DNA from: Eledone cirrhosa | Lineage: Eukaryota | Assembly: GCA_964016885.1 (NCBI GenBank) | Contig: OZ024740.1 | Span: forward strand, 312,728,001-312,792,000 | Direction: 5' to 3' | DNA length: 64,000 nt | Shown here: piece by piece, positions 1 through 64,000 of the stretch | How positions within the stretch are numbered: the stretch's first letter is position 1 | Layout: the number at the start of each line of letters is the position of its first letter | The notes under the pieces: model-generated | The model's input: the letters and a program-made list of their open reading frames with translations, nothing else | Told to the model about the DNA's origin: nothing | Databases searched by the model: none | Made by a program: the position numbers and the translations under genes

Positions 1-2090
1 AACAGGCTAAGCCGGAGAAAGTTGTATTGTCGTTAAAACATAGCAATGCCGTTATGGGGAAAATTCAAACGAGGGAAAGAATGCGCGTGCACGTGATAGG
101 CTGTGGCAAAAGCTACTGACCAATTGGGTTAAATCAATAGGGTGCGCTAGCGTGTGAAAGCCGTAAAATATGTGTGTAAATATATATGTGTGTGTATATG
201 TGTATGTGTGTATGTATGTGAAAGATAGTGGGCCGTAGAAGCTGGAATTCAAAGGTGGTAGGTTGTATAAACATGTGTGCGTGTATAAATATAGATGTGT
301 GTGTGTGTGTGTGTGTGTATGGGTATACATATAAGTGCGTGTGTGTGTGAAAGATAGTAGGCCGTAGGGGCTGTTACTGGTCACTATGGTTAAATTAGTC
401 ATGTCAGCTCATTTCTCTCAGCCCGGTTGTTAAGTGGGGGTCTGAGGTTCTTAATAACAAGTGCTTCCTTTATCCTTAAGGATCCGATGCTGCGTTCAGT
501 CGCTAGGACTGTGACCAAGGGTCTGCCCTGTGGGTTTCCGCATTTAAGGATGTGTTTACGGAAGGAAGATGCGTTGGTGTTGACATGTTCCTTGATACGA
601 ACATCTAGGGGTCGGATGGTGCTACCTATGTAAAACTTGTTACATTTATCGCATTGAATCTTATATACGACATAGGTGCGTAGGCAATCTTCCCCCCGTA
701 TCGGGCAGTTGCTGAGGGAACACGTCCCATCTGACTCGTCGGGTTTGGTGGAGAGGCATCTTCGGAGCAAAGGTCCTGTGTGGGCCAAATGTATGTCAAG
801 TCCCTCCCTCCGTATGGCGTTCATGGTATATTCACTCAGGTGGGGGATTTTAAAGAAGCACCTGCTTTTATCTAAGTTTCTAGTGGGTGTCTGTCTGTTG
901 GGTCTGGGGTCTCTAATTCCGTTAATCAGTCGCTTGGGATATCCATTAGACTTGAGTAGATTACGGAATTGCGTGGTATGGGTGAGACCACCCATCGGGT
1001 CGCTGCATCTATTAGTGATCCGTGTAAGTTCATTTAGGACATAGCCTCTCTTAGCGTTGTTGGGGCGGGCTGAGTTGTAATGCACAAATAAGTCCTTGCA
1101 CGCTGCCTTGCGGTAGAAGGTGGTGTTTAGGTCTCCTTCTTCCGAGATGTTGATACGGAAGTCGAGGAGGGCGAGTGACCCGTCTTCTCCTGGGTGTTCG
1201 ATGGTGAAATCGACGTGATGGTCAGTATCGTTAAAGATTTGGTGAATTTCATTCGCCATCTCTCGGGAAGAAGTGAGTATCAGTATGTCATCAACGTATC
1301 TGGAGTAGAAGGCGACGGCGTTGGGTTGGCAGGTGTTGAGTGCCTTGCGTTCCAGGTGGTCCATGTACGAGATCGCAAGTATGCCGGACAGACTAGAGCC
1401 CATAGGTAGCCCAGAGATCTGTTTGTATATGTGGCCGAGGAAATTGAAGAATGCATTATCCACAACGAAGGAGAGGAGTTGGTGGATGTCCGTGTGTGTG
1501 AGTCCGAAGCAGTGTAAGTTAGATGCTTGGACTCGTTCGGTCAACAGGTCGACGGCTGGGGATGCTGGTACGGAGGTATAAAGGGCGACCACATCAAGAC
1601 TGAAGGTATATCCGTTGTCCTTTCTGGTGTTGGGCGCCAGATGGTGTAGTCGCTCCAAGACCTCCTTTGAGCTGCAGACGTGGGCTGGTAGTGTGTGTAG
1701 AATGGGTTTCAGTAGTGTGGAGAGCAGCCACGATATTTTGTAAAGTGGGCCCTCCACGCTAGAGACAATGGGCCTGATTTTCAAATCGGGTCCTTGTTTA
1801 TGGGTTTTCACCAGGTGGTAGAAGGTGGGTAGTTTGCTGTTTCGAGTCATTGTTATTTTTTACCTTCTTTGGCAGTTGTCGTTGGACACAGATGTTAGTC
1901 CATATGGTGTTAATGCCTTCCTCGATTAGAGTCGAGGAGGTCCCTGTGACTTTCGAGTAGAGGCTGTCGTCATTAAGATGTTGGAGAGCTAAGTTGTTGT
2001 AGGTCTCTCTCGAGATGACACAGAATTCTTTCCCCTTGTCAGAGGGAAGGTAAACAAGGTTCCTGGATCTTAGGTTGGTGAGAGTATTAA
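1..2090 (-). mobile_element. Penelope-like retroelement (RT + C-terminal GIY-YIG endonuclease), 5'-truncated at a microsatellite; 3' region runs off the window edge
   Basis: ORF 399-1850 has PLE RT motifs (FYHLVKTHK, RPIVS, SLDVVALYTSVP, YKQISGLPMGSSLS, RYVDD, FLDF-like LLDF, YRK) then CxxxxC linker and VVYKIQC..C..FYIGST...RIKEH (GIY-YIG) ending PPLN. Upstream frame 1798-2090 carries the PLE N-terminal PSDKG motif. Confidence 0.95.
399..2090 (-). pseudogene. PLE reverse transcriptase/GIY-YIG ORF interrupted by one frameshift near 1856-1861
   Basis: Two overlapping frames (1798-2142 and 399-1850) join at an A-run on the minus strand (GTA AAA AAT AAC AAT G); removing one A gives a continuous ...KKVKITMTRNSKLPTFY. 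No internal stops otherwise. Confidence 0.85.
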
Positions 2091-2690
2091 ATGTATATAT
2101 ATATACATACATATACATATACACATACATACATACACACAATCAGACATATATACACACATATATACACGCATACATACGCATGCACAAATATAGAAAT
2201 ATCTACACACACCTACATACTCACACACACAAATAATTATAAGAAAAAATATAATAATAAAAATACCGTCACATAAGAATAAAAATGAATATAAAAATTA
2301 TAGTGTTGACAGCGACACAGGCAACAAATAAATGAACAAACACACGTGGTAAGCAATACACACAATTGCACGTACACATACATACGTAAAAATAAATACA
2401 TACACACACTCTCACACATACACATACATATACAATTACATATACACATACATACGCATACACATATATACACACACACATACATATATACACACACATA
2501 CATATATACACACACATACATTATATATATATATATATACATACATATCCATACATACATACACATACATACATATCACAAACACATACATACAAATACA
2601 AACACACATATGTATGTGTGTAAAACTCATTCTTAGATGTATTCATATGAACCTTGTTTAACTCTAAAAAATATATATATATATATATAC
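2091..2690. repeat. Compound (CA)/(TA)/(CATA) microsatellite
   Basis: Directly visible low-complexity tracts; source of the spurious HT/YV-rich ORFs. Confidence 0.95.
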
Positions 2691-2730
2691 GATATTAAAC
2701 AAATGGAAACTATATTTATAAAACCATATT

Positions 2731-2796
2731 TATTTCATTATACATATTTCAGGGATACCATATTAAAAATATGGCATGCCTTCGTCAGATAAAATA
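2731..2796 (-). ncRNA. Type I hammerhead ribozyme (PLE-type, minimal palindromic stem III)
   Basis: Minus strand reads UAUUUUAU-CUGACGA-AGGCAUGCCAUAUU-UU-AAUAUGGUAUCCCU-GAAA-UAUGUAU-A-AUGAAAUA. Stem I is 8 bp (1 GU), stem II is 13/14 paired, both core boxes are intact, stem III is AUA/UAU with a UG loop, and the cleavage triplet is AUA (cut between 2739 and 2738). Confidence 0.85.
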
Positions 2797-2969
2797 CAAT
2801 ATATAACCAGTTTTATAAATAATTTTGACGTACCATAAATATAGCGACCATTAATGTAGGAGGCTGGCTTGGTAGTTTAATATCGTATATCTACTCCAAA
2901 AACTTGTCGAGTGCTTTATATCAGTTATAAAATATTTACTTGTAACCCAACAATTTTAAATAAAACTTT

Positions 2970-3013
<44 letters not shown>

Positions 3014-3700
3014 TATATATATACCTACACACACATATACATACACATACATACACACACAGACATATATCTATATATAAGAAAAAACAAATATTATATA
3101 TATAAAAAAAACAAATATTGTATCTATAAAAATAAAAAGTTTGGAATACGACAAATAATAAATAACAAAAATAATTAGAAAAGGGTATAAATGTTTATAG
3201 CTGATTTAGAGCACTCAACAAGTTCCTGGAGGCAAATGATCAATGAAAATAAGCATTAAATCACTGTATGTAATTATGCATATACACACACACATATACA
3301 TATATATATATACATATATACACACACAAACACAACCACAGAAATACACGCACACATACATACATATACGCATATATATATACACACACATAGAAAAAAG
3401 TATGACCCCACGGCAGAGCTCAAGCCGTTTCTGAGGCTATTATATATATACACACAAAACCATTATATAAAAATACATATACACGCCCACACATTATATC
3501 TATATATACACACATACATACACACATATATATACATACATATATATACACACACGCACAAATACAACAGAAGCATATAAAATACAATTATATATATATA
3601 TACATATACATACAGATAAATATAAACATACATACACACACATATATATATATTTATATACATACATATATACACACATATACGCAACACACACACACAA
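2970..3700. repeat. Compound (TA)/(CA) microsatellites with interspersed PLE 3'-region remnants
   Basis: Visible dinucleotide tracts; hammerhead stem III-like remnant at 3409-3431. Confidence 0.85.
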
Positions 3701-3890
3701 ATAAATATCTAAAAATAAAAAAATTGGGTATGTGAAGGGTAAGGCAGAAAGTAGGGGGGGAAATAAATGACATAGGAAAAGGTTTAAATATAAGGGGAGA
3801 TAAGGGAGAAAAAATACGAGAGTACAGAAAGTGAATTCAGAAGGTAAAAAAACCGTATTGCATGTAAGGTGTAGAGAGCAGAGAAGGAGT

Positions 3891-4095
3891 TCATGGTTGT
3901 TGAGTTATCGTAGGAATGTCAATCCAGTACAGATCAGATGATTTCAGGTGAGGACAACATCTGAAGATCTCGGTCTTTGAGTTCAGGCAAGCAGAAGTGG
4001 CTTTCAAGTTTTGTAAAATCCTAAATTTTTCAGTGGTACACAAAGAACAATTCTTTGTGCCCCTTTGGTACTCCCTCGAATGGTCTAAAATAGAT
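3891..4095 (-). mobile_element. C-terminal remnant of a second, different Penelope-like element
   Basis: ILDHSREYQRGTKNCSLCTTEKFRIL...LNSKTEIFRCCPH matches the recalled PLE endonuclease C-terminus pattern Y-x5-CxLCxxEK...LNxxxE...CxH. Confidence 0.75.
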
Positions 4096-4672
4096 GTGTA
4101 GATGTGTATTATGTAAGTTACAAAAGTGCAACTACATGACGAACGAAACAAGCAGAATTATATGAATTGCAATGTTATTCTACTGTAAATTTATACAATC
4201 CTTAAAATAAAACAACTATATGAAACGACATCAAATATATAATTACCACCACGAGAAACTAAACAATGCATAATAAATTGTAACTGAGAGATACGGCTTT
4301 CACTGAGAAAATTGTCTGGAGCGGATAATCATGCGTTTTCATGTATACTTTTATATTGGGTACATCTTCACACAAACATATATTCCTCCCACCCCCATAT
4401 ATATACGTGCAAAAGGTTCAAAACGTCCGAAGAAAACTGGTGAGAGTACCAATGTCGTGAGAGTACCAGTCACGCACTGAGGTCGATTTAATCGACTTTC
4501 CTCTCCCCCAAAATTGCTGGCCTTGTGTCTATATAAGAAACCATTATATATATATACATATTAAGGATGAAAGGCGAGGTTAACTTTGCCTTTCATCCTC
4601 AAGGGGTCGATAAAATAAAGTACCAGTGGGATAATTGTGCCAAAAGTAGAAACAATTATATATATATACATA

Positions 4673-4853
4673 TTGGTAGTATCGGTAGAGGGTCGGACGC
4701 CATGCTTTGACGCATAGAGTTACGGCCCTTGACATTCTGAGTTCAAATCCCACCGAGGTTAACTTTGCCTTTCATCCTTACGGGGTCGATAAAATAAAGT
4801 ACCAGTAATGCACTGGAATAATTACTGGCCTTGTGCCAAAAGTAGAAACAATT
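4673..4853 (+). mobile_element. tRNA-derived SINE with Nin/Deu-like central domain (family A); partial copies at ~4470-4655
   Basis: A-box-like TGG..GT.TCGGTAGAG, B-box GAGTTCAAATCCC, core TTAACTTTGCCTTTCATCCTTACGGGGTCGATAAAATAAAGTACCAG; many copies in the window. Confidence 0.85.
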
Positions 4854-4970
4854 ATATATATACATACACACACACACATTCTTGTTTGACTATATAACCA
4901 TGGAAACAAGTATACAATAGCGTACATCAAACTTACACTTGAAGTTCTATAAATTATTCCATGGACTTAC

Positions 4971-5058
4971 CTTCACATCGGGTTTCAGCAGCAACCAGGG
5001 TCTGTGATAGATTTTCACAGACAGCAAATAAAGCAGTAACTAGAAACAACAACTTCAT
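4971..5058 (-). CDS. MANF: First coding exon of probable MANF/CDNF (ARMET) family ER protein; remaining exons lie left of the window
   Basis: ATG at 5058, MKLLFLVTALFAVCENLSQTLVAAETRCE + G then a perfect GTAAGT donor (phase 1). The signal peptide followed by CE|V matches the recalled MANF/CDNF exon-1 end (DCEV). Divergent position next to HSPA14 mirrors human CDNF. Confidence 0.7.
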
Positions 5059-5742
5059 TTTTAATCAGATCAATAGTTGTGTGGAAGATGACAAAAAAAA
5101 AAAAATGATGTGACACTTATTTCACGATTGTGTGGACAGAGTATAGTTTTCTCTGTAGGGGTGGTAATAGTTGCTTTCTTTTACTATTCTTCCCTATAAC
5201 ACTTTCACATAAAGAAATATATATATATATATATTGAAAATTGAAACAATTAAGGTATTGGAATAATTGGGAGGTCTCTGTTGTATTTCTCTGGTATTCT
5301 AATCTATTTACAGAATTAGTCTAGATTCAGTCTTCGATTAATTACAAATCACTAGAAGAACATCCGACTTTTCCTGTGTATTCTGATATGACAATCCTAT
5401 TCATATAAGATATGTAATGGAATCAACTTCATCATTAATTAAAAATCTAGCTCGCAGTTGTTCTTAAAGACAATTAAGAATTGTTGACTTGGTCAGTTCA
5501 AAAAACTTGGCGTCGAATGATTGGTTATTTACTGATGCCGGCTATATTCGGCGAGATTCTCGTTTAAACTTGTTCAAGTCAACGAGATAGCGTCTAATTA
5601 GAGAGTTCCACTCTACCGGCGGTCTAACACTAATTACCTCCCATTGTCGTTATTATCATCATCATCGACTTAAGTAAGAAGAAAGCTGAGTAGAAATAAA
5701 GGCAACTCATATCACTGGATAAAGGTTTCTATCGTCTCAGCC
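5059..5742. promoter_or_regulatory. Putative bidirectional promoter/5'UTRs (684 bp between divergent ATGs)
   Basis: Two divergent start codons, local CpG enrichment, TE-free; ERSE-like CCAAT-N9-CCAAG on minus strand at 5506-5524. Confidence 0.65.
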
Positions 5743-6036
5743 ATGGCTTCACCGGCTGTTGTGGCTGGAACAGTGATATCTGCAGGATTTGGCCTACATC
5801 TTGGTTCATCGGCTGCTTGTGTTGCTTTTACAAAGGTAATCTTTTAAACTATATAAAATTCTTTTTTTAATCTATTTAATTTACTTCCTAACAATGACGA
5901 GTTCTCTAGAGTTCGCGTAATCATGTCTCGTGAACCTTCTCACCGATAAACACATACACACGTGTGTAGCTATTTATCTATCTATCTACCTATATTTGTG
6001 TGCGGTTATATAAATCTGTGTGTATATAGGTACGTT

Positions 6037-6086
<50 letters not shown>

Positions 6087-9000
6087 ACACACACACACAC
6101 ACCACAGTTATATTTGTGTTTCGTTGTCGAAGATGATCACGACTCGGGTATGTCTCGTCTGGTGAGTCAAGAGGCCGATGAGTGTTTTTTTTTTCTGACC
6201 CAAGAATCCCCTCCCACGTGTAGGATACTATAGGAATGTGTGACACATGAGATATACTGCTAGTTCTAGTTATGTCCAGTGAACGCTTCTTTTCAATATT
6301 TCAACTATTTATCTTTTCATGCGAATGGGACTGCGCCAGAATCAAATCCCAAGAATCAATCGAAATATTGAAATCTACTAGAGATGATTTTAGGCATCTT
6401 TTAACCCTCGCCCCACCCCACAGAAAAGTCTCGTTTGTGTTCTCTTGTAGTCTGGCTTGGCCAGCCTAGCTTACCTGCAGCTTCCGCAAGAATGTCAGAT
6501 TTTATTCTGTTAGCAGGCGTGTGCAGGATGCTGTAGAGGCACCTCATGTGGAAATTGTTGTCTCTCCTGGTTCGTTATTGACTGTTCAGGATTTACAGGT
6601 GTATAAGTAGGGTTTAGTGAACATCTTCGCACGATAGACTTTATTCCGGCATTCCCACCCAGCCAGTCTGTTCTTCACTTCATTGATTTTTGCTATTCTT
6701 GAGAGTCTGCTGCCAAAGTATTTTTGAACCTATCAAAACTACCAGTAGCTTTTGTCCATTCACAGTGACCTAAAGTTCCCTGTTTAGATATCTGGGACCA
6801 GACTGGAGCATGACCTCAGTCCTTTTTATGTTTATTGTAAAACCAAAATTATCAGAAGACTGATCCATCTCATGTTGATTACCAGCATTGGTTGAGCAGT
6901 TATTAACAAAGGGAAGATACTTGAACAGTTTTTACTATAGTGATGGCTAAAAGACAGCAGGTGTTAATAATGTCTGTCAGCACTACAGAAAGAAAACTTC
7001 ATGTTAAAGAGTGTAGAGCAGTCATGGGCAAACTGCGGCCTCTCTCGTTTTCTGAATGTGAAAGAGTGTAGAGCAGTCATGGGCAAATTGCAGCATCTTT
7101 CCTTTTCTGAATGTGAAAGAGTGTAGAGCAGTTATGGGCAAACTGCAACTTCTTTCGCTTTCTGAATAGCACACCTAATTTCAAAATTGCCTTGAATTTT
7201 TTAGTAGTGCAGCCCACTCATGATGAGCCACATTCTATGTGGCTCAGTGCTTGAAAACGTTGCCTATGCCTGGTACAGAGTCTAGAACGCAATCTTGCTT
7301 GGTCAACGGCTCTTTCCTATTTTAGATGAGGATAATTGTTTCTACTTTTGGCACAAGGCCAGCAAATACCCAGTGCATTACTGGTACTTTATTTTATCGA
7401 CCCCGTAAGGATGAAAGGCAAAGTTAACCTCGGCGGGATTTGAACTCAGAATGGCAAGGGCCGTAACTCTATGCGTCAAAGCATGGCGTCCGACCCTCTA
7501 CCGATACTGCCAATCCAAATGTTGGCATATTAGAAGTCTTGGAGGGTCTTTCTCTTTGTTCCACATGAACTGTTCCAGAGGCCAGTCAGCTGTATAATGA
7601 AAATTGAAACAACTGACCTGCTTTGTATGCTTGTGTAGAAATGACATTTGGACTAGGATTCCTTCCCTCTTGACATCAGCAATATTGCCTTTATGACTTC
7701 TGGAACTTTAGGTGAGAAGTCAAGCTTGTGGTTCACATCTACTTGTGGCAGGCAATAGCATCTTCACTGATTGAAGAGGCTGGTTGCCTCTATATGGCTT
7801 GATGATTCGTGGCAGGCAGAACATGATGTTGGTTACACTCAGTCTAAGATCAGGTCCCGAGAACCATGAGCTAATTTCTGTAGCTATTCACATGCTCTAC
7901 CTGCCAGTAGCTCTTGTTCAGAACTCCCTCAATTCCAAGACTACCATGTAGGGACATTTTTTTCTGACTTGGGAACAACATTCCTTTGTATTGTCTAGGT
8001 TTATCTTTGAAGCATGGAACATCTAACCTATTCAAGCATGGAAATAAATGTTGATATTATAACAGTGATGATGTGTGTATATATGTGTATATGAATATTA
8101 TCATCATCAGTGTTGAACATTTCATGTGGTTTTTCTTACTGCCTGTTATTGAATGTTTTTATCCCATTAATATCTGCTCTGTGTCTTCATGCTATGATAA
8201 AATGTGATCTCTATAAAGTGGATGGTATTAATGAAACTCATGAGCAAGATGTGGTTTTCAACTTGTCTGACAAGAATTTACTTGTGCCAAAACATCTATT
8301 CAACCCATGGAAAGCAAACTTGAAATGACAATGATGATGATATCTCTCCCCTCACAATCTACACAGTCTGTCTCTATCTAGTGATGTCCACAGACTATCT
8401 TTCTGTGTTTATCTATCAAATGACATCCACTGATTGTGTCTTTTTTTCATCAGATGTCATTGAAGCTCATTTAAGTTTGGTTATATTGAAATATATTTGG
8501 AAACTATCATGTTGTTTTGTTTCATTTTGATGCTTCTAAGAGGAAGGGCTCTTTCCATAGTATGTTCCATAGTGTGTTTTTCAGGTAACATCATCATTAT
8601 CATTGTTTAACGTCCATTTTTCCATGTTGGCATGGGCTAGACGAGTTGTCCCGTTGAGAGACAAATCAGATCATCTTTTGCTCATACAGAACTGCTTTTT
8701 GTCGTGACAATCACTTTACTATATGGACTGCATGCTTTTTGTTGTACCAAAACGATCACTTAACAGTGTGGACTGGGCGCATTTTATCACATCACCAAAA
8801 TGACCACTTTACAGTATGGACTGGGCACGTTTTGTCACATCACTAAAACCACCACTTTACAGTGTGGACTGGGCAATTTTTGTCACGTCACCAAAGCGAC
8901 CACTTTGCACTGTGGACTTAGCACTTGTCACCAAAGTATAAATGAAAGAGAACAGCGGAATTTGGAATATTCAAATATGTTTTTCTTCAGATTTTTTTTT

Positions 9001-12000
9001 TATTGTAGAAACACAAAGAATGACTAAAGTGGGTTGTTATATATTGAAATTTTACTTTTGCAGGATGGACGAGTTGATGTTGTTGCCAATGATGTTGGTG
9101 ATCGAACCACTCCTTGTTTTGTGGCTTTCACAGAACATGATATGGTAAAATAACTTTTTATTTCATACTATCAAAGATCATTATAAAATTACTGATTCAT
9201 TCATATATTTATTGAACATGATATGCTGAAATAATGTATTAATTGCTCACCAATAGATGAATTATTTGTTCCATGGTACATTATTAATGTTTTAGTATCT
9301 TGGTCCTTTGTTCATGTCATACTGGAAAAGACATCTTTAAATATAAGATGGGGAGAGTGAAAGACGGAGGCAGTGAGTGAATGAGAGAGAACATCAACAC
9401 ACGCACAGACTAAAAAATGCCTTAAATTGTCGAACAAGCATTCTGTACATTGTGATTATTTAAATAATTAGAACTAAACTAAACTAAAACTTTGGTAAAT
9501 TTTTGTAAGTGGAGGTGAAATTTGTTTTCTTTGCTGTGCTTTCAACAAAGCTCCCTTTCTTCCTAAGTTGACTAAAAAAAACACCAAATTTCCATCTGTA
9601 AAATTATTTTGTTTTAAGCTAACCTGTAACATGGAAAACACTTGTATGAAATTGTTGATAATTATGTTATAAATATCTAGCTGGTTGTTTTTGTTATTTA
9701 GTTTCTTACACACAACCTGTTTTGCATTGACTAGTTGCTATATTTGTATATTAACTACTGTATATACTTGAAAATAAGTCCCTTTGTATATAAGCCAACC
9801 CCTTATTTTATGTCTGAGAAATGGGGAAAAATCCGAACACTGTAACTGTTTTGAAATCCTCATGAGGGGAGAAAATATTTACAAAGTTTTAATATTTAAA
9901 ATGGTTTCAAATGTTGTTTAGAGTATAGTTTTGGTTTCACAAATCCACTACATATCAGCAGTATCTATTACTTTTAATTTAAAAGAAGTAGTATAACCAC
10001 TGCGAGGTACGGACAAAAACCCCAAGTGAAAATAAGACAACTCTCACCCACATTTTTAGAAAGTTTTATTTCTTGATTTTTTTATTTTATTACACATTCT
10101 TCAGCTTATATTTGAGTAGATATAGTAATTATCATTCGATAGGGTGTAGCATCTATTGATCAAGAGTTGTGACATTAAGTTTTCATACTTTTATGTTCTG
10201 TATTAGCAGCAATCAGTTACCAATGTCTGTAGTGTGAGAGGGATGTGATAAGAAGTCCTTGACAAAAGATAGTATCAGTAAGAACATTCCTTCAAGTTAG
10301 GTGTTTCTTTCTTTATTGTTTCAGGCTGTTGGGTTTGCTGCCAAACAGGGCTATGTGCGGAACACTCGCAACACAATATACCATGTCAAACAGTTATTAG
10401 GTAAACCTTTCCAACATGAAACCACAAAGCAGTTTATGAATAAAAAACAGGTTCAGGTAAGTTTTGGAGGGTTTTTTATTCTCTTTGCTTATATTTGAAT
10501 GTTTTTAATTAATGATTTTGCAGGAAACTGCAATTACAGAATGAAAAAAGTGAAAGAAATGAAATTCACACCTCACACTTATACAAGGTTGTATCTCCTT
10601 GGGGCTTTCCTGGGTGTTTTATGCAACTTTAGCTGACCTCGTACAAGGTTGTATCTCCTTTGGGCTTTCCTGTGTGTTTTATGATAGTAGTCCCAGTCCT
10701 ATTATGAAAAGCAACGTGAAATGAAGCATCTTGCTCAAGAACACAATGCACCACCCAGTCCAGGAACCTTATGGTATTGAGTGGAACACCCTAGCTACTA
10801 GAGTAGGTGGAGTAGTAAATTAACTCCAGTAATTGTCATGTAGTATACTTATTGTGTAAAGAAGTTTAAATACTATAGATTACTAAACAACACATCAGTT
10901 TCCAACTAATTTAGTTCTTCAATACTAAATCATTCTATCTATATTCTAGCCATGTCTTCTTTTGGATACTTGAAGCATGGGTGGGCACCTTTACTAATTC
11001 TCCTCAGTACTGGAGGTGAGCAAATCTCCCGTCGGTTATGATGTCAAATGTTCCAGTTGATATGATCGAGACAGCCTGCTCATGAAATTAACGTGCAAGT
11101 GGCTGAGCATTCCACAGACACGTGTATCCTTAATGTATTTCTCAGGGAGATGAATTATAAACACTCTGTAATTCCTACTTAGAGTCAAAACAATTGCTTG
11201 GGGTGGGTTTCTTCTCCAAAGACCTACTGACCAGCTCTCCTGAGAGTTTCTTACCACTCAAATGCTGTGTGTCTTGACCTCAGACAAATTTCAATGTGAC
11301 TGATATAAAATGAGCCACCGATATATTGGACCATCTTTAACACTTTAGCACCTAAACCAGCCATATCTGACCAGAATTCTTTCACCTCTTTCTGTTCAAA
11401 CCAGCCGTAACTGGCCACTCATACTGATGTTGAGGTATTGTTCTTAAAACAAATATCAAAATCTCATAGATTCGATATTCATCATCATCATCACCGTTTT
11501 CTGTCCATTCTTCCACGCTAGCATGGGTTAGATGAGTTGTCCTGGCAATGCCAGGTCAGGTGACTCTGTCTTGCTCATACAGAACTGATTTGTGCTTGAT
11601 TTCTACAGCTGGATGCCCTTCCTAACACCAACCTCATTTACAGTGAGTACTGGGAGCTTTTTGTTGTGGTGCCTAGACGACCACTTTATAGTGGGAGGGT
11701 GGGGGCATACTGTTTATATGCTTTTACTTCGGCTTGTACCCGTGGGAAGTCGGGTCCTCTGTATTACTGCGTAACGCCAGAGGTCTCGGTCCTGTGTCAT
11801 CGTCTTTGAGAAGTGCAATTGGGCAAGATCAGCTTTTATCACCTCATCCCAGGTCTTCTTGGTTCTATCCACTCTAAGGCTTCCATCGACTTTTAGCACT
11901 CTGCACCTTTTTATGCAATTGTCATCCTTCATATGCATGTCCATACCAACGTAATCCTTTACCGCAATAGTATATATATAGTAATGCAAATGCTAAAGGC

Positions 12001-15000
12001 TTAGTGTCCTAAAAAATCCTCCAAAGCCCAACAGCTTTCTATGTAGATTTATTCTCATTATTTTGAGGAATTTAAAGTTTCTGTCTCCACATTATCATAT
12101 GCTGTTAAGTACATGTAATGATTGTAACACTTTGATGTTTATCTTTCAGTATGGTAAATCTTGAATCAACTTCTTTTAACTTTTATATTTAAAGGTTGTC
12201 AACCGGAAAGAGGATGTTGCCTTTGAGGTGGACTATAAAGGCAAAATGACTGTTTTTTCAGTGTCAGAGATCCTAGAGATTTTATTTAAGAAGTTACTTG
12301 GTAAACAACATATTATTCTTACATATTTCTTTATTGTCAGATTATAGAAAGCTTTCTGCACTCCTAACACATCTTTTGTTTTTTATCTACACTATTTTAA
12401 TTGTTTATGTCTCATATTTCTACATGTAGACAGATAATCTCAAATAGAATGCTTTGCAGTATTTGTCTGGCTCTCTGAGTTCAAATTCTACTAAGGTCAA
12501 TTTTGCCTTTCATCCTTTCGAGATCAATAAACAAAGTACCAGTCTAGTACTGGAATCAACTCTCTCTCTTAATCTTTCTTTGGAACAAATCTACTATGTT
12601 CAGACCTGGAGAGGGAAGTGCTCCGCCAGGCTTAAAAAAGTGCTTGAGACATGCCGTATGCCACTATGGCATCCCTTAGTTACGGGACTATCGCATCACA
12701 CAACTCTCCTAATAATAAACCTCAGTGTGTTAACCTTTTCATAGATGACGACTGCTAACAATATTATTAGTTATTACTTATAGTTATTCTAATAGTAAGT
12801 CTAATATCATTTTAGTGGATATAGCTTTGGTAAAACTACCATTCCTCATTATCTGTTTATATTTTAATGATTTTTCCTGTTGTATCTGACAGAGATTGGA
12901 CAGAGCAAAGCTGGTAAAGGTTGTTTTGATGCTGTACTTGCTGTACCAGTTAACTTCACAACAGACCAAGAAAATCTACTCCGGTAAGAAAAATGTAAAC
13001 TTTTTCATATGTTTTGTCAAAGTATATCTTACATACAGTTAGCTGTGAGCTGCCCTTTTCTTAGCATTACAACAAGGAAAGTTAAAAGAAATTTGGCAGT
13101 CTTTGACTATGAATATCATCATTATCATCGTTTTTACATTGACTTTTCCGTGTTGGCTTGGGTTGGATAGGACTCTTTGAGGCAATGTTTTACAGCTGGA
13201 TGCCCTTCTGATACTATTTTAGTTGATTCTGACTGATTAAGCAGGGCATAAATTATCCATAGCAGTAGGATGTAAATTTACAAATTCAAAGCAGTAGTCA
13301 GATATCTATTGCATTATCAAAAGCACCCGTTAAATGTTGGTGACATGACAAAAGGTGCCCAGTTCACAGTTAAGAGGTTGTTTTGATGTCATGATAAAAA
13401 GCACACACTCCATACTGTAAATGTGGTTGGCATTAGGAAGGGCATCCAGCTGTAGAAATCAAGCCAGAAATGGTTCTGTATGAGCATGACATGGTCATCT
13501 GATCTGACTTGTCTCACAACAGGACAACTTGTTAAACCCATGCTAGCATGGGGAAATGGATGTTAAACAGAGTTGATGATGATGATATTATTTTGTTATC
13601 AGATATCTGATGATGTACTTTTTCATTTCTTGAGTAGGTTTCATCATCATTATCATCATTATTTTAATGTCCACATTTTCATGCTGGCCTGGCTTTGTTT
13701 GGTCTACAAATGGCCTCTTTTTATGCAACTCAATCTCTAGGCTTCTTATTTTTGAAGCCTAGTGTTCTTGAGTCTATTCCAGGACTGTCTTTATCTTTTA
13801 CCATCAACACACAACACCTGGTATTCATCATCTATTTGCATTACATGTCCAACTTTTTGTTCACACAGTTGCATGTTAACTAATGTCTTTAAAACTATCT
13901 TTTAATTTAACAAGGCGGTGAATTGGCAGAATCTTTAGAATGTCGGATAGAATAGTTTGTGGTATTCATTTTGGCTCTCTGAGTTCAAATCCCGCTGTAG
14001 TCAACTTTGCCTTTCATCCATTCAAGGTCCATAAAAATAGTACTAATCAAGTACTGGGGTAGATTCTTCTTCTATATCTCTTTCTCACTTCTTCTCTCTC
14101 TATATCCTGGCTCTGCCAGGTTTAAAAATGCCCTAGAAACGCTGTATGTGAATACAGCCGGAGACGGCTGGTTTATATGCTAAAGGGTTAAGTCTACTTT
14201 GATTTCAAATAACGTCTAAGTGTTTTTTTTTTTTATTTCTGCTTTATTTACAGACAGATTGCTACAAAAGTTGGTTTCCAAGTTCTGCGAATAATCCATG
14301 AACCTGCTGCTGCTGCTTTAGCTTATGATGTGCAGCAAGATGAATCATGCACTCCGGGGTTGGTGAAGAATTTCTTTGAATTCTACATGAGTTGCATTAC
14401 CTTATAAACTTTGCTGTGTGAAAATTACACAAATATCATGGCACATGTGTTGGTGTGTGACTGTATGCATGTTCAAGGGTCGGCTGAAAAGTTCATAGTC
14501 TGGCTACGAAGGAGTGATGCTAGAACTGTGAAATCTTGCATGTGTTAATTTCAACTCTTCTTATTAATAACTGCATTGTTTCTTTCCAACGATTATGTTG
14601 AAAAATAAACCTCATTTAGTAATTCCATGAGAGCATTGTGGTCAGCCTTTGAACTTTTCAGCTGACCCTCATATATATGTTTTGTGTATGAGCATGGTTT
14701 TCATAGATACATTTTGAATATTGTTTTACTGTATTGTAGGTATGTACTAGTATTTCGGCTTGGTGGTGTATCCTGTGATGTAACATTGATCAAGTTATGT
14801 GGAGGGATCTATTCTATTGTAGCAGGGGTCTCGGATTATAACCTGGGTGGAGATAACTTTACTGAGGTCCTCTTGCAACATCTTCAAGGGGAATTTAAAA
14901 GGTAAACATTTTAACATTTTTAAATATTGCTATATTTTTCCCTTGTCATGCATGACTACTGCCATGTTGTAACTGAACTGAACATGTAATTAACATTCAA

Positions 15001-15972
15001 CTTCTGGTGACTTCTTCAAGAGCAGTTATATTTAGCACTGCAATACCCAGCCCACACTGTAAAGTAGTCATGTAGGTGCCATGATAAAAAGCATCCTGTA
15101 CACACTGTAAAGTGGTGATGTAGGTGTCACGACAAAAAGCACCCTGTACATACTGTAAAGTGGTTGTGTAGGTGTCATGATAAAATGCACCCAGTGCTCA
15201 CTATAAAGTAATCGTGTGTAGATGTCACAACAAAACACACCCTGTAAATACTGTAAAGTGGTTGTGTAGGTGTCATGATAAAATGCACCCAGTCCACACT
15301 GTAAATGTGGTTGGTGATAGAAATCAGCCATAGAAATCAAGCCAAAATCAGTTCTATATGAACAAGACATGGTCATCTGATCTGGCTTGTCACACAACAA
15401 GACAACTCATCTAACCCATTTTAGTGTTTACAAATGGACATTAAACAGTGATTATGATGACATCAATGAAACACTTGTCAAGTTTATGATGTTACTCATG
15501 CTTCTTGGTCTTGAGTGCAATGCTGGTAACAGGATGGGATTCTTAAGGTTTTTTTTTTTTTTTTTTGCCATATAAAGTTAATAACAAAGAGTCACTTTAA
15601 TTTTTCTAACCTTGACACACAAAGATCGATAAAGAAAAGATAGAATTGACTTGATAAAATTGAAAGACATTAGTGTTGTTTGAATAGTATGGCTATCTCT
15701 ATAATTGACTGGCTCATAATAGATGTTCCAAGGAATCATTCCAAAAATACTCTTTTTCTCTCCACTCTTTCCAGATTGAACCCCTGAGTATAAAAAATAA
15801 AGTTAATGAATGTTGTACATAATTCATGAATAGATTATAATTGACAGTAGTTGTAGGTTTGGCTGGAAATGGTAATAAAACCCCAAATGAATAAAATAAA
15901 ATTTATTTATACTAAATGAGAGTGACGTTGTCTTCTCTCTCTTTCTGTCACACACACACACACACTCTCTCT

Positions 15973-16014
<42 letters not shown>

Positions 16015-19000
16015 GTACAGCTCTCGCTTGGTGCTCCCCCGCTCTCTCTATAGATGGGGGCGATGTCATAACTTTCTGTCCATCTCTTTCTGTTACTTCG
16101 AAAACACACAATGTTCCCTTTTCACTATCAAGTACAGTAGTCAATTTAATTGATTTAATCCTCCACCTCAGATTGCTGGCCTTGTGCTTAAATTAGAAAC
16201 CGTCATTAATTGTGTTCTATGTTCAATTCCCACTCAGATCCACTTTTTGTAGTTGATATCATCATCACCATTTAACGTCCATTTTTCCATGCTAACAAGT
16301 ACTGGGTTTGATAGAATTGACTATTCTTTAGAAGGCAGTGTCCCAGCATGGCCACTGACTGAAACTAGTAAGAAAAAAGCTGGATTGTTGGATACCCAGT
16401 TAGTATTGGTATCTAGCAGCTCTGCTTTTGCTAAAGTCACCTTCAGTAAACTCTATACTGAACAGATATTAAAGCTCTCTTAGTTAATTTTAAGAGGTAA
16501 GAAACTCTCTGGATAGCTGGTCAACAGGGTCTTCAGCGAAGAAACCCCCACTAAATTTGAGACCTTCATAACAGTCCGTTCTTGCAACACCTATCTTTAC
16601 TCTTTATAGTAGTTGATGAGAATATAACTGCACCAGTTTTGGTGGATTGTGCTTTCTCAGACTATCTAATTAGCTAAATAATTAGTAAATGACCTAACTA
16701 GGTAATTACTAAATGACCTACATGACAGTCAACTAATTTCTGGCTTAATTCCAATCTTAGTATTCAACAGCTGTTGTTATTGTCCATAATGATGATGATA
16801 TATGGGATTATTAGGAGAATATCTTGTTTAAAATTCAATTTATATTTCTTAGGCAGTGCCGGCATGATATCAGTGATAACAATCGGTCAATTGCAAAGTT
16901 GCAGCGAGGTGCAGAGATGTGCAAACATGCCTTATCAACTGTCAGTAACTCTCATTGTTCTGTTGATTCACTCTATGATGGTATGGACTTCTCAACTTCG
17001 GTCTCACGGTAAGTTCACACCAACATTGAAATAGTGTTTTCCTTCTTTTATTTTAATCATTGTTTTTTTGTTAATGTCAGTATAGATGAGTTAATTCTAA
17101 AAATACCTTGTCTTTCTTACTTAGTTATTTAAATATGAGGTAGTACTCGTTTTTCAGCACTGGTATGTGTGTGTGTTCTAAATGTACAGGCTCACCAGGT
17201 CAATGCTTATCCCGGTTTACATGGTATTAAGCAACTGAAGGTATATAACTAACCCCTGGACAGATGTTAGTCCATTGCTGGGTTAAATCCCCAGCTATTG
17301 CTGGTACTCATTTTCAGCTGAGTATACTGGAACAGCGTGAAATGAAGTGTTTTGCTTAAGAACACAACACACAACCCAGTCCATGAATTCATGGCGTTAT
17401 GATTGTAAATACAACACACTTCCCACTAGGCCATGCACCTCCAATCTATATACATATGTTTTAAATGTATCAATGTATTTCAGTATATTGTATTTTAGAG
17501 TGTTTGTTATTTTGGTCAATGTATTAGCAATTTCTTGTTTACTAAGTATGGAGTGGGTAAGAGACAACAGTAATAAAAGGATGTCCCGAGCAGCCATATA
17601 CACAAAGGAACAAGAAGGCCTTGACATTGTTGCTTGACTTGCTAGAAAGCGCTGCTAAATCTTCCTCAAATTACACCCCACTGTCTTAAATTAGATCACG
17701 TGTTTTTCCATGCCCCTAAAGCAGTTTGTTCATTAAATGTAAGAGACTGGCGGGGCTATAGTTGTTTGGCAATCAAATGGAGACAATGTAGGGCCTGAGA
17801 GGACTCTTCTGTCTGACCTAGCATGTGACAGCTTCTAAATGCTAGGGCTATGAAAAAAATGCACCGAGTACGCTCTGTAAAGTGTTTGTATCGGTGCCAT
17901 GGTAATGTTTGGGTCATGAAAAATACACTAAGTACACCCTGTAAAATGTTTGTATTGGTGCCATGATAAACTACACCCAGTCCACTTTGTAAAGTGGTTG
18001 TGCTGGTGTCATAAAAAATACACCAAGTACACCCTGTAAGGTGTTTGGCATTAGGAAGTGCATCCAACCTAATATGTAACATAACTAAGATGGGTTGTTC
18101 TGACTTATCAGGTCTCTGACAGTTACAGCATATCCAACCCATGTTACCATGGAAAATTGTAAGATGATGAATGTAATACAACAGAATATGCTCAAGTATT
18201 TAATGATGTAGAAAACAAACTGACATTGTGTTTACAATATATTATGATTGGTTTACTTAATGTTTTTCTCTGAATAGAGCCAGATTTGAAAGCCTGTGTA
18301 CATCCTTGAAAAATCGTTGTATTGCTAAGATTGAAGAAGTTCTTTGCAATGCAGACTTGCAGAAATATGATATTGAAAAGGTAGTGTATATATAAATATT
18401 GATTAATAATGATGGAAGCTGTATATCTGTTTAGCTGTGTGTACACTTATTGAAGGAAGTGTGTACACTTACTGAAGGTGTGTGTACATTTATTGAATGT
18501 GTGTGTGTACATTTGCTGAAGGTGTGTGTACAATACACTTATTGATGGAAGCGTTTAAACTTATTGAAGGTGTGTGTACAATACACTTATTGAAGGTGTG
18601 TACACAATACACTTATTGGTTGCAGTGTTTACACTTATGGCTGTGTGTACACTTATTGATGGCAGTGTGTACACTTACTGAAGGTGTGTACACAATACAC
18701 TTATTGGTTGCAGTGTTTACACTTATGGCCGTGTGTACACTTATTGATGGCAGTGTGTACACTTACTGAAGGTGTGTGTACAATACACTTATTGAAGGTG
18801 TGTGCACAATACACTTATTGAAGGCTGTGGTTCAACATTATGGGTCAAACAACCTTTAAAATAAGTGGATTTATTTTTCAATTGTTTGTATTTTATGTAT
18901 GTATGTGTGTGTGTGTGTGTGTGTATGTGTATAGTTTAATTTTTCTTTCTTTCGTTTTTTTATTAAACTATAACTTTATATATATATATACTTTGTTACC

Positions 19001-22000
19001 CAGGTCATACTTTGTGGCGGCGGTTCCAAAGTTCCATTGGTGCAGAAGATGGTATCTGAAGTTTTTCCAAATGCCCGAATCTTGAATAACATTCCACCAG
19101 ATGAAGTCATTGCTATTGGGGCAGCTAAAGAGGTGAGTCAACTAGGAAAACAACTTATTATTGTAGATAGTTAATTGTCCAAGAAAGAATGTTGTATGAC
19201 AGTTAAAGATGACCAATAAATTAAGGCCTAGTGGTAAGGGTGTTGGACTTATGATCATAACATCATGGGTTCGATTCCTGGATTGGGTTGTGTATGATGT
19301 TCTTGAGCAAAACACTTCATTTGTCATTACTACAGTATACTCAGCTGAAAATGAGTACCAGCAATAGCTGGGGGTTTAACCCTGCAATGGACTGGTGTCC
19401 TGTCCAGAGTGGAGTCTTGTACTCTCAGTTGCTTCATGCCACAGAAACCAGGATAAGTGCCGGTCTGATGAGCCTCTGTACTCGAGACAGACTTTTAAAA
19501 TAAATATGGGAGTTGCAGTGATAGAGGTACAAGTTTTAGAGATATATTATTGCATGGAAATATGATGAAAAAGTAGTCTAAACGATACATTGAACATTAA
19601 AAAAAAAGCCCCAAAACTTACATGAGAATTGTTGATGTGTTCAAAAAGGCAGATGATAAATTTGTATATCAAACTGTTTTAACTAGCACTATGGAGATTG
19701 TTATGTCTTTTATAAAGCAGAAGGGTCCTCCTAACTCTTTGTTTGGCAGGTTTTCTATGGCTGGATCCCCTCCTATCACCAACAACTAACACTCAGGAGA
19801 TTGTGTTTAACACAACTGGAGAGTTATCCTAACCCTTTGTTTAATAAGCTTTCTACTGGGTGCTCTTCCTATCACCAACTAATATCTCTAATGGATAAAG
19901 GGAACATCTACATACTCTTGAGTCTCAAATAATATTATTCAAATGATATTATTTGTTTTGAGAACAATACCTTACCATCAGTATCAGCAGCCAGTTATAG
20001 TCAGTTTTAAGAGAAAGAGATGAAAGAATTCTGGCCAGTTACGACTTGTTTAAATGCAGTAGTTATATTTTAAACTGATGTTTCTTTTGTTTTTTAATGT
20101 TTTCTAGGCCAGTATTTTGCAAGCTTTTAAAAATAAACTAATTCCTGAGAGTGAACATCAAAACAAAGTGAAGATTCTGTCTCAAGCTATTGGAGTAAAA
20201 GTAAGTTTTGATACATGGTTGGTTTTTGTAGAAGTCTGACATTTAGTGTAGAATTGATGGAGTAATAGAGGGGAAGGAAGAGGTGGAGTAAAGGAAGGGG
20301 GAGGGAAGAGGTGGAGTATAGAAGGGGAAGGGGTGAAGTAAAAGAAGGAAGGGGAAGGGTGAAGTAATTTAGAGATGCTATAAAATAGCCAATAAAATAG
20401 GGCGAAGACACTTCTGGGAAATATGGGGTTCAATTCCTCATAGCGGTTGATGGTAACTTCTTTTTTCATCTTTTAAGGGTCTTCACCCTATTATATAGCA
20501 TCTCTGCACATGAGCACGTCATTCTTTATATAATTGGTATCATTTTTATTGAAATGTTTTTCAGGTTCGAGAGAATCGAGACAAAAATACTTATAAAGAT
20601 TTCCAAACTGTGTTTAGCAAATCTACTCCTATTCCCTCTCATCAGAAATTTGTCTTCTCAGCCTCATCTCTAGAAAGTGCATTCTTTCTTGATGTACTGG
20701 AATTGGAAGATTGTTCCGAGGGAGAAGAGGCTGAGAAAAATAATGATAAACTTCTTGCATCGGTAAGTAACTTAGTTTGCATCTTTTGTTGATTTTTGAA
20801 CATGTTGGTACATATTTACTTGTCTGTTGTAGTGAGAGATTTCACTATTAAAACCCCCTGCCACATTTAATTTGAAGGGCTAAACACAGGATTTAATTCA
20901 CTCAACCCATTTAATGTACATTTTTCATGCCTTAACCCTAACCTATGACATATGTTGTAATTTGTAGCATTATTTATAAAATATTACGTTTATATATATA
21001 TATATTTGCCATTGAAATGTAATTGATATTAGTAACTTTCTGTTTGAATACAAAATAAAAGAGGAAGAGATGTAAATAAATTAATGGCACCCATAGTTTA
21101 CTTCTGGAATGCAAGACATTGATAGGAACACTGCTTTCTCTATATTGAACATGGCTACCCCTCTCAATACACCAGAGTTCTGACTTCTTTTTTTAAATTA
21201 ACACCTTAGTTTACTTTAAGGCTACTTTGCTTCCATGTTTACAATTACTTTAATTCTGCCAGATTCAGCTATGAGAGTTAGGTCATGGGTATATTGAAGT
21301 TGGTATAGGTAACCAGTTTTAAACTAGAGGTATACTGAAGTTGGTATAGGTAGCCAGTTTTAAACTAGAGGTATACTGAAGTTGGTATAGGTAGCCAGTT
21401 TTAAACTAGAGGTATATTGAAGTTGGTATAAGTAGCCAGTTTTAAACTAGAGGTATACAGAAGTTGGTATAGGTAGCCAGTTTTAAACTAGAGGTATATT
21501 GAAGTTGGTATAAGTAGCCAGTTTTAAACTAGAGGTATACAGAAGTTGGTATAGGTAGCCAGTTTTAAACTAGAGGTATATTGAAGTTGGTATAAGTAGC
21601 CAGTTTTAAACTAGAGGTATACAGAAGTTGGTATAAGTAGCCAGTTTTAAACTAGAGGTATATTGAAGTTGGTATAAGTAGCCAGTTTTAAACTAGAGGT
21701 ATACAGAAGTTGGTATAGGTAGCCAGTTTTAAACCTGAGGTATATTGAAGTTGGTATAAGTAGCCAGTTTTAAACTAGAGGTATACAGAAGTTGGTATAG
21801 GTAGCCAGTTTTAAACTAGAGGTATACAGAAGTTGGTATAGGTAGCCAGTTTTAAACTAGAGGTATACAGAAGTTGGTATAGGTAGCCAGTTTTAAACTA
21901 GAGGTATACTGAAGTTGGTATAGGTAGCCAGTTTTAAACTAGAGGTATACTGAAGTTGGTATAGGTAGCCAGTTTTAAACTAGAGGTATACTGAAGTTGG

Positions 22001-22600
22001 TATAGGTAGCCAGTTTTAAACTAGAGGTATATTGAAGTTGGTATAAGTAGCCAGTTTTAAACTAGAGGTATACAGAAGTTGGTATAAGTAGCCAGTTTTA
22101 AACTAGAGGTATACAGAAGTTGGTATAGGTAGCCAGTTTTAAACTAGAAGGGACTGAGGACCTAGCCATAATGGATACCTACTGCCATGTTAAAGTCCTC
22201 ACTTAACTTGTTGCTATTATTTACTGTGAATTTACGGTAAATTGGCAACATCGGTAGAGTGTTGGACAACATGCTTTGTGGCATAGTTATGGCACTTTAC
22301 ATTCTGAGTTCAAATCCCACCAAGGTTAGCTTTCCCTTTCATCCTTATGGGGTCAATAAAAGAAAGTACCAGTAATGCACTGAGGTTGATATAATCAACT
22401 TTCCCATCCCCCCAAAATGTTGGCCTTGTGCCTAAATCAGAAGCAATTATTTACTATCATCAGTATATGGCATCTACACCTCACAAGCCATTCATCTGCA
22501 TCTCTCTCTCTATTTTATACTCCAAACTCTGTTATTCTTGATGAAAAGCAAATGCCTGATTCGTTGACTATTTAACTCTCTTTCTTGTATTCTTGATATA

Positions 22601-22680
<80 letters not shown>

Positions 22681-25107
22681 GATATTCATCTTTCCAATGT
22701 AGGTTGTTATGAAAAATATTGCTCAAGAAGCTCCTATTTCAACGTCTTTTGTCTTAACAAGGTAATTACAAATTTTGTTTTATTCTTTGTCCACTTATTC
22801 TTGAGAGGGTCGTGGGGGCAGTCCTCAAACACTTTTCCAGCGGGTCCTGTCAGAAGCAACAATTTCTAACTGATCCAGCTGGATCCCCAAGTGAGACCAG
22901 CCAAGCTCATGGATGTTATCCAATCATCTTGATCGGGGTCTACCACTGGGTCTCCTGCCTGTAAAATCTGTCCAGTGATTCTTTCCTGAGACATTCTAAC
23001 CACATGCCCATAGTATTGGAGCTGTGATCTCTCAATTCGGAGAAGTAGTGGCTCTACCTGGAGTGATTCTCTGATCTCCGAGCTATGCAATTTATTGAGT
23101 AACGTTACTCAGAAGACCCTTCGGAGGAATCTCATTTCATCTGCTTGTATTTTAAATTCTCAACTTTAATATATCTACCTAGTATAAGGTAATGTTAGAA
23201 GTATTATTGTTGCTTAGTACCAAGCCAACTACGATAGAGCAGGTGTGTTGATTTAAAAGCATTCCAGCTGTGGTTATCCCATCTTTTTAGGGATACATTT
23301 AACTACATTGTCTAATGTTTCATTTCCTAAGCTGTTATTTCTAGCAGGTGAAGTGACATGTAGGCAACCTCAATGGCTTGAGTTACCAATATTGTAACCT
23401 TCATGTGTAAGAAAATGTGTTTTTTACTCTGTATACTTGGTACAACACTATACAGATGAACTGAGTACATTATGAAGGACCCATTTATAAAAATGGTATT
23501 CATTATCCATGGCTTATCGTAATTGCTGGTCCTATTGGATGTATTAAAAAAAAACAACATAAAAAATCTTCCTTGCATCCAATATGCCTATATCACCAAT
23601 GGGAGGGCAAATGGAGGGTGAGGACAATCGTGGTTAAAAAATTTAGTTTGGATTACTATTAATATTACTAATACAGTAATAATACAATTTATAAAAGCAA
23701 AATGATGTTGAACTTATGAGTTTCTGAAAAATCAATGAAATAATTTTTCTCAAAATATCCTTGTAAAACTAGGGGGTGTCTTATACGAAGGGGCGTTGAT
23801 TGGCTGGCAAATATGATAATTAGGGAGGGTAAGGGTGGAGTGTATTGAATTTGAGGTGCTTTCACCATAGACTGAAACTCGGGTTACCATTTGAGACATG
23901 TTTGTATAATAGGTGAAGAATGCTGGAGTATATCTCAAACATTCCAGGAATGTTGATCTATCTATGGTTTTACACACGATGGGAGTTGGATATGTCATAC
24001 ACAGTATCCCTTACATATATCCTATTTAATAAATTCAAGTGTTAATTAGAGGGGTTTCAGGAAGTTATCTGCCTTTTCTTGTAATGGCTCAATTGTACCA
24101 CATTCTTGCCAACTTGCCAAAAATGTTGAGAAAAATTATCAATGTGGATCACTCAACCTGCTAGAAACAGTTAAATTTTTAAAAAAATTGGTGGATTAAC
24201 CCTAAATATATACCTCTGGACTGCTCTTGAATCTTTAACAATTTAAAGGAAGGTTTAGAAGGAAATCAACAGGTATTGTTGTTTAGTCACAGGTTAGACA
24301 TGACCGAGCACACTCATGGTCAAAGGTTCTGCCATAACAATCCTGTTCGGAATAGAATATCTAGGACTACACTATCCAATGCTGTCCTTTTTTTAAAGAG
24401 TAGGATGTGAGTTAAAGATTTAGCTGCTCTTTCTAGCAGTTTTAGTGATCCACAGACAATACTTTCTTGACTTAAAATATTGTTGTCAAGAACGTAGTGC
24501 ACTCAAATTCAAAGACCCAGTCTAATAATTGTTTCTACTTTTGGCACAAGACCAGCAATTACCCAGTGCATTACTGGTACTTTATTTTATCGACCCCGTA
24601 AGGATGAAAGGCAAAGTTAACCTCGGCGGGATTTTGGTGGGAAGGGAAAGTCGATTAAATTGACGCCAGTGCATTACTGGTGCTTTTATTAACCCCGTAA
24701 GGATGAAAGGCAAAGCTAACTTTGGCAGGATTTGAACTCGGAACGTAACTCTGTACGTTCAGAAAGTATCTCTGTTGAGAAGCATGTTATCTGACGCTCT
24801 ATCGATACTGCCAATCCACTGCCTGATACTCCTATAATTGTTTCTACTATAGGCACAAGGCCAACAATTTTTGGGGAGTGGAGGGTGGGGAAAAGTCGAT
24901 TAAATTGACCGCAGTGCATTGGTACTTTATTTTATTGACCTTGTGCTAATAATAATAGTAATTTCTTTATTTGATTTGAACTTCTTTTTTCTGAATATTT
25001 ACATGTATATTTTATTTTATTTTCTCTCCAGAGACAAATTCCTAGAAGTTGTTTGCCAAGAAGAGACAACACAAAAGAAATTAACAGTCCAAATTCCTGT
25101 CAGATAA
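5743..25107 (+). CDS. HSPA14: Heat shock 70 kDa protein 14 (ribosome-associated complex subunit), 14 coding exons, 527 aa
   Basis: Exons (all GT-AG, phases consistent): 5743-5835, 9064-9144, 10325-10456, 12195-12300, 12893-12983, 14254-14358, 14740-14901, 16853-17008, 18278-18380, 19004-19132, 20108-20200, 20565-20762, 22703-22761, 25032-25107. Motifs [76 protein letters not shown] align with recalled human HSPA14. Confidence 0.95.
6400..6920 (-). mobile_element. Degraded RTE/BovB-like LINE fragment
   Basis: Minus-strand remnants KVYRA...LY.C and QFHMRCL.SIL typical of RTE-BovB C-terminal region; many stops. Confidence 0.55.
7007..7168. repeat. Tandem repeat, ~57-bp unit x3
   Basis: AAAGAGTGTAGAGCAGTCATGGGCAAACTGC...TTCTGAATGTG recurs three times. 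Confidence 0.9.
7333..7516 (-). mobile_element. Family A (Nin-like) SINE, young copy
   Basis: Near-identical reverse complement of 4673-4853. Confidence 0.85.
11337..12004. mobile_element. TTAA-type (piggyBac-like) MITE interrupted by SINE and LINE 3' fragment
   Basis: Degenerate TIRs TTAACACTTTAGCA / TGCTAAAGGCTTAG; body matches the reverse of 25446-25642; insert ~11480-11960 includes an RTE-like 3' end ([11 protein letters not shown]...DRDLWR). Confidence 0.6.
14474..14671. mobile_element. Mariner-type MITE
   Basis: TIR CAAGGGTCGGCTGAAAAGTTCA / TGAACTTTTCAGCTGACCCTCA; same family at 45305-45843 and 60406-60603. Confidence 0.8.
15050..15462 (+). mobile_element. Family B SINE 3' part with internally amplified ~44-bp unit
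   Basis: Repeated CACACTGTAAAGTGGTTGTGTAGGTGTCATGATAAAA units followed by the family B tail (GGACATTAAAC..GATGA). Confidence 0.65.
17185..17443 (-). mobile_element. Family C SINE (tRNA head, Meta-like domain)
   Basis: Reverse complement of 19225-19496. Confidence 0.75.
18430..18825. repeat. Degenerate minisatellite (GTGTACACTTATTGAAGGT-type units)
   Basis: Directly visible repeats downstream of HSPA14 exon 9. Confidence 0.9.
19225..19496 (+). mobile_element. Family C SINE (tRNA head, Meta-like domain)
   Basis: GGCCTAGTGGTAAGG A box, GGTTCGATTCC B box, then AACCCTGCAATGGACTGG...GCTTCATGCCACAGAAACC.GGATAAG resembling the recalled MetaSINE domain; other copies 59848-60120 (-) and 63655-63716. 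Confidence 0.75.
21288..22149. repeat. Homogeneous 41-bp minisatellite, ~21 copies, HSPA14 intron 12
   Basis: Unit GAGGTATA(C/T)(A/T)GAAGTTGGTATA(G/A)GTAGCCAGTTTTAAACTA, period 41, no spacers. Confidence 0.97.
22790..23165 (-). mobile_element. RTE-clade (Expander/Rex3-like) LINE 3' fragment
   Basis: [31 protein letters not shown]; same family at 33460-33880, 35320-35495, 44395-45060, 56150-56510. Confidence 0.8.
24525..24945 (-). mobile_element. Cluster of family A SINE pieces
   Basis: Repeated reverse-complement Nin-like cores. Confidence 0.8.
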
Positions 25108-25130
25108 TATTGGCAGCAAAAGATTAGACA

Positions 25131-25203
25131 AATAAACAAGAATTGGAACTCTTTAACAGCTTATCTAAAACTCAGCTATGGCTTTGAAAAAAACATAAAT
25201 AAA
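25131..25203 (+). promoter_or_regulatory. Candidate HSPA14 polyadenylation signals
   Basis: AATAAA at 25131 and ~25198 just after the stop codon. Confidence 0.5.
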
Positions 25204-25445
25204 TAATTTTTTATACTTAGACTGAATTTAAATGGCATCCAATCATATACACAGACAGTAACTCCATAGTTCTTGTAATGTGTGAGAGTGTGAGTGAGAA
25301 AAGTAGTGTGTATTCATGTACTGCACTGAACATATTGAAAGATCTCCATTCAAGAGAAATTATTCCTGTGATTTCTCATTTACAGTTAGTCTAGTCTATT
25401 CATTCAAATCATGATTGTGTCAATGATGATTCTTTAAAAACTTGT

Positions 25446-25642
25446 TTAACCCTTTAGCATTTACATTACTCTATATAATATAAACTATTGTATTTTCGCA
25501 GTAAAGGTTTTATCTCACATAATATCGAATCTACGAGATTTTGAGAACAATACCTTAACATCTGTATGAGGGGCTGGTTGGGATCAGTTTGAACAGAACG
25601 GAGGTGAGCGAATTCTGGCCGGTTTAAATGCTAAAGGGTTAA
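25446..25642. mobile_element. piggyBac-like MITE with TTAA target duplication
   Basis: TTAA-CCCTTTAGCATTT ... AAATGCTAAAGGG-TTAA perfect TIR. Confidence 0.85.
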
Positions 25643-25789
25643 AGCCATCATAAGTTAGTTAGCGAGTGAATATTATTGCAGTTATGAATCTCAATAGATG
25701 TCGATGTACTAACCACATGGTTAATAGTTCAAATAGTAGCTACTATTGTGATGAATCTATTATATATATATATAATGTATGTATATATA

Positions 25790-25984
25790 CTGTATATACT
25801 CGAATATAAGCCGAGGAATATGTGGCAAAAAAAACAAACAATGTTAGAAGGGGAGCTGGCTTATATTCGGGGTCAATATTTTGATGATTTTCACTAACTT
25901 CAAATTCTATGTAAATAAGGTTTGGATTTTTGCACGCTTCTCAAACATAAAATAGGGGAGTTGGCTCATATTCAAGTATATACA
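25790..25984. mobile_element. Tc2/pogo-like MITE
   Basis: TIR CTGTATATACTCGAATATAAGCC / GGCTCATATTCAAGTATATAC; also 51322-51532 and ~9757. Confidence 0.75.
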
Positions 25985-28404
25985 CACACACACATATACT
26001 ATATTCTATTGAAGTTAAAGGACACCCAGCTTTAAAACATTGCTTCAACAGTATCTTATTTTGTCTTCATTAGAAAATGTACCCATTTGGAAATCCTCTT
26101 GTCTTGAATCCTTAACCCTTTCATGACTCCATTTCTAATGAAATACACTCTTTTTCAATTAATTAGTGAAGAATTTTAAAGGATTTGCTAAGGTAGTTAA
26201 CTTAATGTAAGGTTCTTATATAAGATTTTAATTTAAATTGGAACTCTTTGGAAAAAAGATTACGGTAAACAAAAAACAAAACCAGCTTTAGATGATGTCA
26301 TTGGATATATACATACTGTCTAATCCATGCAAGCATGGAAAATGGGACTAGTTTTTCTCATTATTCTATGAATTGTAATACGCTCACACTCCATTTCCGT
26401 CTTCGAGACATTGTTTATAAATATATACATATATCTTTGCTTGGATCTCTCAGAATTAAAACCTTAAGTTTTCATACATTGCCAACCCTTGCTAGCAGAG
26501 AAAGGGGGCATTAAACGATAACACCATCTTTTAACTCTCATGAATGTCTTAACTTGGGATAATTCCTCAGTCGTAGCAGAACCAACAAAGGGGTGAACTG
26601 CTGCTATTAAGAGATAAGCTGAATCTTTACAAAGGTATGTCCATAAAAGTTAACAAAATACTTTTCAATTATACAACATCCATGTTGCTTGGCTGAATGG
26701 TTAACAACTTTGTTTCACTCTCATTAGGTCCAGGGTTCAATCCCACTGTACGGTATCTTGGGCAAGGGTTATTTACCATAGACTTGGTTTAGCCCATGCT
26801 ATGTAAGCAAAACTGAGTAGATGAAAACTGGAAGTCCATTGGATGGACAGTAATTTGAAGAACTAGCCTCATCACCATTTAACATGTTTTCCCTGCTAGC
26901 AAGGGTTGGATGGGTCTTCAGATTGAGTGAGTACTCAAGCAGAGCTACTGAACTCTTAAGATAAAATGCAGGAATGTGAGATTCAGATCCCTGGCTGGAG
27001 TGCCAGAAGGACCCATCTTGCTTACAAAGTGTTCCCACACTACAGAGTGCAACTAACACTAGGTAGGTTGTCATGACTTTGACTCAATTGAAGAACCATG
27101 GCAAGCTTTCTGTCTGGATACCCTTCCTATTGCCAACCATTTTATAGAGCATACTTGGTGTGTTTATCATGTAGATCATTAACACGAGGGGAAGTTGTCC
27201 TGTCTTTGACAGAACTGAAGAGTCCTATTGATGTTTTTTGGTAGGATTTCTAGTGGGATGCATTTCTCATGGTGCCAGCATTAGGGAGGTTCTAGTGAAT
27301 GACTCTACTCTAAAAGGGTGGGATGTATGATGTCATGGGTATATGACAAGTGGTGTAGTGATGGGATTTATAATTGGTATGGTAAGATTTTAGTGGGGGA
27401 GTGTATGCTCCTGGTGAGTGACCTGATAGTGTAGGAGGTAAGTTACTTGAGAAATATGTTACGGTTACATATGTCTTTGAATACTCAACCACTTACACAT
27501 TAATTTCATGAGTGGGCTGTACCATTGATGCTACTTACAGAGTCCTAAATATAGTTATTGTACCTATCATACAGTCACTGAAAGTTAATTGTCAATACAA
27601 AGATAGGTCAAGATAAAATTAACTGACTTATGAAATTCAATGCTGCTAATAGCTGAATTCTTGTAGAAGATACACTTCAATTTCCATTCATGTCAGTTGT
27701 TGCAGATTACTTAAAAATGATCAGCTTAGGGAACGACCCATGTGTTGATTACATCACATTACCACATACCACATTGTATTATACTTGACTAAAATTCATT
27801 ACAACACACCATAGAAACACATACTGACTCATGCACAGAAGATATATTTAATGTTGGTGGCACAATAAAATGTGAATTGGTTGATGATATAAAGGGCATT
27901 TCCCTCTAAAAATTATGACCAAGTTTTGTTTAGTAGATAAAAGCAAACTACAGAATTCCAAATAAGAAACAAATGCTTAAAAAAATGTTTGAAGAAAATT
28001 CTGTTGTTATTATTACAAAGTATGTACAAAGTTCCATTATTCACAGCATAATTCCAAGCTTCATCGTCTTTTAGATCTTGATTCAATTGTACAGCATTTC
28101 TTTATCTTTAAACGACTGACAAGATCCCAGACCTCATTTGCTTACTGAGTGGGGTGGAACTTGTCAAATCAGACCAAAGAAACAATGTTTCCATTGCTGA
28201 TACTTTCTAAAGTCCAAGATTAGTTATAAAGATTTTAATGATCCTATACTGTTGCAGGCATAACAAATATCAAAATAATTTAAGATCCAGGCAATTAAGC
28301 TGATATTTACATATAAGCCCAATTTAATGAATGTTTTGTTTAAAATGCATTTAAATATATAAAATTATCAATGTGAAGGTGATAAATTCAGCTATCTTTT
28401 GAAA

Positions 28405-31400
28405 TTATGACTGCTTCTGTCTGTTCCTGCCAACAACCTGCCAACCATCTTCTTCTTCGGCATCCATCACTTGGTCTTCTAGAATCAAACAAACAGTTTT
28501 AAGAAAAATATTTAATGGTGATATGATGACATGCAACAAAGATCAAACTACACAAAAATTACAGCATGATATATATTAGATCTTCCAACCAGGGCCTTAC
28601 TCTCATTTGATGCAGCAGCTACAGGTTGGAAGAGGTCCTCATGGCAGGCTGGCATGAGGCGACCAGCGATGGAGGACCTAGTTGGCTCTATGCATGATGA
28701 TGCCTCAGGATCACTGACCTAAATGACCCCAAATGATATATATATATAATTACCTGAGGGAGCAGTTGTGTTCATCTCAACCATTGTAACATCAGTAACT
28801 TCAGTTGTAGAATCTGTTGAATTATTTCCATTGGGTAATGTATTGCTCTCAGACTGTGGAACAGAAAATAAACAAAATATAAATCTAATTAAGGTTAAAA
28901 GATGGGTAATCAATCCAGAGCCTTCTTACTCCTGTTGGAGGAACCCCTCCCTGGGTAACTGCCACTGCTTTTGTTTGATTTTGGTCATGTCAGGGATGTA
29001 GCCATGTTGGGGTGGATGGCTGATGACTCCAATGAGTTCATCTGCTCCTTTTTAACGGCTTTTTTTTTTTCTACTGCTGGAGTTCCATTTACCCTTCCCA
29101 CCAGACCCTGGTCTAGTGGGGCAGCCAGTTTAGTCACTGACCACTTGGCCATGCAGCAGGTTGTACTGGGTTACAAAGACAACCTAGAAAAGTTACCAAT
29201 CCCCTCCCTATTATTTTGAACCCGTGAGTAAGTGGAGAAAGTCATCTGGTGGTCTTATACATAGGACACTAAACTGCTGACCATAGCTCATTTTCAAGGA
29301 TACTAACAACTTAGCCATCTGTACTTTCAAACTCTTAACAACCTGTAATGATATACCTGAAAGTATCTAAAAACAAGATTGTTAATTCAAATGTTTATAG
29401 TATTGCCTTTAGCAGACAGAGTGAAAATTTCCATGTGGTACAGGATGTTAAGAATTAAATATAAAGAATGGAAAACAGATTGAGAGAATATTATCATGAC
29501 TCTGCCAAGTAAGCAACTGGAGTCACTCAAGTTTGAATATGAGTTGTGCATATCTTGAGCTTCTTTCCACTGTAAAAGTCTTAAGTACATGGAGCAGAAT
29601 TTGATGCTCATTTGCTTTTTCCCAGCATCAATAGTACCACAGCCTAGCCTGGAACCAAATTAGGTTTTTGATATCTCCAATGGTCTGATCACATTATTTG
29701 CCAACTAGAGACACCTGTGGTCAACTTAGTTTTTCAAAGCCTGAGAAAAGAGGCAGGTCGCCAAAGACAGTATCTAGGACCTGAAACTGTTTTTTTATGA
29801 GCAAACTGGTGCAGAATAAGGTCCAATGGACACAATGTATATATACTATTGACTAGCAATAAATTATGTCCCATTTAATGTCTATATTTCCCTAATAAAT
29901 TTAGGAGAAACTAAATTTCAGTATAATATCAACTACATTGGCAATGTCCAATATAACCCTCACCATCTTCACTGTTTAACATCCATTTTTCCACCCTAGC
30001 ATGGGTTAGATGAGTTGTACCATTGTGAGACAAGTCAGATCAGATGACCATATCTTGCTCATACAGAATTGTTTCTGGCTTGCTTTCTATGGCTGGATGC
30101 CCTTCTTAATGCTAACCACATTAAATTTTAAACGATACATGGATAATATAGTTCTAATTATAAATTTATCCAATTATTGTAATTTGCACAATATCCATTT
30201 TCTCAAAAGATTTCGGTAACAATTTAACAAGTTTGTAAAGAAAATATTACAAACCCCAATTTCTTCTTCATCACTATCAGCACGCATGGATTTATGAAGG
30301 TTTGGTTTCGGTAAACTCTCAAGACGTTTATTCACTTCATCGACCTTGTTGTTCACGCAGAGTCTGTAAATGCCACAGATTTCTGCTGCCATCTACAGGT
30401 AGAAATTGTGTAAATTAGCAATGGAAGGGAAACAGGCCACAGATAAAAGAAAAAAAGACGCAGAACGTATAACGGCTAAATATATTGAAGGCAGAAGAAA
30501 TAAGTTAAATCCATATTATTGGAATGTTCTAAGATTTTACTGAATTGGAAACAATATTTACTATATTCAACTTCCAATCCAGGGCCTTCTCACTCCTGTT
30601 GGAGGAACCTGGTTGACCTCCACTGCTTTCTGTTTGGGTTTTGTCATGTCAGGTGTATAGCTGGACTCATCATGCTTAGCCAATGAGGTTATTTAACCCA
30701 TAGTTGGAGTGGATGGTCCTTTTAAGAGCTCTTGTTTTTTGTTCAAATATAGAAAACATTTAGCAACAAAAAAAAAACAAGACAAAGATGTGGAGTCGGT
30801 AAGATGCAGTGGGGCTAAGATCACTCTTTAAACATGCTGAAGATATATTTAATGTTGGTGGCACAATAAAATGTGAATTGGTTGATGATATAAAGGGCAT
30901 TTCCCTATACACAACCAGTTTTTCTTTGCTGCTGTGTGTACCAAATGATGACACAACAGCATGGAACTAGTTTATTGTCCAGAATAAGATCTAACTGCTT
31001 AACCACTCAGTTTGATGTAATCAGATATCTTTTTACATAGAAATGTAGATTTTTGTTACAGAGCTGGTTCACTCACTTCATAGTTGGTTCTAGGAAAGCT
31101 ATCAAACAATACCTATACTTATTCTACCAATACATTTAAACAAAAAGAATTATGCATGCCATGTTAAGTTCAAAACTTCCTTGACACATACCAAAGGAAT
31201 GCTGCCATCGTCTGCTATTGTGTCAAATTCTTTGTTCATAACATCAGTGAGGAAATCTTCTACTTCATATGGATCAAGATTATCTAGAATTAAAATTAAA
31301 AGATGTATTAGCTTACCAATAGAAAAATGTGATGGAACATGTTTTGTATCTCTGAGAAAGGCAGAACACTACTTCATTGTTGATTCACATCTCTGTTAGA

Positions 31401-34400
31401 CTCTCATTATCTAGTCTTCAGAGTTGGACGCCATGTTTTCTAGCATAGTTACGTCCCTTTACAGTCTGAGTTCAAATCCCGCCGAGGTTAACTTTGCCTT
31501 TCATCCTTACGGGGTCGATAAAATAAAGTACCAGTAATTGCTGGCCTTGTGCCTAAAGTAGAAACAATTATCTAGTCTTCAGAGTAACAAGTACTCAGAA
31601 CTCCAAGAGGGATTGCAATATATTCAAGTATAGTTACTGTTCCACTTCATATAAAAGACAATTCTGACACCACTCAAAATCTTCTCTATAAAACCTTTTC
31701 ATCATCATCATCACCCTTTTTCCATGCTTGCATGGATTGGACAGGTCTGTTTCAGCACAGCATCTCTTCATTTTCATTATTATCGAATCTGAGAAGGGAG
31801 TGAATTGTTGGAATCTTTACAACACTGGACAAAATGCTCTATGGTATTTATTTGGGTTCAATATCTGCTGAAATCAACTTCACATTTTATCTTTCTGGAG
31901 TCAATAAAATAAAGTACCAGTCATGTACTGTGGTTGATTTAACTGTCAGATACTGGTATCACCAAGGCTTGAAGCAAGAGACAATGACAGAAACGTGAAC
32001 AGATCTTCTTACTGTTGTTTGTGCTTTAAGAGAAGATAAAGTTATCAATCTCAATGGTTACAGTATTCCTGCAAGAGTCAGTGACTCCAGAGAATAACTT
32101 TGAGAGTCATTGTGCCTGATGCAAGTTGACAAAGAAGAAGGCTTTCTTAGACTAGTAAGTTCAATATTGACAGGAAGAAAGTCCCATGGTGTTGCAGTCT
32201 CTGGGATTAGATAAAGTGCTGAGTAGAGAGTGTGAATGTTGTCACATAGTAGGAACATCAAATAGTATACAATTTGCTACTTCAGAAGAACTTGCTTCAT
32301 ATGTGTAACCAACATTGCCAGGTTTGATGGTATACAATTTGCTACTCCAGAAGAACTCGCTTTATATGTGTGACCAACATCACCAGGTCTGATGTAAATC
32401 TTTTCATTTTGAATCTTTTATCAACTCAACTGATTTTCACCCACCAAGTATTCATTACATGCCTTACACATATCTGTCAGAGCCTTTGATGTTCAGCCAC
32501 TTCCACAAGTAAATTATACCCAACTCAATTGTATTGTCAATATTTCACCTACACAGGGTAGTGGATTGACAATATCAGTAGAGCATCGAACAATATGCTT
32601 TGTGGCATAGAGTTACGGCCATTTACGTTCTGAGTTCAAATCCTTCTATGGTTAGCTTTGTCTTTCATCCTTACGGTGTCAATAAAATAAAGTACCAGTA
32701 ATGCACTGGGGTCGATTAAATTGATTTTCCCCTGCCAAAAATTGCTGGCCTTGTGCCTAAATCAGAAACCAATATTACACCAACACCATAATAAAAGACA
32801 AGCTACAACTCTGAAATTTAATAAAACTTACTATTTTCGTTGAACCAAGTGTCAATGGCATAGGACAACCAAGCAGCTTTCTCTTTGCTTTGACATCCTC
32901 CAAATCCATGCATTACAGCAAGCTGAAGTAGATACAAAACCAAGGGATTTTTCAACAATACAGACTAGTCAATAAATAGGGAGTGTTGTAGATTGAGTAT
33001 AGTTTGATAGAAGATATTAAGATACAGATGACCACCAATACAAGAGATTTTTAACATATTCTTATATGCTTCTATCAGTTATATAAAAGATACAACTTCT
33101 AGTTTTCGTGTTTGACACAATAAACACACCCAGTACACACTCTGTAAAGTGGTTGGTGATGGGAAGGGCATCCAGCCATAGAAAATTTGCCAAACAAGGG
33201 TCATCACTTGTATAACCAGCACTAAATCCCAGAAAACTTCAAATGCATTTCCACCATTCTAATTAATTGGTTTTGTGATCTGTTTATGTAAAACCATTGG
33301 CCATCAGTTTGAGTCAGCCCACTTTCAGAGACAATGCTACTTGTAAATGAGGCTTTGTTTGCTGTTGTTGCATGGTGGATTCAATTTACAATTGCTTTTG
33401 AAAAGAGTTAAACTAACGAGCAGTTCGTTTGACTTGCTAAAAGTAGCAGCCAAATTCTTCAGTGGAACTCCACCCATATGTAGAATATACTGCATGGGCT
33501 TTCTTAAGAGGACAAGTGTCTCAGTCTTTACAGCACTGATTTTCATTCCTGCCGCGTGGCACTCAGCAGCAAACTTCTCAGGTGCATGTTAGAGATCACC
33601 CGACCAAATATTCACACTGTGACAGGTCTTTGAAAAATCGTGAGAGTATTGTCAAGTGGTTAGAATGCCCCAGGAAAGAATTGCTGGACAGATTTCAATA
33701 GCAAAACCAACTGGCAGGAGACCTAAGGATAGACCCTGAGCAAGATGATTAGATAACATCGTTGAGCTTGTCTGGTCACGCTTGGGGATCCAATCAGATA
33801 TATTGGAGACGGTTGCTTCTGACAGGAACCATTGGAAGGAGAGTTTGAGGACTCTGTCCCCACGACTCTCCCATGAGGTGCAGAAGATTTCTTTACATAT
33901 TTACCACATCGGGTATCTCCTAAATATAGCCACTCAACAAATCACTCCTTGGTCCCTGGTATTACCTAACACCACAGACCTACTCACACCAGGAACATTC
34001 GAAACGAGGCATCTATTAACCAGACAATTAAAGGATGAATACTTTTCCATGTCAGTGTTTACTGCCCTTTTTAAGACACCGGTGCTGGGGCCATGCGTTA
34101 TGTCATGTTTATAATACTTTCCATGATCACAATCGGTGCAACTTACAAGATGTTGTCCATAGTGATAAAGTCTTTAGTTTGTATTCCTGTTTTCAAGGAG
34201 TAGATCCCCCAAGCCATCGCTGTGTCACATTCACGTGCATATACCTAAGTATTGTGACCGTCTGAAAGTTTTTGTTTGTATTGATTCTAATTTTTTTTTT
34301 CTTTTTATATGAACTAGCATATTCTATAATAGGACGACAAATAGTTTTGTATAGCGAGAACTTAATTTTAGCTATAGGTTTTCTGAAAGATTAGGATTTC

Positions 34401-34828
34401 ATTATATCCCTCTACGTTCTGTGTTCAAATCATGCCGAGATCAACTTTGCCTCCATCCTTCTAATTTCGATAAAATAAAGTACCAGTATAGTACTGTGGT
34501 CGATATAATCACTTTTTCCCTTTCTCCAAATTGCTGGACTTGTGTTAATATTAGAAAAAAGGATTATTGAGATAGTATGTAAATCAAAACTTAGGTTGAG
34601 AATGATGAAGCCGCTAAGGTACGTAGGCAAGCTTTGTTCCCGGAGACCCAATTATCATTTGTACAAAAAAACAAAAAAAAATCTGTGTGAGGTAGTGATG
34701 GGACATCTGATAATTCGAAGATGTTAGTTAAGGAACAAATGGAAGACATTTACCTGCAGGACTGTCCAACTGTTGAGAAGTTTATCGATTGCTGTCTGGA
34801 ACAACGTGGTAGTAACGGGAGCTGACAT
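28405..34828 (-). CDS. TSR2: Pre-rRNA-processing protein TSR2 homolog, 6 coding exons, 189 aa
   Basis: Exons 34828-34754, 32922-32832, 31283-31192, 30392-30255, 28853-28754, 28478-28405 (GT-AG, phases consistent). [26 protein letters not shown] (WGG domain), EVEDFL...[10 protein letters not shown], acidic tail [11 protein letters not shown]. Confidence 0.95.
33460..33880. mobile_element. RTE LINE fragment with inverted 5' segment
   Basis: 33460-33600 (-) encodes [24 protein letters not shown]; 33650-33880 (+) is the 3' end (PTGRRP.RP..RW). Confidence 0.7.
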
Positions 34829-36349
34829 AGTACAGTTTATACACGTGGGATGAAAGTCGACAAATATTTGACTCTAATTTTATGACAAACATCAACCAGA
34901 AGTTCCTAAAATCATAACTTTCATATAGGATGTCTCCATTGATATAAAAATTCTGCTAAGTTCACGACTTGGAGATCCAAAGAATGGAATTCAGCTGATA
35001 TGAAATGTTATGATCAACAGACTCAGTAATAAAAGTGCATGTGTTTAAGAGAGAGGGAAGGGAGGAGAAGGAATTATAAAGAGATTGAATTAAGGGGAGA
35101 TTATTGAAAGTTACCTAGAAAGGAAAGAGTGAAAGAGAGAACTTCATATAGTTTATGAGAGGTGTAGAAAGAGTAAAGAAAGTGTGTATCGGCAATGTGA
35201 GGAAGACAGTCAGTTGAATAGGGAAGCAAATGAACTGAAAATGAAAGAAAGAAGCTGTCAGAATGAATATCGGGGGGGGGGGGGGGGGAGCTGTGTGAAA
35301 ATAAATATGAGAAAATGGCTAAGTTAACCAACCGACAGGAGACCCAGGGGTAGACCCCGAGCAAGATGATTAAATAACATCGTTGAGCTTGGCTGGTCTC
35401 ACTTGGAGATCCGACCGGATCAATTGGAGACGGTTGCTTCCGACAGGACCTGCTGGAAGGAGTATTTGAGGAATAAGTGGGCGAAGAAGAAGACGACTAA
35501 ATTAAGGACAAGGTTCCCTGAAACAAGAATTTTAATATGACTAGTTGTCAAGAAGTGAAATTGAAATTTTGGCTGAGGAAGTAAGAGAAAAAGCGACTCG
35601 TGGTATGTGATGTCAAAAGAGAGAAGAAAAGTAAGAATTTTTTCATAAAAAGAGAAAGAAAGAGAGAGGGAGAGAAAGAAAGAAAGAAAATGAGAGAGAA
35701 AGAGAAAAAAAGAAGACAAAGAGAGAGAGAGAGAAATAAAGCAAGAAAAAGAGAGAGAGAGTTCAAGGGTGATAATTCTGACATAAAACGGAAGTATAAG
35801 TTAAAGGGAAATAAATACAAAACCAGCGAAATAATGCAAAACGAAAGTTTAACCTCTTAACCAATATACTTCATGTTGAGAATTTGTAAGTTTAACACAG
35901 CAATTCTTCCCTTCTGGTTATTATATATATGTATTCATTGAAATCTTCATTGGTAAAACTTGAAAAAGCGTAAATTACTAAATTTCTCGTATTAGATATC
36001 TATTATATGCATTTTTTTAAACCACCACTTAGAATGAAATTTCTGACGTCTTTCAGTCTATCTATCTGTATATATCTATCTATCTATCGAAATATCGTGT
36101 GTGTCATTCAGATAATTATAGTCATATACATACCCTTGCTTATTCTATAAAGAGCAGCTAAGTGTATATTACATTTTGATAAAATTAAATAGATTATATG
36201 GCTCTTTGTTGACTTTATGGTTACAAATTGTTTTGGAGAAATTCGATATATTTTCATATTTTTTAGGTTGTTTTGACCATAAAATCATTTAATTAAGAAG
36301 CAAAAAAAACAACAACACAAATTCCATTTGTCGTTTTGAAGCTAAGCGA

Positions 36350-36800
36350 CAACGGCTACGTGTGGTCGTTTACATGCAAGAGGCTAGACCTCCGCGTAGA
36401 AACATGACTCTGAGCACACTCACCATAGGAACTTATGGCACGCACCTGTATTAACACCAAAATCAGAAGCGCGTAGCGACAAGATAAAATTACAAAAAAA
36501 AAAAAAAAAATGTCCAAAGGTATTTGGACATACAGGTTATTTGTATAACTCACATCTCACGTCCGGCATGTGGTCTTCAATGTATGTTTTGGTGAAGGGC
36601 GCGCACTTTAATAAGGCGATATGTTATTGGTTGTTATTGTTTTTTTCTCTTTAATTTGATAAATTAACGTTTTTGTCTGTTCTCTTTCACACCCCTAAAT
36701 ATAAATATATACATATTAGAAAGAGTCGGAGCCCGACGGCTGAGCTCTTGCCGTTTCAACAGCTAGTTGAATATATACGCAGGTAAAATGAACTAAGTCA
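36350..36800. promoter_or_regulatory. Putative shared promoter / non-coding first exons of TSR2 (-) and MOV10L1 (+)
   Basis: Only CpG-rich patch between the genes; minus-strand GTGAGT donors near 36418-36423 and 36547-36553, plus-strand CAG|GTAAAA at 36783; the MOV10L1 ATG is preceded by a splice acceptor (40388). Confidence 0.45.
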
Positions 36801-39800
36801 GACAATATCTAAGAAAGAACATTGGAGTTATGGTGTTTGCTTTTTCAAAGGCATTAATGGTGTGAGTGAAATGGCTATATCTGGAGATCGATAATGCGTC
36901 ACGAACTATCTTATATACTGCACATCTACATAATTATATAGGAATATAGGGTGTATATTGGGACCAAATATTACTGGTACTTAGTTTATCGGCTGGGGGA
37001 TCGAAGAATGAATGCAATGTGTTTGACAGTCCACTTGTATTCGATTTTCTCCTGTTGATAACTCGTCTGGTATATTTACATTGTTGTCACATACTCTTTG
37101 TGGGGTGGGTGGGTGTATTGTGGTTACTGCTTCTATTCCATTCCCTCTCTCTCCTTAGTCCAGCTTTAACCCCAGCTCAGCTTTGATCAAGCAGACTTGC
37201 TTTGATCAAAGTTATGACAACCCCTTATTGTTTTTTTTTTTTCGGGCTTTGTATATCCTAGGCCACATTGTCAAATGTACCGTAGGCTACATTGTCAAAT
37301 ATGCCCTAAAAAATGATCGAGCGTGATTTAAAATTTGGCTTCTATTTTTTTTGCGACCACTTGGCTCCTCCACCTCTGGCTCGCGATATAGAAAACGTAA
37401 TATGAATGAATGGGAGATAGAGAAGTGTTGGATGATACCCTAAATAGAGGTGGGCGAAGGCCTATTTGAAATGGAGTAAAGATAGCTTTGTAAACTTTCA
37501 ATTTCGTATGGTAACTGTTGGAGGATGAAACCTCATTGAAGTGAAATTGATGAGGACAGCATCATAGGATTATTTCTATACCTAACATACTCTTGTTAAA
37601 AACTACAAAATATTTTAATTTATGTATTGGAAGACTGCAGAACAATAATGTTTTTTTTTCAGTTGTTGTTGAAACCTAAGTCAGCTTTGATCGAAATTAC
37701 TTATAATCAAAGACCTTCCAAGCGTGTATAATCAAAGACTTTCCTTTTGTGTATCGGAAATACATTAAAGACAAATTGCCCAATATATTCTTTATTTAGT
37801 ATAATAGTGTGTAGTTTAAAGGGCATTTAGCTGTTACCTCAAGAAGTAAGTTGAGCGACTGTATAGAAGTTCCACTGTAGAGTTATGTAATTTTAAGTTT
37901 TATTTCTGTTGTATGTCAATTATATTATGTTATCGATACTCAATTTAAAAGTGAAATTGATCTCTAAGATAATTATAACTTTTTTCTTGTATGTGTGAAG
38001 TTGTAGGTGGTTGATAATCTCGGATAATCACGTGAAATAATCTCCTTTTGTGCTATATTTTCATTATTATTATATTCACAGTCTTTTCAGTTGTCTTGAT
38101 TCAAGCAGACTCCTCTCTGCTTTAATCTGTGCCTGTTTATGTTAAATAGTTCAATATTTAGTTGGTTGGGGAAAAAATTGGCGGTATAGGCGGCACATAC
38201 ACAACCACTCCTTTTATCTGTTAATCTAAATTGTAAGTTAAACAGTTATACTCATCCAATTGCTATATAAGTCTGGGATTAGGGTTATCTTGGTAACTAG
38301 CCCCTACCCTACATTTAGCTTGTAGTACTCAACTGACCTAGACTACCAACATAGGCTTTCTCCACTATTCACATAACTGGGGACATTGTTTTATCCCCAA
38401 TGACTTTGGCTGCCACTAAGAGATCTTGTGCAGATCTAAAGGCACCAAACACAGCCCCCCCCCCTAGGAGAGCAGTAATTTTGAATAAGTTTTCATTGTG
38501 AATTCAGTTGTAAAAACGATGTCAAACAGAAAGAAAAAGAAAGAATAAATAGATGTCAACTCAGTAAGCCACAATGCATACAATCCATATTGAGGGGAAG
38601 TAGTTTCAATTGAGAAAGGGTAATAGAGACTCATTAGTTCTGCCTCAAACAATTTTTATAGTGCTAATGGCATGATAAAATGCATCCATTCCATTTTGTA
38701 AAATGGTTGGTTATAGGAAGGATATCCAGCCATTAAAAAAAACAAAAGATATGCAGCAAACAGATTTGTAATCCTTTCTGCCGTTGTGCATGTCAGATGA
38801 CCCTGGAAGGAGGCAAGATGCTATGAAGCTGTTCAATTTTGCCAGCTCAGAACAAGCAAATGTAAAATGTTGATCTCAGTTTTAATTAATTCAGTGAGTT
38901 GTCTTGCAAAGACTAGCTAACAATTTATGAAACATTTATTCACATGCTTACACTGTTGTATGTATATCTATCACTAATGTGTATGAGTAGGAACTGAATT
39001 CCATCTGTAATATATAACTGTCAGTGTTGTTTATCTATTCAGATACAACTAGTCTCTCATTGTAGGTATCTCATGTCATACCTAACCACTCTACATTTCT
39101 TAGCTACCTTTGATTATGGTACTTTTATGTACTATTCTTAGTTTTTCCAAGTAAAGTCCCATCATTTAATATTTTCTGTGTGACTACTGCCAGCTCCAGC
39201 CTACATGACTTCTCCAAATACTTATCTAGTCACAAAACATGTAAACATATCAATAAGCCACAAGAATGAGGTTTCACTAATACATTAAAAATTCTCTAAT
39301 TCTCTCTTTAGCCATAACCACATCATCATCATCATCATCATCGTTTAATATCTATCTTCCACGCTAGCATGGATTAGACAAGTTTGTCCCATTTAGAGGC
39401 AGTTGGATCAGGTGACCGTGTCTTGCTCATATAAGACTGTTTCTGGCTGGTTTTCTACGGCTGGATGCCCTTCCTAATACCAACCACATTTACAGTGTGT
39501 GCTGGGTGCTTTTTGCTGTGTTTTTTAAATGACCACTTTACAGTGTGGGCTGGATGTTAACACATTAAACTAACTGCAACATCAATAATCACACAAGAAC
39601 TGGAGTCTCTGAAAATACCAATTATAATATTTCTATTATCAATGACTTACTTACAGCAATATCCTTCAGTCATACAAGAACTGACTGATTGATAAAATTA
39701 CAGCAACTTTGTACCATATATGATGAGCCACTGCATGTGGTACATGGTCTTTGACCTGACACCAGAAATATTTTTTCTCAGTATAGGTTTCTTTGAGCAA

Positions 39801-40398
39801 TATTGACCAATTTAACCTAAAATCTTCCTTCAGTTACTATTAATCCAGTTGCTTTCAACTAATAACTGGTTTTTTCAACATATAATTTTTAATTATATGT
39901 GAGGCTGTTGCAGTGGGTGTCTCTGGCCATTCTCTGTGGTAACATTTTTGTTATTTTGTCCGTGGGGCATGATTGAGGCACCTCTTAGATTAGAATATAG
40001 TGTCTGTCCTTCCCCTCTCCCTTTCTTACATTGTTTGATTCTTTTTTCTTTTTCTTCTTTTAATTTCCCTTTTTTTCCCTTTTTTGATCCCTTTATTAGT
40101 GTGTTTTGTTTTTGTATAAACAACTTTATAAAATAAAATACTATTAAATATATTAAACTATTCAAATCTCCAGGCCATTGTAATTTCTTGTCTTATATGC
40201 AGTGCCTGTGGTTTTTGGTGTCTCAGATTTTGCTTAATATGAAAAATCTTTAACTAAATTCTACAAACCTTTTAATATTTATTTTTCTGTTATGATTTCC
40301 AGAGGGTGGTCTGTATTGTTAAAACAACTATTGTTTTGTTTCCAGTAAACTTTAGTGACCTGTATTTTGATTCGTGTCTATTTTTCAGAGTCTACAGA

Positions 40399-41340
40399 AT
40401 GTTTAATGCCTTAACAAAGTTTGCCAATTTCCTGTGGAAAGAAGATGCTCCTCGACGCCAGTCCTTCAGCAGTTCAGTTGATGGTGTAGTAGTACGTTCC
40501 CATAGCTGGGAGAGGACCAAATCCTGTGAGGAGAATACTCGTAGTTTTACTGGTTACATCACTAACCTGTTTGGAAGTCATGGCTTGATAGATGGTGATG
40601 TATATTTCTCATATAATGTCGTTGTTGGAAGTCAACGGCCACATGAAGGTAATGAAGTATCTGTTATAGCCAGTCGTCAACATCGTGAAGGTGGCTGGTA
40701 TGCTGACCAAGTAACTATACTAAAACAATGGACTGAAGAAAACGATTCAGGTAACATTTGTGTTCAACCAGCATGGACTCACCCTGTCAGCTGGAATATG
40801 TAATCTATATATAATATAAAAGAAAGATTGTTTATTGGTTGGTTGGTTGAATCACACAAAAACTACACACACACACACACACACACACAGACATGCGCAT
40901 GCACACGCACAAATACATACACACACATCTAAAGAGAGAGAAACAGAGGGAGAGGCAGAAAAAGAGAGATAGGCCATTATAGAGAGAGAAATACAATTAA
41001 AGTGTTAGATATTCAGAGAGAGAGACATCCCACGAAAGTATCAGTTGAAAGTTTAACAGTCTTTGATTTTACAGAACAAAGAAAAATTGATACTATTTGA
41101 AATTAATCTACCCTCCAGCTTTTATTAATATACTACTTACAGTCCATACATACAAAGCAACACTTCAGAAGCAATGTTATGTGGTATATTGCTGTGTTTC
41201 AGATGATGTCTTTTGGAGCTGAAAAAGGTCATACTGACTATGGTTATTTCACATTTAAAATCCAAGGCCAATGCTACCATTTAATTGGCAGTTTACTCCC
41301 CCAGCCCAATAAGGAAGTTTTATGATTGTTTTTTTTTATG

Positions 41341-41372
<32 letters not shown>

Positions 41373-44300
41373 ATTACAGTCTCACCTCATACCAGACAAC
41401 ACATTCAGTACAGTCGTTTTCTTTTATCCGTCTTCTCGTAACTGTTCTCCTGGGCGTAGCCGGGTACCTCAGTTAGTAGAGTTATAAAGTAACCAAATGT
41501 TTGTGGATATATGTGTGTGTATATATATGTACTGTTAACATCATTTTTATATCCATTAATTTTTCTATGCTGGCATATGTTATATATTTTTTACTCGCAT
41601 TTTATAATTTGATAAATAGCTCTGATTAATTGATTATTTTAATTCTTTTGATTATTTTAACTCTTTCTGTCAGTGAGCAAAACTGGTTAAGGCAGGCGCC
41701 ACACACACAAATATACCTATGTATCTGTGTAGGTATCTCATTACTATATATATATATTGGCGTTATGCACTAATGCAGAAGCCCTGCCTTCCCATGAGCA
41801 AGGTTGAAGCATACATCTAGAATGCACTACTTTCCCTTCCACCCCACACCCCTTCCCCCTCTTATGAATGGCTTCTCTTGGAATAGTTCAGAATATGTAT
41901 GAAAGAGGGATAAAATTTGTATCAGAATTGGCAGAGGCTTCATTAAAAATTTAGTTTACAGGGGAGTTTCAACCAAGAATGTCCTCTACTGTCTTCATCT
42001 TTGTCATTGAGATAGCTGCACTGGAATTTGGACTAGATGTTTATGGGAACTTTTGAATGTTGACAACTTGGTTCTCATTGTGAAATTTTGAAGAACTGCA
42101 TAATTTTGATGTGTTAATGATCGGCTTCTAATTGTTCCCAAACCCCAAAAGTCTAAAAATTAACATGATCACCATTATGTGTCTGCCATGAAATGTATTA
42201 GTGAAGACTTGCGGGGAAAATTGGGCTTCTAAACTATCTAATCTACAAGATGTTATTGCTATGACTTATTTTTCTAAATATAATTCTTTTTTTTTTTGTA
42301 GATCATTCTGATGATAGCAACGAGTCTGGATCTGTTTCTAATGGATTATTGAGAGAGTTAGCACCCGGTGTGGGCACAATTACACAATGTCATCTTGGGG
42401 AAGGATTAATAAATGAGGATATACCATTTAAAATAGAGAACTGTATCAAAGGTTACATACCTGAAATGGGTGACTGGGTAACTGTTGACCTCCGAGAAAA
42501 CAAGGGTGAAGTAGTGGCATTTGATGTGCAACCACTTCGACAACAACAGTTCACTAGTGAAATAAGTGCTGTACTTCGAGATCATGGTTACATCAAGAAA
42601 GATATATTCTTTTACCTCAAATCCTGTGTTGATGGATATAAGCCACAGTGTAAAGATCAGGTCTGTTGTACAGCCATCGAAAGTAAACAAGGAAAATGTA
42701 ATTGGAGAGCTACTTCTGTGTCTCGTCTACCACGGAATCCACCCAGGTAAGTTGCAGTTTTGTTTTCTGATAAGCTTCCTGATGTAATCACAAACAAATA
42801 TCATCATCATTGTAAAATGATGATGATGATGATGAATGTATGTTTGTCACTATATGCCACTAAATGCAAGAATTCAAGCTATCTGCTTTCATATTACTAC
42901 CTGGCCTAAGTGTGTACTGGGGATATGCCACTGATGATGATTCCAACTGCCAATGCAGGCAATTACAAACTATGGAGCACCTTCTAGTTTGCCCCAATCT
43001 TTAAGATGCACTCTTAATGACCTTGAAACCTTAACACCCCAGACAAGGCTCTGTGTGAATTCAGAGCAATCTATACTATAATAAAGTAAGGAGTGCAGGA
43101 CTGCGTACGGTTTATTTCGTTTATCCAGTTAGTAAAATAAGTTGGATTACTTTGAAGAAATAATTAATGAATATTACATAATTTATGTACTAAATTTCGT
43201 AATTTTTGATAAATTTAATATAAATAATTTTATTGCTTATTTAAAATTGACTTCTTTTCAAAGTTTCAAATTTCTACACTTCCGGTATATTGTTGCCACC
43301 ACCACCACTTCAACTACCATATATATAGAAAGAGAGAGTGTGTGATGAGAGAGATATAGAGAGATAGTGATTATGATTTTCTACAAACTGACGCATATGT
43401 GTGTATGTGCACATACATACATCAAGATGTATGAGTATATAACTATAATCGCGCAAACACAAACTTATAAAGATACACGCTCACGGACATACATTCACAC
43501 ATATACATTTACACAAACATATATTCAGACATATACATTTACATAAACACACACATACAGTCATGATAGCAGCATTCGATGAATTGGAAATGGGAGTGTA
43601 AAATGAAATACAACTTTTTATTTATTTATTAACACAGTTTAACTCTTTAAAAAAAAAAAACTCATTTGTATAAAAATTTGATATAATGGTTACAGAACGA
43701 AAACACTAACAAATATAATATATACAAAGGAAATAAAAAAAAGAAAGAGAAAAAAATACACAAGCACGTAATACACACATCTTAGATCACATAGAACAAA
43801 ATGCAGGCGAAAGATTGGAAAAACGAGACGCTATCAGAGCAACAGATAACAATATAGGGAGGGGCATTGGGAAACCTCTCTAATAATTTTTGAGGCAAGC
43901 TCACAGCGTCACCTGGGGGTGATGGCGAGGCTGAGGTGCTGGAACAACCAAGTGCCCTCACGAGATCACCTGTAACCTCTGTTTGGTGAGCCGCCAGTGA
44001 AGATAAGAACCTCGCTGTCAGTAGCCCGACTCCCCCAAACGGCACAGACTGGATAATGTAGTTAGCTGACAGAACACAGTATTTTAGGATTTTGTTCCGT
44101 TCCGCTGCGGATGCTGTAACTCTTGCCCTTACTGCTGCATCCGGGATGTGGGAAGAAGCAAAAGAGTCACTAACTCTGTTGTCCCAGGTAAGGCATCTGC
44201 CTCTTGACCAGGAGCACAGAGTAAGACCGTCAAGTCTTTTCCCATCAATTCTGGACAACCCAGGCAGTTCCAAAATTGAGAGGATGTTTGCCCGGGCCAA

Positions 44301-47300
44301 AGCTCTTAAGTGGTAATAGGACAGTATGTGTGTGTGTGTGTGCCACTGTTTTTAAGTTAGACATATATGTGTGTATCCGTTTCCTTCCTTTTACACACAG
44401 AAGTCCCTCAAATTTATATACATGTGAATGGAGTTCTACTGAAGCAGTTAGAGAAGTTCAAGTATCTTGGAGCCGTATTCATGAGTGATGGAATGCAGGT
44501 AGCTGAATTAAGTGCAAGAATTGCAAAAGCTGATGCAGTAATGTGCCAGCCTCAGCAATCAGAAGGTGGGTAGGTGTAAAAGCCAAACTCGCTGTCTTCC
44601 TGGTATTCCTGCCAACTCTTACCGAGGATCATGAATCTTGAGTAATGACCAAAAGTATACAATTGCAAATAAAAGCGGCAGAAATGGGATTCCTCCGAAG
44701 GGTCTTTGGAGTAACGTTACTCGATAAAGTACATAACTCAGAGACCAGAGAGTTACTCTTGGTAGAGCCAATACTTCTCTGAATTGAGAGATCACAACTC
44801 TGATATTATGAGCATGTGGTTAGAATGTCTCAGTAAAGAATTGCTGGACACATTTTACTGGCAAAACCAACTGGCAAGAGACCTAGAGGTAGAGCCTGAG
44901 CAAGACAGTTGGATAACATCTATGAGTTTGGCTGGTCACGCTTTGGGATCCAGCTGGATCAGTTAGAGATGTTTGCTTCTGACAGACTCGCTGGAAGGAG
45001 TGTTTGAGAAGGACTCTGCCCCCACGACCCTCTCAGAAATAAGTGGGCGAAGAAGAAGATATTGTCAATTTATATATATATATATATATTTGCGTATAAT
45101 ACCAATATGCACACTACAAATGCTAACAGAAAACCGCCCGCTGGCGGTTTTTCTGTTAGTAATGATAATTATGAGTAAGTTGAAATATATAATTCTAATA
45201 GTTTAGATGCTTAATGTATAATATACAGCTTATTCTGTTGTCTTACATAAGTTTAGCTTGATGGAGTCACTTTGAATGGCTTACCCGAACAGCCTCAGAA
45301 ATTATGAGAGTTGGCTGAAAAGTACATAGGCTGACCAAGATACTCTCATGGAATGACCAAATGAGGTTTATTTTTCAACATAGTCCCTGAAAAGAAACAA
45401 TGTAGTTATTAAGCAGAAGAGTTGAAATTAATGGATGCAAGATTTCACAGCTCTAGCATCACTCCTTTATAGGCTGAGAAGTTCATAGGCTGATCAAGAT
45501 ACTCTCGCAGAATAACCAAATGAGGTTTATTTTTCTTTCCAAGAAAGAAACAATGCAGTTATTAATAAGAAGAGTTGAAGTTAATGCAAGATTTCACAGC
45601 TCTAGCATCATTCTTCCATATCAGCCTCTGAATTTTTCAGCGAACTCTCATATCTATTTGTATGTGTCTATGAAAAGTTTTTAGGCTGACCAATGGAATG
45701 ACCAAATGAGTTGTATTTTTCACCATCGTCCCTAGAAAGAAACAATACAGTTATTAAGAAGAGTTGAAATTAATGCATGCAAGATTTCACAGCTCTAGCA
45801 TCACTCCTTCATATCAGCCTATGAACTTTTCAGCTGACCTTCGTACAAAAGATCATCTGCATGTAGCTGGTCTGTTAAATCTTATTATATTGAACTGTTT
45901 TTCATTGGTTCTTAACTGTTTCTGCTTGCAGCCAATTTGAAAGTGCTTCACACAGCAACTATCTTGGTGATTTGCTCAGAGATAAAGAAGGAATCCTCAT
46001 CAGTGGAATTTCTGATTTTGGTAAGATGTCTAAAGATGAAAGCAAGGTTCTCACATTGTGGATCCGAAACAATGGTAACCACCCTCAGACCCTACTTGAA
46101 ATTCAGCTACCTACTGAAGAATGCCAGTTCCATGTAAATCGTCTGAAGGTGGTTAAAGAATTGATGGCCAGCTCTAAATCAGTTTCAGGTGCCAGAGAGG
46201 TGAAAGGTCCACTGGTTCTCCAATCTCAGATGGCTGCCTATGTAAATATATCCTGTTCTACCAAGTAAGATATTTCTACTGTGTTCAGTTCTGTTGTTTT
46301 ATTGTTTTGTAGTCCAAAGGTAGAACAGACTTCAAATATTGGAGTAGCTTGTAAAAACATATTTATTTCTATAGTTTATGCATCATTATCTATAAAAGGC
46401 AGATTGTTGTTGTTGTTGTGTGTGTGCATGTTCCATCTTTATACATTTTCACAATTTCAAACCGATTCGACTCAAAATCTGTAAGAATGTGGGTAAATGG
46501 TCCAACTTAGGTCAACGACTATTTATTTCATTCAAACTCACCCACAATTACGGAAATAATTGATAAAACTAAATGCATGATGCTGTACCCCTCTAATACA
46601 ATCAGATTTCCTCTCTCTACTCCCCTTCAGAGAAAGTTGCATGTATGTAGTTTTATCAAATAGATAATGATGATGATTAAACTTACAAACTTTAAGAGAG
46701 AGAGAGGGAGAGAGAGAACGTTTGTTTTTGAGTGTGGAACGGTCAAACATTTATTTACTTCAATGACAAAGAGAACTTATTACATTTCATACGAAACAAC
46801 AATTATTCAAAAGCAACAGATAAATTTATTCAACAACAAAAAAAAATAGCGATAAATCTTTTTTAAAACATCTATCAACGAACGTGGAAGAAAGAAGTAT
46901 CAGTTCATTTACTATCATCATTTTACGTCCGCTTTTCCCTGCTTGCAAGGGTGGGATGGGAACTGATTCTGGCTTGATTTCTACAGCTGGATGGCCTTCC
47001 TAACACCAACCTCATTTACAGTGAGTGCTGGGTGCTTTTTTGCCGTGGCACCTACACGACCACTTTGCAGTGGAATGATAGGGACCCCAGTCCCTATCAT
47101 CTTATTTCTACAGCTGAGTAAACTGGAGCAATGTGAAATAAAGTGTCTTGCTCAAGGAAACAACACATCACCCGGTCTGAGAATTGAACTCACAACCTTT
47201 CGATTGCAAGCCCAATGCTCTAACCACTAAGCCATGTGCCTCCATTACTATACACAATAATATCCTCTATGAGGTCACTAAACCCGCTAGAAACAGCAGC

Positions 47301-50300
47301 TAACTCTCCCCCATATCACACCACTCCCTACTGTCTTAAATTTAGAAAACATATCCTCTATGAGGTCACTAAACCTGCTAGAAACAGCAGCTAACTCTCC
47401 CCCATATTCAAAAGCAACAGATAAATTTATTCAACAACAAAAAAAATAGCGATAAATCTTTTTTAAAACATCTATCAACGAACGTGGAAGAAAGAAGTAT
47501 CAGTTCATTTACTATACACAATAATATCCTCTATGTGGTCACTAAACCTGCTAGAAACAGCAGCTAACTCTCCCCCATATCACACCACTCTCTACTGACT
47601 TAAATTTAGAAAACATATCCTCTATGAGGTCACTAAACTTGCTAAAAACAGCAGCTAACTCTCCCCCATATCACACCCCTCCCTACTGTCTTAAATTTAG
47701 AAAACACACATTAGACAACCATGCAGAACAACTCCATCGCAGCTCTGTTGTTCAGCTGGCATCGTCTACGCACGTGTTGCGCAAGTACTGTGAAACAATA
47801 AATTTCAACACTTCTTTGCACAGAGATAATATCCATAGGCGAAACTACAATTGTCACTGCTGGCGCAGCTCCTGCTTCGGCAGTCCAGGCCTGCAATTCA
47901 TTCACCCAGTGCCTGGCAGACAAAAAAGTGCTGCAATAAAATGGGTGGTGCAACCTAACTTTGGTAACTTACTGAACCCAAGTAACGCTGGGCTTTAATG
48001 CTAGTTTAGTTATATACTTCTGTTAAAATTAGTAAATAACTTGTTATTCAGTTGGAATAAATAATATTCAGTTTCTTTACGAAACTGTAACAAATGGATA
48101 TTTGTGCATTATATGTGTATGTATGTGTCATAGTGTGTGCATCTGTACGTATGTGTGTGAATTTGTGTCTGAATATATGTGTGTGTGTGTGTGTGTAAAT
48201 TTACTCTTACAGCACACACTTAAACTGTTCTTTATAATATCCCATAACTGGTTTTATCCACTATCATCAGTCTTATATGTATACACACACAAACAGTGAT
48301 AGATAGATAGAGAGAAAGAGAGTCAGACAGATAAATCTCGTTGGCAGAAAATGTTAACATGACTGGTTTGGGCTTGGTTTTTATGGTTGGATGCCGTTCC
48401 TAAAACCAACAACAATTACTGTGTGGACTGGGGACTTTTTGTTGTAACACCAACATGACCACTTTACAGTGTGGGCTGGGGGGATTTTTGTCATGTCACC
48501 TACACAACCACTTTACAGTGTGGACTGGAAACTTTGGTAGGGGGATTGGGGTGGGAGGTAGATTTTGGGGGCGTGTGTGAGGGGATGGGGTGAGTTCAGG
48601 CATGGGTGGAGTATTAGGACAGGGGATGTGCAAAAGAGGGAAAGACGTGGACAGGAGAGGGTGTTAGGGTGTATGGAAGGAGGAAAGGGAAAGCTACATC
48701 AATGTCAGAAAGTAGACTTCTGTGATGATGAAGATGACAATACTAATTTATTTTAAATTATTCTTTGGTGAGAACTACCTTGACTTCAAAGTTTTCTTTC
48801 TATCTATTTGTCATTTACTACATTATCACATTGTCTTTTCTTTTACAGATTTATTGGAAACCACAAAGTCTTACTAGTCTTCAGGTTTGACAAGTTTCGA
48901 ATTGGACGACATCTTACTGTAACTGTAATTGATCCCTATCAAAATTACATGCCTCAGCAGTCCCCGTTGACACAGGGCTCACAGGAAAGGAAGTCCCCTT
49001 TCACTCGTTTCAAAGAGTCGGTAGATCAAGGCTGGGTTATTCCTGGTGAAAAATTGTCACGGTATTAAACTCAATTTTGTTGCTCTTCACTTTAGGGTAA
49101 TAAGTTGTGACTTCATAAAATACTTAATAATTAATAAATGATGACATACATGATGTAAACTCTATGTAGTTGCCCGATATGCTAAAAATAGCAACCAAAT
49201 CACCCACAAGTGATTCCCAGTGTCTCAAATAAGGAAATAACATTAATAAATGGTATATTCTTATTGAATGATTAAGGGGTTAGTCTCAGGAGTTCAAACA
49301 TATTTCTTTCTCTTTGAACAAAACATCTTATTTGGATAAATTGGTCAGTCTAGTTTAATCAACTGTAGAAATTAGTTGTGACGTCACTGGTGCCAATTGC
49401 CTTTCCCTTGGACAATATTAGTGGCGTGGAGAGAGAGGAGACTGGTATGCATGGGCAAGTACCTCAGAGGAGAACTTTCTCGGTGCAAATCCCATGGTCA
49501 TTCATGACCGAAGGTGGTCTTTACCCTTGGTCTGTCTAGCTGGTAGACTGATGGAATAATTGTGGTTAGGAAGGACCATCTGATTCATGTATGTATGGAG
49601 AAAGATATGGCCCCTAAAAGCAGTTGGTTTCTGACTTGGGAGCAACTAACAAGGGCTTGAATGCAGCTTACTTAACTCTAACTGAACCTAAATAGGGGAA
49701 TACAATTGGTTACAGTAATTGACTAAATGTTTATGTTGGCTTTCTTAACTTGCATTGATAGTCTTTCTACTTTGATTGGACACTGATCATGAGGAAATGT
49801 GTGTGTGTATCTGCATGTCATAAACAGCAACTAAAAGGGTTGGTGTCATGAAGGGCATTCAACTGTAAAACATTCTTATAACATCTTGTCAAACTCGTAC
49901 CAGCATGGAAAAATGGACATGAAAACGATGATGGTGTGTGTGTGTGTGAGCATGAACCTGGATTAGTGAGTTGATAGATGTATTGAGCCATCAGTTAAGA
50001 AGTTAGTGGGTCAAACTCTCACTGATATTATTTTATGTCGGTGGCTAATACATAATTGTCAAGTTGCCCAACCCAATGGAACTGTAAAAAAGTATCATGG
50101 TGAAAGAGTATTGTAATATTGCTGTTTTTGTTAGCTACCATTACAGTGTTCAGTTCCTCCTGTTGGTGTAATTTAGGTATTGATAACCCTTGTCAAGTTA
50201 CTCTAGAAATGGACTTTGTTGGTTATGGTATATAATCAACATTTTTTAATAATTTAGCACAAAATATATTAGTTATAATAATGTTTTAATAATTTATCAC

Positions 50301-53300
50301 AAAATATATTGGTTATAGTACATAACTAACATATTTTAATAATTTATCATAACCAATATATTATTTAATAATTTATATATGTGCAGAGAATTAGGAACAC
50401 ATGACTGATATTGGTTATACACACTTGGCAGGTTCTGAATATAAAAGTGGTAGAATTTACTTTTCAAGGTCCCCTCTAATCATTAGTGTTGAAGGATTCC
50501 TTTCAAAATCTAAAGGGCTACTCTTGGGTCCCAAATAATAGATGGCTGTGTGTGTGGAATAAGTGGAGGGTTGGAAAATCGGTAATTTTTCTAGGTTGTC
50601 ATGATTGAATTTAAAAAAACAGAATTAGTAATTTAGTTTACATATTGAAACCCCAACCCATCCTATTTATTTTGTAATGTATGGGATTTCTAGTAATGTA
50701 CTTTTTTTGTCATATATGTTTTTTAATGGCTAAAGAAAATTAATTGTTGCAGGAATTCTACCACTTAAAATAACATTTTGCTGGAGATAGATTAGCAAAA
50801 TTTAACAAGCAGGGGTAGGTTGGGGGAGGGGTGAAATAAGAGCAAGAGTTTGGAAAAAATCTGCAAAATTAATGTGTGTGTATGGGGGGGAATGATTATT
50901 TGAGACCTAAGAGTACATGTTTTAGTATTGTTCACCTTTAGTGTGTGTGTGTGTGTGTGTATGCGCAATCCTACCCCCACACTCCCACACACACTATCCT
51001 TGAAAGTATTAGTTATGTTAGGAATGATTTTTAAACCTGTTTCTACTTGAAGGTTTCCAAAACAGCAGATGCCAAAAAAACTTGGCCAGTATCGTGTTCC
51101 ACAAGAAATCCGAAATGCCATTATTAATTCTGATGAGATCCGAGAAGTTTTTCCAATTATAGAAGAAGTAAGTAATTAGTATGTTTCAATAAATATCGAT
51201 TATATTGATTATTAGAGTTCCCCTGAAAACATTTGACCCCTTTTGATACCAACCTGGCTAAACCTGGCCCTGGTTCTATGAAAGAAAACCACTCAGTTCA
51301 AACGATTCCTATATAAATTTACTGTATATGCTCAAATATAAGCTGAGGAATATGTTACCAAAAAATCGATGGTAAAATGGGGAGGGGGGATTGGCTCATA
51401 TACGCCATTTAAGCAATGTGTTGATTAGTTGCCTTGGCTTATAAGCAGGGTTTGGAGTTTTTGTCTATTTCTCAGACATAGAATAGTGGGGTTGGCTTAT
51501 ATTCAGATTGTCTTATATTCGAGTATATACAGTATATCTTCCAATATGATATTATACAAGCACTATATTTTAAGTTATTATATTAGGAATAAAATAATTA
51601 ATCATTTGAGTAAATCTTTCAAAATTCTGAACTGGTGAAGGTGTTGTTATAAAGTTAACACTGAACTGATGAGGGTTTTTATAGTTAACACTGAACTGGT
51701 AAAGGTGTTGTTAGAGTTAACACTGAACTGGTGAAGGTGTTGTTATAAAGTTAACACTGAACTGATGAGGGTTTTTATAGTTAACACTGAACTGGTAAAG
51801 GTGTTGTTAGAGTTAACACTGAACTGGTGAAGGTGTTGTTAGAGTTAATACTGGACTGGGGATACAGTTTTAATTTGTTTCTGTTTATGTCACTTATTTT
51901 CTCCTAGACACTCTGCTATGAGAATTATGATGCCAAATTCTCTTCAATGCTGTACCTGGAGGAGATTCAGTTAGATATTGATATCAGAACATTTGACTTA
52001 GAACAGGTAAGACTTATTTAAACATTTTTGCAGCATTCTTGTTGTTGACCCCCAAGCAGATTTAACATCAAAAGCATTCCTGCCATTACTATTCCATCTT
52101 TATTTTTTTTCAGGCATAAGATACCTTTGTACTAAATTATCTTTTTTAAGACAGTAGGGTGTGTCTTTTGAGGGAAATATTGTTGCTAATTCTAGCCAGT
52201 TGAGCAACTGTATAGAGGCTACTGAGATAACTGTGACATGATCGCGGCTAAAATATTCATAGTGAGACTCTTGTATGTATATTATACACTATGACGGGTG
52301 TGTCATTATGCAAAAGAATGACCATCTATCGCCAACAAATCCAAGACGTAAACACAAGAAAAATCCCCTTAAGTAGCCACATTGAAGATTGTGCAGGAAT
52401 GACCCTACCAAACTTTAAAATCTTCCCCTTTACAAGTGCCCTGATTCTTTCACTCAACAACAAAGAATAAATAAAGAAAAACTATTTATTAAAAATTTAA
52501 ACCAAAATTAAATATGTAATAACCCCCATTAGATTCTCTCTCACGCACGCAAGCACGCTGGCACGCATGCACGTAAAATAAGAGAAATAATTGATCATAC
52601 ACATATTTTCTAAAAATTCCTGATTGGAAGCCACCACTGATGTTTTGCTCTGTTTTTTAATTTCCCACCACAAAGGTACCTGTGACAGACAGGCTGAAGC
52701 ATCCCACACACATGTATTTTTTTATATATACACTCTCACACGTACACACTCACACTCTCTAAAACCATATTCCAAAGATAGAATTTCTTTTACAACCCTA
52801 CTGTTGCCAATCCCATAGAATTTGCCTCTAGCTTACAATTCCCCCCTTTGCCACCCCCATCTGAACTCTTGACCAGTCCATTAACACAATTGAGATACAC
52901 ACACATATTTACAAAATATTTCCTCTGTCCCTAAAAACAATTTTGTTCTATGTGAAAAAACACAATTACTACCACTGCTGCTGCTACTATCATGACTACA
53001 CACCTATCTCTCTATACACAAGAGTTCATTTTCCAGTCTCCTTCTCAACAAGGAAGATGAAAAAACTTACCTCAACACTTAATTTTAAATCTTTAATTTT
53101 TAGGTTTTAATTCTTATTAATTCTTTTTAATTGTAATACTCAACATTTGATAAAATGAATTTTAATAATACACCGAAACCGGTTATACTTTATATACATT
53201 ATAAAACTCTTTTTTAAAAGAATTGTCCCTCTCATTTTTTCAATAATGTCACTGACGAATCAAAGAAATGAAAAAAAAGAAAAACAGACTCTTAAATATA

Positions 53301-56300
53301 TTTTCTGTGCTATTTCCAATTTCACCTTTTCTCTATAACCACTGTTTTGTATAGAACCTTGCTTTCCTTTTCAAATACATATGTATGCATATATATATGT
53401 ATATAAATACATATGTATATAAATATGTATGTATATATGTGTACATGTGACTAAGAAAAGTACCCTGTAGTATTTTCCTCATGCTATTTTAACACCTAAT
53501 CTTCTTTTTATAGATTAAGTTTGTAATATCTCCCAACCTCCATTCCTAAGGCAAAGTCTAGCTAATTTTAATTTGAAACCAAGACAGAGACTGAAAAGTA
53601 TTTAGTTTTAAGTACTCTACTCTTTATTTCTGCCATTAACTTTACTCCATAAAAGACATCATCTTAAGACTAATACAAAGCTTCTTTGTGGCCAATCAAC
53701 CTGCTACTAGACACAACAGCCAAATCTCCTTCATATGACATCCTATCATCTATATAGAAAAAAGGATGCATTTAATAATGTAGTCTTTGATAGATTAAGT
53801 CTGAAAACAACAAAAAAGAGATGGGATGATCATGTCTAAAATGCTTTTGGTCATGATGCTGTACTATGTATTCACCTGTGCATATGTGCACACGCACACA
53901 CACATAAGGACAGACAGACTGACACACACATACAGACACATACACAGGCAGACGCATACATACACATACAGACGCAGACATACACATGTACAGATGCAGA
54001 CAGACAGACAGACATACAGACATACACTAAGCATTTCTTACTGTGTTTTATTGCAGGTGTGCTTGACTAGTGTTGGGGAGTACCTTTCCCTGAAGGTCCC
54101 AGGCTTAGCCGAAGGCAGACCGTCAGTGCTGGTTGGTGATAGGGTTTACCTATCAACACCTGGTACAGAAGGAGGTCCAATGTTTGAAGGAATTGTCCAC
54201 GAGGTCGGTGTTTCTAAACTTCTTATTTAATAGACTCACATATCTCACATATGCACTAGAGCTTCTGACACTCTCACCCATAATTTGTGGCATGTTCATT
54301 TCATGAAGGAGGTCAGGCCAGTTGACTGCGCTAAGCCTTACTTATAGTAGAGCCTTGGGTAGTACTGTTATGAGCTGGGTCTGGCCAGTTGGCTGTGCCA
54401 TCCCCTGCTCACATCGGAACCATAATTTGGGAGCTGGGTGGTCCCATTATGTGGGAGGTCGGGCCAGTTGGTTGCACCAAGCCTTGCTCATAGTGAAGCC
54501 GTGTTACTGGGTGGTCCTTTTATGAGCCAAGTTAGGCCAGATGGCTGCGCTGTACACTGCTCATATTGGAATCATAATTTGTGGAGCCATGTTACTGGGT
54601 GATCCTGTTATGAGTCAAGTCTGGTCAGATGGCCATGCCATACCCTGCACATATTGGGACTGTTACTGTATGTAAAAAAAAATAATATTGCCATATGTGG
54701 TTGACAATCAATATGTAGGTTGAACCCAGAATGTAAAGCGCCATAACTCTATGCTGGAAATCATGGCATCTGACCCTCCACCGATACTGCCAATCCACTA
54801 ATAATGACAAATATTTGTGTATATACACCAAATCAAGAATCTCAGTCCCCAATTACAGCAAGGTGATCAATGTTTTTTATTTAACCCTTTAGCATTTACA
54901 TTACTCTACATTTCATCATCACAGTTTTACGTCCATTCCACGCTAGCATGGGTTAGACGGGTTGTCCTGTTGTGGACAATGTCTGGTCGAGTGACCTTGT
55001 CTTGCTCATATGGGAACTGATTCTGGCTTGATTTCTACAGTTGGATGCTCTTCCTAACACCAACCTCATTTACAGTGAGTGCTGGGTGCTTTTTTTCCGT
55101 GGCGCCTACACGTCGACTTTACAGTGTGGGCTGGGTACTTTTTTGCCGTGGCACCTCCATGACCACTTTGCAGTGGGATGATAGGGACCCCAGTCCTATC
55201 ATCTCATTGAGTAAACTGGGGCAATGTGAAATAAAGTGTCTTGCTCAAGGAAACAACACATCACCCGGTCTGAGAATTGAACTCACAACCTTTCGATTGC
55301 AAGGCCAATGCTCTAACCACTAAGTCATGTGCCTCCATTTTCTATTGTATTTTCATGGCTTTATTAAAGGCTTTATTTCACATAATATCGAATTTGAGAT
55401 GTTGATGTTATTTATTTTGAGAACAATATCAGTATGAATGGCCGGTTACAGCCGGTTTGGACAGAAAGAGGTGAAAGAATTCTGGCCGGATATTGTTGGT
55501 TCAAATGCTAAACGCTTAAATGTGCATCTAATAGAAATACATTATCTTTTTTAGGTGTTGAGTGATGAAGTTTTCCTCAAATTTAATGCAGAATTTCACA
55601 GTAAATACCTTGGAGAAGATTATGATGTCCGATTTACATTCAATAGGTATAAAAACTGTTTACTTAGGTTTTTGCTATTTATACTCATAGAATATTGAGA
55701 AAAACTTAACCCAAGAATTACTGTTAAAACAACAAAATGCCATCAATGACAGCATCAGGTAAAAATTACCTCAAAGGACAGAAATCAGTGGCTGGAAGTG
55801 TGTTGACCAGCAGAAGTGATAGGAAGAAAGGAGCAAATTATGAAAATGAACGAGACAAAATCACACACTTCTAGCCACTGATTTCTGTCCTTTGAGATAA
55901 TTTATACCCAATGCTCTCATTGACAGCATTTTTCTGTTTTAACAGCTATTCTTGGGTTAAGTTTTTCTCATTATTCTAGGTAACAGTGTGATTCATATGA
56001 AAAGTGTTTATTTTTGTTGTTGTTGTGCAGGACCCCTTTAAGACGAAGTCACCAAGCTGCTGAATTTGCTCCAAATCTTGGAAGGAATGGTAAATAATGT
56101 TTTAATATTTTCATTTCTTTATTCACTTCTTTATAATAAGATTATTTGAGAAATAATAGAGAATCACTCCAAGTAGAGCTGTTACTTCTCCAAATTGAGA
56201 GATCACTGCTCTGATATTACAGGCATGTGGTTAGAATGTCTTAGGAAAGAATCTCTGAATGGAGAGATCACAGCTCTGATATTATGGGCATTTGGTTAGA

Positions 56301-59300
56301 ATTCAGGAAAGAATTTCTGGGCAGATTTTATTGGCAAAATCAACTGGCAGGAAACTGAGGTAGATCCTAAGCAAGATGGTTGGATAACATCCATGAGCTT
56401 GGCTGGTCTCGCTTGGGGATCCAGCCAGATCAATTGGAGATGGTTGTTTCTGACAGGACCCTCTGGGAGGAGTGTTTGACCCTCTCAGGAATAAGTGGTC
56501 AAAGAAGAGAAATTATTTATATAAATCTTTAGTTCTAAGAATTATTTTCAACTGTTCTAGAAGTAATTCAGTTGATACAGTTCAGATGAATGGCACATCT
56601 TTTATTACTGGTAATTCAGTTTTTCCTTGTCAAAACCATTAACACTTCATAGCCTGATAACATTTAGTTTTAAAGTGGTATTATATGAAAAGGTTAAGCA
56701 GTAAGAGCATTCAGTGACTAGTCTGTAAAGTTGAGTTCAAATCATTTAATGGGTTAACCCTTTTGTTACTATATTTTTAATGAAAGACCTTGTCTATGCT
56801 TTTCAAATAATGTTGAATATAATCAAGAATTTGGAGGGGTTTAGTAATGTAAATAACTTCCTCATTAAACAGGTGTTTGAAACATGATTTAAGGGTCCTT
56901 ACATCATAAATTATGATGGAAAGGTGTTTAGATAAATATAATTGCTTTAACACAACAGGTTTGTATCATAGAAGCAGGGACAGTTTCAGGTGGGTTGGTA
57001 ACAAAGGTGTTAATCTTTCAATAGATTAGTGTTTTGTCCAGTGAGAGAGGTCTCTGAATTGCTTAAAACATTAGAAATATGTTTAGTCTCAAGTGTGATG
57101 TGAAGCCTTGACACTGATTGATGAAGAGATAGAATAAAGAGAAAGAAGAAATTGATTGTAAAACTGCTCTAGCATCTAGTTAAAGGATCTATGGGCATAT
57201 CTTGTCACATAATTTAAGCAGGGTTGTAGACATGCATGGTCATATGTCAACCATGAAATGTGGACATGACTTATCACATATATCTCACTGACCATTATGT
57301 GTAAGACTTATCACATGTCTCATAGGATATTATGTGTAAGACTTATCACATGTCTCATAGGATATTATGTGTAAGACTTATCACATATGGCTCACAGGAT
57401 GTTGTGTGTAAGACGTGTCACATATAGCTCATAGGACGTTATACACGTCTTGTCACATATGGACCCCAAAAGGTTGTGGACATGCTTTGTTTGATATGGA
57501 TGTTTTAAATCCATCATTATTTTTTTTTTTTCTTTTATACATAAGTTAGATGACGTTATATGGCATGTTTGCATAGGTTTATATTTTTCTAATATTGAAT
57601 GACTTTGTTAACTTTCAACTAGTAATCGTACTTATTGTTTAGCTAGATAAGTGGAGACAAATAGATTAATGTATTTTGCATAAATGCAGCTATATATTAA
57701 TCTGTGGTAGAGCTTAAATCTTCAAATCTTGTCTCCTGTTTTCTTGCAGTGCTGTTTCCTACAACTGTTGAAAACTTACCACCACGATACAATCCATCAT
57801 CAGACCAAGCGACTGAAGCCAGTTATTTAACCCCAACCAAATCAGCTTCTCGGGTTGATATTTCTTCTCAACTCACGCTCCAGTTTTTTAACCGACAACT
57901 CAATGACAGACAAATGTCTGCTGTCAAAAGAATTCTCCTTGGTCAGTGCCGTCCGATGCCTTACATTTTGTTTGGACCACCAGGTAAAATTCACCAATTT
58001 CAGTAAACCTTATGTGAGTTTCTGTCTCTGTATATGTATCGTATTATATTCAGCTTCTTAGTTGATGTGCTGAAGTATTGCTGTTTTCTTAGTACAATAT
58101 TAGGTTGTATGCTGGTATTTGTGATAGCAATTCTATTCTGTTCTTCCTAAAATTTTGTTGATTCATCTAGAGTATTGTATAGAATATTCATCATCATCAT
58201 CTAATAACCACTTTTTCACGCTAGCAGGCGTTAAGTGATCATTCAGAACTGCTTCTGGCTTTGTTTCTATGACTAGTATATATACTGTACATGTGTATCA
58301 TTATTATTATTATCGGTGAATTGGCAGTATCGGTAGAGGGTTGGGCCCATGCTTTCTAGCATAGTTACGTCCCTTTATGGTCTGAGTTCAAATCCCGCCG
58401 AGGTTAACTTTGCCGTTCATCCTTACGGGGTCGATAAAATACAGTACCAGTAATGCACTGGGATAATTGCTGGCCTTGTTCCCAAAGTAGAAACAATTAT
58501 TATTGGCAGTATCGGTAGAGCATCAGACACCATGCTTTGCAGCATAGAGTTACAGCCCTTTACTGTCTGAGCTCAAATCCTACCGAGGTTAGCTTTGTCT
58601 TTCATTCGCATGGGATCGATAAAATAAAGAACCAGTAATACTCTAGGGTCAATTTGGTTGACTTTCCCTTCACCATCAAATTGCTGGCCTATATCAGAAA
58701 TCATTATGGTTATTGGCAGTATCGGTAGAGCATCGGACAACATTCTTTGCGGCATATAGTTACGTCCCTTTGCGTTTTGAGTTCAAATGCCGCCGAGGTT
58801 AACTTTGCCTTTCATCCTTACAGGGTCGATAAAATAAAGCACCAGTAACGTACTGGGGTCGATTTAATCGACTTTGCCCTTCCCCCAAATTACTGGCCTT
58901 GTGTCTATACCAGAATTCATTATTATTTTTATTAGATCGGACGCCATGCTTTGACGCATAGTTACGGCCCTTGCCATTCTGAGTTCAAATCCCGCCAAGG
59001 TTATCTTTGCCTTTCATCCTTATGGGGTCGATGAAATAAAGTACCAGTAATACACTGGGTAATTGCTGGCCTTGTGCCAAAAGTAGAAACAATTATTATT
59101 ATTATTAGATGGCAGTATCGGTAGAGGGTCTGATGCCATGCATTGACGCATAGTTACGGCCCTTGCCATTCTGAGTTCAAATCTCGTCAAGGTTAACTTT
59201 GCCTTTCATCCTTACGGGGTCGATAAAATAAAGTACCAGTAATGCACTGGGTAATTGCTGGCCTTGTGCCAAAAGTAGAAACAATCATTATTAGAAAAAA

Positions 59301-62300
59301 TAGAAACAATTATGATTTATATTTCATTCTGGAATTTCTTTTAGACGAGTTATTGACAAGAGTAATGCTACACAATTGAACTTTGAGTTGCTTGACTGTT
59401 TTAACTTTAGGTTATTATTTATCTGTAAAGTTACAAATTTCCAATATCCAAAATCCAGGGCTTTCCTACTTCTGCTGGCGGAACCCCTCCTTGGTTGACC
59501 TCCAATGTTTCCTATCTCTGGCAATATTGGGCCATGTGGGGGCCGATGTATCAGGTCTGATCATCGCACTATCTGACTTTTGGCCACCCTCTGGTTCTTC
59601 TCCACTGCCTTGGTTTCCACACTGTCACTCTAATAGTCTACCTGTTGTCTTTGTAATGAAAGACATGGCCAGCTGATCTATGTTTACTTTTCTTGATGGT
59701 CTGCATTATGTCCTTCATGCCAGCCTGCTGTTGAATCCAGGTGTTGCTATCCTGTTATATAAGGTGATGCTGAACATGATTCGCTCTAAGTTACAGATTT
59801 AGTAAGATAAAAATGTGGCTTTGTTCTAAGCTGTTTCTTTTGTAATAAAGTCTAAAATCTTTCTTGAGTCTGGAGGTTCATCAGGCTAGATCCCAGTTTC
59901 CATGGTATTAAGTGACTGAGAGTACATGACTTTTCCCTGGACAAGACACCAGTCCATCACAGGGTTAAACCTCCAGCTATTGCTGATATTTATTTTCAGC
60001 TGAGTATACTAGAGCAATGTGAAATGAAATATTTTATTGAAGACCACAACACACAATCCAGTCCAGGAATTGAACCCGTGATTATGATTGTAAGTCCAAA
60101 CCCTTACCAGTAGGCCACGCATTTGTAATAACTATCAAAAATTTTCTGAACATTCATACAGTACATTATGGTTGTTTTCAATTTTATCATATTGGGGCAA
60201 TGTTTCAGGCTTTATTTAAATTTGTCAAATTTTGTTCTTTTTAGGTACTGGGAAGACAATAACTCTTGTGGAAACTATACTACAGATTTTAACTAAACTT
60301 CCCGGTAGTCGTATCTTGGCTTGTGCACCATCCAATAGTGCTGCTGACCTCTTGGTATGTGGCATTTTCTAGCTAGAGTCTGTATTTGTTATTGAATGCT
60401 ATATACGAGGGTAGGCTGAAAAGTTAAAAGGCTGACCAAGATACTCTCATGGAATGACCAAATGAGGTTTATTTTTCAACATAGTCCTTGGAAAGAAATA
60501 ATGCAGTTATTAATAAGAAGAGTTGAAATTAATGCATGTACGATTTCACAGCACTAGCATCACTTCTTCATAGTCAGCCTATGAACGTTTCAGCCTATCC
60601 TTGTTTTAAGAAAGTATAACAATGTTTACAGGGTGTTGAATGATGTGTTTCATGAGTATTAAGGTTACTTACAAGATATTTTATTTTAGCAGAAGTACTC
60701 ATAAAAATTATGTAAGCAAGGGCCTTGTTTCTCAGGTTTAAATGAAATATTTTAAATTTAGTATTTGATTTTAATTAAATGACATATCTATCTTAAGTTT
60801 TTACTCTAAAATGTCAAAATGAGATTGTTTTGCTTTGAGAATAATATGATTAAACTAATTTGAATCTTTCCTCTGTTAGTGTTAACTGCAATAGTGTGCT
60901 CATCCTAGCAGTATATATATTTTGAACAAAATATCAATATTTACCAGTTTATAACTACAATACTGACTTGGTCTATGTAGACCAGTCCCTTCCTTACTAA
61001 CAGGGAAAGTGGATGTTAAATGATGATGATGATGATGATTTCTCTTGTAGGCTGAAAGACTTCATAAAAGTGGTGTTTTGAAATTATCTGACATGGTGCG
61101 GCTGAATGCTTTCCAGAGAAATGAAGAAGTAAGTAATTGTACTAGGTTGTGGAAGAACAGATGGAATAGTGTCTGGAGAGGAGCCCTCTAATGTCTATTA
61201 GTGTTGAAACTGGCTGTGAGGATGGGTGGTTGTTAGAGTGTAATCTAGGGTTGTTGTAGATCAGATTTTGGTGACTGTGTGATCTCAAGATATTTTTAAT
61301 GTAAGGATTCCCACATTTTGTAAGGTTGGTATCAGTGGTACATGGGAACTAAGTTGTTAATTTCTTCTAATTGAATGGATCTAAGTTGTTAATTTGTTGT
61401 AATTGAACGATAAAAGACATTCTAGCTGTGAACAATCCTTTTATATATCTATGAATTAATGGTCCAGTATGCTATTCCTTTTTAAGATGGTAGTGTGTAA
61501 TTTGGTAACAATTTTTAGTTGTCCTTTAACTATGTAAAATCCCTTTCATTGGTCTGTACAGTATTAGGTTTGTTTAGATGGTGTAAAGTACATGTTTTGT
61601 GAAACTAGTAGGCCATTGTTTGACTATGTGTCATTGGTATAAGTGTATTGTGGAGGTAGGCATGTCATACTCATGTGATGGATGGTATCTAGAACAAGTA
61701 AATGTTATAAGAAAACTAGGAAGATTTGTTTATATTTGAAAAGGACTAAGAAATGACAACAGATGAACTGACATGGAAGATAGATCTACTCAAGCAGAAA
61801 TACTTGGGACTTAAGAACTGCAATGGTGGAAACAATAGAGAACAATAGGGATCTGTTTAGAGATACCTGAGATTTTACATCAACAACTGAATAGGTTAGA
61901 TTGAGCTGGGCTGTGAAACATTTGGTATAATGTCACATTAAGTATGGCAATGCTAACAATTTGTGATTGTTATACTTGTAGAATCTTTATAGCAACTGAA
62001 GACAGTTTTCCAGCAAATTAAAATATCTGAAACACTTACTAGTGAACAGAGAAGCTAACTCATAACAAACTCCTCTTTCAGATATGGTTGATTATGCTTG
62101 ATTTGATTAACTTATATTAGAATTGCAAACTACCCCCATTTCAGATATGGTCCACCATCTTTTTTTAACTTTTAGTGTTAGATCTTAAAATAAATGTTGA
62201 ATTATTGCCTGATGCTTAAATTTTTCTCTTTTTTAGTCTATACCAGAGAAAATTCAACCATATTGTTCATCAGGAAACAATCTTGATATTGTTGTACATT

Positions 62301-64000
62301 ATCGAATTATTATCTCTACCTGTGTCAATGCTGGCATTTTGTACACCTATGGAATAAAACCTGGTCATTTCACGCACGTTTTTATTGATGAGGTAAGAAA
62401 TTAAAGAAAAAATTTTCTGACTCTTTTGAAGTTCTGTTCCTGTATTGATTTATGTTTTTACAATATAAGTTCAATAGAACAGTGGTAAGCTCCTGGCAAA
62501 CTAAGTCAGGAATAGCTGTTTATTACTTGAACATGTTATTATGATTCTAGTCAGTAGCTTAGAACATGCTGGGTTGTACCAGATTGACTTCCTCTTCTGA
62601 TAGCATATGTAAATGAATCGTGGAAACTCGTCTTCATCGATTAATGTCTATCTTCCACGCTAGCATGGGTTAGACGGGAAACTTGTTAATCTTTTTGATA
62701 TCAACCCACCTGAAACCGCCCCTGGTTTTGTGATAAAAAGCTGCCCATTTTAAAGTTTTTATATTTAAATTTAAATCTTTCAAAATTTTATATAAGAATT
62801 CTTTAAGTATTAGCTTCATCATGAAAAAGATAAGCTTTGTTACTAAATTCCCCCCAATTTTTCTTTATTTTCAAAATTAATTGAAACACTTGGGCCGTGT
62901 GTGTTTCATTAGAAATATGGTCACAAAAGAGTTAAGGGATGTTTTACAAATTCTTATATTTTCATGAGGCAGCAAATTGGTAGAGTCATTAGAACATCAG
63001 ATAGAATATTTTGTGGTATTCTTTCTGTCTCTCTTCTCTCTGAGTTCAAATCCTGCCAAGATCAACTTTGCTTTTCATCCTTTCGAGGTAGATAAAAAAA
63101 AGTACCAGTCCAGTACTGGGATCGATTCTTCTATATCTCTTTTTCACTTTTATTCTCAATCCGTCTCTGGAAGAGATCTGCTGTGTTCAGACCTGGAGAG
63201 GGATGGGCTTCACCAAGCTTAAAAATGCCCAAGAAATGCTGTATGCCACTACAGTGCTTCTATGACCCTTTCAGGAGTTACGGGACCATACCAAACCATA
63301 TCATATTTTCATGAAATTTTAAACAAGTTTTTAATTTTTGTAGCTGACTGACCTTCCTATCATATAATCACTTAAGTGTAAAACGTAAGGTGACTTCTAT
63401 ACAACAGCTATTTGGACTGAGGCAAGTAGACATTTACCTTGTTTAAAGGAGCAGAACATTTTTGTTCAAGGGTAGACATTCCATAAATAGAATACAAATA
63501 AAATATTCAGTGTGGAGCAAATATCTAAAATGATTGATGAAAGACTGTGCTGTTGGCTGGCATATTGATCAATGACAAATTCAAATGTTGCTTCAGTCAC
63601 CATATTTCTCCCAGTCCAGCACATGCCCTGCCCTGCTGCCTTGCCTCAAGACTATTCACCACAGAAACCACGATAAGCACCGGCCTGATGAACATCCAGA
63701 CTTGAGACAGACTTTAGATGTTTCATGGTGAATCATTTCATCAGTTGTCACCTACTTAGAGCTAGGTGGACTAGGCTGTTCAAAGTTCTCTCTCATGGCC
63801 AGTACAACACTGTTGTCCAGAATTCTATCTAGTTGACCGTCTGGGGTTCTCTAAATAAGATATCTAACTGTGCCAGCATGGAAATCTGGATGGAAATTTA
63901 TATTTTTTGTTAGATATAATTCTATAACAACATCTTTGGCCTTTTCTTTTATTAGGCTGGACAAGCAACAGAACCAGAAAGTTTAATACCAATTGGACTT
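40399..64000 (+). CDS. MOV10L1: RNA helicase MOV10L1/Armitage (UPF1-like SF1, piRNA biogenesis), 5' 14 coding exons (~826 aa), continues beyond window
   Basis: Exons 40399-40750, 42302-42746, 45932-46264, 48849-49061, 51053-51167, 51908-52006, 54057-54203, 55555-55646, 56031-56089, 57750-57983, 60245-60354, 61051-61128, 62237-62392, 63956->64000. N-terminus [13 protein letters not shown] resembles MOV10L1; S1/OB-like repeats; [51 protein letters not shown]. Confidence 0.93.
40804..41476 (+). mobile_element. Non-autonomous Helitron-like element
   Basis: 5' A|TCTATATATAATATAAAAG, internal microsatellites, 3' hairpin CCTGGGCGTAGCCGGG followed by (C>T)TAG|T. Confidence 0.65.
43860..44310 (-). 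mobile_element. CRE-clade non-LTR retrotransposon 3' fragment (restriction-like endonuclease domain)
   Basis: [32 protein letters not shown]...AE.NK..KY..L...TGD matches the recalled CRE RLE pattern (RPDG...WD). Confidence 0.8.
44395..45060 (+). mobile_element. RTE-clade LINE 3' fragment with GAA tail
   Basis: [14 protein letters not shown]...[15 protein letters not shown], ends GAAGAAGAAGA. Confidence 0.85.
45305..45843. mobile_element. Mariner-type MITE, internally triplicated
   Basis: Three consecutive copies of the body (…GCAAGATTTCACAGCTCTAGCATCA…) between terminal TIRs. Confidence 0.8.
46389..48004 (+). mobile_element. Probable non-autonomous Helitron with nested SINE and internal duplications
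   Basis: 5' A|TCTATAAAAGGCAG; 3' CCCAAGTAACGCTGGG hairpin then CTAG|T. Confidence 0.6.
46915..47244 (-). mobile_element. Family B SINE (tRNA head + CORE-like segment), with 6-bp TSD TTACTA
   Basis: Minus strand TGGCTTAGTGGTTAGAGC / GAGTTCAATTCTC / CCTTGAGCAAGACACTTT; TGA tail; TSD 46909-46914 and 47245-47250; close copy at ~54912-55337. Confidence 0.85.
51625..51860. repeat. ~30-bp minisatellite
   Basis: GTTAACACTGAACTGGTGAAGGTGTTGTTA units with alternating variants. Confidence 0.9.
54881..55519. mobile_element. piggyBac-like MITE split by a full family B SINE
   Basis: TTAACCCTTTAGCATTTACATTACTCT start as at 25446; body resumes after 55340; end AAATGCTAAACGCTTAA. Confidence 0.75.
55688..55978. 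mobile_element. Long-TIR foldback/MITE filling MOV10L1 intron 8
   Basis: ~118-bp imperfect inverted arms (55688-55806 / 55861-55978) starting TAGAATA.TGAGAAAAACTTAACCCAAGAA. Confidence 0.85.
56754..57013. mobile_element. Second TTAA-type MITE family
   Basis: TTAACCCTTTTGTTAC...GTAACAAAGGTGTTAA; reverse copy 62686-62935, partial 51234. Confidence 0.65.
57265..57460. repeat. ~34-bp tandem repeat
   Basis: ATTATGTGTAAGACTTATCACATGTCTCATAGGAT units, degenerating. Confidence 0.85.
58315..59293 (+). mobile_element. Head-to-tail array of five family A SINEs
   Basis: Copies start near 58315, 58503, 58711, 58935, 59110, each after an (ATT)n tail. Confidence 0.9.
59446..59790 (-). mobile_element. RTE-1-like LINE 3' fragment
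   Basis: Minus remnants AGHV...DNR..RVT.W.PR..RR.RG.PK; its terminal segment recurs at ~28910 and ~30575. Confidence 0.6.
60406..60603. mobile_element. Mariner-type MITE
   Basis: TA-CGAGGGTAGGCTGAAAAGTT ... AACGTTTCAGCCTATCCTTG. Confidence 0.8.

What the first reader, a model, noticed from the sequence alone, without database searches (positions are those of the whole stretch)
2716..2816. Complete hammerhead ribozyme, sense-oriented in intron 1 of the MANF-like gene
Seen: on the minus strand both catalytic boxes (CUGACGA, GAAA...UH) are intact, with an 8-bp stem I extendable by AUAUU/AAUAU and AUAAAAC/GUUUUAU, a long stem II and a self-complementary stem III (AUAUGUAU). Known: Penelope-like elements carry minimal type I hammerheads with palindromic stem III that cleave better as dimers. 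Inference: its coding parent has decayed, yet the ribozyme lies on the strand of the host pre-mRNA and ~650 nt upstream of a near-intact PLE ORF. It could cut the intron co-transcriptionally or release a PLE template from the host transcript.
Basis: partly seen in the sequence, partly recalled or inferred. Interest (0 to 1): 0.75.

Follow-up and report, generated by a model that had tools for sequence, protein, structure and literature searches.

The report
Transposon ribozyme stranded in an intron
The hammerhead ribozyme motif is real and points the same way as the host gene, but it is the end piece of a young, very common Penelope-like jumping gene that landed in an older transposon inside this large intron, and it is predicted to cut poorly alone, so it is likely an ordinary passenger.

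Summary
Observation confirmed: a complete type I hammerhead lies on the minus strand (core 2788-2782, GAAA 2750-2747, predicted cut 2739/2738), in sense within the 83.4-kb intron 1 of a MANF gene. The interpretation largely fails. The motif is the pseudo-LTR of a young Hydra-type Penelope-like element. The 60-nt core has 755 identical genomic copies, a 32-nt end piece has 26,470, and one copy with an intact 742-aa ORF was found, so the parent has not decayed. The window copy is a 283-bp two-armed stub (2690-2972) in a (TA)n tract of an older element, and six paralogues of that element show the empty site. The neighbouring ORF is a third family with its own ends; it lacks 308 codons and is frameshifted. 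29 of 30 sampled copies read through the cut site, so the copied RNA was uncut or re-joined. The active monomer fold is predicted to be rare (about 3e-5). The intron holds five hammerhead motifs, in both orientations. Cleavage, expression and orthologous loci were not tested. The scan noted this two-armed architecture before on other DNA of this genome. Known kind; low interest.

The parts
2690..2972 (.). 283-bp two-armed insertion of a young Hydra-type Penelope-like element (ends uncertain by a few nt because of the TA tracts)
   Evidence: Copies at 90-100% identity bounded by (TA)n; absent from 6 paralogues of the surrounding older element
2690..2876 (-). Sense arm: pseudo-LTR carrying the hammerhead, ending at the first of two fixed 3' end points
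   Evidence: 94-99.5% identical to the pseudo-LTRs of ORF-bearing copies L041, L066, L067, L069
2875..2972 (+). Inverted arm: the element's roughly 95-nt tail (part of the 5' UTR), ending at the second fixed end point; joined to the sense arm at a 2-nt overlap
   Evidence: Follows the pseudo-LTR and precedes the ATG in long copies
2716..2816 (-). Type I hammerhead ribozyme motif with extended stem I
2782..2788 (-). Catalytic box CUGACGA (C3-A9)
   Evidence: only N7 varies among 25 variants
2751..2781 (-). Stem II, 13 bp with a C.C mismatch; the first A pairs inconsistently across subfamilies (likely the extra nucleotide between 9 and 10.1)
   Evidence: Pair probabilities 0.9-1.0 for 12 of 13 pairs; 6 pairs with two-sided changes
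2738..2750 (-). GAAA box, palindromic stem III and predicted cut site 2739/2738
   Evidence: dimer energetics
2670..2689 (.). (TA)n target tract, left part
   Evidence: uninterrupted TA-rich tract in empty paralogues
2973..3000 (.). (TA)n target tract, right part
2093..4094 (-). Older 5'-truncated Hydra-like element (endonuclease C-terminus at 3891-4094, microsatellite-rich 3' UTR) that hosts the insertion; it resumes about 208 nt left of the window start and ends in its own hammerhead
   Evidence: best paralogues 90-94% identical over the query
1..2092 (-). Separate canonical PLE (RT + GIY-YIG with CCHH), nested, 5'-truncated and frameshifted; its pseudo-LTR runs about 208 nt beyond the window start
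4971..5058 (-). Coding part of exon 1 of the MANF gene; intron 1 starts at 4970 and is 83.4 kb long
   Evidence: exon 1 itself assigned by splice phase and signal-peptide look

Best explanation
The motif is the hammerhead of the pseudo-LTR of a young, high-copy Penelope-like retrotransposon with Hydra-clade motifs, left as a 283-bp stub in a (TA)n tract inside an older transposon in MANF intron 1, where it is likely a neutral passenger that is predicted to cut poorly on its own. Shown: family identity, copy number, two-armed shape, two fixed 3' end points about 100 nt apart, empty paralogous sites, read-through of the cut site. Inferred: the element's endonuclease nicked both strands of the TA tract; reverse transcription started once at each of two signals on uncut RNA (each end point lies just before a copy of the same bulged hairpin); one cDNA ran about 190 nt, probably to the RNA's 5' end, the other about 100 nt, and the two were joined head to head. 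In the parent the ribozyme likely acts only as a strand-exchanged dimer or with protein help.
For: 755 exact copies of the 60-nt core. 26,470 exact copies of a 32-mer shared by related subfamilies. The motif sits at the 3' end of ORF-bearing copies; 15 of 20 regions show an inverted pseudo-LTR on the 5' side of the ORF and 5 of 20 a sense pseudo-LTR plus tail before the ATG. One intact 742-aa ORF among the 20 loci (L061; the same locus as L069). 3' ends at +189 to +195 in 19 of 30 copies and at +290 in 10 of 30, matching the two initiation sites and tail described for PAc (PMC11167929). Empty TA tract in 6 of 11 paralogues of the host element; 3 carry a 91%-related insertion in the opposite orientation and 2 do not span the site. 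29 of 30 copies anchored 3' of the cut site include it. Active monomer fold costs 6.3 kcal/mol (P about 3e-5), while a double hammerhead lies 1.6 kcal/mol above two monomers.
Against: No cleavage or expression data. Nearest-neighbour energies ignore tertiary contacts, Mg2+ and proteins; the dimer's own MFE (-37.5) is a different fold from the double hammerhead (-30.4). Read-through is equally explained by cut-and-religated circular RNA. Clade assignment rests on motifs, with no tree, and Pfam sees neither RT nor GIY-YIG in the 742-aa ORF. Samples are the first 30 hits along one chromosome, and paired arms are not independent. Neutrality is argued from youth and commonness, not measured.
Confidence: 0.9

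Rival explanations
1. The stub is transposon-derived but does cut MANF pre-mRNA at a measurable rate (as monomer, with protein help, or by pairing in trans with another family RNA), lowering or tuning MANF output.
For: Intact core, sense orientation, 2.2 kb after the 5' splice site of an 83-kb intron. A relative with the same stem III and a compatible stem I lies in sense 49.7 kb further on. The PAc hammerhead cleaves when the element's protein is added (PMC11167929, main text). An intronic ribozyme affects CPEB3 output in mouse (PMC10274809, start of abstract only).
Against: Predicted active monomer fraction 4e-6 to 3e-5 at 15-37 C. Metazoan PLE hammerheads showed no monomer and only low dimer activity in vitro (PMC4209133). 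Intactness is explained by youth: 755 identical cores.
Confidence: 0.07
2. One reading: cleavage frees the downstream PLE ORF from the MANF transcript as a transposition template.
For: Same strand, 650 nt apart; that family is young, with 1,018 candidates and 96-99% identity among the other 39 scored matches.
Against: Different family (protein identity 23%, GC 49% vs 31%). Nested separately: L209 joins the two flanks directly. Carries its own pseudo-LTR, lacks 308 codons and is frameshifted. Homology of 14 other copies stops at 2092 and does not continue into this hammerhead; one (L124) has an independent 85%-related insertion upstream.
Confidence: 0.02
3. The stub is a member of a self-propagating non-autonomous mini-element (retrozyme or SINE-like) rather than a one-off truncation product.
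For: 22 of 52 matches cover nearly the whole two-armed query; 4 other loci share the exact junction.
Against: Most junctions differ on the inverted side while the sense arm starts at nearly the same base, which points to repeated independent formation. There is no tandem array and only one ribozyme. The query itself selected for that junction.
Confidence: 0.1

Closest known systems
Hydra clade of C-terminal EN+ Penelope-like elements (Craig et al. 2021, PMC8557442; Hydra-1_Obim from Octopus bimaculoides is listed in its File S1)
   Same: DKT motif, CxCX5C linker, no CCHH, CxxC and CxH around the conserved E and N, (TA)n targets, canonical hammerhead near the 3' end, inverted 5' copies
   Different: Element about 4.3 kb because of a 1.76-kb 3' UTR (Hydra generally <3 kb); RWR instead of RWK; tail about 95-100 nt instead of 30-40; the hammerhead sequence differs from the Hydra-1_oBim row of File S2 (compared by eye)
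PLE hammerheads of metazoans (Cervera and de la Pena 2014, PMC4209133)
   Same: Type I topology, long stem II, extra nucleotide after A9, short palindromic stem III, mostly solitary copies from truncated elements
   Different: Stem I is much longer here (8 + 5 + 10 bp); 8-nt stem III palindrome with tandem U.G pairs
PAc Poseidon element of Anolis (Frangieh et al. 2024, PMC11167929)
   Same: Two initiation sites that define a tail, AT-rich target, both strands extended, uncut RNA as the main template
   Different: There initiation lies inside the ORF and the ribozyme overlaps the start codon; here both end points lie in the 5' UTR, each before a repeated hairpin; no in vitro data here
Animal non-LTR retrozymes (Li et al. 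2026, bioRxiv 10.64898/2026.07.22.740005; PMC7229834 seen as listing only)
   Same: Non-coding, type I hammerhead, PLE-derived
   Different: No tandem units; a single ribozyme; directly part of a coding PLE's end

Membership tests
Type I hammerhead ribozyme | CUGANGA and GAAA boxes, NUH cut site, three-helix junction with open stem I | tested here: met
   stem III is only 2 bp as a monomer
Type I hammerhead ribozyme | Covariation in stems | tested here: met
   7 of 28 pairs change on both sides (6 in stem II, 1 in stem I); 0/500 shuffles reach the score; the control ignores relatedness
Type I hammerhead ribozyme | Match to an Rfam hammerhead model | tested here: not met
   No hit at gathering or at E<=10; the long stem II probably falls outside the models (inference)
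Type I hammerhead ribozyme | Self-cleavage | not testable with these tools
   Only folding energies
Penelope-like element (EN+) | Single ORF with RT and C-terminal GIY-YIG | tested here: inconclusive
   RT-like motifs including YRDD and a YVG..R..H..endonuclease-like end seen by eye in the 742-aa ORF; blastp to the Pfam-positive neighbour E 0.002; no Pfam hit
Penelope-like element (EN+) | Pseudo-LTRs with hammerhead, partial tandems, inverted 5' copy, optional tail | tested here: met
Hydra clade | DKT, CxCX5C linker, no CCHH, CxxC/CxH around E and N | tested here: met
   Proteins read against section 11 of PMC8557442; L061 itself has Y at the first linker C, other copies have C
Hydra clade | RWK motif present, GxKF/Y not conserved | tested here: inconclusive
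   RWR present; a GIKF occurs here but reads SIKF in a relative
Hydra clade | (TA)n target | tested here: met
Hydra clade | Placement in the RT phylogeny | not tested
   No reference proteins were available as usable sequences
Neptune/Nematis clades | CCHH motif and CX2-5CxxC linker | tested here: not met
   Absent from the parent ORF; my first label 'Neptune' was dropped
Non-LTR retrozyme | At least two tandem units, each with a hammerhead | tested here: not met
   Single ribozyme, no tandem unit
Domesticated intronic ribozyme (CPEB3-like) | Single copy, conserved at the orthologous site | tested here: not met
   755 identical cores; younger than the transposon around it; orthologous loci themselves not examined

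The most novel reading that the evidence does not exclude
Thousands of dimer-dependent hammerheads seeded into introns by this family stay silent alone but are switched on in trans when pseudo-LTR RNA of the same family pairs through the shared palindromic stem III and stem I, so that transposon expression would cut host pre-mRNAs such as MANF genome-wide.
Probability: 0.04. Interest if true: 0.75.

Novelty: new member of a known kind. Interest (0 to 1): 0.2.

Why it matters
This copy matters little: it is one of hundreds of identical stubs. The family is a useful test bed for how Hydra-type Penelope-like elements copy themselves: an intact ORF, two fixed end points each followed by a repeated hairpin, 5' ends clustered about 120-135 nt upstream of an uncut ribozyme site, and many subfamilies with natural compensatory changes. 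If trans-activated cutting of introns were real, it would tie transposon expression to host pre-mRNA turnover.

Tried and rejected
Rfam scans: no hammerhead family hit. Repeat finder on 1-6000: microsatellite noise only. 'Neptune' and 'Poseidon' labels from my recall: Neptune dropped after reading the Hydra definition; the neighbouring ORF has DKG, GxKF, CCHH and a C-rich linker, so its clade is left open among canonical PLEs. An invertible cassette between 15-bp inverted repeats: rejected, because the repeat is the overlap of the two arms. The 3891-4157 remnant as parent: rejected. Sequencing runs: no RNA holder listed; no reads were laid, so expression and presence at the orthologous site remain open. 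My stem-signature grouping failed on a wrong spacer length, so the 25 variants of alignment A2 were picked by hand from 72 distinct cores, leaving out singletons that looked like decay and copies with internal deletions; this raises the paired percentage. Pfam gave nothing for exon 1 or for the plus-strand exon at 5742. Look-ups of earlier findings near this place and by sequence were empty. Four literature searches showed no paper on this family's hammerhead; subscription papers and Repbase were not searched, and bioRxiv supplements were not seen. The species was not determined.

Full report
Observation. The minus strand at 2816-2716 reads as a complete type I hammerhead: CUGACGA at 2788-2782, a 13-bp stem II with one C.C mismatch, GAAA at 2750-2747, a self-complementary AUAUGUAU, and a predicted cut at 2739/2738, closed by an 8-bp stem I with two further helices. 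A descriptor finds it once in the window and never in 100 shuffles; the fold z-score is -3.24. Rfam does not recognise it. In 25 hand-picked variants only N7 of the first box varies, and 7 of 28 pairs show two-sided changes. The host gene is MANF: exon 2 matches ARMET_N 5-45, and exons 3 and 4 match ARMET_N 46-93 and ARMET_C, all on the minus strand. Exon 1 at 5058-4971 is assigned by splice phase and a signal-peptide look. Intron 1 is 83.4 kb and the cut site lies 2.2 kb after its 5' splice site.

What it belongs to. A search of the own genome gave 52 matches at 90-100% identity from 40 of 457 candidates scored. The exact 60-nt core occurs 755 times. A 32-mer spanning the cut site occurs 26,470 times, spread over related subfamilies that diverge upstream. 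Longer copies place the motif at the end of a coding element: pseudo-LTR with ribozyme, a roughly 95-nt tail, ORF, 1.76-kb 3' UTR, pseudo-LTR, optional tail, (TA)n. Of 20 regions, 15 have an inverted pseudo-LTR on the 5' side of the ORF and 5 have a sense pseudo-LTR plus tail before the ATG. The ORF piece has 3,056 candidates, the 40 scored being 96-100% identical; one locus of 20 holds an uninterrupted 742-aa ORF. Its DKT, CxCX5C linker, missing CCHH and CxxC/CxH motifs fit the Hydra clade as defined in section 11 of PMC8557442. I first called it Neptune from recall and checked Hydra after reading note e1-8836125. No tree was built, and Pfam does not recognise the protein.

Anatomy of this copy. 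The insertion spans 2690-2972: a sense arm (2876-2690) and an inverted tail arm (2875-2972), head to head, between TA tracts. It sits in the 3' UTR of an older Hydra-like element whose endonuclease remnant is at 3891-4094. Six of 11 paralogues of that element show the TA tract empty, three carry a related insertion in the opposite orientation, and two do not span the site. That older element ends in its own, different hammerhead 648 nt left of the window start. The ORF at 399-2092 is a third family, nested in the same older element (L209 joins its two flanks), with its own pseudo-LTR, 308 codons missing and a frameshift. The locus is therefore three nested Penelope-like insertions, not one ribozyme-ORF unit.

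Mechanism. Shown: 3' ends fall at two points, +189 to +195 in 19 of 30 copies and +290 in 10 of 30; each point is followed by a copy of the same bulged hairpin; 29 of 30 copies anchored 3' of the cut site run through it, 28 with both boxes intact; 5' ends cluster near the pseudo-LTR start in 15 of 30 and 9 of 30 copies of two partly overlapping samples. Inferred, by analogy with PAc (PMC11167929, parts 1-2 of the text read): both strands of the TA target are nicked, reverse transcription starts internally at the two signals on uncut RNA, and two short cDNAs are joined head to head. The clustered 5' ends may mark the transcription start; fold-back priming at a short palindrome is the alternative. 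Read-through does not exclude a cut and re-joined circular template, the model proposed in PMC4209133 (parts 1-2 read).

Would it cut MANF pre-mRNA? In its flanks stem II forms (pair probability 0.9-1.0), proximal stem I rarely (0.09) and stem III not at all; the active monomer costs about 6.3 kcal/mol. A strand-exchanged dimer is 1.6 kcal/mol above two monomers, though a different dimer fold is lower still. This agrees with the low, dimer-dependent activity reported for metazoan PLE hammerheads (PMC4209133) and the protein dependence of the PAc ribozyme. The intron holds five descriptor-positive hammerheads, three sense and two antisense, and 26,470 hits in 3.0 Gb is about one per 113 kb, so finding one here is expected. 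In Xenopus, 42-44% of retrozyme copies are intronic although depleted after normalisation (bioRxiv 10.64898/2026.07.22.740005; abstract, introduction, part of methods and passages read). No reads were laid, so expression, RNA ends and orthologous loci are untested.

Comparison and novelty. It works like, and by structure is, a PLE type I hammerhead; by motifs the parent is a Hydra-clade element, a clade already listed from an octopus genome with a hammerhead (supplement rows of PMC8557442). Penelope-like elements are reported as recently active in Octopus vulgaris (PMC13282606, passages; 'hammerhead' does not occur in it). Four searches found no paper on this family. Earlier notes of this scan describe the same two-armed architecture on other DNA of this genome; they are leads, not support. 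It is not a retrozyme (no tandem units) and not a domesticated intronic ribozyme (multi-copy, younger than its surrounding transposon).

Verdict. Real motif, known kind, ordinary location. Interest 0.2; new member of a known kind. The boldest reading left open, trans-activated cutting of host introns by family RNA, has about 4% probability.

Noticed in passing
L031:9352 minus strand (648 nt left of window start): Second sense-strand hammerhead in the same intron, with a different palindromic stem III; it is the 3' end of the older Hydra-like element that hosts both nested insertions.
   Followed up: yes
L031 about 9970-9940, minus strand (30-60 nt left of window start): The neighbouring PLE's pseudo-LTR holds a hammerhead-like motif with a non-canonical first box (UUGAUG), a GUGA-capped stem and GAAA; also visible in L119, L121, L123, L126. 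Not tested as a ribozyme.
   Followed up: partly
window 2875-2972 and L066/L067/L068 5' UTR: Each of the two fixed 3' end points is followed by a copy of the same roughly 35-nt bulged hairpin, with an A-U to G-C compensatory change between the two copies; reported before for other families in note e1-8836125.
   Followed up: partly
L131-L190, around window position 2875: 5' ends cluster near the start of the pseudo-LTR: 15 of 30 copies at +5 to +20 (alignment limits) and 9 of 30 at about -2 to +13 (by eye), often as head-to-head pairs; candidate transcription start or fold-back priming site. Four more end at +58 to +67, near the base of stem I.
   Followed up: partly
L200, L201, L203 (C1 399.28-399.34 Mb): Three near-identical paralogues of the host element carry a related insertion in the same TA tract but in the opposite orientation, showing repeated use of one target.
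   Followed up: partly
window 3194-3231, minus strand: A diverged copy of the end-point hairpin motif lies inside the older element's 3' UTR and is also present in its paralogues.
   Followed up: no
window 5742-5836, plus strand: Probable first exon of a divergently transcribed gene about 700 nt from the MANF start; resembles an Hsp70-family (HSPA14-like) N-terminus from recall; no Pfam hit.
   Followed up: partly
window 4460-4870: Fragments of a common SINE-like repeat, found in many of the fetched loci.
   Followed up: no
window 47177-47234, minus strand: Weak tRNA match (31 bits), probably a tRNA-derived SINE head.
   Followed up: no
L034:1-1749, minus strand: A long C2H2 zinc-finger-like reading frame (583 aa, open end) lies inside MANF intron 1 on the same strand.
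   Followed up: no
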